Shown one piece after another: positions 1 to 64,000 of a stretch of 64,000 nt of DNA (the first letter of the stretch is position 1; the number at the start of each line of letters is the position of its first letter). The notes beneath the pieces were generated by a model. The model saw only the letters and a program-made list of their open reading frames with translations. It was not told the origin of the DNA and made no database searches. This stretch comes from an uncultured bacterium. Lineage in GTDB: Bacteria > Patescibacteriota > Microgenomatia > UBA1400 > MFAQ01. Made by a program: the position numbers and the translations under genes. The stretch covers positions 39,502 to 103,501 of the forward strand of contig CAXBYW010000002.1 in the NCBI GenBank assembly GCA_963980225.1, in the 5' to 3' direction.

Positions 1-23
1 TGGGTAGTTGTTTTGCTGCAAGT

Positions 24-485
24 GTGTTTTTTGAGGATAGGTACAGAGTATTGATGACCTGTAGAGGATTAAGGTCGGCTTTAGATCCGGTTAAAAACAA
101 GTATGTGGCTTGGGTTAAGAAAGGTGAAAACTTAAGAAGATTGGGTGAAATTGTCAATGGTAAGTTGCGTGCAAGTGTTGATGAAGATTTTGAAAAAATA
201 GAGATAACTGCGGAAGCAGATGGCTATCCTAGTAAGCCAGAGGGAGAGGTTTTGCTTTCTGGAAATATGGAAGGTATCGTATTTAACGGAAAAAAGATTG
301 TAGAAGAAGAGGTGATAGTAGTAGTTGATGAGATTGATGATCGGGGAGCGGTTACTCCTGAGGTCACGGAAGATTCAAGTGATGGGAATATCTTTAAGAT
401 TGTAGGTAAGGCATTGCTGACTGGATTCTTGGTCCTTTTAGGGGTGGTTGGAGTACTGTCTTTTGTGTCTAGAAGAAAGAAGTAA
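24..485 (+). CDS. hypothetical protein with C-terminal hydrophobic anchor and basic tail (possibly 5'-truncated by window edge)
   Basis: ORF; acidic body, C-terminal LLTGFLVLLGVVGVLSFV then SRRKK tail. No LPXTG motif. No recognisable catalytic motif. Confidence 0.3.
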   Translation: MFFEDRYRVLMTCRGLRSALDPVKNKYVAWVKKGENLRRLGEIVNGKLRASVDEDFEKIEITAEADGYPSKPEGEVLLSGNMEGIVFNGKKIVEEEVIVVVDEIDDRGAVTPEVTEDSSDGNIFKIVGKALLTGFLVLLGVVGVLSFVSRRKK

Positions 486-503
486 GAGAGAAGAGAGGTT
501 TTT

Positions 504-1115
504 TCAAGTAACTAAGGAGAAGAGAAGGCTGATTAAAGGTGATATGAGAGAGATGATGGGAGAGCTACCAAACACGGGTAGAATCAAGAAGATTAAGATA
601 AGGGTGCCGTAGCGTTGCATGACTGCTTGAAACTCAAAGCTTAGGTTTCTAGGTAGAATGCCCGAGAGGATTTTTTCACCATCGAGGGGGAAGACAGGAA
701 CTAGGTTGAAGATGGCTAAGACAAGGTTGATGTAGATTAAGGGATAGAGGAGTCCAATTAGAAAAGGTGAAGTAAGTACTTTAGTTAGTATTCCTAGAAT
801 GGTGGCTAGAAGGATGTTGCTGGCTGGACCGGCTAGGGAGATGATAGCGGCGTCTTTTCTGGGGTTTCTTAAGTTGTGGGGGTCAAAGTTAACTGGTTTG
901 CCCCAGCCAAATCCGAAGAGTAATAGCATGATGGTGCCAACTGGGTCCAAGTGAGCTAGTGGGTTTAGGGTGATCCTACCTTGTAGTGAAGGAGTGGGGT
1001 CTCCTAACTTGTCGGCCGTGAATGCGTGAGCGAATTCATGGATGGTTATGGCTATCAAAAGGCCGATTATAGAGACAAAAAAAGCGATGGGGGAGCTAAA
1101 AAATGTTTTGATCAT
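504..1115 (-). CDS. site-2 protease family (peptidase M50) membrane metalloprotease
   Basis: HEFAHAF (HExxH) in a TM helix, NLVPVFPLDG (LDG motif), multi-pass membrane profile. Confidence 0.7.
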   Translation of the reverse strand: MIKTFFSSPIAFFVSIIGLLIAITIHEFAHAFTADKLGDPTPSLQGRITLNPLAHLDPVGTIMLLLFGFGWGKPVNFDPHNLRNPRKDAAIISLAGPASNILLATILGILTKVLTSPFLIGLLYPLIYINLVLAIFNLVPVFPLDGEKILSGILPRNLSFEFQAVMQRYGTLILIFLILPVFGSSPIISLISPLISLLFSLVT

Positions 1116-1448
1116 ATTTGCTCTCTAAGTATATCAGTTGAGTAAGTTCTAAAACGAACCAGAACACCTGATATATTCAGGTCATGAAAAAATATACACA
1201 GATTACTACCCACCTATTGACTTATAAATTGGTGGCGTATGGGTAACCACTGTTAAAAGAGGGTATTTTTAGATTCAAAGGACTTAAGAAGTTGAGATTT
1301 GAGTTACAATCTATTACTAATTACACCAAGTGTTCTGGTTGAGACTAGAATTCGCAAGCGTGTTATACTATGAGAGTAAATGAAACAACACGGGACAGTT
1401 AGTTTCGATGGAGGAATTTTTCCCTCTGCAAAAAGAGGTGGGAGATTA

Positions 1449-1474
1449 GGCCGCGTAAAAGGCGGTCTTTTTTT
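1449..1474 (+). terminator. rho-independent terminator-like hairpin plus T7 run
   Basis: aggccgcg-taaaa-ggcggtc stem followed by ttttttt. Confidence 0.4.
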
Positions 1475-1552
1475 GTGTTGGTATAGACTATCCTCTTCCT
1501 ATTATGTCTTATAGCTTGACAAATGGTATTTAGTAATTTAATATAGGTTTAT

Positions 1553-3292
1553 ATGAGTGAAATAGAAAAAAATAGAAGAGAGTTCGAGAATAGAAATAAA
1601 GAGTTTAGCAGACAAGATTTTTTGAATCTGTTGAAGGTTGTTGGTGCGGCTACAGTATTGACAGCTTGTGGTTTAGAGATAGATGGGAATACTCCTCAGG
1701 TTGAGCTTGATGAGTCTTTAAATGAACCGGTAGCTACAGAAGTAGCGCCTAGGGCGTCTTTTTCAGCTGAAATCAAGGAGAATGAAGATTTTGATGTTGC
1801 CCAATTTAGAACTGAGACAGGGGTTGAGTTAACAGATGAACAGATTGTTTCATTTGTGGTTGAAGTTGAGGGGGTAGATTTTGATTTTGTTGCCTTACCG
1901 GTAGTATTAGATGCAGAAGGGAAGATTGCAAGTGAAGAGAAGTTGTTTTTTCAGATGGGATCCTCTTGGGAAAGTTTGTTTAAAGGAGAGGTTGAGTCGG
2001 GAGATTTAGTTGTATGGCAAACACTACCAGATATTAGTGGTGAAGGAGGAGAGCCTGTGTTTTGGTATCCAGCTACAGAAGAAGGTTGGCAGTTACCAGA
2101 ATCAGGTATGGCTGCTTTTTCACCACCAACTAAGATGGAAGAAATGATACCGAACTACACAAGAAATCTTGATGGAGGAATCTATATTGATAGAGAAGCT
2201 TTTCCGGAGGGTATGAGGAGAGCATTGTTTTCTTTAACTCCGGTGGAGTGGGAAGGAATAGCACGCTTGGAAGAGCTTAGGTTGAGATTGGGAAATGTAG
2301 TCAGTGTAAAGATAATTGATGATAAGAATATGTTGATGTACAAGAGTGAGGTTGTGGGTGAGTTAATCGGAGAGAATGAGATAGGTATAGAGAGGGATGG
2401 TGAAATAATAAGCGTGTTTGATAACAGTTTGGAGCTTGGAGAAGATAACAGCCTGTTGTCTATTAATAAGGAAAGAACCGAGGAGATGGGTAAGGATTGG
2501 GTAGAGTGGGTATGGACAAAAGATGGAGAGAGATTGGAGGTACCTGAGCCAGTAGTAGGACTACCTGAGACCTTAGAAGAGGCTCGAGTGATTAATGAAA
2601 ATATCCTTGATTTTTATATGCCCAAGCTTACGGCTGCGGAGAAGGCGTATCTAGATGAGGTTGGGTGGGGAAGTAATAATATCTTTTTATCTAAGCCTGA
2701 TTATTATATTCCCGGTATTCCTTTTTATACCAGGGATATCCGTATAAGTACCAATGAGGACTCGGTACTTGAAGGTCAAGAAGATTTGCTGATTGTGGGA
2801 TTAACGAAGGTGCTCTTAAGTGAAGGGACGGAGCTATTGATGTACAGCGTTCCTGGTAAGGCAAGAGAAAGTAGCTTTGCTCAGTATGGTGGGGAAAATC
2901 TGGTTTTACATTTTGCATATAGTTTTGATGCATTTATAGAAAATTCAAGAAAAATGCATTCTGGAGTGATAAATGAAGGTTATTACAATGATCATTATGA
3001 ACCTGCATCTGTTTTAGCTCAGATGAATGATGGTTTGAAGTTTTCTACTATTAGGACGTTTTTTTCTACTAACCAAGAAGGTGTTAGAGGAGCAAGTCCG
3101 GAAGATAGGGATTCTTCTCAGTGGAACTACATTACCAGGTTCCTTGATGAGATGAATGAGGAGATAAATTTTAGTTACATATATGATAAGGAGATATATT
3201 ATCCACAAGGAGATATAGACGTTACAAGAGAGCAGATAGAAGGAATGCAGGAGATGATGTGGCCTGTAGTTTTTGTGAAGGCGGGTAAGTAG
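1553..3292 (+). CDS. acidic secreted lipoprotein, hypothetical
   Basis: N-terminal signal with lipobox LTAC (VLTACGL). Upstream TTGACA-N17-TAATAT promoter-like sequence. Highly acidic (D/E-rich) body. No enzyme motif recognised. Confidence 0.5.
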   Translation: MSEIEKNRREFENRNKEFSRQDFLNLLKVVGAATVLTACGLEIDGNTPQVELDESLNEPVATEVAPRASFSAEIKENEDFDVAQFRTETGVELTDEQIVSFVVEVEGVDFDFVALPVVLDAEGKIASEEKLFFQMGSSWESLFKGEVESGDLVVWQTLPDISGEGGEPVFWYPATEEGWQLPESGMAAFSPPTKMEEMIPNYTRNLDGGIYIDREAFPEGMRRALFSLTPVEWEGIARLEELRLRLGNVVSVKIIDDKNMLMYKSEVVGELIGENEIGIERDGEIISVFDNSLELGEDNSLLSINKERTEEMGKDWVEWVWTKDGERLEVPEPVVGLPETLEEARVINENILDFYMPKLTAAEKAYLDEVGWGSNNIFLSKPDYYIPGIPFYTRDIRISTNEDSVLEGQEDLLIVGLTKVLLSEGTELLMYSVPGKARESSFAQYGGENLVLHFAYSFDAFIENSRKMHSGVINEGYYNDHYEPASVLAQMNDGLKFSTIRTFFSTNQEGVRGASPEDRDSSQWNYITRFLDEMNEEINFSYIYDKEIYYPQGDIDVTREQIEGMQEMMWPVVFVKAGK

Positions 3293-3347
3293 GGGGAAGC
3301 ATATTTTTGGTGTTGCTGTATGGTGGGGATTTGTATAACATGGTGTT

Positions 3348-3824
3348 ATGACTGGTATGAAGAAGTATTGGTGGATTTTACTTGTGATTTTGGTGGTGTC
3401 TTTCTTGGTGGTTGGCTGGTCTTATTATATGAAGAAGAATAAATGGAAAACAGATGAGGGGTTGGTAAGGAGGATTCAGAACTTAACACCAGGGGAGATG
3501 TGGGTAAGGGTGCGTGAGTGGAATGACAAAGACCTGATACTTTCTTTCTGGGATGAGGTTAGTGGTGATACGGGTGAAATGAGAATAGACTTTCAAAAAA
3601 CTGTGGTTGTGGTGGGGGTGGTAGATAATGAGCGTGGTGAAATCCGCCAGGAACTATTGGTGAGTATGGCATCTCCATATTGGGAAAAAGCTTTTTGTCC
3701 AGAAGATTTTGTGACTTTTGAACTTAAGGGTTCTACTTATGTTTCAAAGAAGAGTGTTGCAGAGTTTACTAGTGAAGACGTAGAGAAAATTACAAACTTT
3801 GGCCCATCTAGATGCAGAAATTAA
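3348..3824 (+). CDS. hypothetical membrane-anchored protein
   Basis: Single N-terminal TM helix (WWILLVILVVSFLVVGW). Overlaps start of the downstream cysteine-rich gene by 13 nt, suggesting co-transcription. Confidence 0.4.
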   Translation: MTGMKKYWWILLVILVVSFLVVGWSYYMKKNKWKTDEGLVRRIQNLTPGEMWVRVREWNDKDLILSFWDEVSGDTGEMRIDFQKTVVVVGVVDNERGEIRQELLVSMASPYWEKAFCPEDFVTFELKGSTYVSKKSVAEFTSEDVEKITNFGPSRCRN

Positions 3825-6103
3825 AATTTATTATTGTCATTTTGGTGGTTGGTGTTCTTGGAAGCCTGATACGTCCCACTCCAGTGGAAGGGGCATTTCC
3901 TTGTGAAGACGTAGGTTATCAGTGTGGTGTGAATTCCCCCAATTGTTGGGATGAGTATTGTTCTTCTAGTTGTGGTGATGGTTGTTCCTTTGATTCTTGT
4001 TCTGGGGGGACGTGTAATTCATATTGTGACTGGAATAATTGCCCCGATGGTTGTAGATATCCGACAACTTCAGGTGGGGTGTGTAATGAGTGTACGGCGT
4101 ATTGTGATTCTAGTTGTGCTTATGGTTGTTCTTCTGAGTCTTGCTCTGGGGGTACATGCAACACACCTTCTTCTTGTGATGATTATTGCTGGAGTGGTTG
4201 TGCTTATGGTTGTTCTTCTGAAGACTGTGATGGTGGAGTGTGTAATTCGTCACCCACACCCACATCCACACCTACACCTACAAATGCTCCTGAGATTTGT
4301 AGTATCGACGAACTTACTTGTATTGATGGATATGAATATATATGTAGTGCGGATAGGACAGACTGGGATTATTTGAGAGCTTGTGCTTACGGTTGTGATA
4401 CTGCTGCCGACGTATGTAGTGTTTCGTCGTATTGTGAGGATGTGAGTTGTGGTGATTGTACTGCGGGTGGTGAGACTGGTTATAGGGTCATGTGTTGGTC
4501 TGATGAGACTCAAGAAGAGTTTCTTTGGGAGTCTTGCATAGCTTTTGATTCTGGCTATACACAGGATCAGTGTGAAACTCGTTTGGCGTCTAATGACCCT
4601 TGTCATGCTGTGAATGATACTTGTGGAGGACTGGCTTCTTGTGTGTTACCTTTGGTTTCACGTATAGATAGTTGTGGTTGGCAGGCGTGTGGTGTTGCTT
4701 GTGAACCACCACCAGTTGATGGAGGTGGTGATCCGGTCTGTGTTGCTAGTTATCCAGTGAAGGCGGTGTTGAGCTTGCCCGTTAGTGGAGGATCTACTGA
4801 TACTTTGAGTGTGAATCTTTCCTGGAGTCCGTCTACCGATTATGGGAATGGTTGTCCACAGAATAACGGTCAGACGGTGTTCTTGGAAGCGGGAGATAGT
4901 AGTCCGGATATTTGGGTGGCTTCTTTGTTTGCTAATGAAGGTTCGTATACAGCAAGTGGATTAGAGGGGAATAAGCAGTATTACTGGAGGGTGATGTCTA
5001 GTAATGGGTCTTTAGACATGTATTCGGATGTATATTCATTTATTACTCCAGGTATAGTTACGGGAACTTTATTTGATGCCTCTGATATTGACAGTTGTGC
5101 TTTAATGGGATCGGCACCAAAAATTTCTGGGTCTCTAGTTAATATTGTGGGAGGGGTAAGTTATGCACCAGTGACGGATGTCTTGGGTGTGTACTCACAG
5201 ATAGTGGGAGCACCAGATAGTTATGTGGTGACGCCGGTGGTGAGTGATCCATACAGTTCTACTCCTAAATTAACTTGCCAGGGAGCATCAGCTGATTTTG
5301 TGGTGGGTGGTCCGGAGACGGTAACCTTAGACTTTGGTTTTTGGAGGATTTATGGTGGTTGGTGGCAGGCCATTGGAGGGGATGTTTATGGTGGTGGGGG
5401 AATAGAGAGTGTTGTTCCGGTCGATGTGCCTGCAAATGAGAGATACTTAATTAAAAATGATGCTAACGGTAATGGAGGACTAGCGCAGTATGGTACTGGA
5501 GGAGTAATTGAGTTGGGTGATGGTGACGGAGTATACGTAAGTGAGAGTGGTTGGGAGGCAGAGAGTGGTTATGGTGGTCAGGATGTTAACTACGAGTACT
5601 ACACGGCCAAGATGAAGGTGTTGGAGAAGACGGTCTGGAGTGGTGTTGGTAAGCCAGTCTACAGTCCTGGTGTTGATGGATATGAGATTTATACATACAC
5701 AGGTGATGCAACGGTTAACTTTGATGTAAGTGGTGGGGAGAGAATGGTGTTTATGATTGACGGAAACGTAACGGTAAGTAGTGATGTGACGGTGGCTTTG
5801 GGGAGTCATTTAACGGTTATCTCTTCTGGAAATATTACCTTTGACAGTAACGTGGGAGAAGTACATGGATGGTGGGTAGCAGACAGGATAGTGATTGAGT
5901 CGACTGGGGACACGGCCACGGAGTTGCAGTTTAAAGGGGAAGGTAGTTTTGTTGGGTGGGATGCTGTCGAGCTTAATAGAGACAGAGGGGTGACTAACAA
6001 TACGGAGCCAGCCGAGGAGTTTACTTACAGGTCTGATTTGATGGTGAATGCTCCAAGAGCACTAAAGTTTTCTAGATACAAGTGGTTGGAGCAAGCGCCG
6101 TAG
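3812..6103 (+). CDS. large cysteine-rich repeat surface protein with PT linker, FN3-like and parallel beta-helix-like C-terminal region
   Basis: Signal/TM at N-terminus. About 300 aa with very high Cys content in repeated CxxxCxYGCSSExCxGGxCN units. PTPTSTPTPT linker. W...YYWRV FN3-like segment. C-terminal GNVTVSSDVTVALGSHLTVISSGNITFDSNVG beta-helix-like repeats. Confidence 0.6.
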   Translation: MQKLKFIIVILVVGVLGSLIRPTPVEGAFPCEDVGYQCGVNSPNCWDEYCSSSCGDGCSFDSCSGGTCNSYCDWNNCPDGCRYPTTSGGVCNECTAYCDSSCAYGCSSESCSGGTCNTPSSCDDYCWSGCAYGCSSEDCDGGVCNSSPTPTSTPTPTNAPEICSIDELTCIDGYEYICSADRTDWDYLRACAYGCDTAADVCSVSSYCEDVSCGDCTAGGETGYRVMCWSDETQEEFLWESCIAFDSGYTQDQCETRLASNDPCHAVNDTCGGLASCVLPLVSRIDSCGWQACGVACEPPPVDGGGDPVCVASYPVKAVLSLPVSGGSTDTLSVNLSWSPSTDYGNGCPQNNGQTVFLEAGDSSPDIWVASLFANEGSYTASGLEGNKQYYWRVMSSNGSLDMYSDVYSFITPGIVTGTLFDASDIDSCALMGSAPKISGSLVNIVGGVSYAPVTDVLGVYSQIVGAPDSYVVTPVVSDPYSSTPKLTCQGASADFVVGGPETVTLDFGFWRIYGGWWQAIGGDVYGGGGIESVVPVDVPANERYLIKNDANGNGGLAQYGTGGVIELGDGDGVYVSESGWEAESGYGGQDVNYEYYTAKMKVLEKTVWSGVGKPVYSPGVDGYEIYTYTGDATVNFDVSGGERMVFMIDGNVTVSSDVTVALGSHLTVISSGNITFDSNVGEVHGWWVADRIVIESTGDTATELQFKGEGSFVGWDAVELNRDRGVTNNTEPAEEFTYRSDLMVNAPRALKFSRYKWLEQAP

Positions 6104-6190
6104 GAGAGGGTTTGTGGTTGGTTCTGAGACTGATTCCGGTACCAAAAGGTGTTAAGATTGTTTTCATAGTAAGGAAGGTTTAAAAAAAGA

Positions 6191-7486
6191 ATGAGAGATA
6201 AAATATTTGATCTAATTGATAGAGAAGGAAAAAGACAGAAGAATGAGTTGAATCTTATTCCTTCAGAAAATCGTGTTAGTAAAGAGGTGTCCTTGGCCTT
6301 GGGAAGTTGTTTGGTGAATAAGTACGCAGAAGGAGTGGTGGGCAAGAGATTCTATCAAGGCAACCGAGAGATTGACAAGATCGAAAAGACAGCTGTAGAT
6401 AGAGCCAAGAAACTGTTTGGTGTGCCCCATGCTAATGTCCAGCCGTACTCTGGGTCCCCGGCTAACAGTGCGGTTCAGTTTGGCTTGCTTGATAAGGGAG
6501 ACACGGTAATGGGTCTGTCTTTGTCTTCTGGTGGACACTTGACTCATGGTCATCCGGACATCACCTTTTCTGGCAGGTGGTTTAATTCCGTCCAGTACGG
6601 AGTGGGTAAGGATGGCCGATTGGACTACAAGGAGATAATGGTAATGGCTAAGAAAGCATCTCCCAAACTTATTATCGCTGGAACCACAGCTTACTCAAGA
6701 ATAATTGACTGGGAAAAGTTTAGAGAGATTGCTGATGAAGTAGGAGCTTATCTGATGGCGGACATCTCTCATATTGCCGGACTGGTGGTGGCGGGAGAGC
6801 ACCCTTCACCTTCAAGGTGGGTTGATGTTATAACCACAACGACACACAAAACCTTACGAGGACCAAGAGGAGCGATGATAATGGTGACTGATAGAGGCCT
6901 CAAGAAGGACCCTGATATGGCTAGAAGAATCGACAGAGCTGTCTTCCCTGGTCTTCAGGGTGGACCACATATACACACGATTGCTGGAATTGCAGTAGCC
7001 TTAAAGGAAGCAGAGAGTGATAGTTTCAAGGAGTATGCACATCAGGTAGTAAAAAATGCTTCGGTGTTAGCCCAAGAGTTGACTAAGTTAGGTTTTGATT
7101 TGGTATCTGGAGGGACTGACAATCATCTGATGTTGGTGGATTTAAGAAACAAAGAAGTGTCTGGTTGGGTGGCAGCTTGGGCACTGGAAGTTGCAGGAAT
7201 AGTGGTGAATTACAATTCTGTTCCACACGATACGTCCTCACCTTTGTATCCGGCTGGAATTAGACTGGGGACGCCGTTTTTAACTACTAGGGGGATGAAA
7301 GAGACAGAGATGGTAAGAATCGCTGAGTGGATAAAGTTGGTGGTTGATCATATTAAGGGTGAGAAACTACCTACGGACAAGGTCAAACGAAGAGAGTTAG
7401 TTAAGAGCTTTAAAAAGAGAGTGTTTGATGATAAGTATTTGGTGGAGTTACGTAAAGAGGTGGTGGCTTTTTCGAGAAAGTACTGA
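6191..7486 (+). CDS. glyA: serine hydroxymethyltransferase
   Basis: GGHLTHGHP, TTTTHKTLRGPRGAMI PLP-lysine region. Length 431 aa. Confidence 0.95.
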   Translation: MRDKIFDLIDREGKRQKNELNLIPSENRVSKEVSLALGSCLVNKYAEGVVGKRFYQGNREIDKIEKTAVDRAKKLFGVPHANVQPYSGSPANSAVQFGLLDKGDTVMGLSLSSGGHLTHGHPDITFSGRWFNSVQYGVGKDGRLDYKEIMVMAKKASPKLIIAGTTAYSRIIDWEKFREIADEVGAYLMADISHIAGLVVAGEHPSPSRWVDVITTTTHKTLRGPRGAMIMVTDRGLKKDPDMARRIDRAVFPGLQGGPHIHTIAGIAVALKEAESDSFKEYAHQVVKNASVLAQELTKLGFDLVSGGTDNHLMLVDLRNKEVSGWVAAWALEVAGIVVNYNSVPHDTSSPLYPAGIRLGTPFLTTRGMKETEMVRIAEWIKLVVDHIKGEKLPTDKVKRRELVKSFKKRVFDDKYLVELRKEVVAFSRKY

Positions 7487-7517
7487 AAGTGAGGGTGTTT
7501 TGTAGTGTGGGGAGTGG

Positions 7518-7736
7518 TTGTGTGGTAGAATACTAAAAGTTATGAGAAGAAGAAAATTTGGTTGTGCAACATGCGGTAAAGGAGTTCAGTACGCTCAGAA
7601 TGTGAGTCACGCCAAGAATAGATCCAAGAAAATCAGACGACCTAACTTACACACACATAAGATATTGGTGAATGGGATTAAGACAAAACTAAAACTTTGT
7701 ACTAAGTGTAAGAGAGCTGCCAGGAAAGAAAAATGA
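7518..7736 (+). CDS. rpmB: 50S ribosomal protein L28 (true start probably the internal Met at 7542)
   Basis: CGKGVQYAQNVSHAKNRSKKIRRPNLHTHK matches the L28 GNxVSHAxNxTKRxxxPNL pattern. Small basic protein. Confidence 0.7.
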   Translation: MCGRILKVMRRRKFGCATCGKGVQYAQNVSHAKNRSKKIRRPNLHTHKILVNGIKTKLKLCTKCKRAARKEK

Positions 7737-8389
7737 GTCGCCCGGAAGGGATTGAGTTGTGGAATGATGCGGTTTCAATAAAAGAGAATTGGGGAGGGAC
7801 GAGAGATCCATTTGAACGGGTAAGGCAGCTGTGGACTGGAGACGAAAGGTTGAGTTGGGGTTCAGGAATAAATAGAGCCAATGCAATCTTGATTAGTAAT
7901 GAGAAGAAGGGCATAGAAGCAAAGTTGAATTTGGATGATTGGGAGGGAATACATCTTAAGTATGATAAAAAAGGGGAGTTGGCAAGTATTGACATACGCT
8001 CTATGGCATTTTTGTATTTGACCGGAAACAAAAGGATGATACAGGTGGCAGATGGTTTAGATGAACTACACCGAGACACCTTAATATCGATCGATCTTGT
8101 AAGTAAAAAACTGTTTGTTGGTATAGAAGATGAAGGAGAGGACGTATTTACTGATATAGATGAAGAAATAGCGGAAGGAAGGGGTATGTTTTGGGTATTG
8201 GTTTTACCTGATGATCTTAGTCTTGGTATCAGTTTGAAAATCGAAAAAAAAGAGGTGGTGATGATGTTTGAGAACGTAATGGTGGACATAAACCGTCATG
8301 TGGATTTAAGAACAGTTAGAAGTATTAGAGATATAGGAACGGCCAATGATCTTTTGCTTAATAATCTGTTGAAGGTTTGGGAAGTTTGA
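7733..8389 (+). CDS. hypothetical protein
   Basis: ORF with ATGA overlap to rpmB. No motif recognised. Confidence 0.4.
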   Translation: MSRPEGIELWNDAVSIKENWGGTRDPFERVRQLWTGDERLSWGSGINRANAILISNEKKGIEAKLNLDDWEGIHLKYDKKGELASIDIRSMAFLYLTGNKRMIQVADGLDELHRDTLISIDLVSKKLFVGIEDEGEDVFTDIDEEIAEGRGMFWVLVLPDDLSLGISLKIEKKEVVMMFENVMVDINRHVDLRTVRSIRDIGTANDLLLNNLLKVWEV

Positions 8390-8397
8390 TGGTTCGT

Positions 8398-9246
8398 TTA
8401 TAACCTAAGTTGGAACTGTTGCCAGGAGATAGGGTTCTTGCCCGGGATTTGGACGGTTATGATTTCTAGTTTGCCATTGGTTACTTTTGTCTGGAGAAGC
8501 TTTATTTCCTGACCGTTTATCTTTGTCCATGCGCCAGGCTCTGGGTTTAAGGAGCGGATAAGGGCATGAAGTTTTTTTGGGTTACTGGTTTCTAGGGTGG
8601 GGATGAAGGCTGATTGTCTGGTGCGGGTTTTTAGACTGGGGGTATTAATGGCTTTTTTGTGATCCTGATTGGTTTTAGATTTAATGTCTTGTAGAGAGTT
8701 GATGTTGGAGATAAGCAGGATGGCTTTTTGAGTGAGTTTTTTGGTTAGAGTAGCTACGTCGTCGTCATCACTGATAGTTAGTTTTTTTTGAAGGATGATG
8801 GGTCCGTGGTCTAGTTTGGCATCCATTTCCATTAAGGTGACTCCAGTTTCTTGATCTTGGTTTCTTATGCTTTCTGAAACACAGAGAGCGCCGCGGTATT
8901 TAGGGAGTAGAGAAAAGTGGATGTTTAGAGTGGTAGTTTTGGGGGCGTCTAACCAAGATTGGGGGATGATCTGGCCGTAAGCGGCTACTAGAAAGATGTC
9001 TGCTTGTAGTAGTTTGATGTGCTGCAGATTAGATTGATCTAGTTTGGTGGGTTTGAAAATGGGGATGTTGTTTTTTGTCGCCACTTGAGCTACGGGAGAA
9101 GTAGTAAGGGTTCTTTTTCTGCCGACGGGTTTGTCCGGCTGGGTGACGATACCGACAACGTCTATGTTTTTATCTTTGATTAGAGAAGAAAGGATGGTGG
9201 CGGAAAAGTCTGGAGTGCCGAAATAAACAAGCTTGATGGGTTTCAT
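8398..9246 (-). CDS. fmt: methionyl-tRNA formyltransferase
   Basis: N-terminal VYFGTPDFS, NIHFSLLPKYRGA formyltransferase motif. Directly downstream of def. Confidence 0.9.
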   Translation of the reverse strand: MKPIKLVYFGTPDFSATILSSLIKDKNIDVVGIVTQPDKPVGRKRTLTTSPVAQVATKNNIPIFKPTKLDQSNLQHIKLLQADIFLVAAYGQIIPQSWLDAPKTTTLNIHFSLLPKYRGALCVSESIRNQDQETGVTLMEMDAKLDHGPIILQKKLTISDDDDVATLTKKLTQKAILLISNINSLQDIKSKTNQDHKKAINTPSLKTRTRQSAFIPTLETSNPKKLHALIRSLNPEPGAWTKINGQEIKLLQTKVTNGKLEIITVQIPGKNPISWQQFQLRL

Positions 9247-9776
9247 TGGTTTAGTGGAGTAAGGCCATTTTTAGTTTCTTTGAAGATAGTTCCGTTTTGT
9301 TTTAGGATGCGATCGGTAAAGAGGACCCCGTCTAGATGGTCTTGTTCATGTTGTATGCCAATGGCGTCTAGGTTTTTAAAGGTTTTGGTGACGGATTTTA
9401 AGGTTTGGTTTTCAAGAGTGTGATAAGTAAAGACGACCTGGTAGGGGCGATCTACAAAACCCCAGAGTTTGGGAATAGAGAGGCAGCCCTCTAATGGACG
9501 TTTTCTGTCATTTTTATATTTGTCTGAGAGCATTTTAGTGGAGACCTCAAGTATTTTTGGGTTGATGAATACTTTGACGTTATCTTCATCGAGGAGAATA
9601 AAGAAGCGTTTGTCTATACCTACTTGAGTAGCGGCAAGACCAACTCCTTGAGGATCTTTCGATTCTTTAAGAAGAACTGTCATTTCTTCGAGTTGTTTTT
9701 GTAACTTAGGGGTCCAAGAAGTTACTGGCTTAGCCTTTTTTCTTAAAAATGGATCTGGTGTGGTCAGGATCTTCAT
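9243..9776 (-). CDS. def: peptide deformylase
   Basis: GVGLAATQVG, EGCLSIP, HEQDHLDG motifs. Confidence 0.9.
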   Translation of the reverse strand: MKILTTPDPFLRKKAKPVTSWTPKLQKQLEEMTVLLKESKDPQGVGLAATQVGIDKRFFILLDEDNVKVFINPKILEVSTKMLSDKYKNDRKRPLEGCLSIPKLWGFVDRPYQVVFTYHTLENQTLKSVTKTFKNLDAIGIQHEQDHLDGVLFTDRILKQNGTIFKETKNGLTPLNQ

Positions 9777-9821
9777 GGTAGGTATTATACCAATGTAGGG
9801 GGATTTTGGGTAATAAAAAGG

Positions 9822-11717
9822 TTACTGTGAAAGTTGTTCCAAGCGAAAGAGAGCTTCCTGATAGTTTGATTTTAGTTCGAGTGCTTTTTGATAACTTAGA
9901 ATAGCCAGGTCTTTTTGGTTGGTGTTTTGATAGAGAAGAGCGATGTTAAAAAGAAGTTTTGGATCTGTAGGAGCCAAGATTGAAGCTTGAAGAAGAGTGT
10001 TTAAAGCTGATTGTTGGTACTTAGTGTCTACGTTTGCAAGATAGATCTCGACTCTGGCTTTAGACTTTAGTAAGTTTAGGTTATAAGGACTCATGTCTAC
10101 TGCTTGGGTAGCGTGCTCTAGAGCTTGTTCTTGGTACTGTTTTTGTATGTTTTGAGCTGATTCAGGTAGGTTTTCCAGTTGGAGGAATATGGTGGCAGCA
10201 GCCTTGGACTCTTGTTCTGCTAGTTTGGCTAAGAATAGGGGCTGTTTTGGTTGGAGGTTGACGGCAGTCTCTAGTAGTTTTAGAGCAGACTGGTTTTGGC
10301 CGGCGGTGATGTGGGCCTTGCCCGATTGGTAGTTAAGATCGGCTCTAAAAGTGTTTACGAGAGAAGTTAGAAAATAGATGGCGAGGATAATGGTAGTGAT
10401 GTTTAAGACTGATGGGATAATGGGTAACTTGAAGTCTTTTGTTTTTGGTTTGTCGTCGGTTAGGACAAAGTTTAGGGCAGGCAGGAGAAAGAAAAGTAGA
10501 GCTACAGCGACAACAGAGAAGCCAAAGAAGTTGGTAAACAGGATGCTTAACCAGCCAATGAAGAGGGCGGCTGAGATGTTTGAAGTAGGGCCTTTTAACC
10601 ACCATTTTGTGATCCAGATAATGAGTAAAAGATAGGAACCTATACCTAAGAGTCCGGTATTAGCAAAGAAGTTTAGGTACTCATTGTGAGCTTTGTTGTA
10701 GAGAAAGTCCCATTCCGACAACAGGTTGTGTTCTGCTGGTCTTTCCCAGTAATAGGAGTAGGCAAAGGTTTCTGGTCCTGTGCCTAAAATGGGGTGTTTT
10801 TTACCCAAGGTTAGAGCACCTTGCCAGACGACACGGCGAATGGTCATGGAGTCAGAACCACCGTTGCCTCGCGCATCAAGGTCTTTTAGGACTAGTTCTT
10901 TGGTGGTGGAGTGGAAAGGATTGATTTGGTTTAAGGAGTTAAGTGACTGGGGTTTCAAGATTAAAAAAGTTGCTAATAGAATGGCAAGTGAGAGCAGTAG
11001 TTTGCCTTTGGATTTGACTTTGTAGATGGTGATTAATACAAGGACGATGAGAAGTGTAGCGATACCGGACTGAGATTTGGTGAAGATGATACTGGTGATG
11101 ATAAGAAGAGATAGAAGTAAGTGTGCAGGTTTTTTGTTTTTTAAGAACAGGAGTATGGGGAGTGGGAGAATGGCTACTAGGTAAGCAGATAACCAGTTGG
11201 GTTGACCTAACGTAGAGAATACTCTTGACTGAACATCTTGGACCCAGAGGGTCTTGTCTATACCAAAGTGTTCTAGTACTGCATAGGTTGAGATTAAGCC
11301 AGTGGAAAGAAATATGGTGTTTAAGTAGGAGAGAACATAGGTCTTTTTAGATTTGCCGTCTTTAGGTGAGGAAGATATGAATATATAGAAGAGCAGAATA
11401 TAGGAGATAGTAGAGGCTAAGCCACCGTGGAATCTACTATAGTAGCCCCAGAGACTGGTGTGGGGGTCGATAGAGAAGATGGTAGACAGTATTTGGACAA
11501 GTATAAACAAGAGAATGGGGATGTCTAGTGGAGTACGGCGAATGGTGATTTTTTTTGATTTGATCCAGTCTAGAATTTGAACTGTGGTAATCAATATGGT
11601 AACTCCATAAACAAAAAGCATCTTAGGAAACTCGAAGACTTCACTGGTCTGGGGCCAGAGAAGTAGAGGTGTAAAGAAGAATAGGGTACGAAACAAAAAA
11701 GAGATCAGCTGATTCAT
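9822..11717 (-). CDS. O-antigen ligase/polymerase-like polytopic membrane protein with C-terminal TPR repeats (start reassigned to internal Met; long ORF extends to 11882)
   Basis: 10+ TM helices. Periplasmic loop typical of the Wzy_C/O-antigen ligase family. C-terminal 200 aa are TPR-like (LLETAVNLQPKQP..., YQKALELKSNYQEAL). Conventional start MNQLISF at 11717 avoids overlap with divergent mreB. Confidence 0.6.
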   Translation of the reverse strand: MNQLISFLFRTLFFFTPLLLWPQTSEVFEFPKMLFVYGVTILITTVQILDWIKSKKITIRRTPLDIPILLFILVQILSTIFSIDPHTSLWGYYSRFHGGLASTISYILLFYIFISSSPKDGKSKKTYVLSYLNTIFLSTGLISTYAVLEHFGIDKTLWVQDVQSRVFSTLGQPNWLSAYLVAILPLPILLFLKNKKPAHLLLSLLIITSIIFTKSQSGIATLLIVLVLITIYKVKSKGKLLLSLAILLATFLILKPQSLNSLNQINPFHSTTKELVLKDLDARGNGGSDSMTIRRVVWQGALTLGKKHPILGTGPETFAYSYYWERPAEHNLLSEWDFLYNKAHNEYLNFFANTGLLGIGSYLLLIIWITKWWLKGPTSNISAALFIGWLSILFTNFFGFSVVAVALLFFLLPALNFVLTDDKPKTKDFKLPIIPSVLNITTIILAIYFLTSLVNTFRADLNYQSGKAHITAGQNQSALKLLETAVNLQPKQPLFLAKLAEQESKAAATIFLQLENLPESAQNIQKQYQEQALEHATQAVDMSPYNLNLLKSKARVEIYLANVDTKYQQSALNTLLQASILAPTDPKLLFNIALLYQNTNQKDLAILSYQKALELKSNYQEALFRLEQLSQ

Positions 11718-11756
11718 AAGCGTAAGTTTATCATGAACATGGTATGATCTTTTACA

Positions 11757-12821
11757 ATGCTTGAAAAAATTTGGCGGATGACTACTTTGGATGTGGGGAT
11801 TGACCTGGGGACAGCTAATACGGTGGTGCATGTTAGAGGTAAAGGGATCGTGATTAGACAACCATCGGTGGTGGCAAGACATAAAAAAACTGGAGAGATA
11901 CTGGCTATTGGAGAAGAGGCCAGGAAGATGTTGGGCAAGAATCCTGCTAGCATAGAGGTGATAAGGCCTTTAAGGGATGGAGTGATAGCTGACTTTGATG
12001 CAACCGAGGCGATGCTTAAGCATTATATAGTTCAAGTACATGAGACATATAAGGGATTGGGGTTTAAGATGCCAAGGCCTAGGGTGGTAGTGGGGATTCC
12101 ATCTGGAGTAACAGAAGTAGAAAGAAGAGCGGTTTATGAGGCGGCCATAACGGCTGGAGCTAGAAAGGTGTTTTTGATTGAAGAACCTATGGCGGCGGCT
12201 ATCGGAGCAGGCATGCCTGTCAGTAAGGCTCAGGGACAGATGGTTATAGATATTGGAGGAGGAACTACAGAGATTGGGGTTATCTCCTTAGGAGGGTTAG
12301 TGTTGAACAAGTCATTGAGAGTTGCGGGAGACGAGTTGACTGAGGCGGTAATGTCGTTTGTTAGATTGAAACATAGTTTGCTTTTGGGTGAGAGTACAGC
12401 GGAGTCGGTCAAGTTAGCTGTGGGTTCTGCTTTCGAGTTAAAGTCAGAAGCAGATGGTAAACAGTTGCAGGTGGTGGTAAGAGGTAGAAGTTTAAATGAT
12501 GGTCTGCCAAAGTCTTTGAGACTTGGAAGTGTGGAGATTAGAGAAGCATTGATGCCGGTAATTAATACTATTTTGGTAGAGATTGCCCAGATTATTGAGG
12601 AGACACCACCGGATCTAGTAGCGGACATCTTGGAAAAAGGAGCTGTTATGGCTGGTGGAGGATCTTTGATTAGAGGAATTGACAAGTTAATATCTGAACA
12701 AACCGGCATGCCGGTTTGGATAACAGACAATCCGATGGAAGCAGTAGTAAGAGGGTGTGCTAAGGTTTTGGAAAATGATGGATTACTTAAAAAAGTAAGA
12801 GTGGTAGGGGATTTGGGATAG
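11757..12821 (+). CDS. mreB: rod shape-determining protein MreB
   Basis: DLGTANTVV, GGGTTEIGVISLGG actin-fold motifs. Confidence 0.95.
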   Translation: MLEKIWRMTTLDVGIDLGTANTVVHVRGKGIVIRQPSVVARHKKTGEILAIGEEARKMLGKNPASIEVIRPLRDGVIADFDATEAMLKHYIVQVHETYKGLGFKMPRPRVVVGIPSGVTEVERRAVYEAAITAGARKVFLIEEPMAAAIGAGMPVSKAQGQMVIDIGGGTTEIGVISLGGLVLNKSLRVAGDELTEAVMSFVRLKHSLLLGESTAESVKLAVGSAFELKSEADGKQLQVVVRGRSLNDGLPKSLRLGSVEIREALMPVINTILVEIAQIIEETPPDLVADILEKGAVMAGGGSLIRGIDKLISEQTGMPVWITDNPMEAVVRGCAKVLENDGLLKKVRVVGDLG

Positions 12822-12840
12822 TTTGTAGTATATTTAGTGT

Positions 12841-13413
12841 ATGAAGAAGTTGGCTTGGGTGGTATCTAGGCTTTTTGACCCGGTAATCGAGATTCCGATG
12901 ATCCTTTCGGTGGCGGTCTGGTGGGCATTGACCAATGGATTGAGATGGCGTTTTTTGATATTTCTTTTGATAGTGGATGCTTTGCTTCCAGCTTTGTACA
13001 TGTTCTATGGTTTGAAGAAAGGTTTTATTTCTGACTGGGATATAACAAAAAAGAAGGAGAGAAGAAGTTTGTATATTGTTACTTCCTTGACTCACTTAGT
13101 GGGAGTGGTTTATGCATTTTTCTTGGGTAAGACAGAGCTGGCCTCGATTTTGTTGGTATTTTGGAGTTTGGCAGTGGTATTTGCGGTAGTGACTTATTTC
13201 TGGAAGATTTCGGTTCACGCTGGAGTCAATGGCGTCATGTTGGCCTTTTTTAACCATTTCTGGGGCTGGGAAAGCTACTGGTGGTTGACGTTGGTTTTAC
13301 TGTTGGTTTTGTGGTCTAGGGTGGAGATTAAGAAACATAGTTGGTTACAGGTGATGGTGGGAGCAGGTTTGGCGGTTGCCTGGGTGGAGATGGGTTTAAA
13401 TTGGCTGCTTTAG
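12841..13413 (+). CDS. PAP2-superfamily-like membrane phosphatase (possible undecaprenyl-diphosphatase type)
   Basis: Polytopic membrane protein. ISVHAG (PSGH-like) and SRVEIKKH (SRxxxxxH) motifs. Confidence 0.4.
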   Translation: MKKLAWVVSRLFDPVIEIPMILSVAVWWALTNGLRWRFLIFLLIVDALLPALYMFYGLKKGFISDWDITKKKERRSLYIVTSLTHLVGVVYAFFLGKTELASILLVFWSLAVVFAVVTYFWKISVHAGVNGVMLAFFNHFWGWESYWWLTLVLLLVLWSRVEIKKHSWLQVMVGAGLAVAWVEMGLNWLL

Positions 13414-14162
13414 TTAGGATCAGTGATGATGTAGGTATCGGTTATTTGTGAGACGTTTAGAGGGAGATCGATTTCTACTTTTTGAATTGGATTACTTGGT
13501 TTGGTGAGGACCTGCTTTACCTGACCGACGATAAGACCTTCGGGGATTTCCTCCGTTGGTAGGGTGAAGACGGTGTCGTCTTGGTTGGGGGTTTCTTGGT
13601 CAGTAATGTTTGTCATCTGAGAGAGTCGGTTCTGGAAGACGTAGTCACCTTGAGTGTCTTGGTCTGTTTGGACGGGGAAAGAAATATCATCATTTTTTAA
13701 GGGCAAGATGTAGATGATGGAAGAGCTTACCTTTTGGACGATGCCAATAATGTTGGTTGAGTGGACCAAAGGCATGCCTGGTTTTACCTGGTCGGTTTGA
13801 TTGGAGGTAGCGGATATTACTTGGTCGATTTTTATGATTCTTACGGGAACGGTGTTCCAAGATGGAGTCTCGAAGTTTGTTAGATTTAGTTTGTTTTTTA
13901 AGAGTAGATTTTGAGTCTTTAATTGGCTATTTTCTGCCTGTAGATCTAGGTTTTGATAGCGTATTTTAGGTAGCGAGGTAAGAAGTATTTTTTGTTGGTT
14001 TGTCTTGTTTTTTAAACTGGTAATTGGTTGGTGAAGAGAGATAAGGGAGTTGGTAATTTTTTGGTAGCTGGGTTCTAAGGGCTTGAGTTTACTTGTGACA
14101 AGCAGTAGGATGGATATGAGTAAAGGAGTAAGTTGCATAATGAATAAGAACATTATATACAA
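13410..14162 (-). CDS. mreC: rod shape-determining protein MreC-like
   Basis: N-terminal TM. Coiled-coil (LQAENSQLKTQNLLLKNKL). Beta-rich C-terminal domain with GLIVGQV motif typical of MreC. On the opposite strand to mreB/mreD/mrdA. Confidence 0.6.
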   Translation of the reverse strand: MYIMFLFIMQLTPLLISILLLVTSKLKPLEPSYQKITNSLISLHQPITSLKNKTNQQKILLTSLPKIRYQNLDLQAENSQLKTQNLLLKNKLNLTNFETPSWNTVPVRIIKIDQVISATSNQTDQVKPGMPLVHSTNIIGIVQKVSSSIIYILPLKNDDISFPVQTDQDTQGDYVFQNRLSQMTNITDQETPNQDDTVFTLPTEEIPEGLIVGQVKQVLTKPSNPIQKVEIDLPLNVSQITDTYIITDPN

Positions 14163-14544
14163 GCTGGTTGGAGTGGTGGTACTTTTGTTGGTTGGTGAGG
14201 GTGTACTAGGATGGGCAGTGTACTGGCCGGCCTTATGGTTTTTGTTAGACTGGGAGTATGTTTATTGGTTGGCATTTGTTTTGGGGTTTTTACTTACAGG
14301 AGTAGCTGGTATTGCCATTGGTTGGTCTAGTTTAGTATTGGTAGTAGGGGTGTGGTTAATGAGTCTTTTAAGGAGTTTTGTGGGTAAGGATAGTTGGATG
14401 GATGTTTTGGTAGTGACGGGGATGGCTTGGTTGGTTGCAATGGTAACTCGAGTTCAGTTCTCGTTAGTAGAGGCAGGAATTCTTGTTTTAATGATGGTGT
14501 TTTTGAAGATGAGAGATAGTTGGGGAGGAGAGATAAGGGTATGA
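14140..14544 (+). CDS. MreD-like small polytopic membrane protein (start at internal Met; ORF extends to 14083)
   Basis: About 135 aa, 4-5 TM helices, immediately upstream of and overlapping PBP2. Position and size fit mreD. No sequence motif to confirm. Confidence 0.35.
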   Translation: MNKNIIYKLVGVVVLLLVGEGVLGWAVYWPALWFLLDWEYVYWLAFVLGFLLTGVAGIAIGWSSLVLVVGVWLMSLLRSFVGKDSWMDVLVVTGMAWLVAMVTRVQFSLVEAGILVLMMVFLKMRDSWGGEIRV

Positions 14545-16085
14545 AAAAAGAAGTGTTGAGTTGGTTTAGGTTAGGAATCTACTTAGTAATAGGGGTGTTT
14601 CTTTCAAGGTTGGTATTTTTGACTCTTTTTTTGGGTGAGTATCATCAGGAACAAGCTAGTGGTAACAGGATCAGGAAAGAAAGAGTCGACCCAATGAGAG
14701 GAGCGATACTAGATAGGAATGGAGAGTATTTGGTGGTGAATAAAAAGGTGGGAGAAAAAATAATTAGACACTATCCTTTGGGTGAGGTGGGAGCTGGAGT
14801 TACCGGTTTTGTAGGTGAGATCTCAAAGGAGAAGTTGGAAGCGTGTGGTGATAGTTGTTTTTTGGGACAGATGGTCGGTAAGGCGGGTTTGGAGAGTTGG
14901 TATGATAAGAGGTTAAGAGGTGAGTGGGGTTTGAAGTTGATTGAGGAAAATGCTTTAGGGGAGACGATAAGAGAGTTAGACAGAGAAGAAGCTGTTGGTG
15001 GTAAGGATCTTAAGTTGAGCTTGGATGTAGGTTTACAAAGACAGGTTTACTGGGTAGTAAAAGAGACGATGGAAGAACACGGCTTAAGTGGAGCTGGAGT
15101 GGTGGTCAGTAAGGTGAATGGGGAGATTCTCTCCATGGTTAGCTTGCCTAGTTTTGATCCCAACTTATTTGTTAAGGAAGGGATAAGGGGAGAAGAAGGT
15201 GGAACATATACTAACTCCTTGGCGGTGGTTGAAGACAAGGAGAACAAGCCAATGTTTAATAGAGTTATTTCTGGAACATATCCTCCGGGATCGGTATATA
15301 AATTGGTGGTGGCCATAGCTGGTTTGGAAGAAGAAGTGGTTGATGGAAACAAGACTGTGGAAGATGCAGGTGAGATAAAGGTGGGTGAGTTTAGGTTTGG
15401 TAACTGGTACTTTGATCAGTACGGTAGGACTGAAGGGTTGGTAAATATTGAGAAGGCTTTGTCTAGAAGTAATGATATCTATTTTTACAAACTAGGGGAG
15501 TGGTTGGGGGTAGACAACATGGTCGAGTGGTCTGATAGAATGGGAGTAGGTAGGCAGACGGGGATCGATTTGCCCGGTGAGGCAACTGGTTTTTTGCCGA
15601 CTCCACTATGGAGAGAGAAGACAACGGGAGGAAGATGGTTTTTGGGTAATACCTATCACTTAGCTATTGGTCAGGGAGACTTACTGGTAACGCCTTTGCA
15701 GGTTAACAGTTGGACGGCCAGTGTGTTTAGCGGTAAGGTGTGTGAGCCAAGACTGGTAAGTGGAGAGTCGGACTGTAGAGACTTGAAGATAAGTGAGACG
15801 ACCAAGCGTTTAATTGCGTCTGGTATGAAAGGAGCATGTGCTAGTGGGGGAACGGCATTTCCATTTTTTGATTTAGAGAGTGATGTGTATTGTAAGACCG
15901 GGACGGCCCAACATGGTGGTGAGGAAGCCAAGCCGCATGCATGGATTACTGTGGTGGTACCGACCAGTAAAGATGAAAGTGAGTGGACGGTGGTAACAGT
16001 ATTGCTGCCGGAAGCGGGAGAGGGAAGTGAGATGGCCGGACCGGTTGCTCGAAAGATTGTGGACTACATTTTGCGGGGAAAATAA
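14520..16085 (+). CDS. mrdA: penicillin-binding protein 2 (peptidoglycan D,D-transpeptidase)
   Basis: PGSVYK (SxxK), SRSND (SxN), KTGTA (KTG) motifs. N-terminal TM. Confidence 0.85.
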   Translation: MGRRDKGMKKEVLSWFRLGIYLVIGVFLSRLVFLTLFLGEYHQEQASGNRIRKERVDPMRGAILDRNGEYLVVNKKVGEKIIRHYPLGEVGAGVTGFVGEISKEKLEACGDSCFLGQMVGKAGLESWYDKRLRGEWGLKLIEENALGETIRELDREEAVGGKDLKLSLDVGLQRQVYWVVKETMEEHGLSGAGVVVSKVNGEILSMVSLPSFDPNLFVKEGIRGEEGGTYTNSLAVVEDKENKPMFNRVISGTYPPGSVYKLVVAIAGLEEEVVDGNKTVEDAGEIKVGEFRFGNWYFDQYGRTEGLVNIEKALSRSNDIYFYKLGEWLGVDNMVEWSDRMGVGRQTGIDLPGEATGFLPTPLWREKTTGGRWFLGNTYHLAIGQGDLLVTPLQVNSWTASVFSGKVCEPRLVSGESDCRDLKISETTKRLIASGMKGACASGGTAFPFFDLESDVYCKTGTAQHGGEEAKPHAWITVVVPTSKDESEWTVVTVLLPEAGEGSEMAGPVARKIVDYILRGK

Positions 16086-16331
16086 TTGATTCCTAGTCTT
16101 TCTAAATGTCTGGATATAGCAGTATAAGTTTACTGATCGACCATAGAGAGTACGGAAATTACGTTAGGAGTTGCTTCGGGTTTTACGTTTGAGAAAATGG
16201 TGTGAAAATATTGAGTAATTAAAGTAGTCGATTGATGACAGGTCTTGAGTTTTTAAAGATGCGCTGGAGAAATAAAAAGAGATGTGTTTTACTGTCGTTG
16301 TTTAAAGATCTCTTTTTTACAAACTTGCAAG

Positions 16332-18392
16332 ATGATGTATAGTAAAGAGTTAATGAATCTTTTGATCGTTGAGTCACCAACTAAAACAAAAAACCTGTCA
16401 AAGTACTTGGGTAAAGGTTTTGAAGTGGTGGCAACGATGGGACATTTAAGGGATTTGCCTAAGTCCAAAATGGGTGTTGAGATCACAGAGAAGGACGGGA
16501 AGTATAAATTCGAACCGCAGTACATCCAGGTTAGAGGTAAGGCGAAACAAGTAAACGAGATAAAGGCGATGGTTGCTAAGGCAGATAAAGTGATACTGGC
16601 AACTGACCCAGACAGAGAAGGAGAGGCAATTGCTTGGCATGTACTGGAACTTTTAAAGGAAAAAGGTGAGGATGAGAAGAAGTTTTCTAGAGTGGTGTTT
16701 CATTCCATTACTAAGGAGGCGGTGCTTGCGGCAATGGAGAAAAAAGGGGAGATAAATATGGAGTTGGTTGAGGCCCAACAAGCTAGAAGGATTTTGGACA
16801 AGATTGTGGGATTTAGACTGTCACCTGTGTTGTGGCATAAGGTTAGAAGAGGCTTGTCTGGTGGTAGAGTGCAGAGTGTCGCAGTGAGATTGGTTTGGGA
16901 GCGTGAGAATGAGATCGAGAAGTTTAAGGCGGATGAGTACTGGGTAATTGGAGCTGATCTTTTAACTAAGGATAAGGAGGTGGTGTTGGTGTCGGCAGAG
17001 CTTTCTAAAATCGACGGTAAGAAACAGGAAGTAGGAAATGAGGTAGAGGCAAGTAAGATAAAAAAGGATCTTGAGGGAGCAGAGTACGAGGTGACTAAGG
17101 TAGTCAAGAAAGCCAGGAAGGCTTATCCTAGACCACCATTCAAGACTTCTACGATGCAACAGTCGGCAGCAAATAGATTGGGTTGGTCGGCTAGGAAAAC
17201 CATGAGTGTGGCCCAGAGTCTTTATGAACATGGAAATATTACCTACCACAGGACTGACTCGTTAAACTTAGTTTCTTCTGTGGTTAGTGACGTTAGAGTT
17301 TTAGTTAAGAAGCAGTTTGGTGTTAGTTATGTGCCGGCTAAACTCAAAACCTACAAGTCTGGTGGTAAGGTACTGGCTCAGGAAGCCCATGAAGCGGTTA
17401 GGCCAACTAAGATTGGTAAGTTGCCGGAAGAGTTTAAAGGTAGGGGTAAGATGGCTACGGATGAAGCAAAGCTTTATAGACTAATTTGGCAGAGAACAGT
17501 TGCTAGCCAGATGGCGGAGGCCTTGTATGACCAGACAAGGGTGGAGATTGGGGCAGGTAAGTATCAGTTGGTTGCTAGGGGTGAGATAGAGAAGTTTGAT
17601 GGCTGGAAGAAGGTGTTTGGTAAGGGAGTAGGAGAGGATAAATTATTGCCTGACATTAGCGAGAAAGAAAAACTGGATCTTGATAAAGTACTGGCTGAAC
17701 AGAAGTTTACCCAACCACCAGCAAGATTTAACGATGCTTCTCTGATTAGAGAGCTCGAAAAGAGAGGGATTGGTAGGCCGTCTACTTATGCACCGACGAT
17801 TACGAAGATAATCTACAGACGATATGTGGAACGAAAAGAAAAAAGATTTTTCTTGACGGATATTGGTAGAACGGTAACTGAGTTTTTGGTCAAGAACTTC
17901 CCGGATCAGCTGGAGTATGAGTTTACGGCAGAGATGGAGAAGAAGCTGGACGGGGTAGTGACAAAGGAAGAGAGCTGGCAGGAGATGTTGTCTGAGTTTT
18001 ATGGTCCGTTCGACAAAAAGGTACTGGAGGTAGAGGAAAAGGTGAAGGCAATTGTGATTCCGGTAGTAAAGACTGGGAGAAATTGTCCGGAGTGTAAAAA
18101 GGGAGAAATAATCGTAAAGAGCGGTAGGTTTGGAGAGTTCTTTGCTTGTGATCAGTTCCCAGCGTGTAGGCATATCGAGAACATGACGAAGTACTTAGAA
18201 GGAGTTAAGTGTGAGAAATGTGGATCAAAGGTGGTTATAAAAAAGACGAGAAAAGGTAGAGAGTTTTATGGTTGTGAGAAGTATCCTAAGTGTGACTGGG
18301 CTAGTTGGAAGAAACCGGTGGTAAAAGGAGAAGAAGTGAAAAAAGAAGTAGTGGAAGATAAAAAACCGACTCTGGTTAAGGAGTCGGGTTAG
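16332..18392 (+). CDS. topA: DNA topoisomerase I (start set at MMYSK; ORF begins 16284)
   Basis: LIVESPTKTKNL Toprim start. Type IA core. C-terminal Cys4 zinc ribbons (CPECK...C, CEKCG...C). Confidence 0.95.
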   Translation: MMYSKELMNLLIVESPTKTKNLSKYLGKGFEVVATMGHLRDLPKSKMGVEITEKDGKYKFEPQYIQVRGKAKQVNEIKAMVAKADKVILATDPDREGEAIAWHVLELLKEKGEDEKKFSRVVFHSITKEAVLAAMEKKGEINMELVEAQQARRILDKIVGFRLSPVLWHKVRRGLSGGRVQSVAVRLVWERENEIEKFKADEYWVIGADLLTKDKEVVLVSAELSKIDGKKQEVGNEVEASKIKKDLEGAEYEVTKVVKKARKAYPRPPFKTSTMQQSAANRLGWSARKTMSVAQSLYEHGNITYHRTDSLNLVSSVVSDVRVLVKKQFGVSYVPAKLKTYKSGGKVLAQEAHEAVRPTKIGKLPEEFKGRGKMATDEAKLYRLIWQRTVASQMAEALYDQTRVEIGAGKYQLVARGEIEKFDGWKKVFGKGVGEDKLLPDISEKEKLDLDKVLAEQKFTQPPARFNDASLIRELEKRGIGRPSTYAPTITKIIYRRYVERKEKRFFLTDIGRTVTEFLVKNFPDQLEYEFTAEMEKKLDGVVTKEESWQEMLSEFYGPFDKKVLEVEEKVKAIVIPVVKTGRNCPECKKGEIIVKSGRFGEFFACDQFPACRHIENMTKYLEGVKCEKCGSKVVIKKTRKGREFYGCEKYPKCDWASWKKPVVKGEEVKKEVVEDKKPTLVKESG

Positions 18393-18406
18393 ATGATGAA
18401 ATATTT

Positions 18407-19201
18407 TCAGACAGAGATTGGAGCCTTTATGTGTGGATGAGCCTGGTAATCGACTAGTTGAAAGTCTTCGAAAATGAAACGGTCGATGTTTTTGACCTCG
18501 GGAGCGATGAGCATTTTGGGCAATAGGTAGGGGTTTCTTGATAATTGCTCCCTGGCTTGGTTGAAGTGATTGCTGTAAAGGTGAGTATCTCCTAGACTCA
18601 AGATTAAGTCTCCTGGTTCAAGATCAGTGACCTGAGCGACCATCATGGTTAACAAGGCGTAGGAAGCGATGTTAAACGGTAAGCCTAAGAAGACATCTAC
18701 TGACCGTTGAGTCATAAGACAAGAGAGCTTGCCTTCCGCTACATAAAACTGGAACATTAAGTGACATGGAGGCAAGGCCATGTCTTTTAGACTAGAGACG
18801 TTCCAGGCATTGACGATCATGCGAGTGGAGCTTGGCTCGGTCTTGATCAAATGTATAGCGTCGCGAAGTTGGTCATAGGTTTCACCGTGTGGACCTAGCC
18901 AGTTACGCCATTGGCTACCATAGGTAGGACCTAGCTCACCTTGTTCATCTGCCCATTCATTCCATATCCTGACATTGTGCTGGTTTAAGTAGTTGATGTT
19001 GGTGCTGCCTTGGATGAACCAAAGTAGTTCATAAATGACTGATTTTAGATGGACTTTTTTGGTGGTGATCAAGGGAAACCCTTTTTGTAGGTTGAAGCGC
19101 ATCTGATGCCCGAAGATGGAACGTCTACCTGTTCCAGTACGGTCTGGTCTGTCGACTCCGTCCTTTAAGATTTTGTCAATCAATTCTAGATACTGTTTCA
19201 T
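18407..19201 (-). CDS. thyA: thymidylate synthase
   Basis: [15 protein letters not shown]...DRTGTG...RSIFG N-terminus and active-site Cys region ([11 protein letters not shown]). Confidence 0.95.
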
Positions 19202-19278
19202 TAGTATTACTCCTTTTTTGAGATTTTAAAGAACTGGTGGTTTTTAAGTTGGTTGATTTTATCAGATGAAGTGCTATA

Positions 19279-19971
19279 TTGAATGAAATGAATAAAGGAC
19301 AGTACATGGTTTTTGAGGGTCCGGGGTTTGCAGGTAAATCTACGATAATGAGGGAAGTAAAAGAAGAATTGGAAAAAGAAGGGTTTGAGGTGGTGATGAC
19401 GAGAGAGCCTGGGGGATGTCCTGAAGCGGAAAAGATTAGAAGTAAGATTTTTTTGGAGAAAAAATTGGGTAATTTGACACCAAGACAAGAAACCTATCTT
19501 TTCTATATGGCTAGAGAGATTAATATGAACCAAGTAGTTCTTCCGAACATAGAGAGGGGAGTAATAGTCTTAAAAGACAGGGACTATATGTCCACATTTA
19601 AGTATCAAGAGTTAAGTGGAATGAGTAGAGATGAGTTGGTAAAGATACATAATGATCTGTATGTAGATTACGGTTTTTCGGAACCAGACTTGCGACTGGT
19701 GCTCTCGATTAATGAGGAAAGTTTGCGAGAGAGGGCAAGTCGAGGTGCAGAAGGAGATCCTTTTGATGATATGGCTTTAGATATGGTTAAAGCATATGGT
19801 GCGGAGGCGCTGGACATTACTAGGGGTAGAGGTATGTTTGCTAAGAATACGGTGGTGGTTGACGCTAACTATGCGTTTGAAGTGGTAAAGAACAACTGCT
19901 TAAGATTAATAAAAGAGAGGTCAGGATTAAATGAAGATATGGAAGGTAAGAGGAGAGGTGTAGAATACTAG
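19279..19971 (+). CDS. tmk: thymidylate kinase
   Basis: FEGPGFAGKST P-loop. Size and position next to thyA. Confidence 0.8.
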   Translation: MNEMNKGQYMVFEGPGFAGKSTIMREVKEELEKEGFEVVMTREPGGCPEAEKIRSKIFLEKKLGNLTPRQETYLFYMAREINMNQVVLPNIERGVIVLKDRDYMSTFKYQELSGMSRDELVKIHNDLYVDYGFSEPDLRLVLSINEESLRERASRGAEGDPFDDMALDMVKAYGAEALDITRGRGMFAKNTVVVDANYAFEVVKNNCLRLIKERSGLNEDMEGKRRGVEY

Positions 19972-19973
19972 TT

Positions 19974-20690
19974 ATGGTATTTGATGGAAATCGTTTGGCA
20001 AAAGAGATAAAGGAAGAGTTAGCAGCAAGTGGAGTGTTAGTGGGTAAAAGACTGATTATTTTCCAGACAGGGGATAAGGAGAGTACGTATGTTAGGTTAA
20101 AAAGAGAGATGGGAGAGAGTTTAGGAGTTAAAGTAAGGGTGGTATTTTCCGAGGGAGCACCAGACCTTACTCGTTTGAATGAAAACGTAGATGGAGTACT
20201 GGTTCAGCTACCGATTGTTGGAGTAGATGAGAAGGGAAGAGATGATATCTTAAGGCAGATACCAAAAGAAAAGGATGTTGATGGGCTGAACCCCGACAGT
20301 AATGTATTTTTACCGGCGGTGGTAGTGGCTGTCGAGAAGATACTTGTTAAAGTAGGGGTTGATAAGGATAAGATGACGGTAGCTGTGGTTGGAAGCAAGG
20401 GAATGATTGGAAAGGCTTTGGTAAAGCGGTTTAGCGCAAAAGGGTTTGATATGGGAGATGACTTAGCTCGGTTAAAAGATTTTGACGTAGTGATTAGTGC
20501 CACGGGTCAACCAGGCCTAGTGAAGGCTAGTATGGTTAAAGAGGGAGTAGTGGCTGTCGATTTGGGTTATCCTAAGGCTGATTTTGATGATGGAGTAAAA
20601 GAAAAGGCAAGTGTGATTACTCCTGTGCCTGGTGGTGTGGGTCCGGTAACGGTGTTGAGTCTATTTGAAAATTTAAGTAAAACAGGTTAG
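19974..20690 (+). CDS. folD: bifunctional methylenetetrahydrofolate dehydrogenase/cyclohydrolase (short form)
   Basis: VVGSKGMIGKA, DVVISATGQPG, TPVPGGVGPVT motifs. N-terminal half shortened (238 aa). Confidence 0.85.
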   Translation: MVFDGNRLAKEIKEELAASGVLVGKRLIIFQTGDKESTYVRLKREMGESLGVKVRVVFSEGAPDLTRLNENVDGVLVQLPIVGVDEKGRDDILRQIPKEKDVDGLNPDSNVFLPAVVVAVEKILVKVGVDKDKMTVAVVGSKGMIGKALVKRFSAKGFDMGDDLARLKDFDVVISATGQPGLVKASMVKEGVVAVDLGYPKADFDDGVKEKASVITPVPGGVGPVTVLSLFENLSKTG

Positions 20691-20767
20691 AATAGAGAAG
20701 TTAATAAAACGCATCTTTGGGGAGTTTCCTTATAAAGGTCCCAGAGAGAGGTAATAAGGAAACTAAT

Positions 20768-21568
20768 ATGGCAACTAAAAAGATAGAAAAAGAAGTTAAA
20801 AAGACCGTAAAGTCAACAAAAAAAATTGTAAAGACCGTAAAAAAAGAGGTCAAGGAAGAAGTAAAAGTTTTGAAGGGAAGTAAAGAGGAGATGGTAAAGA
20901 TCCTTTTTGAGGCAGGAGCCCACTTTGGTCATGTAGCTAGGCGCTGGAATCCTAAGATGGACAAGTTTTTGCATGGCAAAAGAGGAGGAGTACATATATT
21001 TGACTTAGAAAAGACTGTAGACGCTATAGAGGCGGCTAGTGAAGCCTTGACTAAGTGGATGAGCGAGGGTAAGACTATCGCCTTAGTAGGAACAAAGAGA
21101 CAGGCAAAAGAGATCGTTAGAAGTGAGGCTGATAGAGTTAAACTACCTTTCGTGGTAGAGAGATGGCTTGGAGGCACGATTACTAACTGGCAACAGATGA
21201 AGACTAGGATTGATAGATTGAAGAAACTAAAGGAAGAGAGAGATAGTGGTGCCTTAAAGAGTTTTACTAAGAAAGAGAGACTGTTGATAGATAGGGAGAT
21301 TGCTAAGCTGGAGAGACAGTTTGGAGGCTTGGCTGACTTAAACTCAGCACCTAATATAATCTTGGTGGTTGATATCCGTAAGGAAAGAACGGCTATTAAA
21401 GAGGCTAAGATAAGAGGGACAAAAGTTGTAGCTTTGGTAGACTCTAATACTGACCCTGAACCAATAGACTATCCGATTCCTATGAATGATGATGCTACAG
21501 CGGCTGTGGAGCTGGTAGTTAGAAAACTAGTTGGAGCAATTGAACTAGGATTAAAGAAAAAGAAGTAA
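20768..21568 (+). CDS. rpsB: 30S ribosomal protein S2 with Lys-rich N-terminal extension (start at MATKK with AGGAA RBS; ORF begins 20717)
   Basis: MVKILFEAGAHFGH..RRWNPKM S2 signature. Confidence 0.9.
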   Translation: MATKKIEKEVKKTVKSTKKIVKTVKKEVKEEVKVLKGSKEEMVKILFEAGAHFGHVARRWNPKMDKFLHGKRGGVHIFDLEKTVDAIEAASEALTKWMSEGKTIALVGTKRQAKEIVRSEADRVKLPFVVERWLGGTITNWQQMKTRIDRLKKLKEERDSGALKSFTKKERLLIDREIAKLERQFGGLADLNSAPNIILVVDIRKERTAIKEAKIRGTKVVALVDSNTDPEPIDYPIPMNDDATAAVELVVRKLVGAIELGLKKKK

Positions 21569-21574
21569 AAGACT

Positions 21575-22024
21575 ATGATGGATAAGATCAAGAAATTACG
21601 AGACAAGACTGGTGCCGGAGTAATGGGAGTTAAGAAAGCCTTGGAAGAGGCTAAAGGGGATATGAAAAAGGCAGAGGCGATAATAAGAAAGAAAGGGCTA
21701 GCTAAGGCTACCAAAAAGTCTGATAGGGAAGTAAAGAGTGGGTTGATTCATTCTTACATTCACCAGACTGGCGGCGTAGGAGCCATGGTGGAGATAGCTT
21801 GTGAGACCGATTTTGTGGCTAAAAACGAGGAGTTTGTTAATCTTTGTAAAGAAGTAGCCATGCAGGTTGCGAGCATGAATCCAAAAGACGTTAAAGAGTT
21901 AGAGAAGCAGGCCTACATTAGAGACTCTAGTAAGAAAGTAGGAGATCTGGTGAAGGAGTTGGTGGGGAAGATTGGAGAGAACATGAGAATAGTTCGTTTT
22001 GTTCGCTTTGAACTGGGCGAGTAA
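21575..22024 (+). CDS. tsf: elongation factor Ts (short 149-aa form)
   Basis: IKKLRDKTGAGVMGVKKALEEAKGD UBA-like N-terminus. Immediately after rpsB. Confidence 0.85.
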   Translation: MMDKIKKLRDKTGAGVMGVKKALEEAKGDMKKAEAIIRKKGLAKATKKSDREVKSGLIHSYIHQTGGVGAMVEIACETDFVAKNEEFVNLCKEVAMQVASMNPKDVKELEKQAYIRDSSKKVGDLVKELVGKIGENMRIVRFVRFELGE

Positions 22025-22039
22025 TGATAGAATTAGTTT

Positions 22040-22645
22040 ATGGAAGATGAAAATGTTCCCTTTATAGATAGTGTAAAAAGACAGAATAAAGCCAGGGAGT
22101 TAGTGAAAAGAAAATATAAGTCGAAGGAAGATGGTAGTTTTGGTTTGCTTAAAGACTACGATAATGATCCAAGCTTAGCTGAAGAGGTTGAGGTTAAGAA
22201 GCCCTGGAAAATCTATGTAGTGTGTTTGGCTGGGGAAAATAGAAGTCGCCTGATTGCAGGTGTTTTGGAAGATGAAGATGTGGGAGAAAAAAAGAAACTT
22301 AATTATTTAGCCGGTTATGGTGGGACTAATTTTTCGTTTCCGGTAATGGAAAAAGAAATAGATGAGTTTGGTCCAGACGCAATTATTTTTGCTACCAGGA
22401 CGACCAGAAAAACTTTTGAAGAGAAGTTTCCAAGAATAGCTGAAAAGATGAAGGAGAAAAAGATTCTGGGGAGAAGTATTGGCCTAAGCGACAGTAGGGT
22501 GTCCTTGACCTTAGATAAAGGAGATGAAAAAATTGGTAAACTAAAGGATAAGATAAGAGGAAGATTGTTGGAAATGGGTTTTCAGGGGTTGACCACAGAA
22601 GATTTAGAAAAAAAATGGGCAGACGTTATTAAAAAAGGAAAGTAA
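22040..22645 (+). CDS. hypothetical protein with CX5R(S) P-loop resembling low-molecular-weight phosphotyrosine phosphatase / ArsC-type phosphatases
   Basis: VVCLAGENRSRL fits the C-x5-R-S phosphatase P-loop. Occupies the slot between tsf and frr where pyrH normally lies. No UMP-kinase motifs. Confidence 0.3.
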   Translation: MEDENVPFIDSVKRQNKARELVKRKYKSKEDGSFGLLKDYDNDPSLAEEVEVKKPWKIYVVCLAGENRSRLIAGVLEDEDVGEKKKLNYLAGYGGTNFSFPVMEKEIDEFGPDAIIFATRTTRKTFEEKFPRIAEKMKEKKILGRSIGLSDSRVSLTLDKGDEKIGKLKDKIRGRLLEMGFQGLTTEDLEKKWADVIKKGK

Positions 22646-23205
22646 TGGATCAAGAGATAATGAAGCTACTAAAAGAGAAGTTGGATAAAGTTCTAGAGAT
22701 AGTAAAAGGTGACATGGATACGGTGCGAACAGGGAAGGCTAAGCCAGACATGGTAGGAAATATCATGGTTAATGCTTATGGTGGTCAGAAGATGAGATTG
22801 CAGGAGCTAGCGAGTATTTCGGCACCAGATCACTCCTTGATCATTATCGAACCTTGGGACAAGAGTGTGGTCCAGGATATAGAAAAGGCAATTGTGGCCA
22901 GTGAACTACAGTTGTCTCCAGCCGTGAGTGAGGGTCTGATCAGACTGCCGGTCCCACCGCTAACCGAAGAGAGAAGACAGGATTTTGTGAAACTATTGGC
23001 TCAGAAAATCGAGAGTGGTAAGGTAATGCTTAGGCAGGCCAGGGGAGATGTCAAAGAGAGAATAGATAGCCTGGAAGGCGAGTCTGGTGTGAGTGAGGAT
23101 GATATAAAGAGAATGTTGGAGGAGATGCAGAAAATATTTGAGAAGTATCAAGAAAGACTGGACGAGATGAGTAAGATTAAGGAGCTTGAGATCATGGAAA
23201 TTTAA
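22645..23205 (+). CDS. frr: ribosome recycling factor
   Basis: DMDTVRTGKAKPDMVGNIMVNAYG RRF signature. 186 aa. Confidence 0.9.
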   Translation: MDQEIMKLLKEKLDKVLEIVKGDMDTVRTGKAKPDMVGNIMVNAYGGQKMRLQELASISAPDHSLIIIEPWDKSVVQDIEKAIVASELQLSPAVSEGLIRLPVPPLTEERRQDFVKLLAQKIESGKVMLRQARGDVKERIDSLEGESGVSEDDIKRMLEEMQKIFEKYQERLDEMSKIKELEIMEI

Positions 23206-24868
23206 GATGGAGATAAGAAAGATAATAGAACAGGCAATCGGGAAGGCGATTAAGACTCTCGATGTTTCGTCTTTGGGAAAAGTTGGAGTAGAACATCCAG
23301 CAGATGAATTAATGGGGGATTACTCTAGTAACGTAGCCTTGAAAACGGGTGTTAAGGCCAAGGTAATAAAGGAGAAGTTGGAGAAAGATAAGGATTTGAT
23401 GAAGGTAGTAGAGAAAGTTGAGATTGCCGGTCCTGGGTTTATAAACTTCTGGTTAAAGAAGGAATGGTTGGTAGCTGAGATGCTTAAGGTAGTTAAACAA
23501 AATAAAGATTACGGTAAGGGAAGTTGGGGTAAGGATAAGCGGATGGTGATTGATTACTCTGCGCCTAATATTGCCAAGCAGTTTAGTGTGGGCCACTTGC
23601 GATCCACCATTATTGGCCAGGCGATATATAACTTACATAAGTTTTCCGGTTGGAAGTGTGTTGGAGATAATCACTTGGGTGATTGGGGCACACAGTTTGG
23701 GATGATAGTGGCGGCGGTAGAAAAGTGGGACTTAGACTTATCAAAGATGAGTGTTAACGAGATAGAGGAAATTTATGTAAAATACAACAAATTGGTAAAG
23801 GAAGATGAGAAGTATCTAAAGAAAGCGCAAGAAGCCTTTGCAAGATTAGAGAAAGGGGAGCCAAAGGCAAAAAAGGTTTGGCAGACGGCTATCAAGATGA
23901 GTTTGAAGGATTTTGACAAGGTATATGATTTACTTGGAGTAAAGATAGATGAGGCGTACGGGGAGAGTTTCTATCAAGACGAGATGGAAAAGGTGATTAA
24001 AGAGATGAAGAAAAAGAAGGTTGCTGTCAAAGGAGAGGGTGGAGCTTTGATTGTGGAACTAGACGGTTTACCACCAGCAATGCTTGTCAAAAGCGATGGA
24101 TCGAGTACATATTTTACCCGAGATATGGCTACGGTAAAGTGGCGAAGAGAAAACCCGAATATGGCCTCAGATTTGTATATTTATGAGGTAGGTGCTGAAC
24201 AGAGTTTGCATTTTAAACAGGTATTTGCTGCGGCCGAAAAGACTGGTTGGGGCAAGAAAGAAGATTTTGTTCATGTTGCTCACGGACTGGTATTGGGGAC
24301 GGATGGTAAGAAGATGAGTACTAGAAAAGGCACCACTGAAAGTATGGAAGAGCTTTTGAAGAAGATGATTAATAAGGCGGCGGAGATAAATGAGACGTCA
24401 GCTAGACAAGTAGGTGTAGGAGCCACTATTTTTAATGATCTTAAACATTCACCTCAGACAAGCTACAAGTTTGACTGGGAGAAAGCCTTGTCGATGGAGG
24501 GTGATTCCGGCCCGTATGTGCAGTACAGCGCAGTAAGAGCGTTAAGTGTCTTGAAAAAATCTATGCCTCGTACAGGTGGGAAAGACTTGAAACTTGATAT
24601 GGCTAGTTTGAGTGAGGGAGAGTTAGAGGTGTTGAGGAAGTTGTACAGGTTTGGAGAAGTGGTAGAGAGAGCTACTAGAGAACTTTCACCCAACTTACTT
24701 TGTGAGTACTTACTTGATTTATCTAGAAGCTTTAATGGTTTTTACGGTAATAATCAGGTAATTGGTGGTGAAAACGAGGATTTTAGATTAGGATTGACCG
24801 CGGCTGTAGCCCAGATTTTGAAGACTGGATTGGGACTGCTTAACATAGAGGTGCCAGAAAAGATGTAG
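23186..24868 (+). CDS. argS: arginyl-tRNA synthetase
   Basis: SAPNIAKQFSVGHLRS (HIGH-class motif). C-terminal DALR-type anticodon-binding domain. Confidence 0.9.
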   Translation: MRSWKFKMEIRKIIEQAIGKAIKTLDVSSLGKVGVEHPADELMGDYSSNVALKTGVKAKVIKEKLEKDKDLMKVVEKVEIAGPGFINFWLKKEWLVAEMLKVVKQNKDYGKGSWGKDKRMVIDYSAPNIAKQFSVGHLRSTIIGQAIYNLHKFSGWKCVGDNHLGDWGTQFGMIVAAVEKWDLDLSKMSVNEIEEIYVKYNKLVKEDEKYLKKAQEAFARLEKGEPKAKKVWQTAIKMSLKDFDKVYDLLGVKIDEAYGESFYQDEMEKVIKEMKKKKVAVKGEGGALIVELDGLPPAMLVKSDGSSTYFTRDMATVKWRRENPNMASDLYIYEVGAEQSLHFKQVFAAAEKTGWGKKEDFVHVAHGLVLGTDGKKMSTRKGTTESMEELLKKMINKAAEINETSARQVGVGATIFNDLKHSPQTSYKFDWEKALSMEGDSGPYVQYSAVRALSVLKKSMPRTGGKDLKLDMASLSEGELEVLRKLYRFGEVVERATRELSPNLLCEYLLDLSRSFNGFYGNNQVIGGENEDFRLGLTAAVAQILKTGLGLLNIEVPEKM

Positions 24869-24888
24869 CTTGTGTTAACATAATTGGT

Positions 24889-25929
24889 ATGCAGGTTCTG
24901 ATATTTTTACTTACCCTATCTTTATTGATCTTGATTCACGAGCTGGGTCATTTTTTTGCTGCCAAGGCTTTTGGTATGGAAGTGGAAGAGTTTGGGATAG
25001 GCTTCCCTCCTAGGGTGAAGAAGCTTTTTCGTTGGAAAGGAACCTTGTTTTCCTTGAATTTGCTACCCATTGGAGGTTTTGTGAGTATCAAGGGAGAGAA
25101 CTTTGGACACAGAGAAAAGGCAAGTGATGATATGTTTTGGGATAGGCCAATATGGCAGAGAGCGGTTGTTTTACTTTCAGGTGTGTTTGGCAACTTTGTT
25201 TTAGGAGTGGTTCTTTTTGGGATAGTTTACTCTGTAATGGGAGTGCCGACACAGGTAGGTAAGGTCAAGGTGGTGGGAGTGTCGGAGGGAAGCCCGGCGG
25301 CAAAGGTAGGTATAAAAGAGGGAGAGATCATAAAGGGATTTACCAAGACAGAGGATGTAATATCTTTGATAGGAGAACATAAAGGTGAAGAGATAGTTTT
25401 GGTACTTGAAGGAGAGACAGAAGACAGGGAAGTAAAGGTAGTGCCTCGAGTGAGCCCACCAGAAGGCGAAGGTTCACTAGGTGTATTACTGTCTGACACC
25501 GAGCTAGTTAAGCTGCCTTGGTGGCAGATGCCTTTTAAGGGAGCTGTAGTAGGTACAAAAGAAGCCTACGCTTGGGGTAAGGAGATAGTTAAGGGGTTGG
25601 GAGGTATGTTGTCAGGATTAGTGAGTGGTGAAGGAGTGCCGGAAGATGTGTCTGGACCGGTAGGAATCTACAAGGTGTCTGCACGAGTGAACGAGATGGG
25701 TTGGCTAGCTAGTTTACAGTTTATGGCCATTTTATCTATGAATTTAGCTGTCTTAAACATATTGCCGATACCAGCATTGGATGGTGGAAGACTGGTGTTT
25801 TTAGGGCTTGAGATGGTGATTGGTAAAAAGATAAAAAACAGGATAGAAGGTTGGGTCCATGGGGTGGGAATGATATTCCTTTTGGGGTTGATGGTGCTTA
25901 TTACCATTAGGGATATAATAAAGTTATGA
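24889..25929 (+). CDS. rseP: RIP zinc metalloprotease RseP-like (M50 with PDZ)
   Basis: LIHELGHFFAAK HExxH in TM1. Central PDZ-like segment. C-terminal LPIPALDGG motif. Confidence 0.8.
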   Translation: MQVLIFLLTLSLLILIHELGHFFAAKAFGMEVEEFGIGFPPRVKKLFRWKGTLFSLNLLPIGGFVSIKGENFGHREKASDDMFWDRPIWQRAVVLLSGVFGNFVLGVVLFGIVYSVMGVPTQVGKVKVVGVSEGSPAAKVGIKEGEIIKGFTKTEDVISLIGEHKGEEIVLVLEGETEDREVKVVPRVSPPEGEGSLGVLLSDTELVKLPWWQMPFKGAVVGTKEAYAWGKEIVKGLGGMLSGLVSGEGVPEDVSGPVGIYKVSARVNEMGWLASLQFMAILSMNLAVLNILPIPALDGGRLVFLGLEMVIGKKIKNRIEGWVHGVGMIFLLGLMVLITIRDIIKL

Positions 25930-26282
25930 GTGGTGATGTTTGTTTGTTTTGCGAGATAGTAGCCGGTAGAGAACCTGGGAAAAAAGTGTGGGAAAATGAT
26001 GAGTTTTTAGCGATTGAAAACAAGTATCCCAAGGCTCCAGTGCACGTTTTGGTTATGCCTAAGGATCATATAAAGAAAAAGGACGCGGGAGATATAGGGG
26101 CTAGTAATTTGTCTGTATTCTGGGGTAAAATGATGGGAGCTGTTTTTAGTGTAGTTCATAAGCTGAATTTATCTAAAACTGGCTACAAGTTGGTAAGTAA
26201 CGGGGCAGGATACAACCACTTTGAACATGAACATATTCATGTTTTGGGTGGAAGTAAAAGCGAACCAGCAGGACAGACATAG
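25926..26282 (+). CDS. HIT family (histidine triad) protein
   Basis: C-terminal HEHIHVLGG histidine triad. N-terminal CLFCEI. Confidence 0.8.
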   Translation: MSGDVCLFCEIVAGREPGKKVWENDEFLAIENKYPKAPVHVLVMPKDHIKKKDAGDIGASNLSVFWGKMMGAVFSVVHKLNLSKTGYKLVSNGAGYNHFEHEHIHVLGGSKSEPAGQT

Positions 26283-26318
26283 TAATTAAATAAAATTAGA
26301 AACGAGGTGTTTTTATAA

Positions 26319-26543
26319 ATGGCTTTAGTAGCTAAAAAGAAAGAAGGTCAAAGTCAGCAACAACTCATAAATGAGTTCAAGCGAATGACCTTTAACGATC
26401 CAGGTTTGGAGAAAGTCAAGGAAGTGGCTTTTGGAGGTCATCAAAGTGATTCTAAAAAACGATACGAACAAAGAAAACTTTTGAAAAAAGAGTTCGCCAA
26501 GATTAGGCGAAGAAACAAAAGACAGTCAGGTAGAACTAAATAA
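26319..26543 (+). CDS. rpsU: 30S ribosomal protein S21 (probable)
   Basis: 74-aa basic protein. INEFKRMTFNDPGLEKVKE resembles the S21 LRRFKR..EKAGIL..V core. Followed by yqeY as in many bacteria. Confidence 0.5.
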   Translation: MALVAKKKEGQSQQQLINEFKRMTFNDPGLEKVKEVAFGGHQSDSKKRYEQRKLLKKEFAKIRRRNKRQSGRTK

Positions 26544-26544
26544 G

Positions 26545-26964
26545 ATGAACCTAAAAGAAAGAATCAAAAGTGATTTACTTACTGCTCAGAAAGAGGCAGA
26601 TAGGCTTTTGGTAGCTATTTTGAAGCTTTTATGGAGTGAGATAGGTTACTTGACTGTAGACAAAAAAGATGACGATGAGTCTGTTATAGCCATGCTTAAA
26701 AAAGAGGCTAGAAAGAGAAAGGACGCGATTGAGGTTTACAAACAAGCTGGTGACAAACAAAGACAGGAAAGTGAGGCGTACGAACTTAAGGTAATCGGAG
26801 GCTATTTGCCTGACGAAATGGGTGAGGAAGAAGTGAGAAAGATAGTTATGGAAGTAAGTAAAGGGAGTGATCTATCAGGAGGTAGATTGATTGGAGAGAT
26901 AATGAAGAAACTATCGGGAAAAGCAGATGGAAATCTAGTGGCCAAGATTGTAGGCGAGCTATGA
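26545..26964 (+). CDS. GatB/YqeY domain protein
   Basis: YqeY-like helical protein (LKKEARKRKDAIEVYKQAGDKQRQESEAYE...GKADGNLVAKIV). Confidence 0.75.
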   Translation: MNLKERIKSDLLTAQKEADRLLVAILKLLWSEIGYLTVDKKDDDESVIAMLKKEARKRKDAIEVYKQAGDKQRQESEAYELKVIGGYLPDEMGEEEVRKIVMEVSKGSDLSGGRLIGEIMKKLSGKADGNLVAKIVGEL

Positions 26965-27353
26965 AAGAGAAGTTAAGAGTAAAAGTAGCTATTGGGGCGG
27001 ATGGTAGGTATGTGTTTGACAGAAAAAGAATTAGAAAAGCAGTTGAGGAGTTACTACAAGACAAGGGTTTAACAGGTAAGGTGGTTTTAAGTGTATCCGT
27101 AGTGGGAGAGCGAAAGATTAAAGAACTAAACAAAAAGTATTTGGGTAAAGACGAGGTGACAGACGTTCTGTCTTTTAGCCAGATGGAAGGAACGTTAGTA
27201 CCCGAGGATGACCAGATGCTACTGGGAGACGTGATTGTTTGTTACAACGTCGCTAAGAAACAAGCAGTAAAGTTAAACAAAATTTTAGATGAGGAGATTG
27301 AGTTTTTAGTACTTCATGGGGTGTTGCATTTATTGGGTGTACATCACGATTAA
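26961..27353 (+). CDS. ybeY: rRNA maturation endoribonuclease YbeY
   Basis: HGVLHLLGVHHD H-x3-H-x5-H zinc motif. 130 aa. Confidence 0.85.
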   Translation: MKEKLRVKVAIGADGRYVFDRKRIRKAVEELLQDKGLTGKVVLSVSVVGERKIKELNKKYLGKDEVTDVLSFSQMEGTLVPEDDQMLLGDVIVCYNVAKKQAVKLNKILDEEIEFLVLHGVLHLLGVHHD

Positions 27354-27384
27354 GAGTTAGACGTTTTAAGAGATTTCTTAAGTC

Positions 27385-27996
27385 TTGACGAGATATGGTA
27401 TAGTAATTTTTATGGTATTGCCAAAAGAAAGAAGAAACCCAATAGTAAGAGAGATACAAGAAGAGCATGAAATAGCAGGGCTTAATAAGGCTTTTGTGGA
27501 GGCTCAGAAGTATTTAACCGATCTTGTACTGGAAGACTTAAACGTATCTGAGCCGTATAGAAGTAGTGTAATGAAAACGGAAAAAGAGTTAGTAATTGCT
27601 TTAGGTTCAGATGATAACTCGGATTTGAAAATTTTCTTTTTTGTTTTTAACCACGCAGATGGAAAAGGAGTTTTGCAGATTTGTACTAATGAGGGAGATG
27701 CAACGTTGTCTTCCAGGTTTGTGAAGATGAAAGAGGTGGCGGGTGGAGATGATGTTATCTTGGCGGAGGTAATAGATGATTATGAAGAGTTGGACGGTCA
27801 TGTGTTTGAGGTTGATATAGCAAGTCTGACGTCTCAAGGTGACGGTGTAACCCTCTCTTTGAGAGATGAAAATTTTGGTTGGACCGTGGCGTGGAACAAA
27901 AATAGAAAAGATGAAGAAGAAAGAAACGTAGGGTTTAAAAGAAACTTTGTGCAAGATGTGGCTTTGGTAAAAAAAAGCGAAGAAGAAAAATCATAA
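27385..27996 (+). CDS. hypothetical protein
   Basis: ORF only. Acidic, no motif recognised. Confidence 0.35.
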   Translation: MTRYGIVIFMVLPKERRNPIVREIQEEHEIAGLNKAFVEAQKYLTDLVLEDLNVSEPYRSSVMKTEKELVIALGSDDNSDLKIFFFVFNHADGKGVLQICTNEGDATLSSRFVKMKEVAGGDDVILAEVIDDYEELDGHVFEVDIASLTSQGDGVTLSLRDENFGWTVAWNKNRKDEEERNVGFKRNFVQDVALVKKSEEEKS

Positions 27997-28072
27997 AAAC
28001 AATAATTGTTTCATTTGTTGAGTCGGTTGAGTAAATAATTTCCACCTTGACAGGGGAGGAGTTGAGGGGTTA

Positions 28073-29566
28073 GTGTTAGATGTGAGCTATTACCTGAAGT
28101 ACCGACCACAGAAGATTGAAGAACTGGATTTAACGGATGTAAGGGATAATTTACTTAGTGCTTTAAAAGGAGGGAGTCTACCACATGCATATCTTTTCGT
28201 TGGACCAAGAGGATCCGGGAAGACTAGTGCAGCTAGAATCTTAGCGATGGCGGTCAACTGCGAAGAGAAAAAGGGAAAGGGAGAACCTTGCGGAAAGTGC
28301 AGAAGTTGTAAGGGAATCAAATCGGGAAATGAAGTAGATGTTTTAGAGATGGACGCGGCGTCACATCGAGGAATTGACGACATCAGAAGTTTGAAAGAGA
28401 GAATCAAATTATCACCGGTTAGTTTGACAAAGAAGATCTACATCATAGATGAGGTACACATGTTGACCAAGGAAGCCTTTAACGCCTTATTGAAGGTCTT
28501 GGAAGAGCCACCAGTACATGTGATGTTCTTTCTTTGTACTACCGAGCTACACAAGGTACCAGAGACGATTATAAGCAGGTGTGCCAAAGTAGCTTTTACG
28601 AAAGCAACTGAAAAGGAAGTGTTGGGTTCTTTGATGAAGGTGGTTAAGGGAGAAAAACTCAAGATGGACAAGGAAGCAGTGGAGATGTTGGCCGGGTCGG
28701 TTGATGGAAGCTTCAGGGAAGGACATAAACTTTTACAGCAACTGGGAAATTCCGGTAAGAAGATTACCAAAGAGACGGTAGAGAAGATACTGGGGTTAGC
28801 GGGAGGAGATGATGTTAGTGATCTAATTTTGACAAGTCTTGAAGGTAAGTCTGGTGATATAGGCAAGAAGCTAGAGAATCTAGAAAAAAAGGGAGTTAAT
28901 GCCGGTAGTTTACTGGAAGATTTGTTAAAAACCTTACAGGGAATGATCAGGCAGGCAGTAGAAAAGAAAGGTGACGTTGGCAAGATGGTGGTACTAGCAG
29001 GTCTTTTGGTTGAGTCGGCCGAGAAGCTTAAGGTGTCACCGTTACCATTTTTACCGATTGAGTTATCTCTTTTGGAAGTGGCTTTGGGGACAACAGGAGG
29101 AGGAAACCAAGAAGGTAAGTTAAAGGCTGAAGAAGTCGTTGAGGAAAAAGTGGAGATGAGAGTGCAGCAAAGGGTTGAGGTAAAACAAGCCCCGCCAGTA
29201 GAGAAGATTAAGGTAAAGAGAGGTAACAACAGCTTGTCTATCGTTAAAATTGAGGAAGAGTGGGGTAAGTTGTTGGACAAACTGTCTTCTAAGAACAGGT
29301 CGATAGCTGGGCTACTTAGAGCGTCAAAACCAAAGGTGGCTGATGGCAACAGTTTGACGGTGGAAGTGTTTTACGAGTTTCACAAAAGTCAGTTAGAACA
29401 AGATTCCAAGAGAGTATTGGTGGAGCAAGCTGCAGAGGAGCTTTGGGGTCCAACGGTTTTAAGATGTGTGTTGGGCGAGAAACAAGCAAAAAAGGTAGTG
29501 AAGGTAGATAGAGTGGTGAAGGTTGATGAGTATATAGAGGCAGCAGAAGATGTTTTTGGAAATTAG
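28073..29566 (+). CDS. dnaX: DNA polymerase III subunit gamma/tau
   Basis: HAYLFVGPRGSGKTS Walker A. Cys4 zinc module (CEEKKGKGEPCGKCRSC). AAA+ clamp-loader sensor motifs. Confidence 0.9.
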   Translation: MLDVSYYLKYRPQKIEELDLTDVRDNLLSALKGGSLPHAYLFVGPRGSGKTSAARILAMAVNCEEKKGKGEPCGKCRSCKGIKSGNEVDVLEMDAASHRGIDDIRSLKERIKLSPVSLTKKIYIIDEVHMLTKEAFNALLKVLEEPPVHVMFFLCTTELHKVPETIISRCAKVAFTKATEKEVLGSLMKVVKGEKLKMDKEAVEMLAGSVDGSFREGHKLLQQLGNSGKKITKETVEKILGLAGGDDVSDLILTSLEGKSGDIGKKLENLEKKGVNAGSLLEDLLKTLQGMIRQAVEKKGDVGKMVVLAGLLVESAEKLKVSPLPFLPIELSLLEVALGTTGGGNQEGKLKAEEVVEEKVEMRVQQRVEVKQAPPVEKIKVKRGNNSLSIVKIEEEWGKLLDKLSSKNRSIAGLLRASKPKVADGNSLTVEVFYEFHKSQLEQDSKRVLVEQAAEELWGPTVLRCVLGEKQAKKVVKVDRVVKVDEYIEAAEDVFGN

Positions 29567-29584
29567 TTGTGGTATATTTTTAAT

Positions 29585-29854
29585 ATGGGTATAGGAAACT
29601 TTGGATCAAAAGGAGCAGCAGCAGCAAAACTAGCAATATTGCAGCGACGCATCTCTAAGAAAAAGATGGAAGTACAAGATGATGGGATTAAGGTGGTGGT
29701 AACAGGAGCTGGAAAGCTAAAGGCAATGGAGATAGATGGTGAGGATGCAAAAAGAGTACTGAAGGTAGTAAATGAGGCAATTGATAAAGCACAAAAATGG
29801 TCGGCGGGTGAGATGCAAGGTATGATGGGTGAGTTAGGAAAGATTTTTAAGTAA
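29585..29854 (+). CDS. ybaB: nucleoid-associated protein YbaB/EbfC (start at MGIGNF; ORF begins 29567)
   Basis: VVVTGAGKLKAMEIDGE core. dnaX-ybaB-recR order. Confidence 0.8.
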   Translation: MGIGNFGSKGAAAAKLAILQRRISKKKMEVQDDGIKVVVTGAGKLKAMEIDGEDAKRVLKVVNEAIDKAQKWSAGEMQGMMGELGKIFK

Positions 29855-29882
29855 GGATTTTTGGTGTACACTGGATCGTGTT

Positions 29883-30488
29883 ATGAAAAGTATTAGACCA
29901 ATACAAAAGGTGATTGATGCGTTTGAGAGTTTACCTGGCATTGGACCAAAGTCTGCAGCTAGATTGGCTTACTATTTACTACATGTTCCACAAGAGAGAC
30001 TGGAAAAGTTTGGTGAAGGCTTGAGTCGTTTAAAAAAAGACACAAAAAGGTGTGAGATTTGCTTTAATATTGGCGAGGATAGCTTATGTCCGGTGTGTAA
30101 AGACAATGGGAGGGACAAGAAAATAGTCTGTGTGGTAGAAACACCACTGGACTTACTGGCTTTTGAGAGAGCTGATGGCTTTAATGGGGTTTATCATGTT
30201 TTGGGAGGGGCTATCAATCCATTAGGAGGAGTAGGACCAGAAGAGTTGACGATAGATGAGCTTTTGGGAAGAATAAAAAAGGGAGGGGTAGAGGAGCTTA
30301 TTTTGGCCACCAACCCAACTATGGAGGGTGAGGCTACTGCAATGTATATCACTCATAAGATAAAAGAAGGTAAAGCAAAGGACTTGAAGATAACTAGAAT
30401 AGGTAGGGGGCTGCCAACTGGAGCAGATGTGGAGTATGCCGACGGGCAGACCTTAAGTAGGGCTTTAGAAGGAAGGAGAGAGGTATGA
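29883..30488 (+). CDS. recR: recombination protein RecR
   Basis: SLPGIGPKSAARLAYYLL HhH. C4 zinc finger (CEICFNIGEDSLCPVC). Toprim domain. Confidence 0.9.
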   Translation: MKSIRPIQKVIDAFESLPGIGPKSAARLAYYLLHVPQERLEKFGEGLSRLKKDTKRCEICFNIGEDSLCPVCKDNGRDKKIVCVVETPLDLLAFERADGFNGVYHVLGGAINPLGGVGPEELTIDELLGRIKKGGVEELILATNPTMEGEATAMYITHKIKEGKAKDLKITRIGRGLPTGADVEYADGQTLSRALEGRREV

Positions 30489-30928
30489 ATTCTGCTGGAA
30501 TAGGAAAGAAAGTTCTGGGAGAGTTGGGAGATGTGGTAAAGAAGACAGCGGAAGATACTGTTAAAGCAGGAACTGATATTGTAAAAGGCACGGTTGAGAC
30601 AGTGGTTGGTGGAACTACACCCGTAACACAATCTGGTGAGAGACTAGTGGAGCAGGAAGGATCGAGCCAGAGTGACCCCGCGGAGACGCTAAAACGACAA
30701 GGAATGGTTAAAAAACAAAGAGGTCTACAAAGAGTGCGGGCAGAGTTAGCAGGATATGTAAGAGAGAAGCAACAAAAGGATACTCAAAAGGATAGGGTAG
30801 AAGAGAGACAAGGAGAGATCAAAAAAGAGCAAGAAAAAGAGATAAAGGAGAGTGAGAGAGACGCAATGATTAGGCAGGCCCAGAGGAGCGGTGGAGGTAC
30901 GGGTGAGATGTCTAGAAAGAAATACTAG
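30485..30928 (+). CDS. hypothetical low-complexity K/E/Q-rich protein
   Basis: ORF only, start overlaps recR stop. Confidence 0.3.
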   Translation: MNSAGIGKKVLGELGDVVKKTAEDTVKAGTDIVKGTVETVVGGTTPVTQSGERLVEQEGSSQSDPAETLKRQGMVKKQRGLQRVRAELAGYVREKQQKDTQKDRVEERQGEIKKEQEKEIKESERDAMIRQAQRSGGGTGEMSRKKY

Positions 30929-30958
30929 AATTATGGGACTTGAGTGGTAAGATAAGAC

Positions 30959-31393
30959 ATGCCAGAAATTCCAACATTAACTCCTAAAAACATAGAAGAT
31001 GAGGTTGCCTCTCAGGTAATAAGTGCTTGGAGAGATCAGTTGAAAGAGGAGTTGGGAAGAGATGAGTTTCGCAAGTTAATAAGACAGATATCGGCAAGTG
31101 GGGTGGTTTTTCAGGTTCAAGATGATGGTGTGGTGAATTTTTATGTTTTGGATGAGGTTGATGAAGAGACGTTGTTGGGCATGCGAGGTAAAGGTTGGTT
31201 GGTATATAAAGGGATAGACAATACTGGCAATATCTCGATGTCCGGAGACATATACGCCACTAGTCCAGATGACGTAGATGTACAAAAAAAGAAAGGGTAT
31301 AGTAAGAAATATAGACATGGTAAACACAGACAAGATGTAAGTGCGCGAAACAAACGAACTGTGCAAGCCATGAACAATAGAGGTAAAAAGTAG
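30959..31393 (+). CDS. hypothetical protein with basic C-terminal tail
   Basis: ORF only. Confidence 0.3.
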   Translation: MPEIPTLTPKNIEDEVASQVISAWRDQLKEELGRDEFRKLIRQISASGVVFQVQDDGVVNFYVLDEVDEETLLGMRGKGWLVYKGIDNTGNISMSGDIYATSPDDVDVQKKKGYSKKYRHGKHRQDVSARNKRTVQAMNNRGKK

Positions 31394-31411
31394 ATATAAT
31401 GATGTTTAGGT

Positions 31412-32824
31412 ATGAAGTTGTATAACAGTTTAACGCGCAAGATAGAGAAATTTAAACCAATTAAAAAAGGTGAGATTGGAATATATACCTGTGGACCAAC
31501 AGTGTATGATTTTGTGCAGATTGGTAACTGGAGAACGTATGTTTTAGGAGACTTGCTGGTAAGGACATTTAAGTACTTAGGACTTAAAACAACGTATGTA
31601 ATGAATATTACCGATGTGGGTCATTTGACGGGAGACAATGAAGGGGATTCTAGTACCGGAGAAGATAGACTAGAAAAAGGAGCTAAAAGAGAAGGTATAA
31701 CAGCTTGGGATGTGGCTGATAAGTACAGTAAGGACTTTAAGCAGGGTATGCATAGATTAAAGCTTTTGAAGCCAGATGTACTAGCTAAAGCTACAGATCA
31801 TATAAGAGAGCAAGTAAGTTTGGTAGAGAAATTAGAAAAAAAAGGTCTGACCTACAAAACTAGTGATGGGATATATTTTAGTACTAAGGCATTTGAAGAA
31901 AAAGGATTTAAGTATGGAGAGCTATCGACACTGGATGAGATAAAGGAAGGAGCTAGGGTGGCGGTAAATAAAGAAAAAAAGGATAAGCGAGACTTTGCTT
32001 TATGGAAGTTTTCACCTAAAGACAAGAAGCGAGATATGGAGTGGGAGAGCCCTTGGGGTAAGGGTTTCCCTGGCTGGCATGTTGAGTGTTCGGCTATGAG
32101 CATTAAGTACTTAGGTGAACAGTTTGATCTGCATATTGGAGGAGAGGACTTAAGAAGTACCCATCACCCAAACGAGATTGCTCAGAGTGAGGGGTCAACT
32201 GGTAAGAAGCCATTTGTAAAGTACTGGGTGCATGGTTCGTTTCTTCTGGTTGATGGAGGTAGGATGGGTAAAAGTTTGGGGAATGCATATTCCTTACAAG
32301 ATTTAGAAGAAAAAGGGTTCTTACCGTCTGACTTAAAGTATCTTTATTTAACGGGACATTACAGAAAGCAGTTAAACTTTACTTTTGAAGCCTTGGAGGC
32401 AGCACAGACAGCTTTAGGGAGACTTAAAAAGAAGGTTGATGAGATAAGAGGTGGGGATATAGAAGTAACGGATGTTTACGCCGAGTGGGAGGATAAGTTC
32501 AAAGAAAGACTGGAAGACGATCTAGATATGCCTGGAGCCTTGGCTTTGGTCTGGGAGATGATGAAGGATAAAAAATTATCAAACGGAGAGAAAGAAGGGT
32601 TGGTGACCGAATTTGACAAGGTACTGGGGTTAGATATTTTAGGTGTTGATGATGTTGAAAAAAAGGTAATTGATGATAGTGAAGTTAAAGCATTAGTGAA
32701 GGAGAGGGTTAGATTAAGAGAAGAAAAGAAGTGGGAAGAAGCAGACAAGATACGAGAAGAAATTGAGGAAATGGGATATGTGGTGGAAGACAAGGGTGGA
32801 GAAACTCAAGTAATGAAGAAGTAA
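31412..32824 (+). CDS. cysS: cysteinyl-tRNA synthetase
   Basis: IYTCGPTVYDFVQIGN (HIGH region equivalent), KMGKSLGN (KMSKS), zinc-binding Cys. Confidence 0.9.
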   Translation: MKLYNSLTRKIEKFKPIKKGEIGIYTCGPTVYDFVQIGNWRTYVLGDLLVRTFKYLGLKTTYVMNITDVGHLTGDNEGDSSTGEDRLEKGAKREGITAWDVADKYSKDFKQGMHRLKLLKPDVLAKATDHIREQVSLVEKLEKKGLTYKTSDGIYFSTKAFEEKGFKYGELSTLDEIKEGARVAVNKEKKDKRDFALWKFSPKDKKRDMEWESPWGKGFPGWHVECSAMSIKYLGEQFDLHIGGEDLRSTHHPNEIAQSEGSTGKKPFVKYWVHGSFLLVDGGRMGKSLGNAYSLQDLEEKGFLPSDLKYLYLTGHYRKQLNFTFEALEAAQTALGRLKKKVDEIRGGDIEVTDVYAEWEDKFKERLEDDLDMPGALALVWEMMKDKKLSNGEKEGLVTEFDKVLGLDILGVDDVEKKVIDDSEVKALVKERVRLREEKKWEEADKIREEIEEMGYVVEDKGGETQVMKK

Positions 32825-32826
32825 GG

Positions 32827-33456
32827 TCAGCCTATCTTTGGAGGTAGAGGTTTTTGAGTGAGGAAGTTTTCGATAAACTGGGGGGTGATTTCGGCTGGAG
32901 TGTTTGAAAAAGACGTTGGGAAACATTCTATCCAGAGTTCAAGGTGTTGTTGGAGTTTTTCTTGTAGGTTTTTTTGGGCACCAGATAGGTTTTGAACCTG
33001 GGATCTTTCTTTTTTGTACTTAACGGTGAGTTGAGTAGGAAGGTGAGTTAGACGGATGGCTGTTGCAAGTTTGTTTATATTTTGTCCACCTGGGCCTTGT
33101 TTACTAGCAAACCTTTTTGTTTCAACATTTTTTTGCATCTCTTTTGTGATGTCTATCTGTCCTCGTATTACGTTTTCTTGTAGCCATTGAGCGTAATTTA
33201 GGATACTGAGCTGTCTTTGATGAGGATGTTTGAAGCTTTCGTTGGAAAAGTTAAGTTGTAGTTGTTTGTATAGGATGAGTTTAGCCTTGTAGTGTCTGAG
33301 CTTTTGTTGATGTTGGTCTGTTTTCTTATGGCTGGTAAGAGTAGATCTGCCTGGTTTCTTGTTACCGCCAGTTTTATTTCTTCCCGCTTCTTGGTCCAGT
33401 TTGTCCTCATAATCGTCGGCAATCTTGGCTAGAGATGGGGGAAGCTCGTCTTTCAT
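32827..33456 (-). CDS. truncated class-I release-factor paralog (GGQ domain only)
   Basis: GPGGQNINKLATAIRLTHLPTQLTV...ERSQVQN is near-identical in pattern to the RF1 GGQ domain at 39756-40649. Lacks the codon-recognition (PxT/SPF) domain and the C-terminal RTYNFPQ segment. N-terminal 100 aa are low-complexity. Confidence 0.5.
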   Translation of the reverse strand: MKDELPPSLAKIADDYEDKLDQEAGRNKTGGNKKPGRSTLTSHKKTDQHQQKLRHYKAKLILYKQLQLNFSNESFKHPHQRQLSILNYAQWLQENVIRGQIDITKEMQKNVETKRFASKQGPGGQNINKLATAIRLTHLPTQLTVKYKKERSQVQNLSGAQKNLQEKLQQHLELWIECFPTSFSNTPAEITPQFIENFLTQKPLPPKIG

Positions 33457-33513
33457 AAGTTTAAGTATATATTATGCCGTTTTTAGTAAAAGGGTTTATG
33501 GTAAAGTGGATTC

Positions 33514-34170
33514 ATGAGTAAAGGGGGATGGATTGTAGTTGGTTTTATAGCTTTGAATCTGATTATCTTGAATGTATGGGTATTTGGAAACTTAGGCAAG
33601 ACGGATGCTGTTTTGGGAGATAGTGTAGAGAAGGTAATAGAAAAAGAGATTGTAGAAGTTAAGGGTGAAGATGATGGATGTGATCAGGAGTGCGTAATGG
33701 CAATAGTAGAAGAAAAAATAGATGAGTTAGTGAGTAAGTACGGTTTAGTGATAAAAAAAGAGACAAAGACGGTGTCTAAGACGGTAAGTACGATTAAACC
33801 AACAAGTGAGAAGTTTGTGAGAATAAGCGGGGGTGATGGTCAGGGAGCTGGTTGGATACGATTAGGAAGTAGTGTGTTTTGGTTGGATGCAGGCTTGTAT
33901 GGAGAGCTGGTGGAGGCTAGTTGGCAGGGTTGGTTGGAAACTTCTGGTGGGAGCTTGGATGGTTGGGTAAGGCTTTATGATGCAAGTAATGGTCGGGTGG
34001 TGGATGGAAGTGAGGTTCGAATAACAACTGATTTGTCTAAAACGAGTTTTTATTCAAGTAATATTGCCATCTGGCGAGGTCAGAACCAGTACTATATAGA
34101 AGTAAAGGATTTTGGAGGAGGAGATAGATTAACTGTGTCTGAACCTAGATTAAGGTTGGTGGTTAGGTAG
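33514..34170 (+). CDS. hypothetical membrane-anchored/secreted protein
   Basis: N-terminal TM. Beta-rich C-terminal region. No motif. Confidence 0.35.
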   Translation: MSKGGWIVVGFIALNLIILNVWVFGNLGKTDAVLGDSVEKVIEKEIVEVKGEDDGCDQECVMAIVEEKIDELVSKYGLVIKKETKTVSKTVSTIKPTSEKFVRISGGDGQGAGWIRLGSSVFWLDAGLYGELVEASWQGWLETSGGSLDGWVRLYDASNGRVVDGSEVRITTDLSKTSFYSSNIAIWRGQNQYYIEVKDFGGGDRLTVSEPRLRLVVR

Positions 34171-35134
34171 TCGGTTGATTCTTTTTGTACCAGTTGTAGG
34201 TTTTTTTGAGGCCTTGCTCTAGGGAAACTTTAGGTTCCCATTTAAGAAGTTTTTTGGCTAAAGAGACATCTGGTCGTCTCTTTTCAGGGTCTTCTGGGGG
34301 GCGAGAGATATAGACCTTTTCCAGTTTTACTTTTAAGGCCTTTTCAAAGTTTTTAGCAAGTTGATTGACGGTGATTTCGTGAGTATTACCTATGTTTACT
34401 GGACCTTCGATGTCGGAATCGATCATTTTAAGCCAAGCAGAAACCTGATCATCTATATAACAAAAAGAGCGTGTTTGTTTACCATCACCGTGGATGGTGA
34501 GTGGTTTTTTGTTTAGTATTTGATTGATGAAGTTAGTAATGACTCGACCATCGTCTAACTGCATGAAAGGACCATAAGTATTAAAGATTCTGATGATGCC
34601 GGTGTTTAGTTTAAATTTGTCTCGGTACGCTTTAATGAGGCTTTCTGCGTAACGCTTGCCCTCGTCGTACATAGAACGAGGTCCGTATGAGTTAACGTTA
34701 CCGAAATATGTTTCCTTTTGAGGAGATTTTTCAGGATTTCCGTAGATTTCAGAGGTAGAAGCTTGGACAAAACGACAGTTATGTTTTTTGGCAAGTTTAA
34801 GTAGATTTTCGGTTCCTAAACTATTGGTTCTTAGGGTGAAGATGGGGATTTTTTGGTATCTAGGTGGGGAAGCGGGGGAGGCTAGATTAGCGATGGCGTC
34901 GATTTTTGTATTGATTTTTGGAAGAGGCTTGGTAATGTCGTGTTCTATGAGAGTGAGATTGGGGTGTTTTTTCAGGTGATCTAAGTTCTTTTTATCACTA
35001 GTAACAAAGTTGTCTAGGATTATAACTTGATGACCTTTCTTTAGGAGTGTGGTAGTTAAGTTGGTACCAATAAAACCACCACCACCGGCGATGAGAATGG
35101 TCCTTTTTTTGCTAAGAAGTTTCTTTGATGGCAT
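34163..35134 (-). CDS. NAD-dependent epimerase/dehydratase, UDP-glucuronate decarboxylase (UDP-xylose synthase)-like
   Basis: GGGGFIGTNL Rossmann motif, YDEGKRYAE (YxxxK). Overall SDR-extended pattern closest to the UXS/ArnA-decarboxylase type. Confidence 0.75.
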   Translation of the reverse strand: MPSKKLLSKKRTILIAGGGGFIGTNLTTTLLKKGHQVIILDNFVTSDKKNLDHLKKHPNLTLIEHDITKPLPKINTKIDAIANLASPASPPRYQKIPIFTLRTNSLGTENLLKLAKKHNCRFVQASTSEIYGNPEKSPQKETYFGNVNSYGPRSMYDEGKRYAESLIKAYRDKFKLNTGIIRIFNTYGPFMQLDDGRVITNFINQILNKKPLTIHGDGKQTRSFCYIDDQVSAWLKMIDSDIEGPVNIGNTHEITVNQLAKNFEKALKVKLEKVYISRPPEDPEKRRPDVSLAKKLLKWEPKVSLEQGLKKTYNWYKKNQPTT

Positions 35135-35209
35135 TTAGACTAAATGTTAACACACCCTGTCCTTTTAAAAGTTATGTTTTCAGTGTAGAAGTGAGGTAAA
35201 ATAGCCAGG

Positions 35210-36250
35210 ATGAGTTTAAAAGTAGGAATAGTAGGATTAGCTAATGTGGGTAAATCAACCTTGTTTAACGCGCTTTTAAAGAAGCAGCAGGCTTTGGCGG
35301 CTAACTATCCCTTTGCTACCATCGAACCTAATGTGGGTATTGTGGGCGTGCCAGATGACCGATTAGAGAAACTGGCTAAGGTGGTAAAGACAGAGAATGT
35401 AATTCCGGCAACGGTGGAGTTTGTAGATATTGCGGGTTTGGTTAAAGGTGCTTCTAAAGGTGAAGGGTTGGGGAATAAGTTTCTGGCACATATTAGAGAA
35501 GTGGATTTAATGTGCTTAGTCTTGAGAGGTTTTTCTGACAAAGATGTGGTGGAGACCGGCAGTGGTGATCCAAAAGAAGACTTGGAAACACTGAAGATGG
35601 AACTTGTCTTGGCTGATCTTACTAGTTTAGAAAGACAGAATGAGCCTAAGATGAGCGCTAGTAAGGAAGAGAAGATTAGATGGGGTGGGGTAGAGAAGTT
35701 AAAAACTGGCTTGGGAGATGGGAAGATGGCAAGAGATGTTGAATTAACCGATGAAGAAAAGGTCTTGACTAAGGATCTGTCTCTTTTGACGATGAAACCT
35801 GCGATCGAGGTTTTGAACGTAGATGAGTCTCAAGTTAAAGAAGGAGAAGGCACGACAGTGAAGATTTGTGCGAAGATGGAGGCTGATCTTTCGGGATTTA
35901 GTGATAAGGAGAAGAAGGAGTACTTGGAACAGTTGGGAATAAAGGAGACAGGACTTGATAAATTGATCAGGTTGGCTTACGAAAAACTAGGGCTTTTGTC
36001 ATTTTTGACGGCTGGCGAGAAGGAAGTAAGGGCTTGGACTACTAAAAATGGGAGTACTGCACCGGTAGCAGCAGGAGTGATACATACGGATTTTGAGAAG
36101 AATTTTATCAAAGCTAAAGTAACCAGTTTTTCTGATTTTTTAAAGTTTAAAGGCTGGAAAGGTGTAAGTGAGGCTGGTAAGTTGAGACTAGAAGGAAAAG
36201 AATATGTGATGGAGGAAGGGGATGTGGTTGAGTTTATGGTGGGTAAGTAG
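35210..36250 (+). CDS. ychF: ribosome-binding ATPase YchF
   Basis: VGIVGLANVGKSTLFNAL G1 motif. C-terminal TGS domain. Confidence 0.9.
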   Translation: MSLKVGIVGLANVGKSTLFNALLKKQQALAANYPFATIEPNVGIVGVPDDRLEKLAKVVKTENVIPATVEFVDIAGLVKGASKGEGLGNKFLAHIREVDLMCLVLRGFSDKDVVETGSGDPKEDLETLKMELVLADLTSLERQNEPKMSASKEEKIRWGGVEKLKTGLGDGKMARDVELTDEEKVLTKDLSLLTMKPAIEVLNVDESQVKEGEGTTVKICAKMEADLSGFSDKEKKEYLEQLGIKETGLDKLIRLAYEKLGLLSFLTAGEKEVRAWTTKNGSTAPVAAGVIHTDFEKNFIKAKVTSFSDFLKFKGWKGVSEAGKLRLEGKEYVMEEGDVVEFMVGK

Positions 36251-36266
36251 TAAAATCTCTTAAGTT

Positions 36267-36590
36267 ATGGCAAGTAAGAAAGTAATCAAAAAGGTAGCAG
36301 ACAAAAAAGTAGCGGCTGGTGATGTCAGAAAGTACGAGATGTTGGCGATTTATCCTTTGAGTGTAAATGAGATAGCTGCAGAAAAAAGCTTGGCTGATAT
36401 GGCCAAAAAGAATGGCTTTTCTATTAGTGAAGTAGACAAATGGGGAGTTAAGAACTTGGCCTACGCCATTAAAAAAGAAACTAAGGGATATTACCTAAGG
36501 TTTATGATTGAGAATGGTGAGACTAATGGCTTAGAAAAGGACTTGAGTTTTGATGATAAAATACTAAGGTACATAATAGTTAGAATTTAG
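36267..36590 (+). CDS. rpsF: 30S ribosomal protein S6
   Basis: Size, RKYEMLAIYPL N-terminal pattern. rpsF-ssb-rpsR synteny. Confidence 0.7.
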   Translation: MASKKVIKKVADKKVAAGDVRKYEMLAIYPLSVNEIAAEKSLADMAKKNGFSISEVDKWGVKNLAYAIKKETKGYYLRFMIENGETNGLEKDLSFDDKILRYIIVRI

Positions 36591-36606
36591 TAGAAAAAGG
36601 AGTAGT

Positions 36607-37131
36607 ATGAGCACAAAAAGTTTAAATAAAGTAATGTTAATTGGAAACTTAACCCGAGACCCGGAGTTAAGATACACACCTTCTGGTGCTGCAGTTTGTA
36701 CTTTCAGTTTGGCAACAAATAGAAATTGGAATGATGCTAGTGGCCAGAAACAAGAAGACACTCAGTTTCATAGGGCAGTAGCTTGGGGTAAGTTAGGAGA
36801 GATTTGTGCAGAGCTTTTACATAAAGGGAGAAAAGTATATATCCAGGGCAGGCTTCAGACCAGAAATTGGGAGACCAAAGAAGGTCAAGAAAGACAGACT
36901 ACTGAAGTTGTGGTAGACGAAATGATTGCTTTAGGAGCACCTAAGGGTGGATTTGCCGGGAACGAAGGTGAGTACGATCAAGAAGTAAAAACTGAAAAAC
37001 CTGCTCAAAATGAAGCGCAAGAAGTTTTTAATCCAGATGGTGATGTGGTTAAGACAAAATCAAAACCAACTGTTAATAAGCCAAGTAAAGATACAACAGT
37101 TGATGATATTAATGATGACATACCTTTTTAA
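36607..37131 (+). CDS. ssb: single-stranded DNA-binding protein
   Basis: LNKVMLIGNLTRDPELRYTPSG OB-fold start. Acidic C-terminal tail ending DDIPF. Confidence 0.9.
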   Translation: MSTKSLNKVMLIGNLTRDPELRYTPSGAAVCTFSLATNRNWNDASGQKQEDTQFHRAVAWGKLGEICAELLHKGRKVYIQGRLQTRNWETKEGQERQTTEVVVDEMIALGAPKGGFAGNEGEYDQEVKTEKPAQNEAQEVFNPDGDVVKTKSKPTVNKPSKDTTVDDINDDIPF

Positions 37132-37146
37132 TAAATAAGTAAAAAC

Positions 37147-37386
37147 ATGGGAAAGCCAGTAAAGAAAAAGAAAATCAGAAAGTCTCATAAGCCCTGCGAG
37201 TTTTGCAAAGGTAAGGTTGAGCCTAACTACAAAGACCTTGATAGTTTGAAGGTGGGGTTGTCTAACAAGTTAAGGATTGTTGCTAGAATATATACTGGAG
37301 TATGCTTGAAACATCAAAGAAGGTTGACCAGAGAAATAAAGAAAGCCAGACACATGGCTTTGATTCCTTTCGTCCAGAAAGTATAA
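37147..37386 (+). CDS. rpsR: 30S ribosomal protein S18
   Basis: YKDLDSLK...ITG...KHQRRLTREIKKARHMALIP S18 signature. Confidence 0.9.
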   Translation: MGKPVKKKKIRKSHKPCEFCKGKVEPNYKDLDSLKVGLSNKLRIVARIYTGVCLKHQRRLTREIKKARHMALIPFVQKV

Positions 37387-37399
37387 GTTTGAAAAAAAG

Positions 37400-38596
37400 A
37401 TGAATTTGAAAAAAATTAGGACAGCATTGTTGGTGTCTTGTTTGATGCTTGGGTCTTTGTTTTTAGGAATGGGTTTGGGAGAAAAACGAGTTTTAAAAAG
37501 ATTGATGAATGGAAATGGAGTAAGAGATGTAGATTTATCGCTGATGTGGCAGACGTGGGATAGGTTGGAAGATAAATATCTTTTCTTGGACAAACTAGAT
37601 GAAAAAAAGATGATTAATGGAGCTGTTGCAGGAATGACGGCAGCTTTGGATGATCCTTATACTTCTTTTTTGGCACCTGATGATAACAAAAGATCAAGAG
37701 AAGATCTGTCTGGATCCTTTGGTGGAGTAGGTATTCAGCTTGGATTTATTGGTAAGACGTTAGCGGTAATGGCCCCTTTACCTGATAACCCAGCTATAAA
37801 GGTGGGAATTAAGGCTGGTGATCTTATCTTACACATAAAAGATGAAAATACAGGTGTTGATAAAGACACTGTTGGTATGGGGCTGATGGAAGCGGTGAAT
37901 GATATTAGGGGTAAGAAAGGTACACCGATAATTTTGACAATCTTGCATGAAGGAGCAAAAGCTTCAGAGGAGATAACCATAGTAAGAGATACGGTGTTGG
38001 TAGCCTCTGTGGAGCTAGAGTGGGTGGGGAGTGATGGGAAGACTGCTCTAATTAAACTGATGAAATTTGGGGAGAGAACCTTGCCGGAGTGGCAGGCAGC
38101 GGTTGATGAGGTTTTGGAAAAAGAAGCTACTGGAGTAATAGTGGACTTTAGGAACAATCCAGGAGGATACTTACAGAGAGCGATTGATTTGGTGAGTGAG
38201 TTTATTCCCGATGGAATAGTAGTACAACAAAGAGGTAAGGAAAGAACAGAGACGTTTAGAGTAAATAGGAATGGAAGACTGCTTGATATGCCGGTAGTAG
38301 CCTTGGTGAATAGAGGTTCGGCTAGTGCTTCTGAGATCATGGCAGGAGCTTTAAGAGACAGGTTAGGAGTAAAACTGGTAGGAGAGAAGACGTTTGGAAA
38401 AGGTACCGTTCAGGAAGTCCAAGACCTAAAAGGTGGAGCAGGACTACACATAACCATCGCTGAGTGGTTGTTGCCTAGTGGGGACAATATTCATGGGGAT
38501 GGGCTGATGGCTGACGTTGAGGTAAAAGATGACCCAGGAACACCAGAAGATGAACAGATTCTAAAAGCGATTGAGGTGTTGGATGAGATTAGGTAA
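37400..38596 (+). CDS. ctpA: carboxyl-terminal processing protease (S41)
   Basis: PDZ segment. RGSASASEIMAGAL (catalytic Ser region) and KTFGKGTVQ (catalytic Lys). Confidence 0.85.
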   Translation: MNLKKIRTALLVSCLMLGSLFLGMGLGEKRVLKRLMNGNGVRDVDLSLMWQTWDRLEDKYLFLDKLDEKKMINGAVAGMTAALDDPYTSFLAPDDNKRSREDLSGSFGGVGIQLGFIGKTLAVMAPLPDNPAIKVGIKAGDLILHIKDENTGVDKDTVGMGLMEAVNDIRGKKGTPIILTILHEGAKASEEITIVRDTVLVASVELEWVGSDGKTALIKLMKFGERTLPEWQAAVDEVLEKEATGVIVDFRNNPGGYLQRAIDLVSEFIPDGIVVQQRGKERTETFRVNRNGRLLDMPVVALVNRGSASASEIMAGALRDRLGVKLVGEKTFGKGTVQEVQDLKGGAGLHITIAEWLLPSGDNIHGDGLMADVEVKDDPGTPEDEQILKAIEVLDEIR

Positions 38597-38638
38597 TTTT
38601 AGCTTGAAAAAGTAGGCTCAAAGAGGTTTAATAAGACT

Positions 38639-39766
38639 ATGAAGAATTTCTTGATAGGACTAATGGTTTCGGTGATTGTACTTTTTTCTGCATTTGGAGG
38701 AGCCTTAGCAGACAGACTGTTTGTTATTAAGCCTTTGGATAAAATTTTTAAAAGAAGTGAGGTTGTGGTGGAAGAAAAGGTAAAAATACTAAGTGAGGAT
38801 GGTGGAGTAGTTGAAGTGGTAGAGAGAGTAAGTCCAGCGGTAGTGACGGTAGCGGTCATAGGCCAGACCCAAGGAAGAATAGTATTTGATGCTTTTGAGT
38901 TTTTTGGATTTAGACAAGAAGAACCGGAGATCGTACAACAAGATATTGGTTCTGGGTTTGTAGTCGATGGCCAAGAAGGGGTGGTGGTAACTAACAAGCA
39001 TGTAGTAGCTAGAGATGGAGTGAAGTATGTGGTGATTGATAAAGAAGGAGAGGAGTATGAGGTCAAGGATTTGTATAGGGACCCAGTGAATGACTTAGCG
39101 ATACTAAAGATTGAGGCTGAAAAGAGTTTGGAGGCAATTACGCTGGGTGATTCTGACCTTTTAAAGGTGGGCCAGAGAGTAATAGCTATTGGTACAGCTT
39201 TGGGAGAGTTTAGACACACAGTGACTACAGGGGTGATTTCTGGTTTGGGTAGGGGAATAAGTGCGGGTAATGGTTCCTTAGGGAGTCTTGAGAAAATTGA
39301 TGATGTCATCCAGACAGATGCCGCTATTAACCCTGGAAATTCTGGAGGACCTTTGCTTGATATAAATGGTCGGGTAATAGGAGTAAATGTAGCTGTGGCT
39401 GGTGGGGGAGAAAATATTGGTTTTGCTATTCCAATTAATGTAGTTAGGGAATCACTTGATAACTTTAAGGAGACAGGAAGCTTTGATAGGGTACAGTTGG
39501 GGGTGAAGTACAGGATGATAGATAAAGATGTGGCTTTACTGAATGATGTGCCTGCAGGAGCTTACATTGTGGAGGTGATGGAGGATTCAGTAGCAGCAAA
39601 AAATGGAGTTTTGGTAGGAGATATCATTATCAAACTTGAAAATGAAGGAGTAGTTGAAGTAGATGGTGGCCTGGCTGGTTTAATAGGTAAGTTGAAGGTG
39701 GGAGAAAATATTAAGATTGAATTATGGAGAAATGGTCAAATTTTGGTCCTAAATATTAAGCTTTAA
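38639..39766 (+). CDS. htrA: HtrA/DegP-family trypsin-like serine protease with PDZ domain
   Basis: N-terminal TM. TNKHVV (His), DLAILK (Asp), GNSGGPLLDINGRVIGVN (Ser) catalytic triad motifs. C-terminal PDZ. Confidence 0.85.
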   Translation: MKNFLIGLMVSVIVLFSAFGGALADRLFVIKPLDKIFKRSEVVVEEKVKILSEDGGVVEVVERVSPAVVTVAVIGQTQGRIVFDAFEFFGFRQEEPEIVQQDIGSGFVVDGQEGVVVTNKHVVARDGVKYVVIDKEGEEYEVKDLYRDPVNDLAILKIEAEKSLEAITLGDSDLLKVGQRVIAIGTALGEFRHTVTTGVISGLGRGISAGNGSLGSLEKIDDVIQTDAAINPGNSGGPLLDINGRVIGVNVAVAGGGENIGFAIPINVVRESLDNFKETGSFDRVQLGVKYRMIDKDVALLNDVPAGAYIVEVMEDSVAAKNGVLVGDIIIKLENEGVVEVDGGLAGLIGKLKVGENIKIELWRNGQILVLNIKL

Positions 39767-40649
39767 GGACTTTTTCTAGTTGACCTTCCATGACTTCTTT
39801 TAGGTTGTGCCAGCTTTTGTTTAGCCTGTGGTCGGTGAGTCTATTCTGGGGAAAGTTGTAGGTTTTTATCTTTTCTGATCTCATACCTCTACCTACGGCT
39901 TCTGATCTGGTGGCTTCGATTTCTTTTAGCTTTTCTTCTTCTTGCTGTTGCCAGAGTTTTGATCGCAGCATGTCTAAGGCTATTTCTTTGTTTTGAACTT
40001 GAGACCTTTCTTGACGAACAGATACAGTCATCTGGGTAGGTTTGTGGGTAAGACGAACAGCAGTGTTGACCTTGTTTACATTTTGTCCACCTGGTCCACC
40101 GGCTGTAGTGAAAGCCCATTCTAAGTCTGATAACTTGAGTTGGACTAAGTCCTTTTTAATTTCTGGTAAAACGGTTACTGTGGCAGTAGAGGTGTGGATT
40201 CTACCTTGTGACTCTGTGGCGGGGACTCTTTGGACTCTATGGACCCCAGCTTCATTTTTGAAGGTTTCAAAGCAACCTAGGGGCCAGTCAGAGCTGTTGG
40301 CTTTTTTGAGCTTGATTGTACTAGTGTCGATTTCTTCTATTTTGAAGTTATGGTTATTAGCAAATCTTACATACATTCGTAGTAGGTCTTGCGCAAAGAT
40401 TTTGGCTTCATCACCACCAGCAGCAGCTCTTATCTCTATGACGACTGGGGCATTTTTGGGAACTTGTGAAACTTTTTCTTTCTGTTTTTCTACCTGTTGG
40501 CCAGCTTTTTCTAGTTGTTTTATCTGATCTTGAAGTTTTTTGATTTCTTCTTTGGCTAGGGGACCGAGTTCAGGATCATTTACCAGGTCCTGGTGAGATT
40601 TGACTTTGTTTTGGAGGCGATCTATTTCTGGTTTAAGAGAGTTGTTCAT
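39756..40649 (-). CDS. prfA: peptide chain release factor 1 (N-terminally short, 297 aa)
   Basis: RVPATE (PxT tripeptide anticodon motif, RF1-type). GGQ ([12 protein letters not shown]). C-terminal [14 protein letters not shown]. Confidence 0.85.
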
Positions 40650-40939
40650 TTTCCGACTGGGGTGACGATAAGCATGTCTTTTAAAGACTTAGCTGGTCCC
40701 TGATCGTCACTTTTAGCCTTAGTTTTCTTTTTATACTTACCAGCAGCTTTTCTCTTGGCTAAGAATTTATCTACTCTACCTAGGGTATCTATATATTTCA
40801 TCTCTCCTGTGTAGAAAGGGTGGCATTTTGAGCAGATTTCAACTTGGATCTCTTTAGCGGTAGAACCTGTTTCTATTGTGGCTCCACAGGCACAGTTAAT
40901 GGTCATTTTATGGTATTCAGGATGTATTTTGGCTTTCAT
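40646..40939 (-). CDS. rpmE: 50S ribosomal protein L31 with long basic C-terminal extension
   Basis: [19 protein letters not shown]...[10 protein letters not shown] zinc-ribbon L31 signature. Confidence 0.85.
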
Positions 40940-41003
40940 ACAGAGGCTATTTTAACATAAAGATGATTTACACACTAGTAGTTTGTCGATTTTGAAGGTA
41001 AGT

Positions 41004-41032
41004 TTGACAGAAATACGGTCTTGTAGTATATT
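41004..41032 (+). promoter_or_regulatory. sigma70-type promoter of tRNA-like/ncRNA unit 1
   Basis: TTGACA (41004-41009), 17-nt spacer, TATATT (41027-41032). The CTTGTAGTATATTGAT block is repeated at unit 2. Confidence 0.6.
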
Positions 41033-41166
41033 GATGGAGTCATGTGTGAATTGGCAAACCTCCTTTTATTGAAGCCGTGTTGACACTTAGCTTCCAAGCT
41101 AGATAAATTTATTTGCCTCAATTTATCTAGCCGCACTTATTGCACATTTATTTGTATTTGGTTGAT

Positions 41167-41239
41167 GCGGGATTAGCTTAGTTGGCAGAGCACTTTCCTG
41201 CTCGGGAAGAGGTCACAGGTTCGAGTCCTGTATCCTGCT
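41167..41239 (+). tRNA. tRNA-like element 1 (class I cloverleaf; anticodon loop CUGCUCG lacks purine-37; identity unclear)
   Basis: 7-bp acceptor GCGGGAT/ATCCTGC. D-arm TAGCTTAGTTGGCAGAGC. Canonical T-arm ACAGG-TTCGAGT-CCTGT. Anticodon stem CTTTC/GGAAG with loop CTGCTCG (anticodon would be GCU, but the short variable arm is incompatible with tRNA-Ser). Confidence 0.5.
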
Positions 41240-41577
41240 TTTTAAAGGAGGCATAATCTCCTTTAAAAAATGATATAGGTAAGTGTCTAAGGTTTGATTT
41301 GAGATGAGTCAGATTTTGGCCTCCAACTTACCTAACCCTGATCTTGTCGTCTGAGGATAGATGTAGATACTGTCAATAGACAGTAATTTGCAGATGGGAT
41401 GTCCCACCGAAGACGACAAAACAACCAACAAGGAATGAAAACATATAACGCCGTAGTTTTCACTCCTTGATCGATCAAGGAAGTTCCTCGGTAGGATGAA
41501 ACCTTGTTGGTTGTTAAAAACTTATCCGTGTAGGATTAAGACTCGATTCTGAGTTTTGAGCTTACACGGTTTTTTTT
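41240..41577 (+). ncRNA. structured noncoding RNA co-transcribed downstream of tRNA-like element 1, ending in intrinsic terminator (41526-41577)
   Basis: No ORF. Nested stems (ggtaagt/acttacc; ttgtcgtct/agacgacaa; aaccaacaagg/ccttgttggtt; tccttgatc/gatcaagga). Terminator ccgtgtag...cttacacgg plus T8. Confidence 0.45.
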
Positions 41578-41597
41578 ATGGCAAGAAAGTAAACATA

Positions 41598-41626
41598 TTG
41601 ACAGAGATAAAAGCTTGTAGTATATT
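41598..41626 (+). promoter_or_regulatory. sigma70-type promoter of tRNA-like/ncRNA unit 2
   Basis: TTGACA (41598-41603), 17-nt spacer, TATATT (41621-41626). Same CTTGTAGTATATTGAT block as unit 1. Confidence 0.6.
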
Positions 41627-41769
41627 GATCAAACTGACAGATGTCAGTTATAGGAGGAGATCGGTACCTCCCGAATTTGGTGGAAGAGTCACCGTAAACT
41701 TCTAAGTTGGATAACTATCCATGGAAGGTTATCCAACCGCACTTATTGCACATTTTTATTTTTTTAAAC

Positions 41770-41848
41770 GCGGGCTTAGCTCAGCTGGTAGAGCATTCCG
41801 GACATCACTGAAAGGAAAAGGTCACAGGTTCGAATCCTGTAGTCCGCT
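41770..41848 (+). tRNA. tRNA-like element 2 with enlarged, non-canonical anticodon arm (23 nt instead of 17)
   Basis: Acceptor GCGGGCT/AGTCCGC. D-arm TAGCTCAGCTGGTAGAGC. T-arm ACAGG-TTCGAAT-CCTGT. Region between D and variable arms is ttccggacatcactgaaaggaaa, which cannot form a 5-bp stem plus 7-nt loop. Confidence 0.4.
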
Positions 41849-42144
41849 TTAAAGAGGGTGGTTAATCTCTCTTTATAAGAGGTTGAATAGGTTGCTACAA
41901 CCTGATCACAAAACCTCGTCGTCTAAGAACGGTTTAAGTATGCTGCTTTACAAAGATTTACCAGCCTAAACCGCTAATGAGACAGTAGCTCTCAGCGAAG
42001 ACGACAACGACTAACGAGGAAGTGAGGCATCCACTTCATTGGATCAAGGAGTTTTCCGTTTGGGAATGAACCTTGTTAGTCGTTAAAAAATCATCTGGAT
42101 AAAAGTAAGGCTCGATTCTGAGTTCTGAAATTATCCAGTTTTTT
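41849..42144 (+). ncRNA. structured noncoding RNA paralog downstream of tRNA-like element 2, ending in intrinsic terminator (42095-42144)
   Basis: Paralogous to 41240-41577. Conserved blocks: tcgtcgtct...gaagacgacaa, ggatcaagga, gaaccttgtt. Compensatory stem changes (gactaacgagg/ccttgttagtc). Terminator ctggataa...ttatccag plus T6 with the same loop gctcgattctgagttctga. Confidence 0.45.
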
Positions 42145-42155
42145 ATGGGAAAAAA

Positions 42156-43058
42156 CTAACGTTTTTCTGCTATGTAAACACCGAAAATGATGATGGCAAT
42201 GGAGAATATGTTTAGTAAAGAGATTGATTCTGAGAGTAATAGTATGGCTGTTGGTACGGAGAAGATCGGTTGGAGGTAGGTGAAAAGAGAGGCTTCTGAT
42301 GCTTCGATTTTGTCTTGACCAATAAGATAGAGGGTAAGTCCTATGATAGAGCCAAAGACACCCATATAGACGATTGCGGCTGCAGGCCAGAAACCAGTTG
42401 CTAATTGAAAAGGCTGGCCAGATATTAGGGCGATAGCTCCAAAAGAAATTAAACCAACCCAGAAGCTTATGTGGGTGACCAACCATTTATTTATACCAAC
42501 GTAGTGCTTTTTAGCTAAAAGAAAGTAGGCGGCCATACATACGTTTTGGCCTAAGACTAATAGATTTCCGGTAACAGTGCCAGTAAAACCACTGTTTCTC
42601 ACTAATGGTTCACCAACTAAGAATAGAGTTCCAATTAAGGCTAATATAGTACCTTTAAGCTCATGCTTTTGTTCCTTTTCCTTGAAAAATAGGATGCCAC
42701 CCAAGATAACTAGGATAGGCCAGGTGATGGCGATAAGGGAGGACTCAATAGCTGAAGTTCGGTTTAATCCTTGATAGAGCAGGAAGAGAGCAAGGAAGGT
42801 GCCGAGAGCTTCTAAAGGAACTATTTTAAGTATGTTTTTTAGGTGAATCTGTTTTTTAAACTTAGAATCCTTAAGGAATAGATAAATGATGATCGGAAAA
42901 GAAAAGAGAGTGGCCAAAAAGAACCTACCAATCAAGAAACTGTTGGGAGTTAGACCTGCGTCGAAACCTTTCTTGACGATGGGCAGAGCTAAACCCCAGA
43001 CGAATGTGTTACCTAAAAGTGCTAGATAAGCAATCAGGCGGGTTTTTGTGAGTTTCAT
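42156..43058 (-). CDS. EamA/DMT-family transporter
   Basis: 10 TM helices in two repeated halves typical of drug/metabolite transporter (EamA) proteins. Confidence 0.7.
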   Translation of the reverse strand: MKLTKTRLIAYLALLGNTFVWGLALPIVKKGFDAGLTPNSFLIGRFFLATLFSFPIIIYLFLKDSKFKKQIHLKNILKIVPLEALGTFLALFLLYQGLNRTSAIESSLIAITWPILVILGGILFFKEKEQKHELKGTILALIGTLFLVGEPLVRNSGFTGTVTGNLLVLGQNVCMAAYFLLAKKHYVGINKWLVTHISFWVGLISFGAIALISGQPFQLATGFWPAAAIVYMGVFGSIIGLTLYLIGQDKIEASEASLFTYLQPIFSVPTAILLLSESISLLNIFSIAIIIFGVYIAEKR

Positions 43059-44299
43059 TACTTTAGCTTGGAGAGGAGTTGTTTTAGAGTTAATGTTTCT
43101 TGTTTACCACTGATCATGTCTTTAAGAGTGACTTTACCGACTTTTTTCTCTTCCTCGCCTAAAATAATAATGAAGGGAACATTCATTTGATTGGCGTACT
43201 TTAGTTGTTTGCCGATATTGTCGTTTGCAGGATAGACCTCGGTATTTATCCCGGCCTTACGAAGGCTGTTGGCTACCTTTAAAGACTCGGTCTTAAATTC
43301 AGGAGAAAAGATGGAAACCAGTACTTTAGCGGTAGTTTTTGAACTTTCAAGTAACTCTAAGTTTTTGACGGCTTCTACTATGCGATCGAAACCAAAGGCT
43401 ATACCTACGGCTGGTACTTTAGGGCCACCTAGATCGCTTATTAAGTTATCGTAACGGCCACCGCCACCAAATGAACCAATAGGAATTTCTGGGATGATGA
43501 CTTCAAAGATCATGCCGGTGTAGTAGTCTAGACCACGAGCTAGGGTAGGTTCAAAGACTAGACTGTCTTTGGGAACACCAAGGGCTGTGGTTAAGGAGAT
43601 TATCTCTTTAAGGTTGGGAGTGGGGGAGGCTGATTTTATTTGTTTTAGAGCTTTTTTAGCCGTTTCTTTAGTGAGGCCTTTTTTTACTAGTTCGGCTTCA
43701 ACTTCAGCAACTGTTTTTTTATCAAGCTTGTCTACTGTCTGGATGATGGACATGATGTCTAACTTAGGGGTAGTGAAGGGTTTTAGTTGGTCAAAAAGTA
43801 TCTGGCGGTCGTTTATTTTGATCTTTATAGTAGGGAAGTTTAGGTTTTTGAAGGAAAAGTAGGTGCAAGCAACGGTTTCGGCATCTGATGTGGCGTCATT
43901 GGTGCCAAAGATGTCGATATCACACTGAGTAAACTCTCTGTATCTGCCTTTTTGAGGTTTGTCAGCCCTGAAAACACTTTGGATCTGGTATCGTCTGAAG
44001 AACTTAGGTAGTTTTGAGCCATACTGGGCTAGTAATCTAGCTGTGGGTACGGTTTGATCGTAACGTAAACCAATTTTTCTACTGCCTCGGTCCTTGAAGG
44101 TGTATACAAGTTTATCTGCCTCTTCACCGTACTTACCTAAAAGTAGAGATGCGTACTCTAAAGTGGGTGTTTCTACTGGTTCAAAACCAAAAGTTTCAAA
44201 GGTTTTGATGATGTTTTCCAAGACATTGTCTCTTATCTTTTTTTCTTCTGGAAGGAAGTCTCTAAACCCTTTAAGGTTTTGGGGTGTGTCTTTACTCAT
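43058..44299 (-). CDS. hisS: histidyl-tRNA synthetase
   Basis: LKGFRDFLPEE motif 1 region, FERIVE/GGGRYDNL class II motifs. C-terminal anticodon-binding domain. Confidence 0.9.
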   Translation of the reverse strand: MSKDTPQNLKGFRDFLPEEKKIRDNVLENIIKTFETFGFEPVETPTLEYASLLLGKYGEEADKLVYTFKDRGSRKIGLRYDQTVPTARLLAQYGSKLPKFFRRYQIQSVFRADKPQKGRYREFTQCDIDIFGTNDATSDAETVACTYFSFKNLNFPTIKIKINDRQILFDQLKPFTTPKLDIMSIIQTVDKLDKKTVAEVEAELVKKGLTKETAKKALKQIKSASPTPNLKEIISLTTALGVPKDSLVFEPTLARGLDYYTGMIFEVIIPEIPIGSFGGGGRYDNLISDLGGPKVPAVGIAFGFDRIVEAVKNLELLESSKTTAKVLVSIFSPEFKTESLKVANSLRKAGINTEVYPANDNIGKQLKYANQMNVPFIIILGEEEKKVGKVTLKDMISGKQETLTLKQLLSKLK

Positions 44300-44304
44300 G
44301 CTTT

Positions 44305-44946
44305 TTATTGTAGCAAAAGTTGAAGAGAGAGAAGGGTGTGCGTTTGATCCTCTATGTCGGTTTCGATGATGGCCATGATTGTTTGACCTATTTCTATTTC
44401 TTCTGTATCTAAGTCAAGGTTTTTGGGTATGTCTATGGTTAAGTCACCAATAGTTAGCTCAAGAGTGTCTAGGTCAAGGTTTTGGATAGGGCCAACAACT
44501 GTTTGGCGTGTGGAGTCGGGTGTAGTGGTTTTTATGGCTACAATGCGCTTAGCCGAGAGAATGTCTTCTGTATCTAGTTGGCCAATGGTGATGATCTTTT
44601 CTTCTATCGAAAGACTGGTGAGTTTAACTACTTGTCCGTTTCGCACTACGTCTGTATTCTCATTGGTAGTGATTTGGATTTCGGTGTTTTGAGAGGTGTT
44701 TATGATAATAACGGAACTCATTATCTTGGTAATGATGCCGGAATAGCCTACGAGAGCGCCTCTTTCCTGCTTGTCTTTAATGTTCTCTTCTGCGGTGTCT
44801 AGTTTATCCTTAACCACATCCTGGATTCTTTGTTTTAGGTTTTCGTTGATTTCCTCAGCACTTTGGGTGGCTACCATCTCTTCAGCAAAGACAGGTCGGG
44901 AGATGATTAAGGCGAGAGCAATGAGAAGGATGCTTAGTTTTTTCAT
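44305..44946 (-). CDS. hypothetical secreted protein
   Basis: N-terminal signal peptide (LLIALALIISRPVFA). No motif. Confidence 0.35.
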   Translation of the reverse strand: MKKLSILLIALALIISRPVFAEEMVATQSAEEINENLKQRIQDVVKDKLDTAEENIKDKQERGALVGYSGIITKIMSSVIIINTSQNTEIQITTNENTDVVRNGQVVKLTSLSIEEKIITIGQLDTEDILSAKRIVAIKTTTPDSTRQTVVGPIQNLDLDTLELTIGDLTIDIPKNLDLDTEEIEIGQTIMAIIETDIEDQTHTLLSLQLLLQ

Positions 44947-45413
44947 TCTATTTCAGCGGTAGTGTATATAACAATGATCTCTGTTTCCTCTTGGTATGAA
45001 AGCCCGTCACTGGCGGTGACCTTGATTATGTTTTCGCCTCCGACCAAGTTGATTTCCTGTTCAAAAATACCTGTTTCGTCTGATTTTATGATTGTTTCAT
45101 CGTCTTCCCAGATAAGAGCTACCCAAGCGTTTTGCATAGTTTTGCCGGTTAGGGTAATTGTTTCTTCAAAAGAAACACTATTGTTTAAAGGAGAAGTAAT
45201 TTGCAGGGTTGGAGTTGGGGTGGGGGTTAGTTGAGTAGTTGGAGATGTTGTTTGGTTGGGTAGATCAGTGTTATTAGCACTTTGATTGGCCAAATTTATA
45301 CCAAAAATTATGACTACACCTAGGATGACTCCCAAAACTATGGCTAAAATGATTTCTTTACGCATAAGTTTGCTTGTAATTAGTACGATAACAGGTGTAG
45401 CAAGTGAAGTCAA
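44943..45413 (-). CDS. hypothetical membrane-anchored protein with PT-rich linker and Ig-like C-terminal domain
   Basis: TM helix, TTQLTPTPTPT linker, beta-rich C-terminus. Overlaps downstream gene start (operon with 44305-44946). Confidence 0.35.
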   Translation of the reverse strand: MTSLATPVIVLITSKLMRKEIILAIVLGVILGVVIIFGINLANQSANNTDLPNQTTSPTTQLTPTPTPTLQITSPLNNSVSFEETITLTGKTMQNAWVALIWEDDETIIKSDETGIFEQEINLVGGENIIKVTASDGLSYQEETEIIVIYTTAEIE

Positions 45414-45436
45414 CTTTGTGTTAATATGTCTCTACT

Positions 45437-46081
45437 ATGGAATTAATGTACTTAGGCCACTCAAGTTTTAGAATGAAATTTAAAAGCGGCATGGTTTTGG
45501 TGACAGACCCATTTGATTCAGGATATGTTGGCCTGGCTTTCCCTAAACAAAAAGCAGATATCGTAACAGTGTCCCATGATTATAAGGACCACAATTTTGT
45601 TGAAGGTGTAACTGATCCAGTAAAAAGAGAAGATATTTTTGTTATAAACGAGGAAGGGGAGTATGAGGTAGGAGGAGTTGAGGTAACGGCAATGAAGGAT
45701 GGGGAAGAAAATCTAATTATGGTGATTAGACAGAATGGAATAAGTTTGTGTCACTTAGGAGATTTGAACCATAACTTAACTGAAAAAGAGATAGATCAGA
45801 TAGGGGCAATAGATGTTTTGTTAGTACCTGTTGGTGGAGAAAAGACTGTTAGTGATAAGAATATAGAAGAGATCATCTCTAACATGAGTCCTTCTATCGT
45901 GGTGCCGATGCATTACAAAGCTAAGGGAATGAAAGATGAATTTAAAACATTAAGAGAAGTAGATGAGTTTACAAAAAGTAGTAGTTTAGAGGTAATGATT
46001 GAAGGAGAAAATAGAATTAAGATTGATGTTAACAGCTTACCTGAGAATACTAAGATAGCGGTCTTGAGTCCTAAAAATTGA
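45437..46081 (+). CDS. MBL-fold metal-dependent hydrolase (UPF0173-like)
   Basis: MELMYLGHSSF...LVTDPF start and TVSHDYKDH motif characteristic of the small MBL-fold hydrolase family. Confidence 0.65.
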   Translation: MELMYLGHSSFRMKFKSGMVLVTDPFDSGYVGLAFPKQKADIVTVSHDYKDHNFVEGVTDPVKREDIFVINEEGEYEVGGVEVTAMKDGEENLIMVIRQNGISLCHLGDLNHNLTEKEIDQIGAIDVLLVPVGGEKTVSDKNIEEIISNMSPSIVVPMHYKAKGMKDEFKTLREVDEFTKSSSLEVMIEGENRIKIDVNSLPENTKIAVLSPKN

Positions 46082-46092
46082 GGTCTTGATGT

Positions 46093-47418
46093 ATGACCAA
46101 TCCTAAGATCCCACCACACTCAACAGATGCAGAGAAGTCGGTTTTGGGTGCTTTGCTAATTGATAAGGATGCAGTAACGGAGGTAGCAGAGTTTTTAAGA
46201 CCAGACATGTTTTACAGTAATGCTAATGGATTGATATTTGAGGCAATGTCAAACCTTTATGAGGATAGAGATCCAATCGATGTTTTAACGGTTTCCGAAA
46301 AACTAAAAGCTTCTAAGAATCTGACTAAGGTGGGTGGAAGAGCTTACCTTTCCTCTCTGTCTAACGAAGTTCCGGTAGCATCACATATCTTAAAGTATGC
46401 TCAGATTTTAAAAGAAACCTTTATTAAACGACAGATGATTGGTTTGGGGGCAAGATTGGGTGAGTGGGCGTTTGATGAAGGTATGGGACTTGATGATGTT
46501 TTGGACAAAGCAGAGCAAGCGGTTTTTTCTTTGTCTCAGAAAAACGTTAAGAAATCCTTTATTCCAGTAAAAGATGCTTTGGCAGAGAGTTTTGACAGGT
46601 TAGATGAGATTCATAAGGATTCTGGGGGACTAAGAGGTGTGCCAACGGGCTTTGAAGACTTAGATACTGCCTTGGCTGGTATGCAGGACAGTAACATGTT
46701 GGTGTTGGCTGCTAGACCAGGTATGGGTAAGACTTCCCTGGCTACGAATATAGCTCAGTACGTGGCGGTAGAGAAGAGATGGCCGGTAGGTTACTTCTCA
46801 CTAGAAATGAGTAACTTGGAAATGGTTGATAGGATGTTGGTGGCCCAGGCTGATATCGATGCCTGGAAGATGAAAACAGGAAACTTAAGTGGAGACGACT
46901 TTACCAAGCTATCCGAGGCCATGGGTGTCTTGGCCGAAGCCCCACTACATATTGATGACACTCCTGGCCAGACCATCTTGGAGATGAGAACTAAAGCTAG
47001 AAGGTTACATGCACAAGTAGGTTTGAAACTACTTGTGGTTGACTACTTACAGTTAGTGGTTGGTGGTGGAAAGTATGATAATAGGGTGGCAGAGGTGGGT
47101 ATTATCTCTCAAGGGCTGAAGAACCTGGCCCGTGAGCTGAAGATCCCTGTTTTGGCTTTAAGTCAGCTAAACCGAGCAGTGGAGACAAGAGGTGAGAAGA
47201 TTCCACAACTGGCTGATCTAAGGGAATCTGGTTCGATCGAACAGGATTCTGACGTAGTTATGTTCTTGTACAAACAAGATGATGAAAATATGGAGAATTT
47301 TAAGTTATCTATTAGTAAGCATAGGAATGGTCCAATGAGAACAGGGGATATGGCTATTAACCTAAGGTTTGAAGGAAATAGGATTAGGTTCCATAGTATG
47401 TCTAAGAGGAAGGAATAG
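46093..47418 (+). CDS. dnaB: replicative DNA helicase DnaB
   Basis: N-terminal DnaB domain (PPHSTDAEKSVLGALL), Walker A ARPGMGKTSLATNIA, RecA-fold motifs H2-H4. Confidence 0.9.
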   Translation: MTNPKIPPHSTDAEKSVLGALLIDKDAVTEVAEFLRPDMFYSNANGLIFEAMSNLYEDRDPIDVLTVSEKLKASKNLTKVGGRAYLSSLSNEVPVASHILKYAQILKETFIKRQMIGLGARLGEWAFDEGMGLDDVLDKAEQAVFSLSQKNVKKSFIPVKDALAESFDRLDEIHKDSGGLRGVPTGFEDLDTALAGMQDSNMLVLAARPGMGKTSLATNIAQYVAVEKRWPVGYFSLEMSNLEMVDRMLVAQADIDAWKMKTGNLSGDDFTKLSEAMGVLAEAPLHIDDTPGQTILEMRTKARRLHAQVGLKLLVVDYLQLVVGGGKYDNRVAEVGIISQGLKNLARELKIPVLALSQLNRAVETRGEKIPQLADLRESGSIEQDSDVVMFLYKQDDENMENFKLSISKHRNGPMRTGDMAINLRFEGNRIRFHSMSKRKE

Positions 47419-47497
47419 GAATTTTGTGTGAGTTTCTTTATATAAAAAAAGAACCTAACTTTTTATTAGTTAGGTTCTAAAAGTAAATCGTGGATAA

Positions 47498-47950
47498 TTA
47501 TGATGGTTTAATCTCCACTCTTGCTACCGCTTTGCGAGCCATATCATTCAAATCTATTGATTTAGGTTTGGAATCAGAAAAAATGATACTGAGGACATTC
47601 TGACCATCTATCATATAGAATAGTGCGTCTCTTGCGTTCATGATTTTTGGATCGGCTGCGGACAAGGTAATCTTGGTGGTAATCGTTTTATCGATGTTGT
47701 TGAGTCCATTTTCGATTTCCATTGAATTAATATACATACTAGATGTATCACCCTTTGCTTTGCCGATACCAAGAGTGATCTCATCTCCTCCAACAAATAC
47801 AGAGATGTAGTTTTTGTCGCATTTTAAGTTCCATATACCGTTGGAGAGTAGTGTTGAAGAGACAGTGCAAAAATCTATGTCTTGTTTACCTATTTTAATT
47901 TCAGATATTGCGACGACAGCATAAAAACCTTTTTCAGACCCTTTAGTCAT
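47498..47950 (-). CDS. hypothetical protein
   Basis: ORF only. Beta-rich, no motif. Followed by hairpin terminator shared with dnaB at 47440-47480. Confidence 0.3.
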   Translation of the reverse strand: MTKGSEKGFYAVVAISEIKIGKQDIDFCTVSSTLLSNGIWNLKCDKNYISVFVGGDEITLGIGKAKGDTSSMYINSMEIENGLNNIDKTITTKITLSAADPKIMNARDALFYMIDGQNVLSIIFSDSKPKSIDLNDMARKAVARVEIKPS

Positions 47951-48104
47951 TTCTTTTTGCTCCCTTTCTTTTGTTGAAGAACTAGTTTTTTTGATATAGA
48001 GTGTCTATATCATTCAAGTTGGGAGATTATAGCATTATGAGATAAATATCACAAATTATGGGGCTCTTTAGATACACAAGACTAAGGTTTTTAAGCAGTA
48101 ATTG

Positions 48105-48188
48105 TGCCGCGGGAGGGGATCGAACCCTCATGGTGAAATCACCATTGGTTTTTGAGACCAACCTGTATACCAGTTCCAGCACCGCGGC
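48105..48188 (-). tRNA. tRNA-Leu (anticodon CAA), class II
   Basis: Reverse complement gives GCCGCGG acceptor, anticodon stem TTGGT/ACCAA with loop CTCAAAA, long variable arm TGGTGATTTCACCAT, T-arm GAGGG-TTCGATC-CCCTC. No encoded CCA. Confidence 0.8.
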
Positions 48189-48208
48189 TTGGTATATAAT
48201 TATAGCCT

Positions 48209-48769
48209 ATGATTGATGTAAACAAGTTAAAAGAAGGAGTAACTTACCTAGACGGTGGTCAGCCATTTAGGGTGATCAAGTACAACTTTAGCAAGATGGG
48301 TAGAGGTAAAGCTAATATAAAGGTGAAAGTAAAGAACCTTTTGACTGGAGCTTTGGTAATGAAATCTTACCTGTCTGGTAACTCTATGGAACCGATTCAG
48401 ATAGACAAAAAACACCTACAGTATCTGTATGCAGACGGAGACTCACTACATTTAATGGACCCAATTAGCTTCGAACAGATAGAGATAGCCAAAGCTTTGG
48501 TGGGGGACGATATAAACTACTTAGTAGAAGGTGAGAAGGTTTGGGTGCAATTTTGGGATGATAGGATAATAGGGGTGGAGTTACCACCATCGGTGGTGTT
48601 GAAAGTGGTAGAGACCGGCCCAGGAGAAAAAGGAAACAGTAGTACTAGTGTATTGAAACCAGCTACTTTAGAGAGTGGAGTGGTTGTCCAGGTACCGGCT
48701 TTCATCAAAGAAGGGGATAAGTGCAAGATAAACACACAGTCTGGAGAGTATGTGAGTAGAATAAGTTAA
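48209..48769 (+). CDS. efp: elongation factor P
   Basis: Three OB/KOW-like segments. MGRGKANIKVKVKNLLTG loop region. 186 aa. Confidence 0.9.
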   Translation: MIDVNKLKEGVTYLDGGQPFRVIKYNFSKMGRGKANIKVKVKNLLTGALVMKSYLSGNSMEPIQIDKKHLQYLYADGDSLHLMDPISFEQIEIAKALVGDDINYLVEGEKVWVQFWDDRIIGVELPPSVVLKVVETGPGEKGNSSTSVLKPATLESGVVVQVPAFIKEGDKCKINTQSGEYVSRIS

Positions 48770-48819
48770 AGAAATAAGAGGTTTGACTATTAGTATGATA
48801 TAGAATATTATCTGTTTAT

Positions 48820-49305
48820 ATGAAATCAGGTGTTGAGTATAAAGACAGACTAATAAATGAAATTTCAGAGGCCGGATTAGAGCTATTTTTTAAGGAGATG
48901 CTAAGAGATTCTGGTGAAAGGATTGAGTTTACTTTAGGTGAAAGACCCGCAGGAAACTTCTTTAAAGGAAAGGGTATGGTTAGAGCCGTGGAACCAATTA
49001 ACGATAAGATGTTATTGGTGGTGGATACTGATAGGTCAAATAAAGACCCGTTTGATATTAATGGTGATTTGTTTGTGTGGAGAAAGACTCTTGTCAGTGA
49101 AGGAAGTGAGTTATCTCGAACGGATTATCCAGAGCTACATGAGCTGTATATAGTGGTGTCTCCAAGAGGTGATAACTATCACCTGGGCGTAAAACAGCGT
49201 TTGGCGTATGGGGGTGAGAGAACGATAGGATATTTACCAGAAGTCAAAGAGTTGTTGTCAGCTTGGATTGATGGACGCAAACTACCTTCTGGCTGGAGAT
49301 TTTAA
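48820..49305 (+). CDS. hypothetical protein
   Basis: ORF only. Confidence 0.3.
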   Translation: MKSGVEYKDRLINEISEAGLELFFKEMLRDSGERIEFTLGERPAGNFFKGKGMVRAVEPINDKMLLVVDTDRSNKDPFDINGDLFVWRKTLVSEGSELSRTDYPELHELYIVVSPRGDNYHLGVKQRLAYGGERTIGYLPEVKELLSAWIDGRKLPSGWRF

Positions 49306-49431
49306 GAGGTTGTGGACTGGTTTTTTTAAAGAATTAGGAACGAGATAGCTGATTTTTAGCTAAAGATATGATACTATCGGTCTTAGTACATTGATAAATT
49401 TAATAAAATATATTTTTAAAGGAGATTTGGA

Positions 49432-49620
49432 ATGGAAAAAGGTAGGAAACTCATGTCTTATACCGTTGAGGAAGAAAGTGTGAATGATTTAACTAGTGAA
49501 TTTAATAATTTTTTTAAGAGATTAGAGGGTAGAAATCCCGAGGTGAAGGGCTTCAGTGTAAGTCATGGTGATGGGCCAAGATTGGTACAGGCAGTGATTG
49601 TCGAAGTAGACGAACCTTAA
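49432..49620 (+). CDS. hypothetical small protein (62 aa)
   Basis: ORF with AAAGGAG RBS and upstream TTGATA..TATATT promoter-like sequence. Confidence 0.25.
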   Translation: MEKGRKLMSYTVEEESVNDLTSEFNNFFKRLEGRNPEVKGFSVSHGDGPRLVQAVIVEVDEP

Positions 49621-49668
49621 ACCTTATTTTTATTTAATTTTTTTAACATTGATTTAGGAGGACTAAAA

Positions 49669-50433
49669 ATGGCTAATGAATACGCAGGGTTTGATAATCA
49701 TGGATTTACTGAGTGGCTTAAGGATTTTTTACCTACTGGAGTGCTTGGGGCTTTTGTTAATGATAAAAATGGACGAATTCTTGTTCTTGGGGAGTTTGCT
49801 AACAAAGGCGCTGATAATGAGAAACATCTTTATAATCAATTGTTTATCTCAAATGATGGGCGAACTTTTCGTCAGATGTCGAGTGGTAGGCATGTAGTAC
49901 CTGGTGGCAGGCAAGTATCTTCATACAAAGATCCCGCATCAGAGAAAATGTATCGAATACATTTAAATGATGATGTGTGTCTTCGCTGCGAGGATACAAG
50001 TGAGTTGGTTACCAGGGCGTCTGCTCTTTATGATGTCGATATGTTGGTTAAGTATAAGCCTAACAATCTTCACCAAGCTCAATTTATACCCGTACCTGAG
50101 ATCCGCAAACCCGAATTTCTGTTTGAGTTTGATGATGAGCAGTATGTATATATCGATGCCTTGAAGTATTACGGATATACATCTAAACAGCTGCGCCTGT
50201 TTGTGGGCACACCTGATTCTATGCAACAGCAAGAAATCAAAAAATATCTCCGCGTCCCTGATACTAACGATATAGAAATCACTACAGATGCGGGTTTGCT
50301 GTACATACCGATTAATATCCGTGAAGGACATGCTCCACATTGGATGGATAAACCGATTGAAGGATTGGATTTAAGTAAAGACAAGTTCCTTGCTTTGATC
50401 ACCTCTTTTAACCTTATCCCACTTAACATCTAG
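49669..50433 (+). CDS. hypothetical protein, compositionally atypical (candidate horizontally acquired)
   Basis: AGGAGG RBS. Codon usage (CGC/CGT/CGA Arg, CTT/CTG Leu, GCG Ala) differs from neighbouring genes (AGA/AGG, TTG). No motif recognised. Confidence 0.35.
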   Translation: MANEYAGFDNHGFTEWLKDFLPTGVLGAFVNDKNGRILVLGEFANKGADNEKHLYNQLFISNDGRTFRQMSSGRHVVPGGRQVSSYKDPASEKMYRIHLNDDVCLRCEDTSELVTRASALYDVDMLVKYKPNNLHQAQFIPVPEIRKPEFLFEFDDEQYVYIDALKYYGYTSKQLRLFVGTPDSMQQQEIKKYLRVPDTNDIEITTDAGLLYIPINIREGHAPHWMDKPIEGLDLSKDKFLALITSFNLIPLNI

Positions 50434-50512
50434 TGTGTTTTTCTAAGAAACTATTATTTAACATTAAGAGCTGGCATATTGCTAGCTCTTTTTTTATGTC
50501 TTTTGCTTGGGG

Positions 50513-50971
50513 CTATTTAAGTAGGTAGACAAGAAGTAGGGTAACGGCTTGGGGCCAGAGACCTTTGAATTTTTTAGGAGTAGACTCATGGGCGCTATTG
50601 TGAAAGTTAACAAAGCGTTTTAGAAACTTGGGTTTCCAGTTTAGAAATAGGTATGGAAACTCTAAAAAGTCTGGTAGTAGGGCAATAAACCAACCATAGA
50701 AAGCTAGTAAGTTTATCTCTCCCGAGCCGCTTGGAAACCAGAGATAGACCAAGAGAATGGATGCTGGAAAGTCTATTAATAACTCTTGAAAGAAGGCGGT
50801 TTTTTTGCTCTTTTTCTTTTTGGTCAAGCCTTGGCCGAAATCCCAGTGGGGAATGTAGTCTTGTAGGAAATGAGAGGCAAGGATAAGGGGGGTTGATATG
50901 AGGGGGTTGGGTATGGCGGTGGCGATTAAAGCTCCTGTAGTTCCGTGGGCAATTGAAAGCATATGGTGCAA
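50513..50971 (-). CDS. YdjM-like membrane-bound metal-dependent hydrolase family (DUF457-like), putative
   Basis: MLSIAHGTTGALIATAI N-terminus and C-terminal FHNSAH. Polytopic membrane protein. Confidence 0.3.
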   Translation of the reverse strand: MHHMLSIAHGTTGALIATAIPNPLISTPLILASHFLQDYIPHWDFGQGLTKKKKSKKTAFFQELLIDFPASILLVYLWFPSGSGEINLLAFYGWFIALLPDFLEFPYLFLNWKPKFLKRFVNFHNSAHESTPKKFKGLWPQAVTLLLVYLLK

Positions 50972-50999
50972 TTATATAACAATGATATACAATTGCTAT

Positions 51000-51782
51000 A
51001 TGCAAGATGTATTATTAACAGTAGAGGGAGTCAGTCTTTATACCCTGAGTGCCTTTGTCTTCTTAGCTTTTTTGTGGGCTGGGTTTGTTTTCTATAAAAA
51101 AGCGACGGAATATCACGAGAGTGAGGATGTAGTGTTTAATGCGATCTTACTCATGGGTATTTTATCCTTTGTTTTCTCTAGGTTGGCTTTTGTTGTAACT
51201 AAGCTTGATTGGTTTGTCGGTCACTGGATTAGAATCCTTTTTATCAGGGAGTATCCAGGAATGAGTGCCTGGGGTGTGTTTTTGGGAGTTCTGGTCGGTG
51301 TTTTTATGATAGTAAACAAGACGAAGAAGGATCTGTTTAACTGGTTGGACTTGACGGCTTTGGGTCTGTCTGCTGGGGTACCAATTGTGTATGCTGCAAA
51401 AGGAGTCTTGTCTACAGAGCCGGTAATTGGTAGTTTTATATCAATTGGAATTATAAAGGGACTGCTTTTAACCTTATGGTTCTTCTTGTTGTGGTGGGCG
51501 GAAGGGGAATATAGAACGTTTGAGTGGTATAGGTTTAGGAAAACCCAAGCTAGGACAGGTTTTGTTACTGGGGTGTTTGTTTTTGGTTTTGGACTGGTAA
51601 ACCTAATCGTAGGGATATTAACAAAAGATACCGCCTGGTGGCAGATGTATTCGCTTCTGGTTGTTGCGGGAGGACTGGTGGTGTATATTAGATCTGAGCG
51701 AAGGATTAAAAAAGACCTAGAGTTATTACAAAAGAATTTAAAAAAAATCAAATGGCCAAAAATAAAAAAGAAAAGAAAGTAA
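51000..51782 (+). CDS. prolipoprotein diacylglyceryl transferase (Lgt)-like membrane protein (start at internal Met; ORF begins 50898)
   Basis: ILFIREYPGMSAWGVFLGVLVGVF...DLTALGLSAGVPIV resembles the Lgt I..IW.GGMS.HGG...D..AP segment. The GRxGNF motif is not conserved. Confidence 0.4.
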   Translation: MQDVLLTVEGVSLYTLSAFVFLAFLWAGFVFYKKATEYHESEDVVFNAILLMGILSFVFSRLAFVVTKLDWFVGHWIRILFIREYPGMSAWGVFLGVLVGVFMIVNKTKKDLFNWLDLTALGLSAGVPIVYAAKGVLSTEPVIGSFISIGIIKGLLLTLWFFLLWWAEGEYRTFEWYRFRKTQARTGFVTGVFVFGFGLVNLIVGILTKDTAWWQMYSLLVVAGGLVVYIRSERRIKKDLELLQKNLKKIKWPKIKKKRK

Positions 51783-52204
51783 AGTTGAAAAAGGTAAGGG
51801 TAAATAAAAAAGGTTCTAAAATGAATATGAGCCAGGTAATTAGTTTTCCTTTAAAGATATTACAACCTTTAATAAAGTTCTTGAAACAAGAAGAGAAGAG
51901 ATTAAAAAAGGCTAAAAAAAACTTAAACAAAGAAGATCCGTTTAGTGATCCAACCAGAGTAGATGATAATGCGGTAGATACTGATGTTACAGAACAAGTG
52001 GAACACGAGCGAGTATCGGCCCTGAAGATGAACTTAAATAGGTCTTTGGTAGGAGTAAGAAAAACCTTGACCAGGATTAAGCTAGGAAGGTACGGAATTT
52101 GTGAAGAATGTAATAAGATGATTGATACTGATAGGTTGTCTATTAAGCCTACGGCAGATTACTGTATCAGTTGTGCGAATAAACTTGAAGGTAAGAAAAA
52201 GTAG
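51752..52204 (+). CDS. DksA/TraR-family C4 zinc-finger protein with Lys-rich N-terminal extension
   Basis: C-terminal CEECNKMIDTDRLSIKPTADYCISC. Preceding coiled-coil. Confidence 0.6.
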   Translation: MAKNKKEKKVKLKKVRVNKKGSKMNMSQVISFPLKILQPLIKFLKQEEKRLKKAKKNLNKEDPFSDPTRVDDNAVDTDVTEQVEHERVSALKMNLNRSLVGVRKTLTRIKLGRYGICEECNKMIDTDRLSIKPTADYCISCANKLEGKKK

Positions 52205-52230
52205 AAGGCAAATAGTTTAGAATTGAGAGT

Positions 52231-52857
52231 GTGAAGATGGAGATAGTTTGGCAAAACAATGATATTATGGTGGTTAATAAACCTAGTGGAATGCTCTGCT
52301 TCAGAGAAGAGACTCCCACAGAGTGGCCGGTGATGGCGCATAGGTTGGATAAAGAGACTAGTGGAGCTCTGCTTATGGCTAAGAACCCAGAAAGTTTGAA
52401 GTTTTTGATGGATTTGTTTAAAAGACGCAAGATGGACAAGGAATATCTAGCCTTAGTGCATGGGTGGATTGAGCCTAGTGAAGGTAGGATAAAACTACCT
52501 CTAGCAAACAAAGGTGCTGGAGATGTACGCAGGTCTGTTAGGTATGATGGCAAGATGGCCGATACCTCTTGGGAGGTGGTTGAAAGACTGAAGAAATATG
52601 GTGAGAAGCTTAGTTTGCTTAAGATTAAGATATATACGGGTAGAACTCATCAAATTAGAGTACATATGGCTCATTTGGGGTATCCGGTGTTCTCTGATAG
52701 TCAGTATTTACACAAAAATTTAATGCGAGCAGATAGAGAGATACTAAAAAGACATTTTTTACATGCCCACAAGATTGCCTTTGATCTACCAAATGGAGGT
52801 AGAAAAGAAGTAGTAGTTGATTTACCTAAAGAACTAAAGGAGGTTTTAAAAAAATGA
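52231..52857 (+). CDS. RluA-family pseudouridine synthase
   Basis: HRLDKETSGALLMAKN catalytic-Asp motif, YLALVHG, HQIRVHMAHLGYPV. Confidence 0.85.
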   Translation: MKMEIVWQNNDIMVVNKPSGMLCFREETPTEWPVMAHRLDKETSGALLMAKNPESLKFLMDLFKRRKMDKEYLALVHGWIEPSEGRIKLPLANKGAGDVRRSVRYDGKMADTSWEVVERLKKYGEKLSLLKIKIYTGRTHQIRVHMAHLGYPVFSDSQYLHKNLMRADREILKRHFLHAHKIAFDLPNGGRKEVVVDLPKELKEVLKK

Positions 52858-53699
52858 GACGTTTAGCCTTAGTTTTTATAGCATTTTTAAGTTTGGCAGT
52901 TTTCTGGAGGATTGTTAATACTAGAGCTTACCAGCCGGACATGGGTATAAATTTGGTGGTAGTAGGGGAGGACAAGGTCTCTGTTGTGGGTATATCAAAA
53001 AATAAAGAAGGTGTGGTGTGGGTAGATTTACCAAGCAACTTGAAAGTTGATGGTTATCCAGCAGTATCTATCTGGGGACTAGGAGAGATAGAAGGGAGGA
53101 GCGAGGAGTTGGTGGTGAGTAGTTTAGGTGAAGGTCTAGGTTTGTGGTTGGGAGCAGCCTTAAAAGTAGAAGGTAATGCTTCTGTAGACGGTTTACTTAA
53201 AAGGCTTTTAAGCGTTAGGGGTATTAAAGGTTTAAGTTGGTTAGATAGATATACTTTGTATAAAGACGTGTCTTCTTTGGCAACTAAGGGAGTTGTTCTA
53301 GAGATGAGTTTGCCTAATCAAGTGAGAGATAGTGTTCAGGATGTTGATGGATATGAGTGGCAAGAGTTAAATGAAGCTGTGTTTGTTTGGTCCAGGGAGT
53401 TGTGGCCAAAAGAAGAGATAGTCAACTTAGGAATAACTGCAGAGGTGGTAAATGTGTCTGGTGATCCAGGAAAGGCTAGGATAAGAGCTAGGCAGTTAGA
53501 GTCGATAGGATTTAGAGTAGTTAAGGTAGATACAGGTAGTGAAGAAATTAGTAAGAAGTGCTTAGTAAAGATCAATCCGGAGATGGTGGAGAAAAATGAG
53601 TTCTTGAAGCAGTTATTAAAGATTTATTTAAGGTGTGAGGTGCAAATGGAGGATGAGATGGATGATGTTTTTGGTGATTTAGTCTTCCTTGTGGGTTAG
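52854..53699 (+). CDS. hypothetical membrane-anchored extracytoplasmic protein (weak LytR/LCP-like features)
   Basis: N-terminal TM. INLVVVGEDK weakly resembles the LCP start. Not confirmed. Confidence 0.3.
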   Translation: MRRLALVFIAFLSLAVFWRIVNTRAYQPDMGINLVVVGEDKVSVVGISKNKEGVVWVDLPSNLKVDGYPAVSIWGLGEIEGRSEELVVSSLGEGLGLWLGAALKVEGNASVDGLLKRLLSVRGIKGLSWLDRYTLYKDVSSLATKGVVLEMSLPNQVRDSVQDVDGYEWQELNEAVFVWSRELWPKEEIVNLGITAEVVNVSGDPGKARIRARQLESIGFRVVKVDTGSEEISKKCLVKINPEMVEKNEFLKQLLKIYLRCEVQMEDEMDDVFGDLVFLVG

Positions 53700-54427
53700 T
53701 TTGGTTGAGTTAATGGGTCAAATATTTCTAGAGGATGGCTGACTGGTGTGCCAGGAAGAATTTCTACCAGTCTTTTCCCGTCTCTCATCGGAAAACTAGG
53801 AGTGTCTTTTAGTCTCTTGGATCTCTTTATCTCTTGGATGAAGATTTGAGGAAACTGGGGGTTGATAGATTTAATGACAACTTGATACTTGTAACCTGAT
53901 TTTATGAACTTACTTAGTGAGAGAGATAGGTCATCTGGTAGTCGACCTATGTATTCCTTGGTGTCTTCAGAGAAAGCTTTTATTCTTCTTGCTGAGGGTT
54001 TTAAGGTAACAGCATCCCCAATGGTTAGGTTGGCAATCATTGTGGGACTGCCTGGTTTTATCAAAGGTACAATTTTGGAAATCCCCGGTTCTTCTATGAA
54101 GTTGACAAGGGTGGTTTTGGGTTGATCTTTTTCTATTGAATTTGTGTCTTTAGGTTGGAGTTTTAATTTAGAGAGATTCTTCAAGGCAATGGTGTTTTGA
54201 GGATTTAGCTTTAAGACTTTGTTGAATGTCTTTCTGGCTAATTGAGCTTGAGAGGTTTTTAAGTAAGCTACTCCCAACCTATTTAAAGAAGCGAGGTTTT
54301 TGGGGAAGATCCTGATTATTTCTAGATTTAATTCAATTGCCTGTTTCCAGTCGTTGTTGAGATTAGCATGAATAGCCTTGTTTTCTAGTGGAGTGATATC
54401 TTGTTGTTGATCCATACTGGTAGTCAA
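53696..54427 (-). CDS. TPR-repeat protein
   Basis: Three N-terminal TPR-like repeats (WKQAIELNLEII..., LNRLGVAYLKTSQAQLARKTFNKVLKLNPQN). Confidence 0.45.
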   Translation of the reverse strand: MTTSMDQQQDITPLENKAIHANLNNDWKQAIELNLEIIRIFPKNLASLNRLGVAYLKTSQAQLARKTFNKVLKLNPQNTIALKNLSKLKLQPKDTNSIEKDQPKTTLVNFIEEPGISKIVPLIKPGSPTMIANLTIGDAVTLKPSARRIKAFSEDTKEYIGRLPDDLSLSLSKFIKSGYKYQVVIKSINPQFPQIFIQEIKRSKRLKDTPSFPMRDGKRLVEILPGTPVSHPLEIFDPLTQPN

Positions 54428-54479
54428 TATATGTTTTAAATACTGTTAAGTCAAGGGGGTAGATGATAGAATTTAGATT

Positions 54480-55007
54480 ATGTCCGGACATTCTAAGTGG
54501 TCTACCATAAAACATAAAAAAGCGGCGACGGATGCTAAGAGGGGAGTAGTGTTTGGTAGAATAGCAAAGCAAATTTACTTGGCGGTAAAGGAAGGTGGCT
54601 CCGGTGATCCAGATAAAAACCCCATCTTAAGAAAATCACTGGATGATGCTAGAGGCGCAAATATGCCTGCTGATAATGTGCGACGCGCAATTGATAAGGC
54701 TTTAGGTATGAGCGGAGGTCAAGTTATGGAAGAAACTGATTATGAAGGCTATGGCCCAGGCGGCGTAGGAATAATCATTAAGTGTGTAACTGATAATAAG
54801 AACAGAACTGGTGGGGAAGTTAGGTTCCTATTTGAGAAAAGCGAAGGAAGTTTGGGTGAACCAGGATCGGTATCCTATATGAAGAAGATTGACCCTGTAC
54901 CGATGATTGAGCTGACCGGGGATGATTTGGTAAAGGTAAAGAAATTGATAGCTGTTTTAGATGAACATGAAGATGTGGTGTCTGTATGGTCTAACTTAAA
55001 ATCATAA
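54480..55007 (+). CDS. YebC/PmpR-family transcriptional regulator (short form)
   Basis: MSGHSKWSTIKHKKAATDAKRG N-terminus diagnostic of YebC. Confidence 0.85.
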   Translation: MSGHSKWSTIKHKKAATDAKRGVVFGRIAKQIYLAVKEGGSGDPDKNPILRKSLDDARGANMPADNVRRAIDKALGMSGGQVMEETDYEGYGPGGVGIIIKCVTDNKNRTGGEVRFLFEKSEGSLGEPGSVSYMKKIDPVPMIELTGDDLVKVKKLIAVLDEHEDVVSVWSNLKS

Positions 55008-55832
55008 ATGTCAAAAAGACTAAAATTTATATCGGTAGCTGGTGTGTTGGGGGTGTTTTTGTGGCTATCTAGTTTTGTGGTGGTTGAGAATCGGTTTACG
55101 ATGATACTTGCTGCTACCGCAGTTTCTTATGTCTTGTCTGTGTGGGTTTTGTTTGAGGATTTAAAGGGTATGGAATGGATTACTTTGATGATTTTGCCTG
55201 TCATGTTTACTTTGGGATTTGGCCTGTTTACTAACCTGTTGCCTGATGCGGTACCTAACTTATTAGGATTGAGATTTGAGATAGAAACGGCAATTGTGAT
55301 GGCTAAGGTGGTTAAGGGGATATTTGTTTTACTCTACATCTTGGGTCTATACGCAATATATCTTCTGGAAAATATTATCTCTGTGGCATCTATTAGAACA
55401 ATACAGCTTTTGAGGGCAGCTAGGTCCATGGGTTTTGTGATGAGTCTGGTGGTGTCTCTGTTCTTCTTTGCGGTGACTCTAAGCTTAAAACTACCGTTCT
55501 ATTGGATTGGTTTAAATTTAGCAGTAGTAAGTTATTTGTTATCTTATGGTCATTTGTGGAGTATTGACATTAAGGATGAAAGTAGGCGAGTGGTTAAGTT
55601 GTATAGTTTGACGATCGCTTTTTTAATGGGACTTTTGGGGGTAGTGATGGCCTTTTGGCCGGTGACGGCCTTTATGGGCGGTTTAATGATGACGGTATTC
55701 TTTTATACTCATCTGGGGATCTTAGAAAACTATTTGAAGCATCGCTCTCATGGAGAGTCCCTGGTTGAGTACTTGGTGTTTGGATTAATTATCTTTATTA
55801 TTGGATTTGCGACAACCTCCTGGCGAGGTTAA
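55008..55832 (+). CDS. hypothetical polytopic membrane protein
   Basis: 7-8 TM helices. Followed by palindromic hairpin gaatagattatctattc. Confidence 0.35.
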   Translation: MSKRLKFISVAGVLGVFLWLSSFVVVENRFTMILAATAVSYVLSVWVLFEDLKGMEWITLMILPVMFTLGFGLFTNLLPDAVPNLLGLRFEIETAIVMAKVVKGIFVLLYILGLYAIYLLENIISVASIRTIQLLRAARSMGFVMSLVVSLFFFAVTLSLKLPFYWIGLNLAVVSYLLSYGHLWSIDIKDESRRVVKLYSLTIAFLMGLLGVVMAFWPVTAFMGGLMMTVFFYTHLGILENYLKHRSHGESLVEYLVFGLIIFIIGFATTSWRG

Positions 55833-56687
55833 TGAATAGATTATCTATTCAACTTCAAAAAAAGTTTTTGATACGTCAACCCAAAGGGGGGGAGTGCTAT
55901 AGGGTCTTTAGGCCTATAATTATATATCCTATAAAACTGGGCTGTGTTTTCACGAAATATAGGTCTTTTCACGGCTAGCAGTCTATGTGGATAACTGCTG
56001 ATATAGAATGATATAGTTATGCGGCATAGGCAGAGGAGGGAGGATGACAGTGCTTGGAGAGGTAATTAAATGTAATTGGTGGTCGCCACTCCCTAGTAGA
56101 GGTCCCTGAAGTATTTTCTTTAATAATTTTTTTTTGGTGGTTGACACTTCCCTTTTGCAATAGAGGAGAGCTAAACCAGAATGATATATAGAGTGTCGTA
56201 CAATGTTACTTATGCGACGTCACCTTGGAGCGATTGTGGAACAGTAGTGGTTGTCCTCGACTTTGGTAATCTGTATAAAATCCCGAAGAGATTTGTTACT
56301 TGACTGTTTACGCTTACTATCCCCTTGATTGTTGGTGCATGAAGTTACTTAAGGGCTTGATTGGTTGATTTATAGATTAACCCGAATGTTTTAATCCAAA
56401 AAATATCAAACTAGTCATTGGGATGCGGTGATCGAGATGTACTTAATCATAAAGAAAGTCAGGGGCCGTTTTAGGGGCATTAGAAGGGCTTGTAGCCTCG
56501 AAATACTGTGTTTTAAGGCATGATTTTAACGTTTGCCATGTGTTCTTGTGCTTGACATGTAAACTTTAAGATTAACAATGAATTAAAGATTGAGTATCAT
56601 AACTTGGTACTTGTTTCACTGTGGCGGTGAACAGATTCTTGTCTCCCTTTGGGAACAGGACGTGGACAACATTTTGTTGTTCTGCAT

Positions 56688-56762
56688 TAAAGGTGAATAA
56701 TTTTTCTAGAGAGCTTTTTTCTCAAGCAAACTTTATTCACCTTTTTTATTTTTTGTATTTCA
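56688..56762 (+). terminator. putative intrinsic terminator (long stem-loop plus T-rich run)
   Basis: aggtgaataa...ttattcacct inverted repeat followed by ttttttattttttg. Confidence 0.3.
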
Positions 56763-56848
56763 GTCGATATTTAGCATATAAAAATATATAGGATATTATC
56801 TCTAAAAAAAAGGTTACCCCCCTACCCCACTGGTGGTATCGAAAAATA

Positions 56849-56877
56849 TTGACAGATGAATACTTGTTCAATATAAT
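56849..56877 (+). promoter_or_regulatory. perfect-consensus sigma70 promoter in noncoding region
   Basis: TTGACA (56849-56854), 17-nt spacer, TATAAT (56872-56877). Confidence 0.5.
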
Positions 56878-57409
56878 TCTTTCTTACACAACCTTGGAGG
56901 TAACTACCGATGCGTAAGAGCCTACCAAAAGCCGTTGTGAAGAGATCTGTAGAAGGTGATTATCGACAATCATCGAGCAGGCCAGGATTCGGACCTGGTA
57001 CCTCATCCAATGGCGTAAAAAGTTGACTTGTCCAACCCCTAATCCTTTATATTTAGGGCAAGTCAACCGCAAATTAATAATCTCAGACAATGTTTGTAAT
57101 GTGGACAAAAAAAGTCTGAGAATATATAACTTGGAGGAACCACAATGCGTAGACCTCCCCCCTTTAGGGTACGACCAAGAAGTCGGACTTCTTCACGAAG
57201 GAGCCGAACTTTTTCGAGTCGACCCTCACTGTCGCAATCGCGACGTAGCGGTCGAAGCTGCGGGCCAGATGAAGGATCTGGTATCCGTATTTAGCTTCTG
57301 ACTGTAACAACTATACGGCCAATCATTCTTATTTAAAAGATTTTCAAGAATGGTTGGCCAGTTTTTTGTTCTTTGCATGTCGCACATTGGAATGTGCTAG
57401 TATTGAGTT

Positions 57410-58354
57410 ATGGCGAAAGAAAAAAAAGAAGAACAAGTTTTAAGCAAGCTAATATCAAAATATTTAAGACATATTGAGCTAGAGAAGAATTACTCACCCT
57501 ATACCTTAAGGAACTATAAATATTATTTAAACTTTTTTAAAAATTGGTTTGAGAAGAAATATGAACAGGAGTATATCCAGAGGTTGACGAGTGAGATGGT
57601 AAGTAGTTATCGGTTGCACTTATCTAGACACGAGGATGAAAAAGGTAAGGGTTTGTCTGCGGCCACCCAAAGCTATTACATCATTTCCTTGAGGGCATTT
57701 TTAAAGTTTTTAGCAAAGAAAGGAATTAAAAGTTTGAGTGCAGAGAAAATAGATTTACCAAAAGTGGGTAGTAGGCAGATTAAGTTTCTAACTAGAGACC
57801 AAGTAGAGAGGCTACTAACGACTCCAGACTTGACAACAGTAAATGGCTTAAGAGATAGAACGATTTTGGAGGTATTATTCAGTACAGGTTTAAGGGTAAG
57901 TGAGATGGCTAAGCTCAATAGAGACAAGATTGATTTGAAAGCCAAGGAGTTTGGGATTATTGGAAAAGGTCGACGATCTAGAGTTGTGTTTTTAACGGAG
58001 AGATCTTGTGATTGGCTCAAAAGATACTTAAGTACAAGAGACGATCAATATAAACCATTGTGGATTAGATATTCTGGTAAGGCGGCTGATATCACCTCTT
58101 CTGGCGATAGTATGAGACTGTCTGTAAGAAGTATTCAAAGATTGGTCGAGAAATATAGAAGATTGGCGGGACTACCAATGAAGGTTAGCCCACACACCTT
58201 GAGACATTCTACTGCCACTACCCTACTCTCTTCCGGAGCAAATTTGAGATCTGTCCAAGAAATTTTGGGACATAAAAATGTAGCCACTACTCAGATATAT
58301 ACTCATATCACTAACCCCCAGTTAAAGAAAATCCACGAGAAATACTTGAAGTAA
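57410..58354 (+). CDS. tyrosine site-specific recombinase XerC/XerD-like
   Basis: N-terminal SAM-like core-binding domain. C-terminal HTLRHSTATTLLSSGANLRSVQEILGHKNVATTQIYTHI (HxxR...Y catalytic motifs). R in LRVSE box. Confidence 0.85.
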   Translation: MAKEKKEEQVLSKLISKYLRHIELEKNYSPYTLRNYKYYLNFFKNWFEKKYEQEYIQRLTSEMVSSYRLHLSRHEDEKGKGLSAATQSYYIISLRAFLKFLAKKGIKSLSAEKIDLPKVGSRQIKFLTRDQVERLLTTPDLTTVNGLRDRTILEVLFSTGLRVSEMAKLNRDKIDLKAKEFGIIGKGRRSRVVFLTERSCDWLKRYLSTRDDQYKPLWIRYSGKAADITSSGDSMRLSVRSIQRLVEKYRRLAGLPMKVSPHTLRHSTATTLLSSGANLRSVQEILGHKNVATTQIYTHITNPQLKKIHEKYLK

Positions 58355-58359
58355 TTTTG

Positions 58360-60993
58360 TTACTTTTTATTGATGGCAGTGATAGCGGCTACTGAATCCC
58401 CCGCTTTATTGAAACGCATGAGTATTACTCCTTGGGTTGGTCTTTTTAAAACAGTAATGTTCTTTATTGGTAGTTTGATTGCCTGAGCTTTGGTGGTAGT
58501 GATGATTAGTTCATCTGAATTTTGATCTACCATAACAGCACCGGCTATTTTTCCTGTTTTTTCGGTTACATCAGAAACTTTTAGACCTTGTCCACCCCTC
58601 TTTTGAGCAGGATATTGATTGAGAGGAGTTCTTTTACCTAGGCCATTTTTTGTGACGATTAGTAGATCCCTAAAAGCTTTCTTTCTCTTGTCTTTAAACT
58701 TTACTTGATTGGACGTGAAACACTCTAGAGACACACAGAAGTCATCTTTCTTTAGACTAATACCTCTAACTCCCATGGTGTCTCTTTTGGTAGCTCTGAC
58801 ATCTGATTCTTTAAATCTGATTGACTTACCATCCCTGGTAACTAAAAGAATATGATGGTCTCCAGATGTTTGATTAACCCAAACCAATTGATCCTTTTTA
58901 GTTAGATTGATGGCGATTAGACCATTGCTTTTAATGTTGGCGTATTGAGACAAAAGAGTTTTCTTAACAGTTCCTTGTCTGGTGGTGAAGAAAAGATAGG
59001 TATCTTTTTTGTCTAGGTCTTCTTTACCCAAAGGAAGTATGGCTTGAACCCTCTCTTCACCTTCGATGTTTATTAGATTAATGATGGCTTGACCCTTACT
59101 GGTTCTTGAGCCTTCTGGGAGTTCCCAAACTTTTAAAGAAAACACGCGACCCTTGTTGGTGAACACTAAAAGCTCATCATGAGTGTTGGCATTAGTCAGT
59201 AAACGGATGTTATCTGTTTCTCTTACAGACATTCCAGTCACTCCTTTACCACCTCTTCTTTGGCTTTTAAATATTCCTCGAGGCATGCGTTTTATGTAAC
59301 CAGACTTAGTAAGAGCAACGATGGTTTCTTCTTGAGGTACTAAATCTTCTTCTGAAAAATTTTCTATTGATGAAGCTACAACTTTTGTTTTTCTTTTGTC
59401 TCCGTAAATTTTGGTCAGCTCTACTAGCTCCTCTTTAATTATTTGAAGTACTTTTTCAGGTGATTTTAGTGTTATTACTATCTCTTTAATTATTCGAAGT
59501 AATTCATCATATTCATCTTGGATTTTTTCTCTTTCTAAGGCTGCTAAGCGACGCAACTGCATTTCTAAAATGGCTTCTGCTTGAAGTTCTGATAGTTTGA
59601 ATTTGGTCGTTAAATTCTTTTTAGCATCTACCTGATCTTTACTTTTCTTGATGGTTTCTATTATTTTGTCGATGTTGGCAAGGGCGATGAGTAGTCCCTC
59701 GAGTATGTGGGCTCTCTTTTTGGCGTTTGTGAGGTCGAATTGATTTCTTCTAACGATTACTCCTTGACGATGAATAACAAACTCTACAAGAATACTTTTA
59801 AGATTTAGTAGGCTGGGAACTCCTTTGGAAGTAAGGGCCACGACGTTGGCAGGATAGTTTATTTGTAGATCAGTATGTTTGTATAGTTGGTTAAGAATAC
59901 TTTTGGGCTTGGCGTCTTTTTTGAGATCTACTGCGATAGTTAGACCTTTTCTGTCTGATTCGTCTCTCAGGTCTTTGATACCGGTTATCTTTTTTTGTTT
60001 TACCAAGTCGGCAATTTTGGTAATTAATTTTGCTTTATTTACTTGATATGGAAGTTCGGAGATCAATATTTGCAACCTACCGTTCTTGTTTTCTATTATT
60101 TCAGCTACTCCCCTAACTTTAATACTGGCTTTACCAGTGTGGTAGAGTTTTTCTATTTCTTTTTTATCGTAGATGATGCCAGCGGTAGGGAAATCTGGTC
60201 CCTTAATGTGTTTTACTAGATGCTCCACCTGAGCTTTGGATGTTAGTTCACCGGTAATTTTTGAATAATGGGTGGTTTCAAGATCTTTATCTTCTATTTT
60301 ATTTGTAACGCTGACACTACTCTGGTCAATCAGTTCTTTTATGGCTTCAGTTATTTCACCTAAGTTGTGAGGTGGAATCTTGGTAGCCATACCTACGGCA
60401 ATGCCGTCCCCGCCCATTAGAAGTAGATTGGGAAGTCTGGCTGGCAAAACGTCAGGTTCTTGTTGGCTGCCATCAAAATTGTCACTGAAGTTTACAGTAT
60501 CCTTTTCGATGTCTTTGGTGAGCTCTTGAGCAATCTTAGTTAGCCTGGCTTCTGTGTAACGCATGGCAGCAGCGGAATCACCGTCGATAGAACCAAAGTT
60601 ACCTTGACCGTCCACTAACGGATAACGCATAGAGAATTCTTGAGCCAAGCGAACCATTGTTTGGTAGACAGCCTGGTCTCCATGAGGGTGGTATTTACCT
60701 AGAACCTCACCAACTACACGAGCTGATTTTTTATATGAACTTTTATGAGTGAGGCCCATTTCTTTCATGGCGAAAAGAATACGCCTATGAACTGGTTTTA
60801 GCCCATCTCTTACGTCTGGTAAGGCACGGGACACAATAACACTCATGGCGTAGTCTACATATGACTTCTCCATTTCATCAATGATTCCGGTTGCTTGAAT
60901 TAGTCCAAACTTGGTTGATTTGGGCTCACTACTACCATTAGAATCATCATTTTCTTGATCGACGATGGTTGGTATTTTTGTGTCTTTATCCAT
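58360..60993 (-). CDS. gyrA: DNA gyrase subunit A
   Basis: AMRYTEARL active-site Tyr region. C-terminal beta-pinwheel repeats. 877 aa. Confidence 0.95.
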
Positions 60994-61933
60994 TTTGAAT
61001 TATTTTTTCTATTGCGGGGGCGATTTCCTTTTTTCTTGATAACTTAGGACCGATATCTAAGATACCATCCACAGCTTGAGTTTTAAATGCTTTCTCTCCA
61101 ATTTGTATTGAAGAATCGATGGTGATTAGCTTGGTGTTTACATTTAATATGTCTGAGACAGCCAGGAAAATAATGTCTAGTTGTAGTTCTTTTTGTAGGT
61201 CAAGCATAGCTTTTTTTAACCCTGGCCCCCTACTTGATATGACTTCCTTTTGCTCTACTGTTTCGATTTGACCAATAAAAGTCTTTTTGCCGGCAAAATC
61301 AAATACTTTATAGTCGTTTTTAAGAAGTTCGGTGTCTGATAGTTTTGAAGTATTGGATTTAGCTTTGAAGATCTCTAGAGCCAACTTGTCGATATTTTGT
61401 ACTTTGGCTATTTTTGCCAGAGCTATGACCGCCTTTTTGTCTACATTAGTGGTGGTAGATGATTTAAGGTTAACTGTGTCGGATATAACTGCGGAAAGCA
61501 TGAGAGCGGCTAGTTTTTCTGGGATGTCTATTTTATAAAGATCCATGATGTTCCAGGCAATGGTGCAGGTTGATCCCCAGGCTTTGATGGTGGCATATAT
61601 TGGTTGGGGTAAATTCAGTGATAATTTGTGGTGGTCAAAAATATCGGAGATAAGTTCCGGATTTAGGCCATCTAGTCTTTGTGATTCTTCGTTATGGTCT
61701 ACCAAAACGACCTTGTCTTTTTGATTGATGTCTGATGCTGAAATGATTTCTGGTGTTGATTCCCCAAACTTATCGAACAAGAAAGCTGTTTCTGGATTTA
61801 AGGGATGAGCGATACAAGCTTTTGATGTTGGGTGACCCCAGCAGTCTTGGGTATCAAAAATATGTTTGAAAGCCAAAGCGGCTACAACGGAGTCTGTATC
61901 TGGTTTTTGGTGGCCTATTATAAAAGTTGTCAT
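60986..61933 (-). CDS. ppaC: manganese-dependent inorganic pyrophosphatase (family II, DHH/DHHA2)
   Basis: [38 protein letters not shown] motifs closely match family II PPase. 8-nt overlap with gyrA start. Confidence 0.8.
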
Positions 61934-61938
61934 TTTGT

Positions 61939-63999
<2,061 letters not shown>

Positions 64000-64000
64000 T

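Follow-up and report, generated by a model that had tools for sequence, protein, structure and literature searches.

Two tandem non-coding units lie between rpmE and an EamA transporter gene

The stretch of DNA analysed here (64 kb, referred to as the window) comes from the genome of a member of the ultra-small Patescibacteria (Candidate Phyla Radiation), and its release factor has its closest named relatives among the Collierbacteria/Microgenomates, at ~61% identity. The genes flanking the locus of interest are rpmE-prfA, htrA, ctpA, hisS, a gene for an EamA transporter and dnaB. Between rpmE and the EamA gene are two tandem units of ~0.6 kb on the + strand (~41004-41577 and 41598-42144), here termed W1 and W2. 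Table 1 lists their features. Each unit is bracketed by a promoter and a terminator and has the same order of parts, namely a sigma-70 promoter, a leader of ~130 nt, a tRNA-shaped module, a hairpin, a structured 3' domain of ~300 nt and an intrinsic terminator. Both promoters are near-consensus for sigma-70 (TTGACA, a 17-nt spacer and TATATT, with 11 of 12 consensus positions matched), and the RNA of the units is G-rich, C-poor and highly structured.

Table 1. Positions of the parts of the two units and their flanking genes in the window, and of second-type cloverleaves in two related loci (L025 and L019).
Feature	Position	Strand	Remarks
rpmE	40646-40939	-	
Promoter, unit 1	41004-41032	+	11/12 consensus match; CTTGTAGTATATTGAT common to unit 2
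Leader, unit 1, variable 5' part	41039-41097	+	structured; sequence poorly conserved
Leader hairpin, unit 1	41098-41131	+	12-bp stem GCUAGAUAAAUU/AAUUUAUCUAGC, 10-nt loop
Single-stranded box, unit 1	41131-41149	+	CCGCACUUAUUGCACAUUU; family-wide core UUAUUGCACAUUU at 41137-41149
A/U-rich spacer, unit 1	41150-41166	+	last base is -1 of the tRNA-shaped module
tRNA-shaped module 1	41167-41239	+	73 nt; Rfam tRNA 56.1 bits; anticodon loop CUGCUCG, G3.U70, no long variable arm, no encoded CCA
Trailing hairpin, unit 1	41240-41269	+	directly 3' of the discriminator base
3' domain, unit 1	41346-41577	+	stem GUCGUCU/AGACGAC 41346-41417; long helix AACAACCAACAAGG/CCUUGUUGGUUGUU 41420-41515
Terminator, unit 1	hairpin 41526-41569, T-run 41570-41577	+	
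Promoter, unit 2	41598-41626	+	TTGACA, 17-nt spacer, TATATT
Leader hairpin, unit 2	41706-41737	+	GUUGGAUAAC...GUUAUCCAAC
Single-stranded box, unit 2	41737-41755	+	19-mer identical to unit 1; core 41743-41755
U-rich spacer, unit 2	41756-41769	+	UUAUUUUUUUAAAC, ends at -1
tRNA-shaped module 2	41770-41848	+	79 nt; anticodon loop expanded to ~14 nt; Rfam tRNA 51.4 bits
Trailing hairpin, unit 2	41850-41875	+	
3' domain, unit 2	41918-42144	+	stem 41918-42005; helix AACGACUAACGAGG/CCUUGUUAGUCGUU 42006-42084
Terminator, unit 2	hairpin 42095-42138, T-run 42139-42144	+	
EamA gene	42156-43058	-	
Second-type cloverleaves, L025	3787-3859, 4312-4386	-	8-nt anticodon loops UUCUUAGG, UUACUAGA
Second-type cloverleaf, L019	9295-9371		short UAAU loop

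On reading the sequences, small ORFs in the leader or 3' domain were judged not to be conserved, and unit 2 lacks an equivalent of the 53-aa ORF found on the - strand at 40975-41136. A Pfam scan of 30 window proteins returned only housekeeping genes, with no RNA-binding or regulatory partner nearby.

The two leaders share a hairpin and an identical 19-nt string

The original prediction, made from the window sequence, was that an inverted repeat with a conserved GATAA/TTATC core, followed by an invariant 18-mer, precedes each of two tRNA-like elements. Both copies were located where predicted, each ahead of such an element, and some of the details changed. Copy 1 has the repeat GCTAGATAAATT / AATTTATCTAGC (41098-41109 and 41120-41131), the 12-bp arms of which are 100% complementary; they enclose a loop of 10 nt, not the 13 nt initially given. 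In copy 2 the repeat GTTGGATAAC...GTTATCCAAC (41706-41737) is likewise present, with 12 nt between TTGGATAAC and GTTATCCAA in place of 14. The exactly shared string is real and is 19 nt long rather than 18 (CCGCACTTATTGCACATTT, 41131-41149 and 41737-41755); it has no further match in the 64-kb window at up to 3 mismatches, with none expected. The pattern GATAA-N-TTATC is by itself unremarkable, as it matches seven times in the window against an expectation of 1.8, and the five matches besides the two copies are unrelated to them.

Identity of this kind could lack a function of its own and be the trace of a recent tandem duplication, or of a short direct repeat undergoing recombination or gene conversion, and the 19-mers do form direct repeats 606 bp apart. 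However, identity along the units is mosaic. W1 and W2 are 55% identical over 637 alignment columns, and their longest identical run is the 19-mer (19), ahead of runs in the promoter (16), the T-arm (15) and the 3' hairpin loop (14). A run of 19 or more arose in 53 of 20,000 shuffles of the match/mismatch columns, and the leader without the 19-mer is only 43% identical between the units. The string is thus not simply part of a duplicated segment of uniform identity, which had been named as an outcome that would undermine the prediction.

The units occur in one clade and only in some of its members

Homologues of the release factor, together with a single metagenome pattern scan, led to the orthologous rpmE-EamA intervals. 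L013, L016 and L017, where RF1 is 89% identical to that of the window, have units, as do L019 and L020 (80%), L025 (78%), which has two (L025A and L025B), and L035 (74%), the contig of which stops inside the leader. No units lie at the rpmE-EamA locus of L014, L015 and L018 (82%), of L026-L030 (79-80%) and of the outgroup L036 (62%). At the syntenic locus the family is limited to one clade and is patchy there, and because the element is absent at this locus from several close relatives, the unit system is dispensable or mobile.

In the adjacent RF1 gene, the window and its relatives agree at only 42-57% of four-fold synonymous sites, a level near saturation, and a conserved non-coding string is therefore under selection. 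Hairpin and core box recur in seven leaders beyond those of the window, so that the motif is not, as had been considered, missing from orthologous loci. The unit number varies among relatives (0, 1 or 2) and several assemblies break at the locus, both of which would suit duplication or recombination as the origin of the shared string. Core box and hairpin nonetheless persist in single-unit relatives with near-saturated synonymous sites, and together with the mosaic identity this makes an origin of that kind, with no function of the string itself, very improbable.

Several contigs of relatives end 85-190 nt upstream of rpmE, protein P0012 lies on 12 contigs and L035 ends in the leader box. Repeated units seem to break assemblies, which suggests that unit counts in MAGs are probably underestimates.

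Wider searches were also made. The exact 18-mer has 12 matches in 185,579 representative genomes, all attributable to chance, none being preceded by a hairpin or followed by a tRNA-like element. A metagenome scan for the core box plus a tRNA start gave 5 matches, among which only L025 is genuine, and two viral-contig scans gave none. When the units were compared with phage and plasmid collections by blastn, only generic tRNA similarity was found (tRNA-Ile, Ala, Met, Gln), and the idea that the unit body derives specifically from tRNA-Gly was dropped for this reason. In Rfam 15 only the tRNA family reaches its gathering threshold; the next match, SpF41, scores 21.5 bits against a threshold of 52 (E = 1.5), and at E <= 10 there is no match to T-box, tmRNA, Y RNA, ROOL/GOLLD or group I intron families. 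Full-text searches of the literature on tRNA-like RNAs in the Candidate Phyla Radiation/Patescibacteria found no description. The RNA family is narrowly distributed and apparently undescribed.

The leader hairpin is conserved as RNA structure

Eight complete leaders were aligned (W1, W2, L013, L016, L017, L019, L025A and L025B), with L035 added later as a ninth. Four features are kept in them: the promoter, the hairpin, a single-stranded box directly 3' of the hairpin, and a U-rich run of 7-17 nt, mostly AAY-ended, which is followed by G+1 of the cloverleaf. The stems differ in sequence, reading GCUAGGUGG, GCUAGGUGA, GUUAGAUAGG or GUUGGAUGAG, each with a matching partner. Over the eight leaders and 12 stem pairs, 94.8% of the 96 cells are paired, and 8 of the 12 pairs are altered on both sides in a compensatory manner, counts that partly reflect shared ancestry since the sample of nine leaders is small and some come from close relatives. 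The covariation score was reached by 0 of 500 shuffles, and slid controls pair at 24-43%. Unaided, RNAalifold returned the same helix and left the box unpaired; fold z-scores range from -2.2 to -5.0. A covariance model built from hairpin and box and run over 227 kb of sequence (the window and the related loci) has no matches other than these leaders, and it picks up the truncated L035 leader, on which it was not trained, with E = 2e-4, making this an independent ninth leader.

These data bear directly on the two interpretations that the original prediction had offered, an operator for a dimeric DNA-binding protein and an RNA processing or recognition element. In the operator reading, a dimeric regulator would occupy the inverted repeat on duplex DNA, the 19-mer would offer a further site for protein binding, and the window copies, with their perfect 12-bp and near-perfect 16-bp palindromes containing GATAA/TTATC, would fit such a role. 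The GATAA/TTATC core is, however, not conserved: it holds for the window copies, GATAA is otherwise found only in L025A, and the other relatives carry GGTGG, GGTGA, GATAG or GATGA. What the relatives keep is pairing, not half-site sequence. In addition, G.U or U.G pairs occupy 12 of the 96 stem cells, and each of these would be a mismatch (A.C) if read from the other strand or as a DNA palindrome, so that the symmetry of the duplex is broken. Hairpin and box also lie at ~+60 to +130 from the predicted start site, ~60-130 nt downstream of the -10 box of the strong promoter, rather than over the promoter, and the neighbours are rpmE/prfA and EamA/hisS, with no regulator gene. The covariation pattern largely argues the operator away, and we regard it as scarcely credible. 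Since the half-sites are unconserved, the symmetry exists only in RNA, the position is unfit and there is no regulator gene, the leader motif is, on this comparative evidence, an RNA signal of the + strand and not a DNA operator. The other of the two interpretations is supported at the level of RNA by the compensatory stem, by G.U pairs that hold on the + strand only, and by the position downstream of the promoter and before G+1. The element is strand-specific, is under purifying selection and is tied to the first cloverleaf of every unit.

The box adjoining the hairpin is conserved as sequence

The consensus of the box is CUGGAA-UUAUU(UAUU)-GYACNUUU. Its core TTATTGCACATTT is exact in W1, W2, L013, L016, L017 and L025B and has near variants in the other two complete leaders, where, in RNA letters, UUAUUGCACAUUU becomes UUAUUGUACUUUU (L025A) and UUAUUUGUACCUUU (L019). 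The predicted invariance of the longer string accordingly holds inside the window but does not extend to relatives, which keep only TTATTGCACATTT (or TTATTGTACTTTT / TTATTTGTACCTTT). The CCGCAC part of the 19-mer is specific to the window, its place being taken in relatives by CUGGAA, CUGCAA or UUGGGA. The variant of the box tracks the type of cloverleaf downstream, with GCACAUUU accompanying GCGG-type modules in 6 of 6 cases. No consistent pairing partner for the box was found within the unit, nor consistent leader-trailer stalks.

In many base-pairing small RNAs the seed lies between a stable hairpin and a U-rich tail. The box occupies such a place and is the best-conserved unpaired segment of the leader, and the leader might then itself be a product, an sRNA of ~130 nt (hairpin plus U-rich 3' tail) freed by RNase P with the box as its seed. 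No site complementary to the box with up to 2 mismatches is present in the 64-kb window, though, and the 5' two-thirds of the leader is not conserved; we consider this reading improbable.

Further candidates were rejected. An intrinsic terminator or attenuator at the leader hairpins was dismissed, as a terminator scan finds none and the U-run begins ~20 nt after the stem instead of 0-2 nt. A second promoter in the box, with TTGCAC as its -35 element, has by reading no -10 element at the right spacing, and the scan lists none. Consensus and spacing are by eye unfit for a DnaA box, a dif site or an integron attC, and GC skew does not change sign.

The tRNA-shaped modules keep the features of RNase P substrates and lack those of decoding tRNAs

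In every complete unit a helix starts at G+1, 7-17 nt after the box, and closes a cloverleaf in which the acceptor, D and T arms are tRNA-like and the anticodon arm is variable. With G+1, an acceptor stem of 7 bp and, stacked with it, a T arm whose loop is of the GTTCRA type, the modules have the make-up of an RNase P-type substrate. ARAGORN and the Rfam tRNA model both match W1, W2, L013, L017 and L025B (48-64 bits), and the modules of L016 and L019 are called by ARAGORN only. That of L025A, at 102 nt, is missed by ARAGORN and folds as a four-way junction with enlarged arms.

The anticodon arms depart from those of tRNAs in several ways. W2 has a 14-nt loop, L017 a 13-bp stem and L025B a 5-nt loop. 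The loop (C/U)UGCUCG is kept in W1 (41167-41239), L013 (9418-9493) and L016 (1277-1352), over stems that differ by compensation (CUUUC/GGAAG, UUUUU/AAAAA and CUUUUU/AAAGAG). ARAGORN labels the modules with this loop Ser(GCT) or Ala(TGC), and the loop CUGCUCG has C37 and a 'Ser' anticodon without a long variable arm. No module combines a 7-nt loop, U33, a purine at position 37 and identity elements matching the anticodon. Because their loops are CUGCUCG with C37, 14 nt, 5 nt or 8 nt long, or are replaced by a 13-bp stem, the modules, judged by their sequences, cannot be decoding tRNAs, and labels such as 'tRNA-Ser', 'tRNA-Met' and 'tRNA-Ala' given to them by ARAGORN are misleading. Among the three (C/U)UGCUCG modules, the alanine identity pair G3.U70 is found in window module 1 only.

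A second type of cloverleaf (acceptor GCCCUUG..., discriminator A) is also present in L019, L025A and L025B (Table 1). The anticodon loops UUCUUAGG and UUACUAGA of L025 contain UUA and CUA, which are complementary to the stop codons UAA and UAG, and these cloverleaves adjoin the RF1 gene.

The only ordinary tRNA of the window, tRNA-Leu (48104-48188), has a leader of ~10 nt without the hairpin/box motif. Group I introns are common in the tRNA genes of Patescibacteria (PMC13011429); insertion of such an intron was rejected for the modules, in which the cloverleaves are contiguous and for which Rfam gives no group I match (E <= 10).

Relation to known tRNA-shaped and leader RNAs

RNase P requires no upstream sequence box. 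Bacterial tRNA mimics include the YrlA Y RNAs, which are linked to rsr and end at the anticodon-stem side. A bacterial pseudo-tRNA, tRNAOther, has been described in Bacillus cereus (PMC3399842). The units resemble both of these in being chromosomal and in having a non-decoding tRNA shape that keeps the elbow and acceptor features and has an aberrant anticodon arm, and differ from them in the long leader with hairpin and box and in the 0.3-kb 3' domain. A tRNA-like module serves as a processing signal within a non-coding RNA in MALAT1/mascRNA (PMC8457004). As in mascRNA-type RNase P substrates, the modules have intact acceptor and T arms and a non-decoding anticodon arm inside a longer ncRNA, and, as in the leaders of RNase P substrates, leader and trailer structure flanks the module and the A/U-rich leader ends ...AAY before G+1. 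In contrast to mascRNA, the present family is bacterial and places its tRNA-shaped module at the front of the transcript; and in contrast to both mascRNA and ordinary pre-tRNAs, in which no such box is needed, a conserved box stands 7-17 nt upstream of the module, at whose G+1 cleavage is predicted. T-box leaders are likewise structured RNAs functionally tied to a tRNA shape, but they precede coding genes and bind tRNA in trans, and the unit leaders are without specifier/antiterminator architecture.

A second group of relevant systems is formed by the boxB-boxA antitermination signals of rRNA operon leaders, lambda nut sites and CRISPR-array leaders, on which a complex of Nus factors assembles (PMC7665894). 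By analogy, the leader motif could be a loading site for a processive antitermination or elongation factor, a counterpart of boxB-boxA (or of a LoaP-type leader hairpin), at which Nus-type factors would be recruited to RNA polymerase so that the structured, untranslated 0.5-kb RNA is completed. The layout agrees well: a loosely constrained hairpin stands beside a conserved single-stranded box of ~12-13 nt (here the hairpin is followed by a ~13-mer), and each transcription unit has the pair just once, within the leader of a long non-coding, structured transcript made from a strong promoter, with none before the second cloverleaf of L025A/L025B. There is also the precedent of boxA before untranslated CRISPR arrays (PMC7665894). 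The sequence agrees less well, as UUGCACAUUUAUU matches E. coli boxA UGCUCUUUAACAA by eye at 7 of 13 positions, a comparison with an E. coli sequence from which a phylum may drift (PMC7665894), and the box does not correspond to the boxA consensus GCUCUUUAACAA. Moreover, the box here is placed directly before a cloverleaf and its variants track the cloverleaf type (6/6 for GCACAUUU), and the need for antitermination is not obvious because the G-rich, C-poor and structured RNA of the units is a poor Rho substrate. We therefore hold antitermination, the main rival of the model below, to be unlikely, if less so than the leader acting as an sRNA. The window and the related loci examined carry no rRNA genes.

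A model for the leader signal

With moderate confidence, and from sequence comparison, we interpret the motif as a cis-acting RNA element in the 5' leader of lineage-specific, independently transcribed genes for tRNA-shaped ncRNAs. Our best guess is that it serves as a recognition or maturation signal on the leader of an RNase P-type substrate, with a predicted binding partner and a predicted 5' maturation step. Transcription would start at the near-consensus sigma-70 promoter, and ~60-110 nt on the nascent RNA would fold a hairpin of 12-14 bp whose sequence is free to vary. Directly after the hairpin would come the single-stranded box CUGGAA-UUAUUGCACAUUU, and then the U-rich run with its ...AAY end, leading to G+1 of a cloverleaf whose acceptor and T arms would form an RNase P-type substrate. 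The hairpin may insulate and anchor the leader, and the box may be read sequence-specifically by a protein or ribonuclease while the leader parts from the tRNA-shaped module. This maturation reading is preferred because it fits the constant place before the first cloverleaf, the AAY|G junction and the tracking of cloverleaf type by box variants. As RNase P does not depend on an upstream box, the strict conservation of 13 nt would not be explained by RNase P alone.

A more far-reaching proposal, which we advance tentatively and think rather doubtful as a whole, though less so than antitermination of the known type, is that the units, of ~0.55 kb, constitute a new, strongly expressed class of modular ncRNAs peculiar to a Patescibacteria lineage, in which hairpin and UUAUUGCACAUUU box would serve to load a dedicated RNA-binding or elongation factor specific to that lineage. 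Hairpin-capped segments would then be punctuated by tRNA-shaped modules, one or two per unit, and the leader signal would be of a new type and not a variant of boxA or of an RNase site.

The tiny genomes of Patescibacteria can spare little DNA for anything non-essential. This lineage nonetheless retains a 0.5-kb non-coding gene, at times in two copies, that has a consensus promoter, non-decoding modules and a leader signal under purifying selection. If the box is a loading site for a processing or elongation factor, it would help in studying how RNA matures and transcription is controlled in bacteria that resist cultivation, and annotation would gain a new RNA family.

Other features of the units and their neighbourhood

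The loops of the two terminator hairpins (41526-41569 and 42095-42138) carry a 14-nt string kept between the units, CTCGATTCTGAGTT, which by eye resembles a shortened T-arm, and the start of the 3' domain, UCGUCUAA, is like the D-arm of the second-type cloverleaf in L025B. These likenesses suggest that the 3' domain may have arisen by remodelling of a second tRNA-shaped module.

GC skew on the + strand is extreme (0.33-0.53) over 1-40 kb of the window, irrespective of gene strand; it falls to 0.10-0.22 at 40-48 kb, where the ncRNA locus lies, and to ~0.02-0.09 at 58-64 kb, with its sign unchanged. Upstream of the rpmE start (40940-40965, - strand), all relatives conserve tgtgTTAAAATa followed by ~9 nt and then the ATG. 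From its sequence, tgtgTTAAAATa looks like an extended -10 box, so near the ATG that the rpmE mRNA would be leaderless or nearly so. RF1 of the clade is short, at 295-305 aa (39756-40649 in the window), and its PCRF match starts at profile position 44; a 209-aa protein with only the RF-1 (peptidyl-tRNA hydrolase) domain is encoded 6 kb from RF1 (32827-33456). In L014 (444-2192), the 82% relative without units, DnaB contains an intein (PF14890), and a gene for an NYN-domain protein and a tRNA-His lie upstream of hisS, where they replace a Glucodextran_B gene and a gene for a 213-aa protein without a Pfam match.

What the first reader, a model, noticed from the sequence alone, without database searches (positions are those of the whole stretch)
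41167..41848. Both tRNA-like elements have non-canonical anticodon arms
Element 1 folds as a normal class I cloverleaf, but its anticodon loop is CUGCUCG. This has a pyrimidine at position 37, and an anticodon GCU (Ser) that is incompatible with its short variable arm. Element 2 has perfect acceptor, D and T arms, but 23 nt where the 17-nt anticodon arm should be. No 5-bp stem plus 7-nt loop can be drawn there. Acceptor, D and T arms are nearly identical between the two.

These may be tRNA-like structural domains (processing signals, mimicry) of the longer transcript rather than decoding tRNAs. Alternatively, element 2 carries a small insertion or intron. By contrast, the tRNA-Leu(CAA) at 48105-48188 is fully canonical.
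Basis: seen in the sequence. Interest (0 to 1): 0.6.

Follow-up and report, generated by a model that had tools for sequence, protein, structure and literature searches.

The report
Non-decoding tRNA-shaped domains inside CPR ncRNAs
The two odd "tRNAs" are real tRNA-shaped folds that cannot read codons; each sits inside its own roughly 550-base structured non-coding RNA gene, which I found only in a small group of uncultured ultra-small (CPR) bacteria, and they most likely serve as cutting marks or tRNA mimics.

Summary
Both elements score as tRNA, with fully paired acceptor, D and T arms, and neither has a usable anticodon arm. Element 1 is a 6-bp stem with a UGCUC pentaloop. Element 2 is a 4-bp stem with a 14-nt loop.

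They are not isolated genes. Each lies in one of two tandem paralogous units (about 41004-41577 and 41598-42154, + strand). Each unit runs: sigma-70 promoter, leader with a covarying hairpin (P2) and an invariant AU-rich box, tRNA-like cloverleaf, a purine-rich hairpin, two multi-helix domains, then a compound terminator.

The host is a Patescibacteria/CPR bacterium related to the Microgenomates group. Relatives carry 0, 1 or 2 such units at the same site, between EamA and the L31-RF1 genes and antisense to them.

Nine tRNA-like elements of three different body types keep 143/143 standard pairs in the acceptor, D and T stems. None of the nine has a canonical anticodon arm. Two strains with 98% identical flanks differ by 16% in the tRNA-like core and are unalignable in most of the unit 3' of it.

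Best reading: isotype-independent tRNA mimics that act as RNase P/RNase Z processing handles in a fast-evolving ncRNA. Function is untested. Rfam has no family for the units.

The parts
41004..41032 (+). Promoter of unit 1 (TTGACA, 17 nt, TATATT, preceded by CTTGTAG)
   Evidence: Scores 11/12 against the consensus. The same block is conserved in unit 2 and in L025, L028, L029, L030, L035 and L036.
41098..41131 (+). Leader hairpin P2 of unit 1 (GCUAGAUAAAUU / AAUUUAUCUAGC)
   Evidence: Inverted repeat I4. Across 9 units 97% of cells are paired and 7 of 11 pairs show compensatory changes.
41131..41166 (+). AU-rich leader box of unit 1 (CCGCACUUAUUGCACAUUU, then a U-rich run up to the tRNA-like 5' end)
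   Evidence: 19 nt are identical between the two units. UUAUUGCACAUUU is invariant in 7 of the 8 units with a complete box (divergent in L030; the contig of L035 ends at the box). Model R1 finds it only in these units.
41167..41239 (+). tRNA-like element 1: class I cloverleaf with G3:U70 and U73; the anticodon arm is a 6-bp stem with a UGCUC pentaloop
41239..41270 (+). Hairpin H3 of unit 1 (UUUUUAAAGGAG / CUCCUUUAAAAA, loop GCAUAAU), directly 3' of the discriminator base
   Evidence: Inverted repeat I5. A homologous purine-rich hairpin follows the tRNA-like element in unit 2, L025, L028, L029, L030 and L036-A.
41278..41332 (+). Hairpin H4 of unit 1
   Evidence: Minimum-free-energy fold.
41346..41417 (+). 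Domain D1 of unit 1: three-way junction closed by GUCGUC/GACGAC
   Evidence: Fold. The closing helix covaries: GUUGUU/GACAAC in L028 and GUCCUC/GAGGAC in L025 and L029.
41420..41515 (+). Domain D2 of unit 1: multi-hairpin domain closed by AACAACCAACAAGG / CCUUGUUGGUUGUU
   Evidence: Inverted repeat I1. Compensatory changes occur in unit 2 (I3), L025, L029 and L036.
41526..41577 (+). Compound intrinsic terminator of unit 1: outer stem CCGUGUA/UACACGG, inner conserved hairpin CUCGAUUCUGAG, then a run of 8 U
   Evidence: Sequence and fold. The outer stem covaries with that of unit 2.
41598..41626 (+). Promoter of unit 2
   Evidence: Scores 11/12 against the consensus.
41706..41737 (+). Leader hairpin P2 of unit 2 (GUUGGAUAAC / GUUAUCCAAC)
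   Evidence: Inverted repeat I2 and covariation. Nearly the same sequence occurs in L036-A and L036-B.
41737..41769 (+). AU-rich leader box of unit 2
41770..41848 (+). tRNA-like element 2: perfect acceptor, D and T arms; the 23-nt anticodon region folds as a 4-bp stem with a 14-nt loop
41851..41874 (+). Hairpin H3 of unit 2 (AAAGAGGG / CUCUCUUU)
41918..42005 (+). Domain D1 of unit 2 (closed by GUCGUC/GACGAC)
42006..42084 (+). Domain D2 of unit 2 (AACGACUAACGAGG / CCUUGUUAGUCGUU)
   Evidence: Inverted repeat I3.
42095..42154 (+). Compound terminator of unit 2 (CUGGAUAA/UUAUCCAG plus a U run). It probably works in both directions, because it abuts the EamA stop codon at 42156.

Best explanation
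**What it is.** Two tandem, independently promoted and terminated genes for a structured non-coding RNA of about 520-550 nt. The family is specific to one lineage of Patescibacteria (CPR). In each RNA a complete tRNA-shaped cloverleaf is embedded about 130 nt from the 5' end.

**What the cloverleaf keeps and loses.**
- It keeps everything that makes the tRNA L-shape: a 7-bp acceptor stem with G1:C72, U8, A14, the G18-G19 D loop, a UUCGA T loop in eight of the nine elements (L029 has AUUCAACC), and the 15-48 pair.
- Its anticodon arm is replaced by a closed or irregular hairpin that cannot present an anticodon.
- Acceptor sequence, discriminator base and even the tRNA body type differ between homologous units. 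The function therefore cannot depend on one aminoacyl-tRNA synthetase or on decoding.

**Most likely mechanism (inferred, not shown).**
- The cloverleaf is a handle for the enzymes that act on every tRNA.
- RNase P would cut at its 5' side. That releases a leader RNA ending in the P2 hairpin and the conserved AU-rich box.
- RNase Z would cut after the discriminator; no CCA is encoded. That releases a 3' RNA that begins with hairpin H3 and carries domains D1 and D2.
- This is 'tRNA punctuation' of a non-coding transcript. A tRNA-sized by-product could itself act as a mimic.

**Evolution.** The units are dispensable and change quickly, probably through recombination between tandem copies at the conserved box.
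For: **Shown**
- Both elements are tRNA-like by covariance model.
- Each lies inside a promoter-to-terminator unit. The two units are paralogous and strongly structured: z = -9.5 and -4.1 against shuffles. Of the pairs in the unit-1 fold, 68% are kept in unit 2, against 39-49% for slid controls, and 16 pairs carry double changes.
- Units occupy the same genomic slot in relatives whose RF1 is 75-89% identical to the window's: L025, L028, L029, L030, L035 and L036. Other relatives, with RF1 79-82% identical, have an empty slot: L026/L027, L031 and L032.
- Nine tRNA-like elements of three body types show 143/143 standard pairs in acceptor, D and T stems, with many compensatory changes. None of the nine has a 5-bp stem with a 7-nt U33/R37 loop.
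- L036 unit A has two tRNA-like elements flanking a two-hairpin segment of about 95 nt in one transcription unit. This is the layout expected for punctuation.
- The discriminator base varies (U, G, A, C), and G3:U70 occurs only in element 1.
- P2 covaries strongly, and the P2-plus-box model matches only these units.
- The genuine tRNA-Leu of the same genome has no such leader and also lacks an encoded CCA, so RNase Z-type maturation is plausible here.

**From established knowledge**
- RNase P and RNase Z recognise the acceptor/T-arm stack and the elbow, and do not need the anticodon arm.
- tRNA-like 't-elements' are cut by RNase P and RNase Z to release flanked RNAs in Haloferax (PMC6546412) and mark transcript ends in plant mitochondria (PMC1920247, title listed).
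- Murine gammaherpesvirus TMERs join non-aminoacylated tRNA-like elements to downstream hairpin RNAs (PMC4337559).
Against: - There is no expression, end-mapping or cleavage evidence. The promoters and terminators are consensus matches only.
- The punctuation model does not explain why the AU-rich box just 5' of the cloverleaf is the most conserved sequence of the unit.
- It does not explain why the same anticodon-arm caps recur: UGCUC in element 1, L025 and L028; UUAAUAU in L029 and L030.
- L029 has a non-canonical T loop (AUUCAACC), which would weaken the elbow.
- In L036 unit B the tRNA-like element lies about 190 nt from the box, not next to it.
- L028 has lost domain D2, so the 3' RNA is not indispensable.
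- The family could be followed only at one locus in 8 contigs. The two large DNA pattern scans used patterns that were too specific and found only chance hits.
Confidence: 0.42

Rival explanations
1. The tRNA-sized RNA is itself the effector. It would be a non-decoding tRNA mimic that binds or decoys a tRNA-recognising factor. Candidates are a tRNA-targeting nuclease or toxin from phage or competitors, the CCA-adding enzyme, a modification enzyme, EF-Tu, or a ribosomal tRNA site. The rest of the transcript would be only leader and trailer, or a stabiliser.
For: - The L-shape determinants are fully conserved while the anticodon arm is capped.
- Recurring cap sequences (UGCUC, UUAAUAU), shared between units and even between different tRNA bodies, suggest that the cap is selected.
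- Rapid divergence, copy number of 0, 1 or 2, and replacement of the segment from the cloverleaf to the terminator between strains with 98% identical flanks fit a conflict-driven accessory locus.
- Precedents exist: bacterial Y RNAs mimic tRNA (PMC4201824), B. cereus tRNA-Other is a non-translating pseudo-tRNA with regulatory effects (PMC3399842), and a single MHV68 tRNA-like RNA restores virulence (PMC4337559).
Against: - The anticodon loops do not imitate real anticodon loops, which a decoy for anticodon nucleases would need.
- This reading gives no role to the conserved P2/box or to domains D1 and D2, which also covary.
- No partner protein gene is linked to the units.
Confidence: 0.25
2. 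The units are decaying remnants of an old tRNA operon (pseudo-tRNAs with spacers), or debris of a mobile element that once integrated between EamA and L31, and have no present function.
For: - Presence is patchy (0, 1 or 2 units) among close relatives.
- Divergence is faster than in the flanking genes.
- Domains are lost (L028) and one T loop has degenerated (L029).
- The unit interrupts what is one gene string, HisS-EamA-L31-RF1, in relatives.
Against: - Neutral decay would break stems. Instead 143/143 acceptor, D and T pairs are standard, with many double changes. P2 shows 97% pairing with 7 of 11 pairs covarying, and D1, D2 and the terminator helices covary.
- The promoter, P2 and box stay conserved in relatives whose RF1 is only 75-80% identical to the window's.
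- Only the anticodon arm is consistently abnormal.
- A reduced genome keeps 1.2 kb here.
- No integrase, no repeats of a target site and no phage or plasmid similarity were found.
Confidence: 0.12
3. The conserved part works at the DNA level. The P2 inverted repeat plus the AT-rich box would be a protein-binding or recombination site: a cassette-exchange boundary, an integration site, or an origin-like element with DnaA-box-like arms TTATCCAAC. The tRNA-like sequence would be only its usual neighbour.
For: - Between L025 and L028, identity is about 99% up to the box and collapses from there to the terminator.
- Assemblies repeatedly break at or just upstream of this point.
- The 19-nt box is identical in the two window units, whose overall identity is only 61-77% depending on the alignment.
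- The P2 arms match 7 of 9 positions of the DnaA box consensus (my reading).
- Palindromes covary under either model.
Against: - No recombinase gene lies nearby.
- GC skew does not invert here.
- P2 stem length and loop size vary (9-15 bp), which is unlike a fixed protein site.
- Unequal homologous recombination between tandem units explains the breakpoint without a dedicated site.
- The many non-palindromic helices that covary point to selection on the RNA.
Confidence: 0.08
4. They are genuine decoding tRNAs with unusual anticodon loops: tRNA-Ser(GCU) without a long variable arm, and tRNA-Met(CAU) with a small insertion or intron in element 2.
For: - ARAGORN assigns Ser-GCU and Met-CAU.
- Rfam tRNA scores are high.
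- The acceptor, D and T arms are perfect.
Against: - Element 1 has C37, and its C32:G38 pair closes the loop to 5 nt.
- Element 2 needs a mismatch, A33 and C37.
- Homologues have stems of 7 bp or more with 5-, 6- or 13-nt loops, or lack U33.
- The cores are only 84% identical between strains whose flanking genes are 98% identical. Decoding tRNAs would be expected to be far more conserved between strains this close.
- Relatives lack the units altogether.
- The excess of 6 nt is too short for a known intron, and no intron family matches.
Confidence: 0.03

Closest known systems
tRNA-like 't-elements' used as RNase P / RNase Z processing signals (plant mitochondrial mRNAs, PMC1920247; Haloferax t-element-flanked RNAs, PMC6546412)
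   Same: A tRNA-shaped fold with no decoding role is embedded in a longer transcript and marks the borders of the neighbouring RNAs. Only the acceptor, T and D architecture matters.
   Different: - The host is a CPR bacterium and the flanked RNAs are non-coding structured domains.
- The units have their own promoter and terminator, a conserved P2/box leader and a complete four-arm cloverleaf.
- Cleavage is not demonstrated here.
Murine gammaherpesvirus 68 TMERs (tRNA-miRNA-encoded RNAs), PMC4337559
   Same: A non-aminoacylated tRNA-like element is followed in the same short transcript by stable hairpins. Several paralogous units are clustered. The tRNA-like part may have a function of its own.
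   Different: - TMERs are viral and transcribed by RNA polymerase III from promoters inside the tRNA-like element, and the hairpins are pre-miRNAs.
- Here transcription starts at an upstream sigma-70 promoter, a 130-nt leader precedes the cloverleaf, and bacteria have no miRNA pathway.
MALAT1 mascRNA / NEAT1 tRNA-like elements (PMC8457004)
   Same: A tRNA-like cloverleaf with a degenerate anticodon loop sits inside a long ncRNA. It is cut by RNase P and RNase Z to define the end of the long RNA and yields a small tRNA-like by-product.
   Different: Those are eukaryotic and nuclear, with the tRNA-like element at the 3' end of a very long RNA. Here it lies in the 5' third of an RNA of about 550 nt.
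Bacterial Y RNAs (YrlA) with a tRNA-like domain (PMC4201824)
   Same: A bacterial ncRNA contains a module that mimics the tRNA acceptor, T and D arms and does not decode.
   Different: - In YrlA the anticodon stem is replaced by the Ro60-binding helix, and the gene is linked to rsr/rtcB.
- No Ro60 gene lies in the window stretches and relatives' loci I annotated (I did not annotate the whole window), and no YrlA covariance-model match was found.
- Here the cloverleaf is contiguous and has all four arms.
Bacillus cereus tRNA-Other (pseudo-tRNA acting as a regulatory RNA), PMC3399842
   Same: A bacterial tRNA-like gene that does not function in translation and affects other processes.
   Different: tRNA-Other is a stand-alone tRNA-sized gene at the border of a genomic island. 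Here the element is a domain of a larger conserved structured RNA and exists in several body types.
GOLLD / ROOL large ncRNAs (Rfam RF01998, RF03087), which are often next to tRNAs or contain them (from my own knowledge of Weinberg et al. 2009)
   Same: A large, highly structured, patchily distributed bacterial ncRNA is associated with tRNA sequences.
   Different: No covariance-model match was found even at E <= 10. The units are smaller (about 550 nt), have a different architecture, have no prophage context, and the embedded tRNA is non-decoding.

Membership tests
Canonical decoding tRNA (Rfam RF00005) | Cloverleaf with 7-bp acceptor, D and T arms and conserved tertiary nucleotides | tested here: met
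   Scores are 56.1 and 51.4 bits against a threshold of 29. All acceptor, D and T pairs are standard.
Canonical decoding tRNA (Rfam RF00005) | 5-bp anticodon stem with a 7-nt loop, U33 and a purine at position 37 | tested here: not met
   - Element 1 has C37, and the C32:G38 pair gives a 5-nt loop.
- Element 2 has a 4-bp stem with a 14-nt loop.
- None of the nine family members is canonical.
Canonical decoding tRNA (Rfam RF00005) | Isotype-consistent identity elements (for example a long variable arm for Ser, or a fixed discriminator base) | tested here: not met
   The GCU 'anticodon' comes with a 5-nt variable loop. The discriminator is U, G, A or C among homologues.
Canonical decoding tRNA (Rfam RF00005) | Near-invariance among closely related strains, and presence in all relatives | tested here: not met
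   Core identity is 84% between L025 and L028, whose flanks are 98% identical. The units are absent from L026/27, L031 and L032.
Canonical decoding tRNA (Rfam RF00005) | CCA addition and aminoacylation | not testable with these tools
   This needs tRNA-seq or acid-gel northern blots.
Intron-containing tRNA | A group I intron or a bulge-helix-bulge intron in or next to the anticodon loop | tested here: not met
   The excess is only 6 nt. No intron family matches at E <= 10. ARAGORN reports no intron.
tmRNA | tRNA-like domain formed by the 5' and 3' ends, plus a tag reading frame and pseudoknots | tested here: not met
   ARAGORN and Rfam find no tmRNA. The cloverleaf is contiguous and internal, and the units share no conserved ORF (my reading).
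Bacterial Y RNA (YrlA) | Ro60-binding stem in place of the anticodon arm, and linkage to rsr | tested here: not met
   There is no Rfam match. None of the nearby proteins I scanned (15 ORFs in about 35.2-49.3 kb) is Ro60, RtcB or any other RNA-binding or RNA-repair protein; the precomputed Pfam calls on the relatives' loci show none either. The rest of the window was not annotated.
tRNA-like processing elements (t-elements, mascRNA-type punctuation); a functional class, not a sequence family | tRNA-shaped fold with an intact acceptor/T-arm stack and elbow, embedded between other RNA segments of one transcript | tested here: met
   The element lies inside a predicted promoter-to-terminator unit. 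The L-shape determinants are conserved. L036-A has two elements flanking a hairpin segment.
tRNA-like processing elements (t-elements, mascRNA-type punctuation); a functional class, not a sequence family | Actual cleavage by RNase P at the 5' border and RNase Z at the 3' border | not testable with these tools
   This needs end-mapping or an in vitro cleavage assay.
GOLLD / ROOL / OLE / HEARO and other large ncRNA families of Rfam 15 | Match to the family covariance model | tested here: not met
   Only tRNA passes. The sole other matches at E <= 10 are chance-level: SpF41 at 21.5 bits (threshold 52) and Teg23 at 14.3 bits (threshold 166).
T-box leader | Stem I specifier and platform, plus the T-box antiterminator sequence | tested here: not met
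   There is no Rfam match. The GGGUGGU string after element 2 is not conserved in the other units.

The most novel reading that the evidence does not exclude
The locus is an RNA-only, recombining cassette system.
- A conserved leader (P2 hairpin plus AU-rich box) acts as a fixed 5' platform and as the recombination boundary.
- Behind it, interchangeable modules are shuffled between tandem copies and between strains: tRNA-shaped scaffolds with selected cap loops such as UGCUC or UUAAUAU, and domains D1 and D2.
- The tRNA-shaped products would act as decoys or inhibitors in a conflict that targets the tRNA pool, whether with phage, with competitors or with the host of the episymbiont.
- That would make this the first tRNA-mimic counter-measure described in CPR bacteria.
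Probability: 0.12. Interest if true: 0.8.

Novelty: new variant of a known kind. Interest (0 to 1): 0.55.

Why it matters
**For annotation.** CPR/Patescibacteria have tiny genomes with very little non-coding DNA, and I found no description of a structured RNA of this kind in them in four of the literature searches. A 1.2-kb stretch holding two strongly promoted, highly structured RNA genes is therefore notable. tRNA finders call these elements Ser-GCU, Met-CAU, Lys and Ala. That would distort tRNA inventories and codon-capacity estimates for such genomes.

**For biology.** If the cloverleaves are processing handles, 'tRNA punctuation' of non-coding transcripts exists in free-standing bacterial genes. 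So far I know of it in organelles, archaea, herpesviruses and mammalian lncRNAs. If they are mimics, the rapid turnover points to an unknown conflict centred on tRNA.

**Testability.** Either reading can be tested directly with metatranscriptomes from the marine samples that contain this organism, and with in vitro RNase P and RNase Z assays.

Tried and rejected
**Searches that found nothing useful**
- Wide DNA pattern scans. CCGCACTTATTGCACATTT in genome contigs gave 3 hits, and TAAGNCTCGATTCTGAGTT in metagenome contigs gave 11 hits. All were chance: single matches with no tRNA nearby.
- Two viral-contig scans for the box, and for the box plus the cloverleaf start: 0 hits.
- blastn against phages and plasmids: only generic tRNA similarity (about 77%, to Ile, Val, Arg and Pro). 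There was no isotype signal and nothing for the flanks.
- Spurious-ORF trick. I searched the 43-aa ORF that spans the box and element 2 against the protein collection to find homologous units. No candidates came back.
- Rfam at E <= 10 over 39.5-44.5 kb. Only tRNA plus two chance-level hits. T-box, tmRNA, Y RNA, GOLLD/ROOL, ribozymes and introns were all absent.
- Other copies in the window or in 215 kb of fetched loci: none found by blastn or by the P2-box covariance model R1.
- Linked protein partner. The neighbours are L31, short RF1, HtrA, CtpA, EamA, HisRS, a metallo-hydrolase, DnaB and EF-P. None is an RNA-binding or RNA-repair protein, and there is no integrase.
- Literature searches for tRNA-like RNAs in Patescibacteria: nothing.

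**Ideas tested and dropped**
- Kissing interaction between the anticodon-arm loop and another part of the same unit. Complementarity was no better than for shuffled loops, except nominally in L028 (10 of 500). Rejected.
- Hammerhead-like reading of D1 (CUGAGGA ... GAA). The order of the helices does not fit, and there is no model match. Rejected on inspection.
- CsrA-sponge reading (many GGA motifs). The GGA motifs lie mostly in stems, and the + strand is G-rich throughout. Not pursued.
- Small conserved ORF after the SD-like hairpin. ORFs of 2-22 codons exist in single units, but none is conserved (inspection). Rejected.
- Replication origin. P2 resembles a DnaA box, but GC skew does not change sign. 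Unlikely.
Full report
**1.

ARAGORN and the Rfam tRNA model both find elements at 41167-41239 and 41770-41848 on the + strand, at 56.1 and 51.4 bits against a threshold of 29.

Element 1 is a 73-nt class I cloverleaf. In the thermodynamic fold C32 pairs with G38. The arm is therefore really a 6-bp stem capped by a UGCUC pentaloop.

Element 2 has 23 nt in place of the 17-nt anticodon arm. Rfam treats 19 nt as an insertion, and the fold gives a 4-bp stem with a 14-nt loop. ARAGORN's 'Met-CAU' needs a C.U mismatch, A33, C37 and an 11-nt variable region.

Outside that arm the two elements are 86% identical. The tRNA-Leu(CAA) at 48105-48188, on the minus strand, is canonical.

**2. The elements are domains of two tandem RNA genes**

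The region 40990-42160 consists of two paralogous units (alignment A1). Each unit runs as follows:
- a promoter that matches 11 of 12 consensus positions, TTGACA-17-TATATT, at 41004 and 41598;
- a leader of about 130 nt with hairpins, the last of which I call P2;
- a 19-nt block, CCGCACTTATTGCACATTT, identical in both units, followed by a U-rich run;
- the tRNA-like cloverleaf;
- directly after the discriminator base, a purine-rich hairpin H3 (AAAGGAG/CUCCUUU);
- a further hairpin, then a three-way-junction domain D1 closed by GUCGUC/GACGAC;
- a multi-hairpin domain D2 closed by a 14-bp helix;
- a compound terminator whose large loop holds a conserved inner hairpin, followed by a run of U.

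The D2 helix shows compensatory changes between the units: AACAACCAACAAGG/CCUUGUUGGUUGUU against AACGACUAACGAGG/CCUUGUUAGUCGUU.

Both units fold far better than shuffles, with z = -9.5 and -4.1. Of the base pairs in the unit-1 fold, 68% are kept in unit 2, against 39-49% when the partners are slid. Sixteen pairs change on both sides.

Rfam 15 has no family for anything here except tRNA, even at E <= 10. No ORF is conserved between the units.

**3. Host and genomic setting**

Neighbouring genes are L31 and a short RF1 (divergent, minus strand), and EamA and HisRS (convergent, minus strand). RF1 homologues with names belong to Patescibacteria of the Microgenomates group, such as Collierbacteria and Woesebacteria. 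The exact L31 protein occurs only in metagenome contigs. The ten contigs I read are identical to the window over the part of this region that each one covers: nine span all 1217 bp, while L010 ends after 165 bp.

In relatives without the units, the EamA stop is followed at once, or after a spacer of up to about 95 nt, by the L31 promoter. The units are therefore an antisense insertion into an otherwise continuous HisS-EamA-L31-RF1 gene string.

**4. Homologous units in relatives**

I fetched syntenic loci through RF1 homologues.
- **Three relatives with RF1 89% identical** (L025, L028, L029) carry one unit each.
- **L030** (RF1 80%) carries one unit.
- **L035** (RF1 75%) has the promoter, leader and P2, and its contig ends exactly at the box.
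- **L036** (RF1 79%) carries two tandem units with three tRNA-like elements.
- **L026/27, L031 and L032** (RF1 79-82%) have an empty site.

The P2 hairpin is strongly supported across nine units: 97% of cells are paired, 7 of 11 pairs change on both sides, and no shuffle or slid control comes close. A covariance model of P2 plus the box finds only these units in 215 kb of sequence. D1 and D2 also recur with compensatory changes.

**5. The tRNA-like elements compared**

I parsed nine elements. All 143 acceptor, D and T pairs are standard pairs.

There are three body types:
- GCGGG... in the window, L025, L028, L029 and L036-A1;
- a body like tRNA-Glu, GCCCUUG UC GUCU..., in L030 and L036-B. Its core is about 40% identical to the first type (measured for L030);
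- GCCUUCG... in L036-A2.

G1:C72, U8, A14 and the GG of the D loop are kept in all nine. The UUCGA T loop is kept in eight; L029 has AUUCAACC.

The anticodon arm is never canonical:
- 6-7 bp with a UGCUC pentaloop in window element 1, L025 and L028;
- 7 bp with a 5-nt loop in L036-A1;
- 7 bp with a 6-nt loop in L030;
- a long extended hairpin in L029;
- 4 bp with a 14-nt loop in window element 2;
- a 7-nt loop with C33 and U37 in L036-B;
- in L036-A2 I could not draw a clean stem; at best a short AGAU/AUCU stem with a 6-nt loop.

The discriminator is U, G, A or C. G3:U70 occurs only in window element 1.

What is selected, then, is the generic tRNA shape with a blocked anticodon end. It is not an isotype and not a codon.

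**6. Evolutionary behaviour**

L025 and L028 have flanking genes that are 98-98.6% identical. Their leaders are about 99% identical up to the box. Their tRNA-like cores are only 84% identical. Between the cloverleaf and the terminator the two sequences cannot be aligned; similarity resumes only in the terminator's 3' half. L028 carries a D1 of the window-unit-1 type and lacks D2.

Between the window and the 89% group, coding genes are 80-84% identical at the DNA level. Within the units, only about 100 nt (the box plus the cloverleaf) can be aligned by blastn. Several assemblies break at this point.

The simplest account is unequal recombination between tandem units at the conserved box and cloverleaf, on top of fast sequence change. 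Diversifying selection is possible but not shown.

**7. What it most likely does**

The conserved features are those read by enzymes that handle every tRNA. The variable or disabled features are those read by synthetases and the ribosome. I therefore favour a processing-handle role.
- RNase P would cut at the 5' border.
- RNase Z would cut after the discriminator. CCA is not encoded, and it is not encoded in the genuine tRNA-Leu either.
- The primary transcript would be split into a leader RNA, a tRNA-sized RNA, and a 3' RNA that starts with the protective hairpin H3.
- L036-A has two cloverleaves bracketing a two-hairpin segment of about 95 nt. That is the arrangement expected for such punctuation.

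Precedents:
- t-elements cut by RNase P and RNase Z in Haloferax (PMC6546412);
- t-elements at plant mitochondrial transcript ends (PMC1920247, title only);
- MALAT1/mascRNA (PMC8457004);
- herpesvirus TMERs, where non-aminoacylated tRNA-like elements precede hairpin RNAs (PMC4337559).

I give this mechanism about 0.4. That the elements are non-decoding tRNA-like domains of a structured ncRNA I hold at about 0.85.

**8. What stays unexplained**
- Why the AU-rich box is the most conserved sequence.
- Why the same arm caps recur in different units and bodies (UGCUC; UUAAUAU in L029 and L030).
- What D1 and D2 do.
- Why the units always sit next to L31-RF1.

These points keep the mimic or decoy reading alive at about 0.25. 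Bacterial Y RNAs (PMC4201824) and B. cereus tRNA-Other (PMC3399842) are its precedents.

Neutral decay of an old tRNA operon (0.12) is contradicted by the perfect stems and the covariation. A DNA-level site (0.08) lacks a recombinase and any skew signal. Genuine decoding tRNAs or an intron (0.03) are contradicted by the loops, the strain-level divergence and the empty sites.

**9. Limits**
- The family could be traced only at one locus in eight contigs from relatives. My two large pattern scans were too specific and returned only chance hits.
- Searches of phages, plasmids and viral contigs found nothing.
- No expression data were available. All transcript boundaries are predictions.

**10. 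Verdict**

This is a real and more than curious feature: a previously undescribed, lineage-restricted ncRNA family of CPR bacteria, built around non-decoding tRNA-shaped domains. In kind it is a new bacterial variant of the known 'tRNA-like element in a longer RNA' theme. Interest is moderate to high (0.55), mainly because of the host group, the clean comparative signal and the direct testability.

Noticed in passing
window 1-64000: The + strand GC skew is extreme: 0.33-0.53 over 1-40 kb. It stays positive (0.02-0.4) even where genes lie on the minus strand. This is far above what I recall as typical for bacteria (about 0.05; not checked here). There is no sign change, so no replication origin or terminus lies in the window.
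   Followed up: partly
window 39756-40649 (-): The RF1 gene encodes only 297 aa. It lacks about 46 N-terminal residues of the profile and scores below the NCBIfam equivalog cut-off. All close homologues in CPR bacteria are similarly short (295-317 aa).
   Followed up: partly
window 12815-12843 and 40940-40975: The motif TTGTAGTATATT also lies directly in front of ORF 12841-13413. L31 has TGTTAAAAT about 14 nt before its ATG. Promoters in this genome seem to sit almost on the start codons, giving leaderless or very short-leader mRNAs, and the units' promoter is of the generic type.
   Followed up: partly
window 41706-41737; L036 2352-2384 and about 1745-1777: The arms of hairpin P2 read GTTGGATAA / TTATCCAAC, matching 7 of 9 positions of the DnaA box TTATCCACA. 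They are followed by a very AT-rich stretch. This is probably coincidence, because the skew does not invert.
   Followed up: partly
L033 1-110, L034 1-85, L035 1-186: Independent metagenome assemblies end within about 100-190 nt upstream of L31. In L035 the end falls exactly at the leader box. This suggests a repeat or strain polymorphism at this locus in natural populations.
   Followed up: partly
L030 3500-3600: A scaffold gap (run of N) has the same 55 nt duplicated on both sides. This is an assembly artefact that inflates the apparent intergenic length.
   Followed up: yes
window 42095-42160: The terminator of unit 2 abuts the EamA stop codon (42156) and has U/A runs on both sides. It probably terminates the convergent HisS-EamA transcript as well.
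   Followed up: no
window 41239-41270, 41851-41874; D2 at about 41480-41500 and 42050-42060: Shine-Dalgarno-like strings (AAGGAGG, AAGGAGU) recur in H3 and D2 of nearly all units, usually paired with CCUCC-like strings. No conserved ORF follows them, and their meaning is unknown.
   Followed up: partly
L026 1590-2357: In a relative without the units, a canonical tRNA-His(GUG) and an NYN-domain protein precede HisS. At the corresponding position the window has a 213-aa protein (44305-44946, minus strand) with no Pfam or NCBIfam match.
   Followed up: no

Follow-up and report, generated by a model that had tools for sequence, protein, structure and literature searches.

A candidate dif-type site linked to an xer gene, with conserved flanking DNA and a variable structured segment, in a Patescibacteria (Microgenomates-type) chromosome

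The window analyzed was a 64-kb stretch of a single contig from an uncultured bacterium with a tiny genome (Patescibacteria). On its plus strand, a gene for a DUF5656 membrane protein (55008-55832) and an xer gene (57410-58354) enclose a gap at 55833-57409. The gene order yebC-DUF5656-gap-xer-gyrA, with the 28-bp core described below located in the gap, persists down to 50% Xer identity. The first-pass annotation had found no convincing protein gene here, and this was borne out, as all of the ORFs in the gap are ≤92 aa. The largest (92 aa, 57023-57301) was called by gene finders and rejected: it matched only itself among 5.8 billion proteins, matched no Pfam or NCBIfam family, and is interrupted by a stop codon in the relative L152. 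The gap consists of three parts, namely region A (55909-56522), region B (56523-57375), and region C (57376-57409); when it was compared with the orthologous gaps of relatives, region A was found to be conserved and region B to be variable. At the 5' edge (55834-55850, plus strand), directly 3' of the DUF5656 stop codon, the palindromic hairpin described earlier was recovered as GAATAGAT-T-ATCTATTC followed by an A/T run; judged by reading of the sequence only, it may mark the 3' end of the DUF5656 gene.

Promoter-like sites were counted in the gap and in shuffled versions of it (13 vs. 6.3 ± 2.0), in line with the earlier impression of several such boxes. The perfect TTGACA-N17-TATAAT that had been placed at 56849-56877 is there, and it is the sole 12/12 match. 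Known RNA families were searched for with Rfam and ARAGORN. At the gathering threshold, Rfam returned only tRNAs from the whole window, from 12 syntenic relatives (with no match in their gaps), and from 11 motif-bearing contigs; at E ≤ 10, only noise was obtained in the gap, with the best matches (16-22 bits, E > 1) being to eukaryotic miRNA and snoRNA models. No tmRNA was detected by ARAGORN. The gap is not a tmRNA or RNase P gene.

A 28-bp dif-like site is located at 56193-56220 (plus strand), as judged by its uniqueness, its conservation, and its linkage to xer. This core is an imperfect palindrome of 11+6+11 bp (left arm GTGTCGTACAA, centre TGTTAC, right arm TTATGCGACGT) and thus fits the format of dif-type sites, which are 28-31 bp long and have inverted arms of ca. 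11 bp around a centre of 6-8 bp (up to 11 bp). It was single-copy within the 64-kb window when ≤3 mismatches were allowed (shuffles yielded none), and each fetched locus contained one copy, with the exception of the concatemer L073. Positions 2-28 of the core (27 of the 28) are identical in the window and in L152, L011, L153, and L154, and the flanks are 60-76% identical. At least 120 metagenome contigs carry the core, one copy each and always in intergenic DNA, and the same 28-mer also stands alone in unrelated intergenic contexts. From 81 unique loci, the family consensus was AYGTCGCACAA for the left arm, TATATC for the centre, and TTTTRCGACRT for the right arm; at these loci, conservation stops exactly 2 nt beyond either side of the 24-nt search pattern. 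The core is the best-conserved element of the gap, and it had been overlooked in the first-pass annotation; it coincides with none of the features named there.

A reading of the core as an RNA hairpin was tried and rejected. U-G/C-G/U-A covariation between the arms was apparent in the first nine sequences and was gone when the 81 loci were used. The two variable arm positions occurred in the combinations C,G (36 loci), C,A (36), T,G (5), and T,A (4); because the arms vary independently, with C·A as frequent as C-G, the core is a DNA site rather than an RNA stem. The sequence beyond ±2 nt of the core is not complementary (mean duplex z = -0.24), which excludes an RNA or cruciform stem.

Region A, as compared among relatives, is conserved non-coding DNA that contains the core and arrays of short motifs. 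It is 68-76% identical to the DNA at the same position in L011, L152, L153, and L154 (the Xer proteins of which are 87-92% identical), and collinear islands of it were located in L012, L013, L015, L016, L018, L020, and L156. No frame in region A is open across the relatives, as each is broken by a stop codon in at least one of them. A 40-aa ORF across the core, with seemingly synonymous changes relative to L011, was rejected because stop codons break its frame in L152, L011, L156, and L013. Fold z-scores in region A ranged from -0.2 to +1.5; across 55880-56520, they were ca. 0, i.e. there is no excess folding, and the folding excess of the gap is confined to its 3' part.

These results bear on a view akin to the first of the origins that had been proposed for the gap, namely that all of it, or else the conserved half, encodes a large structured non-coding RNA (a divergent form of tmRNA, RNase P RNA, or 6S RNA, or a new OLE/ROOL/GOLLD-like RNA). 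Such a gene would account for a non-coding region that is long and syntenically conserved, and RNAs of the Candidate Phyla Radiation (CPR) are frequently divergent and may elude covariance models. However, Rfam matched no such RNA, even at E ≤ 10 in the gap, nor in the gaps of the 12 relatives. Also, the predicted folding of the conserved half is no more stable than that of shuffles, the best-conserved element accepts C·A as often as C-G at a would-be pair, and the 28-mer occurs by itself in unrelated intergenic contexts. A large RNA gene is therefore regarded as very improbable.

The motif arrays are held at fixed spacing and span ca. 290 nt 5' and ca. 300 nt 3' of the core. The upstream array (55913-56016, plus strand), defined by recurrence among loci, comprises CCTATAA twice (55913, 55928), TTTTCACG twice (55947, 55966), the DnaA-box-like 9-mer TGTGGATAA (55986-55994), and TGATATAG twice (55999, 56009). 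Most loci with this synteny have the set as well, 150-500 nt 5' of the core. The downstream array (56281-56500, plus strand) was identified by alignment and consists of three islands, AAAATCCCGAAGAG (core +86), TAGATTAACCCGAA (core +185), and GCCGTTTTAGGGGCATTAGAAGGGCTTGTAGCC (core +270), whose columns are invariant in the alignment of relatives; the +86 and +185 spacings are the same in the window, L011, L012, and L013. We infer that the conserved DNA flanking the core serves as accessory or regulatory DNA.

The xer gene (57410-58354, plus strand) encodes, according to profile matches, a 314-aa Xer-family tyrosine recombinase (Pfam Phage_integrase, 5e-42, plus SAM_1), which is presumed to be the enzyme for the core. 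Its NCBIfam scores were 238.8 bits for XerC (cut-off 335), 234.5 for XerD (330), 201.9 for XerA (220), and 117 for XerS (267), and hence lay below every equivalog cut-off tested; the best solved relatives were XerD (1a0p) and an XerA-type protein (4a8e). Equal XerC and XerD scores below both cut-offs are as expected for a single-recombinase system, and one recombinase is also implied by the two core arms, which are of one type. No second xer gene was found within the window. Comparison of the xer promoter region (57373-57409, plus strand) revealed a dif half-site, GTCGCACATT (57379-57388), and a -10-like TAGTAT (57398-57403) located just 6 nt 5' of the xer ATG. The half-site is present 20-30 nt 5' of the xer start in L011, L012, L013, L152-L155, and L157. 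Positioned thus, it would let Xer repress its own gene, and autoregulation of xer is the role suggested for it. Together with the core, the half-site lends support to the recombination or dif-like site that the first-pass annotation had offered as a second option.

Region B (56523-57375) varies in length from 0 to 850 nt among close relatives; it is absent from L156, nearly absent from L011, and 450-850 nt long in other close relatives. Two units were distinguished in it. The first (56552-56760, plus strand; promoter and repeat scans, folding) features overlapping promoter-like sequences (56552-56579 and 56572-56600), ca. 150 nt of hairpins, the long stem 56689-56744, and a T-run. No alignable counterpart of this unit was found in the relatives. 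The second begins with a control region (56786-56877, plus strand) made up of TATATAGGATATT (56786-56798), CCCCCCTACCCC (56818-56829), and the TTGACA-N17-TATAAT promoter. The motif TATATAGGRTATT does not vary between the window and L152, L153, and L154, and the promoter is kept in L154 (TTGACA-N17-TATAAT) and in L152 (TTTACA-N17-TATAAT). A structured unit follows at 56884-57372 (plus strand), with hairpins at 56979-57003, 57022-57067, and 57077-57125, nested GC-rich hairpins at 57130-57300, and a terminal stem (57306-57370) that TTTTTT follows.

Both units end in a stem and a T-run. In the first, the arms 56689-56705 and 56728-56744 are 88% complementary, so the long stem-loop of the first-pass annotation is real; its terminator-like character did not hold up under a strict rule, by which a terminator scan of the gap gave zero hits. 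Both this stem and the second one (57306-57330/57346-57370, followed by TTTTTT) fail that rule because their loops are 22 and 15 nt, respectively. The GC-rich segment at 57130-57300 fared similarly: the hairpins and the rise in GC are genuine (at 57140-57300, 0.50 in 200-nt windows and 0.56 in 120-nt windows, vs. ca. 0.39 locally), but the peak is equalled by a few coding stretches in other parts of the window and so is not unique.

Folding of 56884-57375 gave z = -8.55, a stability equalled by none of 100 shuffles; z was -5.1 for 56600-56759 and -4.5 to -6.4 across 57020-57420. When 39 predicted pairs in 56884-57372 were compared with L154, six had changed on both sides (compensatory), eight on one side, and none was broken, and G·U pairs arise only on the plus strand. 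Stability beyond that of shuffles and compensatory change are what is sought in a structured non-coding RNA, and both were found here, but the covariation is suggestive rather than proof because only two sequences were compared. Region B is probably a fast-evolving structured RNA or leader, and its GC-rich hairpins most likely belong to an unclassified, lineage-restricted RNA. Transcription of the segment, which is located between region A and the xer promoter, would start at its own consensus promoter and yield a hairpin-rich RNA that may contain a short translated leader, and this transcript would end at the stem and T-run just 5' of xer. It is a remote possibility that the variable structured RNA represents a new RNA class with a part in recombination or in its regulation.

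The third origin proposed earlier for the gap was a remnant of integrated foreign DNA. In its most specific form, region B would be what is left of a mobile element (IMEX or dif-module) integrated by Xer at the promoter-proximal half-site. The uneven presence of region B among close relatives fits this scheme, as do its position directly 5' of the half-site, its local GC-richness, and a short repeat, (A)TGTG(T/C)T, at both junctions. However, BLAST returned no matches to region B, the GC-rich part included, in phage or plasmid collections, and no copies of it were found elsewhere in the window or among the fetched loci beyond the close relatives. An IMEX is bounded by two dif-like sites and resembles mobile DNA, whereas 56523-57375 has a single half-site at its right edge, and the window has no second full core and no repeat of the segment elsewhere. 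The promoter, TATATAGGRTATT, CCCCTACCC, and several hairpins are common to relatives at the same position, which argues for vertical descent with rapid turnover; the patchy homology there likewise marks a fast-evolving resident segment and not a recent import. Foreign origin of region B is accordingly regarded as improbable.

A somewhat better case can be made for one or two small proteins encoded in region B, with the hairpins being incidental or regulatory. ORF1 (56910-57026, plus strand, 38 aa) and ORF2 (57145-57294, plus strand, 49 aa, Arg/Ser-rich) both have GGAGG 7-9 nt 5' of the ATG. L154 features an ORF of exactly 38 codons, preceded by a ribosome-binding site, in the same place as ORF1. 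The ORF2 frame is open in L152, where it ends in ...GPDEGSGLRV, and in the GC-rich part the window and L152 differ by indels whose lengths are multiples of three; it is these indels, along with the two open and RBS-preceded frames, that keep a small protein under consideration. On the other hand, codon usage is off-frame-like for ORF2 and borderline for ORF1, the frame in which the homologous ORF1 nucleotides are read is not the same in the window as in L154, no Pfam or NCBIfam family was matched, and the GGAGG boxes are base-paired in the predicted fold. Coding capacity in region B is thus considered doubtful, albeit with an appreciable chance.

In the window, xer starts 1190 nt 3' of the core; in L011, the distance is 340 nt. 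Among the 120 metagenome loci listed, xer is directly beside the core in 16, an xer match falls within the fetched locus in 17, and at least one gene of the yebC-DUF5656-xer-gyrA synteny is present in 21. The core-adjacent genes come from several lineages and include those for distant Xer proteins (28-31% and 45% identity). Such linkage of site and recombinase gene has been described as characteristic of XerS/difSL and XerH/difH, both of them single-recombinase systems (PMC5357621). In 15 of the 22 loci that could be tested, the immediate neighbour genes are convergent at the core (P = 2.5e-5 vs. 25%), and in other CPR lineages whole runs of genes flip from the plus to the minus strand there. 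The core is read as the putative dif-type target of the adjacent, presumably single Xer recombinase. Two subunits of that protein would bind the core, pair two copies of it, and swap strands; strand exchange would resolve chromosome dimers or else recombine DNA that bears the site. On balance, the gap in this Patescibacteria (Microgenomates-type) chromosome is likely to hold the control and target sequences of an xer-dif module whose gene and site are linked, together with a rapidly evolving unit for a structured RNA.

The core family is also present in at least 120 viral contigs, and in 103 of 120 it is intergenic. An Xer-like gene was located within the fetched locus in only two of the 120, at distances of 629 and 2805 nt. 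With the core but mostly no Xer gene close by, the viral contigs have the look expected of elements that borrow the host Xer. In these contigs, the core is often situated at divergent module boundaries adjoining terminase genes, and a packaging or replication role would also fit. Proximity to contig ends, taken as a contig-break signature of active recombination, was modest in the viral set (18 cases vs. 7.2 expected) and absent from the metagenome set (15 vs. 14.6 expected). SNP patterns across ten contigs with identical Xer were considered as evidence, but with 100% identity of the gap across the ten they carried no information. The same Xer is found on contigs of 0.2-1 Mb, and one of 526 kb is known.

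An operator for a dimeric transcription factor, or a site for another DNA-binding protein (e.g. in partition or termination), could have a similar form, with its link to xer being only regulatory. An inverted repeat of this size is typical of operators, a half-site resides in the xer promoter, the core is not at a skew switch, and a position between divergent modules, as in the viral contigs, is usual for an operator. Four observations favour a recombinase target: the central 6 bp are conserved and asymmetric within the 11+6+11 geometry of a tyrosine-recombinase core; the element is single-copy in the window and in the fetched loci other than L073, and lies between convergent genes with no promoter to regulate; it recurs beside xer genes of very different sequence; and viral contigs have it without a recombinase of their own. 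An operator is therefore deemed unlikely.

GC skew does not change sign at the core in this locus, either raw or at third codon positions, nor at other loci of the same synteny class, and the change in skew across the core is inconsistent even in lineages with the gene-orientation switch. The third-codon-position skew of the plus strand runs from +0.26 to +0.6 over 56 kb to the left and 11 kb to the right, in genes of both strands. The skew plot that had been suggested as a check on the gap thus shows no sign change. The core is therefore not at a GC-skew shift point, i.e. the replication terminus, where dif sites are normally found (PMC3025954). The DnaA-box-like 9-mer at 55986-55994 is one of just two perfect TTATCCACA matches in 64 kb, and it is strictly polar relative to the core. 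The absence of a skew switch at the core in this genome and the constant pointing of the 9-mer toward it are two puzzles of the locus.

One alternative is that region A is a chromosomal replication origin, or an origin beside dif in a chromosome replicated unidirectionally, with the DnaA box and the short repeats acting as initiator sites. The perfect box is conserved in position and orientation across relatives, replication genes cluster nearby (dnaB, gyrA/B, holB, dnaX, ssb, topA), and skew of the same sign on both sides is what a unidirectional replicon would show. Nevertheless, there is one consensus box in region A (the two 1-mismatch boxes of the gap, at 56960 and 57100, are in region B), the window has no excess of DnaA boxes (25 vs. 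19.4 expected), no dnaA-like gene was recognised in 68 kb, and in other lineages the linked core lies at converging, not diverging, genes. Bacterial origins combine clustered DnaA boxes with a minimum in GC skew and, as a rule, with dnaA/dnaN close by, a pattern that region A does not fit; an unchanged skew is what any mid-replichore locus shows. An origin in region A is very improbable.

A more speculative extension of the xer-dif reading is that Microgenomates-type CPR bacteria keep their only Xer site mid-replichore beside gyrA/gyrB, uncoupled from the terminus and embedded in ca. 600 nt of accessory DNA with a core-pointing DnaA box; dimer resolution would then depend on local accessory proteins, possibly DnaA, and not on FtsK translocation. 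This proposal is itself unlikely as it stands; a more radical version would have the origin and the terminus at one and the same locus, with replication being unidirectional. With its site coupled to the recombinase gene rather than to a switch in skew, this lineage would belong among the single-recombinase systems, for which independence from FtsK is possible. The searchable open-access literature yielded no description of a dif site from the CPR. A 28-bp consensus that recurs across many CPR-like contigs could serve as a marker for the Xer target in uncultured genomes, as a check on genome closure, and as a means of detecting phages, plasmids, and integrative elements that rely on the recombinase of their host. 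The polar DnaA-box-like motif and the fast-evolving structured RNA beside the site merit experiment. The known logic of Xer recombination is not overturned by these results, in which all functional statements derive from sequence comparison.

Among known systems, XerS/difSL of streptococci and lactococci is similar in that a single Xer-family recombinase gene lies beside its own chromosomal target in one module (PMC5357621). As with difSL, the core is an imperfect inverted repeat, and as with XerS, the recombinase is distinct from canonical XerC and XerD. However, difSL is 31 bp long with an 11-bp centre (arms TTTCCGAAAA and TTTTCTTGAAA), as opposed to 28 bp and 6 bp here; XerS has ca. 356 aa, and the present protein scores poorly as XerS (NCBIfam, 117 bits vs. 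239 for XerC). Further, difSL is found at the replichore junction, whereas the core is not at a skew switch and is located 0.35-1.2 kb from the gene, within a conserved stretch of ca. 600 nt. XerH/difH of Helicobacter and Campylobacter is also a single-recombinase system with a site near the gene and inverted arms of ca. 10-11 bp; its arms (AGTTATGAAAA and AAAAGTTTGA) differ from those of the core, XerH has 354-362 aa, and no relationship at the level of sequence emerged here.

The archaeal XerA/dif system also combines a 28-bp site with a single recombinase, and it acts independently of FtsK (PMC5357621). The present Xer scores 202 bits against the XerA cut-off of 220 and matches XerA-type structures; the differences are its bacterial host, other arm sequences, and this score under the equivalog cut-off. 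The Sulfolobus XerA/dif site is not known to be tied to replication termination zones. In the plasmid sites cer and psi, as here, conserved non-coding DNA of a few hundred bp adjoins the core and has binding motifs at fixed spacing. Unlike cer and psi, the present site is chromosomal and has motifs on both sides, no ArgR, PepA, or ArcA boxes were identified, and the accessory function is putative.

The canonical XerCD/dif site of E. coli (GGTGCGCATAA-TGTATA-TTATGTTAAAT) has the same 11+6+11 geometry as the core; the two differ in their relation to the GC-skew shift point, as noted above. The conserved XerD arm (TTATGTTAAAT/TTATGTAAACT) is matched by the right arm of the core, TTATGCGACGT (family TTTTRCGACRT), in the first five bases only, as both begin with TTATG. 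The reverse complement of that right arm, ACGTCGCATAA, has CGCATAA in common with the XerC arm, and palindromic variants of the core at other loci carry the identical TGTATA centre.

The 55833–57409 gap was bounded on one side by a DUF5656 membrane-protein gene and on the other by a gene for an Xer-family tyrosine recombinase (xer, 57410–58354); beyond xer, a gyrA gene, a DHH-family gene, and gyrB were found on the opposite strand. The source genome belongs to the Microgenomates type of Patescibacteria (CPR). The nearest genome record, as judged by Xer, was a MAG named “Patescibacteria group bacterium” (91% identical), and remoter Xer homologues carried the labels Collierbacteria, Woesebacteria, and Beckwithbacteria. 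The order yebC-DUF5656-gap-xer-gyrA was retained in relatives down to ca. 50% Xer identity; the gap measured 0.6–2.3 kb across these syntenic relatives, and inserted genes were present in one further case. Ten metagenome contigs with an identical Xer supplied no comparative signal because their gaps were 100% identical. The gap has three parts. Region A (the first ca. 620 nt, 55909–56522) was 68–76% identical to the closest relatives and appeared as collinear islands in remoter ones. Region B (56523–57375) varied in length among close relatives: 0 nt in L156, ca. 40 in L011, ca. 450 in L152 and L153, ca. 690 in L154, and ca. 850 in the window. The xer promoter (the last ca. 35 nt) was also conserved.

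Every feature of the gap listed in the first-pass annotation was located when sequence, promoter, stems, and GC content were checked; that observation was confirmed, and its interpretation was partly supported. The promoter at 56849–56877 matched the consensus at 12/12 positions, and promoter-like sites were about twice as frequent in the gap as in shuffled sequence. Two stems with T-runs were real; both failed a strict terminator scan because their loops are long. The proposal of an RNA of the tmRNA/RNase P class was not upheld, as Rfam matched no family anywhere in the gap and ARAGORN detected no tmRNA there.

The suggested dif-like site was present as a 28-bp core at 56193–56220, the most conserved island of region A (GTGTCGTACAATGTTACTTATGCGACGT). 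A degenerate 24-nt pattern was derived from nine relatives, and it matched at least 120 contigs of the metagenome collection. Among the matches listed, 81 unique, orientation-defined hits yielded the consensus AY GTCGCACAA / TATATC / TTTTRCGAC RT. Conservation reached exactly 2 bases past the pattern at either side, and the site therefore spans 11+6+11 = 28 bp. The core was initially read as an RNA hairpin with covariation. However, in the 81 hits the variable arm positions combined freely (C,G 36; C,A 36; T,G 5; T,A 4), and the outer flanks had no complementarity. The hairpin was ruled out on these grounds; the core is therefore a site in double-stranded DNA, and its layout is that of tyrosine-recombinase core sites. 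The two arms are alike, whereas E. coli dif has distinct XerC and XerD arms; CGCATAA and TTATG are common to the core arms and the XerC/XerD arms of E. coli dif, and the TGTATA center of the latter is also present in some core variants. In the GC-rich segment, GTCGCAATCGCGAC (57232–57245) echoes the outer arm bases (GTCGCA / GCGAC) with a spacer of just 3–4 nt; it may be due to chance or be a degenerate pseudo-site.

Among the metagenome matches listed, the core was intergenic at every locus with usable flanks, and one core was found per contig, the concatemer L073 apart. An xer gene lay beside it in 16 of 120 loci, including lineages whose Xer is just 28–31% or 45% identical to that of the window. 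For cores with no adjacent xer, the immediate neighbors were convergent in 15/22 loci (P = 2.5e-5). At loci of other lineages, long gene runs switched from + to - at the core, as expected of a replication terminus; the skew change across the site was inconsistent in lineages with this switch. In the window, the + strand had a strong excess of G to the left and to the right of the core, with a third-codon-position skew of +0.26 to +0.6 over 68 kb in genes of either strand. No change of skew sign occurred across these 68 kb (window 1–64000 plus locus L001, to window-equivalent 68354), and other loci of the same synteny class behaved likewise. Such a setting fits a dif site poorly, as dif is usually found where the GC skew shifts (PMC3025954). 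Therefore, in this lineage, either the core is located away from the terminus or replication is unusual. Over the same stretch, the skew in 2-kb windows was ca. +0.4, uniform and exceptionally strong, and genes of both strands gave third-codon-position values of +0.3 to +0.75 for the + strand. Five loci (L088, L127, L139, L142, and L151) had extra half-sites (GTCGYA... / ...TRCGAC) within ca. 100 nt of the full core on its downstream side, reminiscent of arrayed recombinase-binding arms, whether accessory or remnant.

The conserved flanks contained further motifs. In the window, an array 5' of the core comprised CCTATAA (twice), TTTTCACG (twice), TGTGGATAA (a perfect DnaA-box complement, 55986–55994), and TGATATAG (twice); this set recurred in most loci of the synteny class. 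In four lineages, the downstream flank carried TCCCGAA at +86 and ACCCGAA at +185 relative to the core, with no variation in spacing. The DnaA-box-like 9-mer TGTGGAWAA occurred in forward orientation within 500 nt upstream of the core in 24 of 84 unique loci and downstream in 0; its reverse complement occurred within 500 nt downstream in 9 of 84 and upstream in 0. Hence, the 9-mer points at the core from whichever side it occupies. The loci concerned were the L011–L154 group plus L050, L070, L076, L099, L116, L123, L135, L140, and L147. No open reading frame was kept across the aligned relatives in region A, and 55880–56520 had no excess folding (z about 0). By analogy to cer/psi, we infer that these flanks are accessory or regulatory DNA. 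At 56437–56451 (ca. +240 from the core), the window has an approximately 11-nt TACTTAATCAT where L011 and L013 have the reverse complement, ATGATTAAGTA, within collinear surroundings; the difference is a small inversion of the type associated with hairpin loops.

The XerC and XerD models scored Xer equally, and XerA came close, but every score stayed under its equivalog cut-off; the closest solved structures were XerD and archaeal XerA-type proteins. A half-site, GTCGCACATT, was located in the xer promoter, 20–30 nt upstream of the start codon, in the window, L011, L012, L013, L152–L155, and L157. A single Xer gene linked to its own site is a hallmark of XerS/difSL and XerH/difH (PMC5357621). 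Taken together, the core geometry, its setting, the half-site, the Xer scores, and this published linkage are best explained by a linked xer-dif module. The predicted module would be of the single-recombinase xer-dif kind already known; its sequence is new. No Shine-Dalgarno sequence was found ahead of xer at 57398–57412 or at the equivalent position of L011, L012, L013, and L152–L157, and in all of these a -10-like TAnTAT box lay ca. 6 nt ahead of the ATG. This combination suggests a leaderless or near-leaderless xer mRNA.

Viral contigs from IMG/VR, at least 120 of them (L158–L277), also contained the core family. Among the viral matches listed, 103/120 cores were intergenic, and an Xer-like gene was included in the fetched locus in just 2/120, at core distances of 629 and 2805 nt. 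Viral cores were often located at divergent module boundaries adjoining terminase genes, and 18 were near contig ends (7.2 expected). L073, a 7.5-kb metagenome contig, held three identical cores (772–795, 3170–3193, and 5568–5591) with a 2398-bp period; apparently, a circular element of 2.4 kb, encoding a small helix-turn-helix protein, was assembled here as a concatemer. These occurrences are compatible with phages and small replicons that exploit the host Xer; alternatively, the motif may have a different role in phages.

The description of the gap as structured held for its 3' portion, where excess folding was large, and not for the stretch around the core. Fold z-scores were -5.1 for 56600–56759, -4.5 to -6.4 across 57020–57420, and -8.55 for 56884–57375. 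The idea of a foreign-DNA remnant was not supported: the relatives had in common with region B TATATAGGRTATT, the CCCCTACCC motif, and several hairpins, and its consensus promoter was kept in L154 and L152. Despite its variability, region B is, judging from these shared elements, not foreign. Its GC-rich 3' part had GGGTACGA, CACGAAGG, TCACTGT, and the GGGCCAGATGAAGGATCTGG hairpin in common with L152. When the window was compared to L154, 6 of 39 predicted pairs had changed on both sides, 8 on one side, and 0 were broken; the one-sided changes went to G.U, which is possible on the + strand only. Two open reading frames with ribosome-binding sites were found: ORF1 (56910–57026, 38 aa), whose homologous nucleotides in L154 are read in another frame, and ORF2 (57145–57294, 49 aa), whose codon usage was like that of an incorrect frame. 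A 92-aa gene-finder product (57023–57301) had no homologue outside its own species. The favored reading of region B is a fast-evolving structured RNA that may include a translated leader and that stops immediately ahead of the xer promoter. This predicted structured RNA beside the core belongs to no classified family.

Elsewhere in the window, two unusual tRNAs had nearly the same T-arm: one of 73 nt (41167–41239) with a GCT (Ser) anticodon and no long variable arm, and a 79-nt tRNA-Met (41770–41848) whose anticodon region exceeded that of the model by 6 nt (19 vs. 13 positions).
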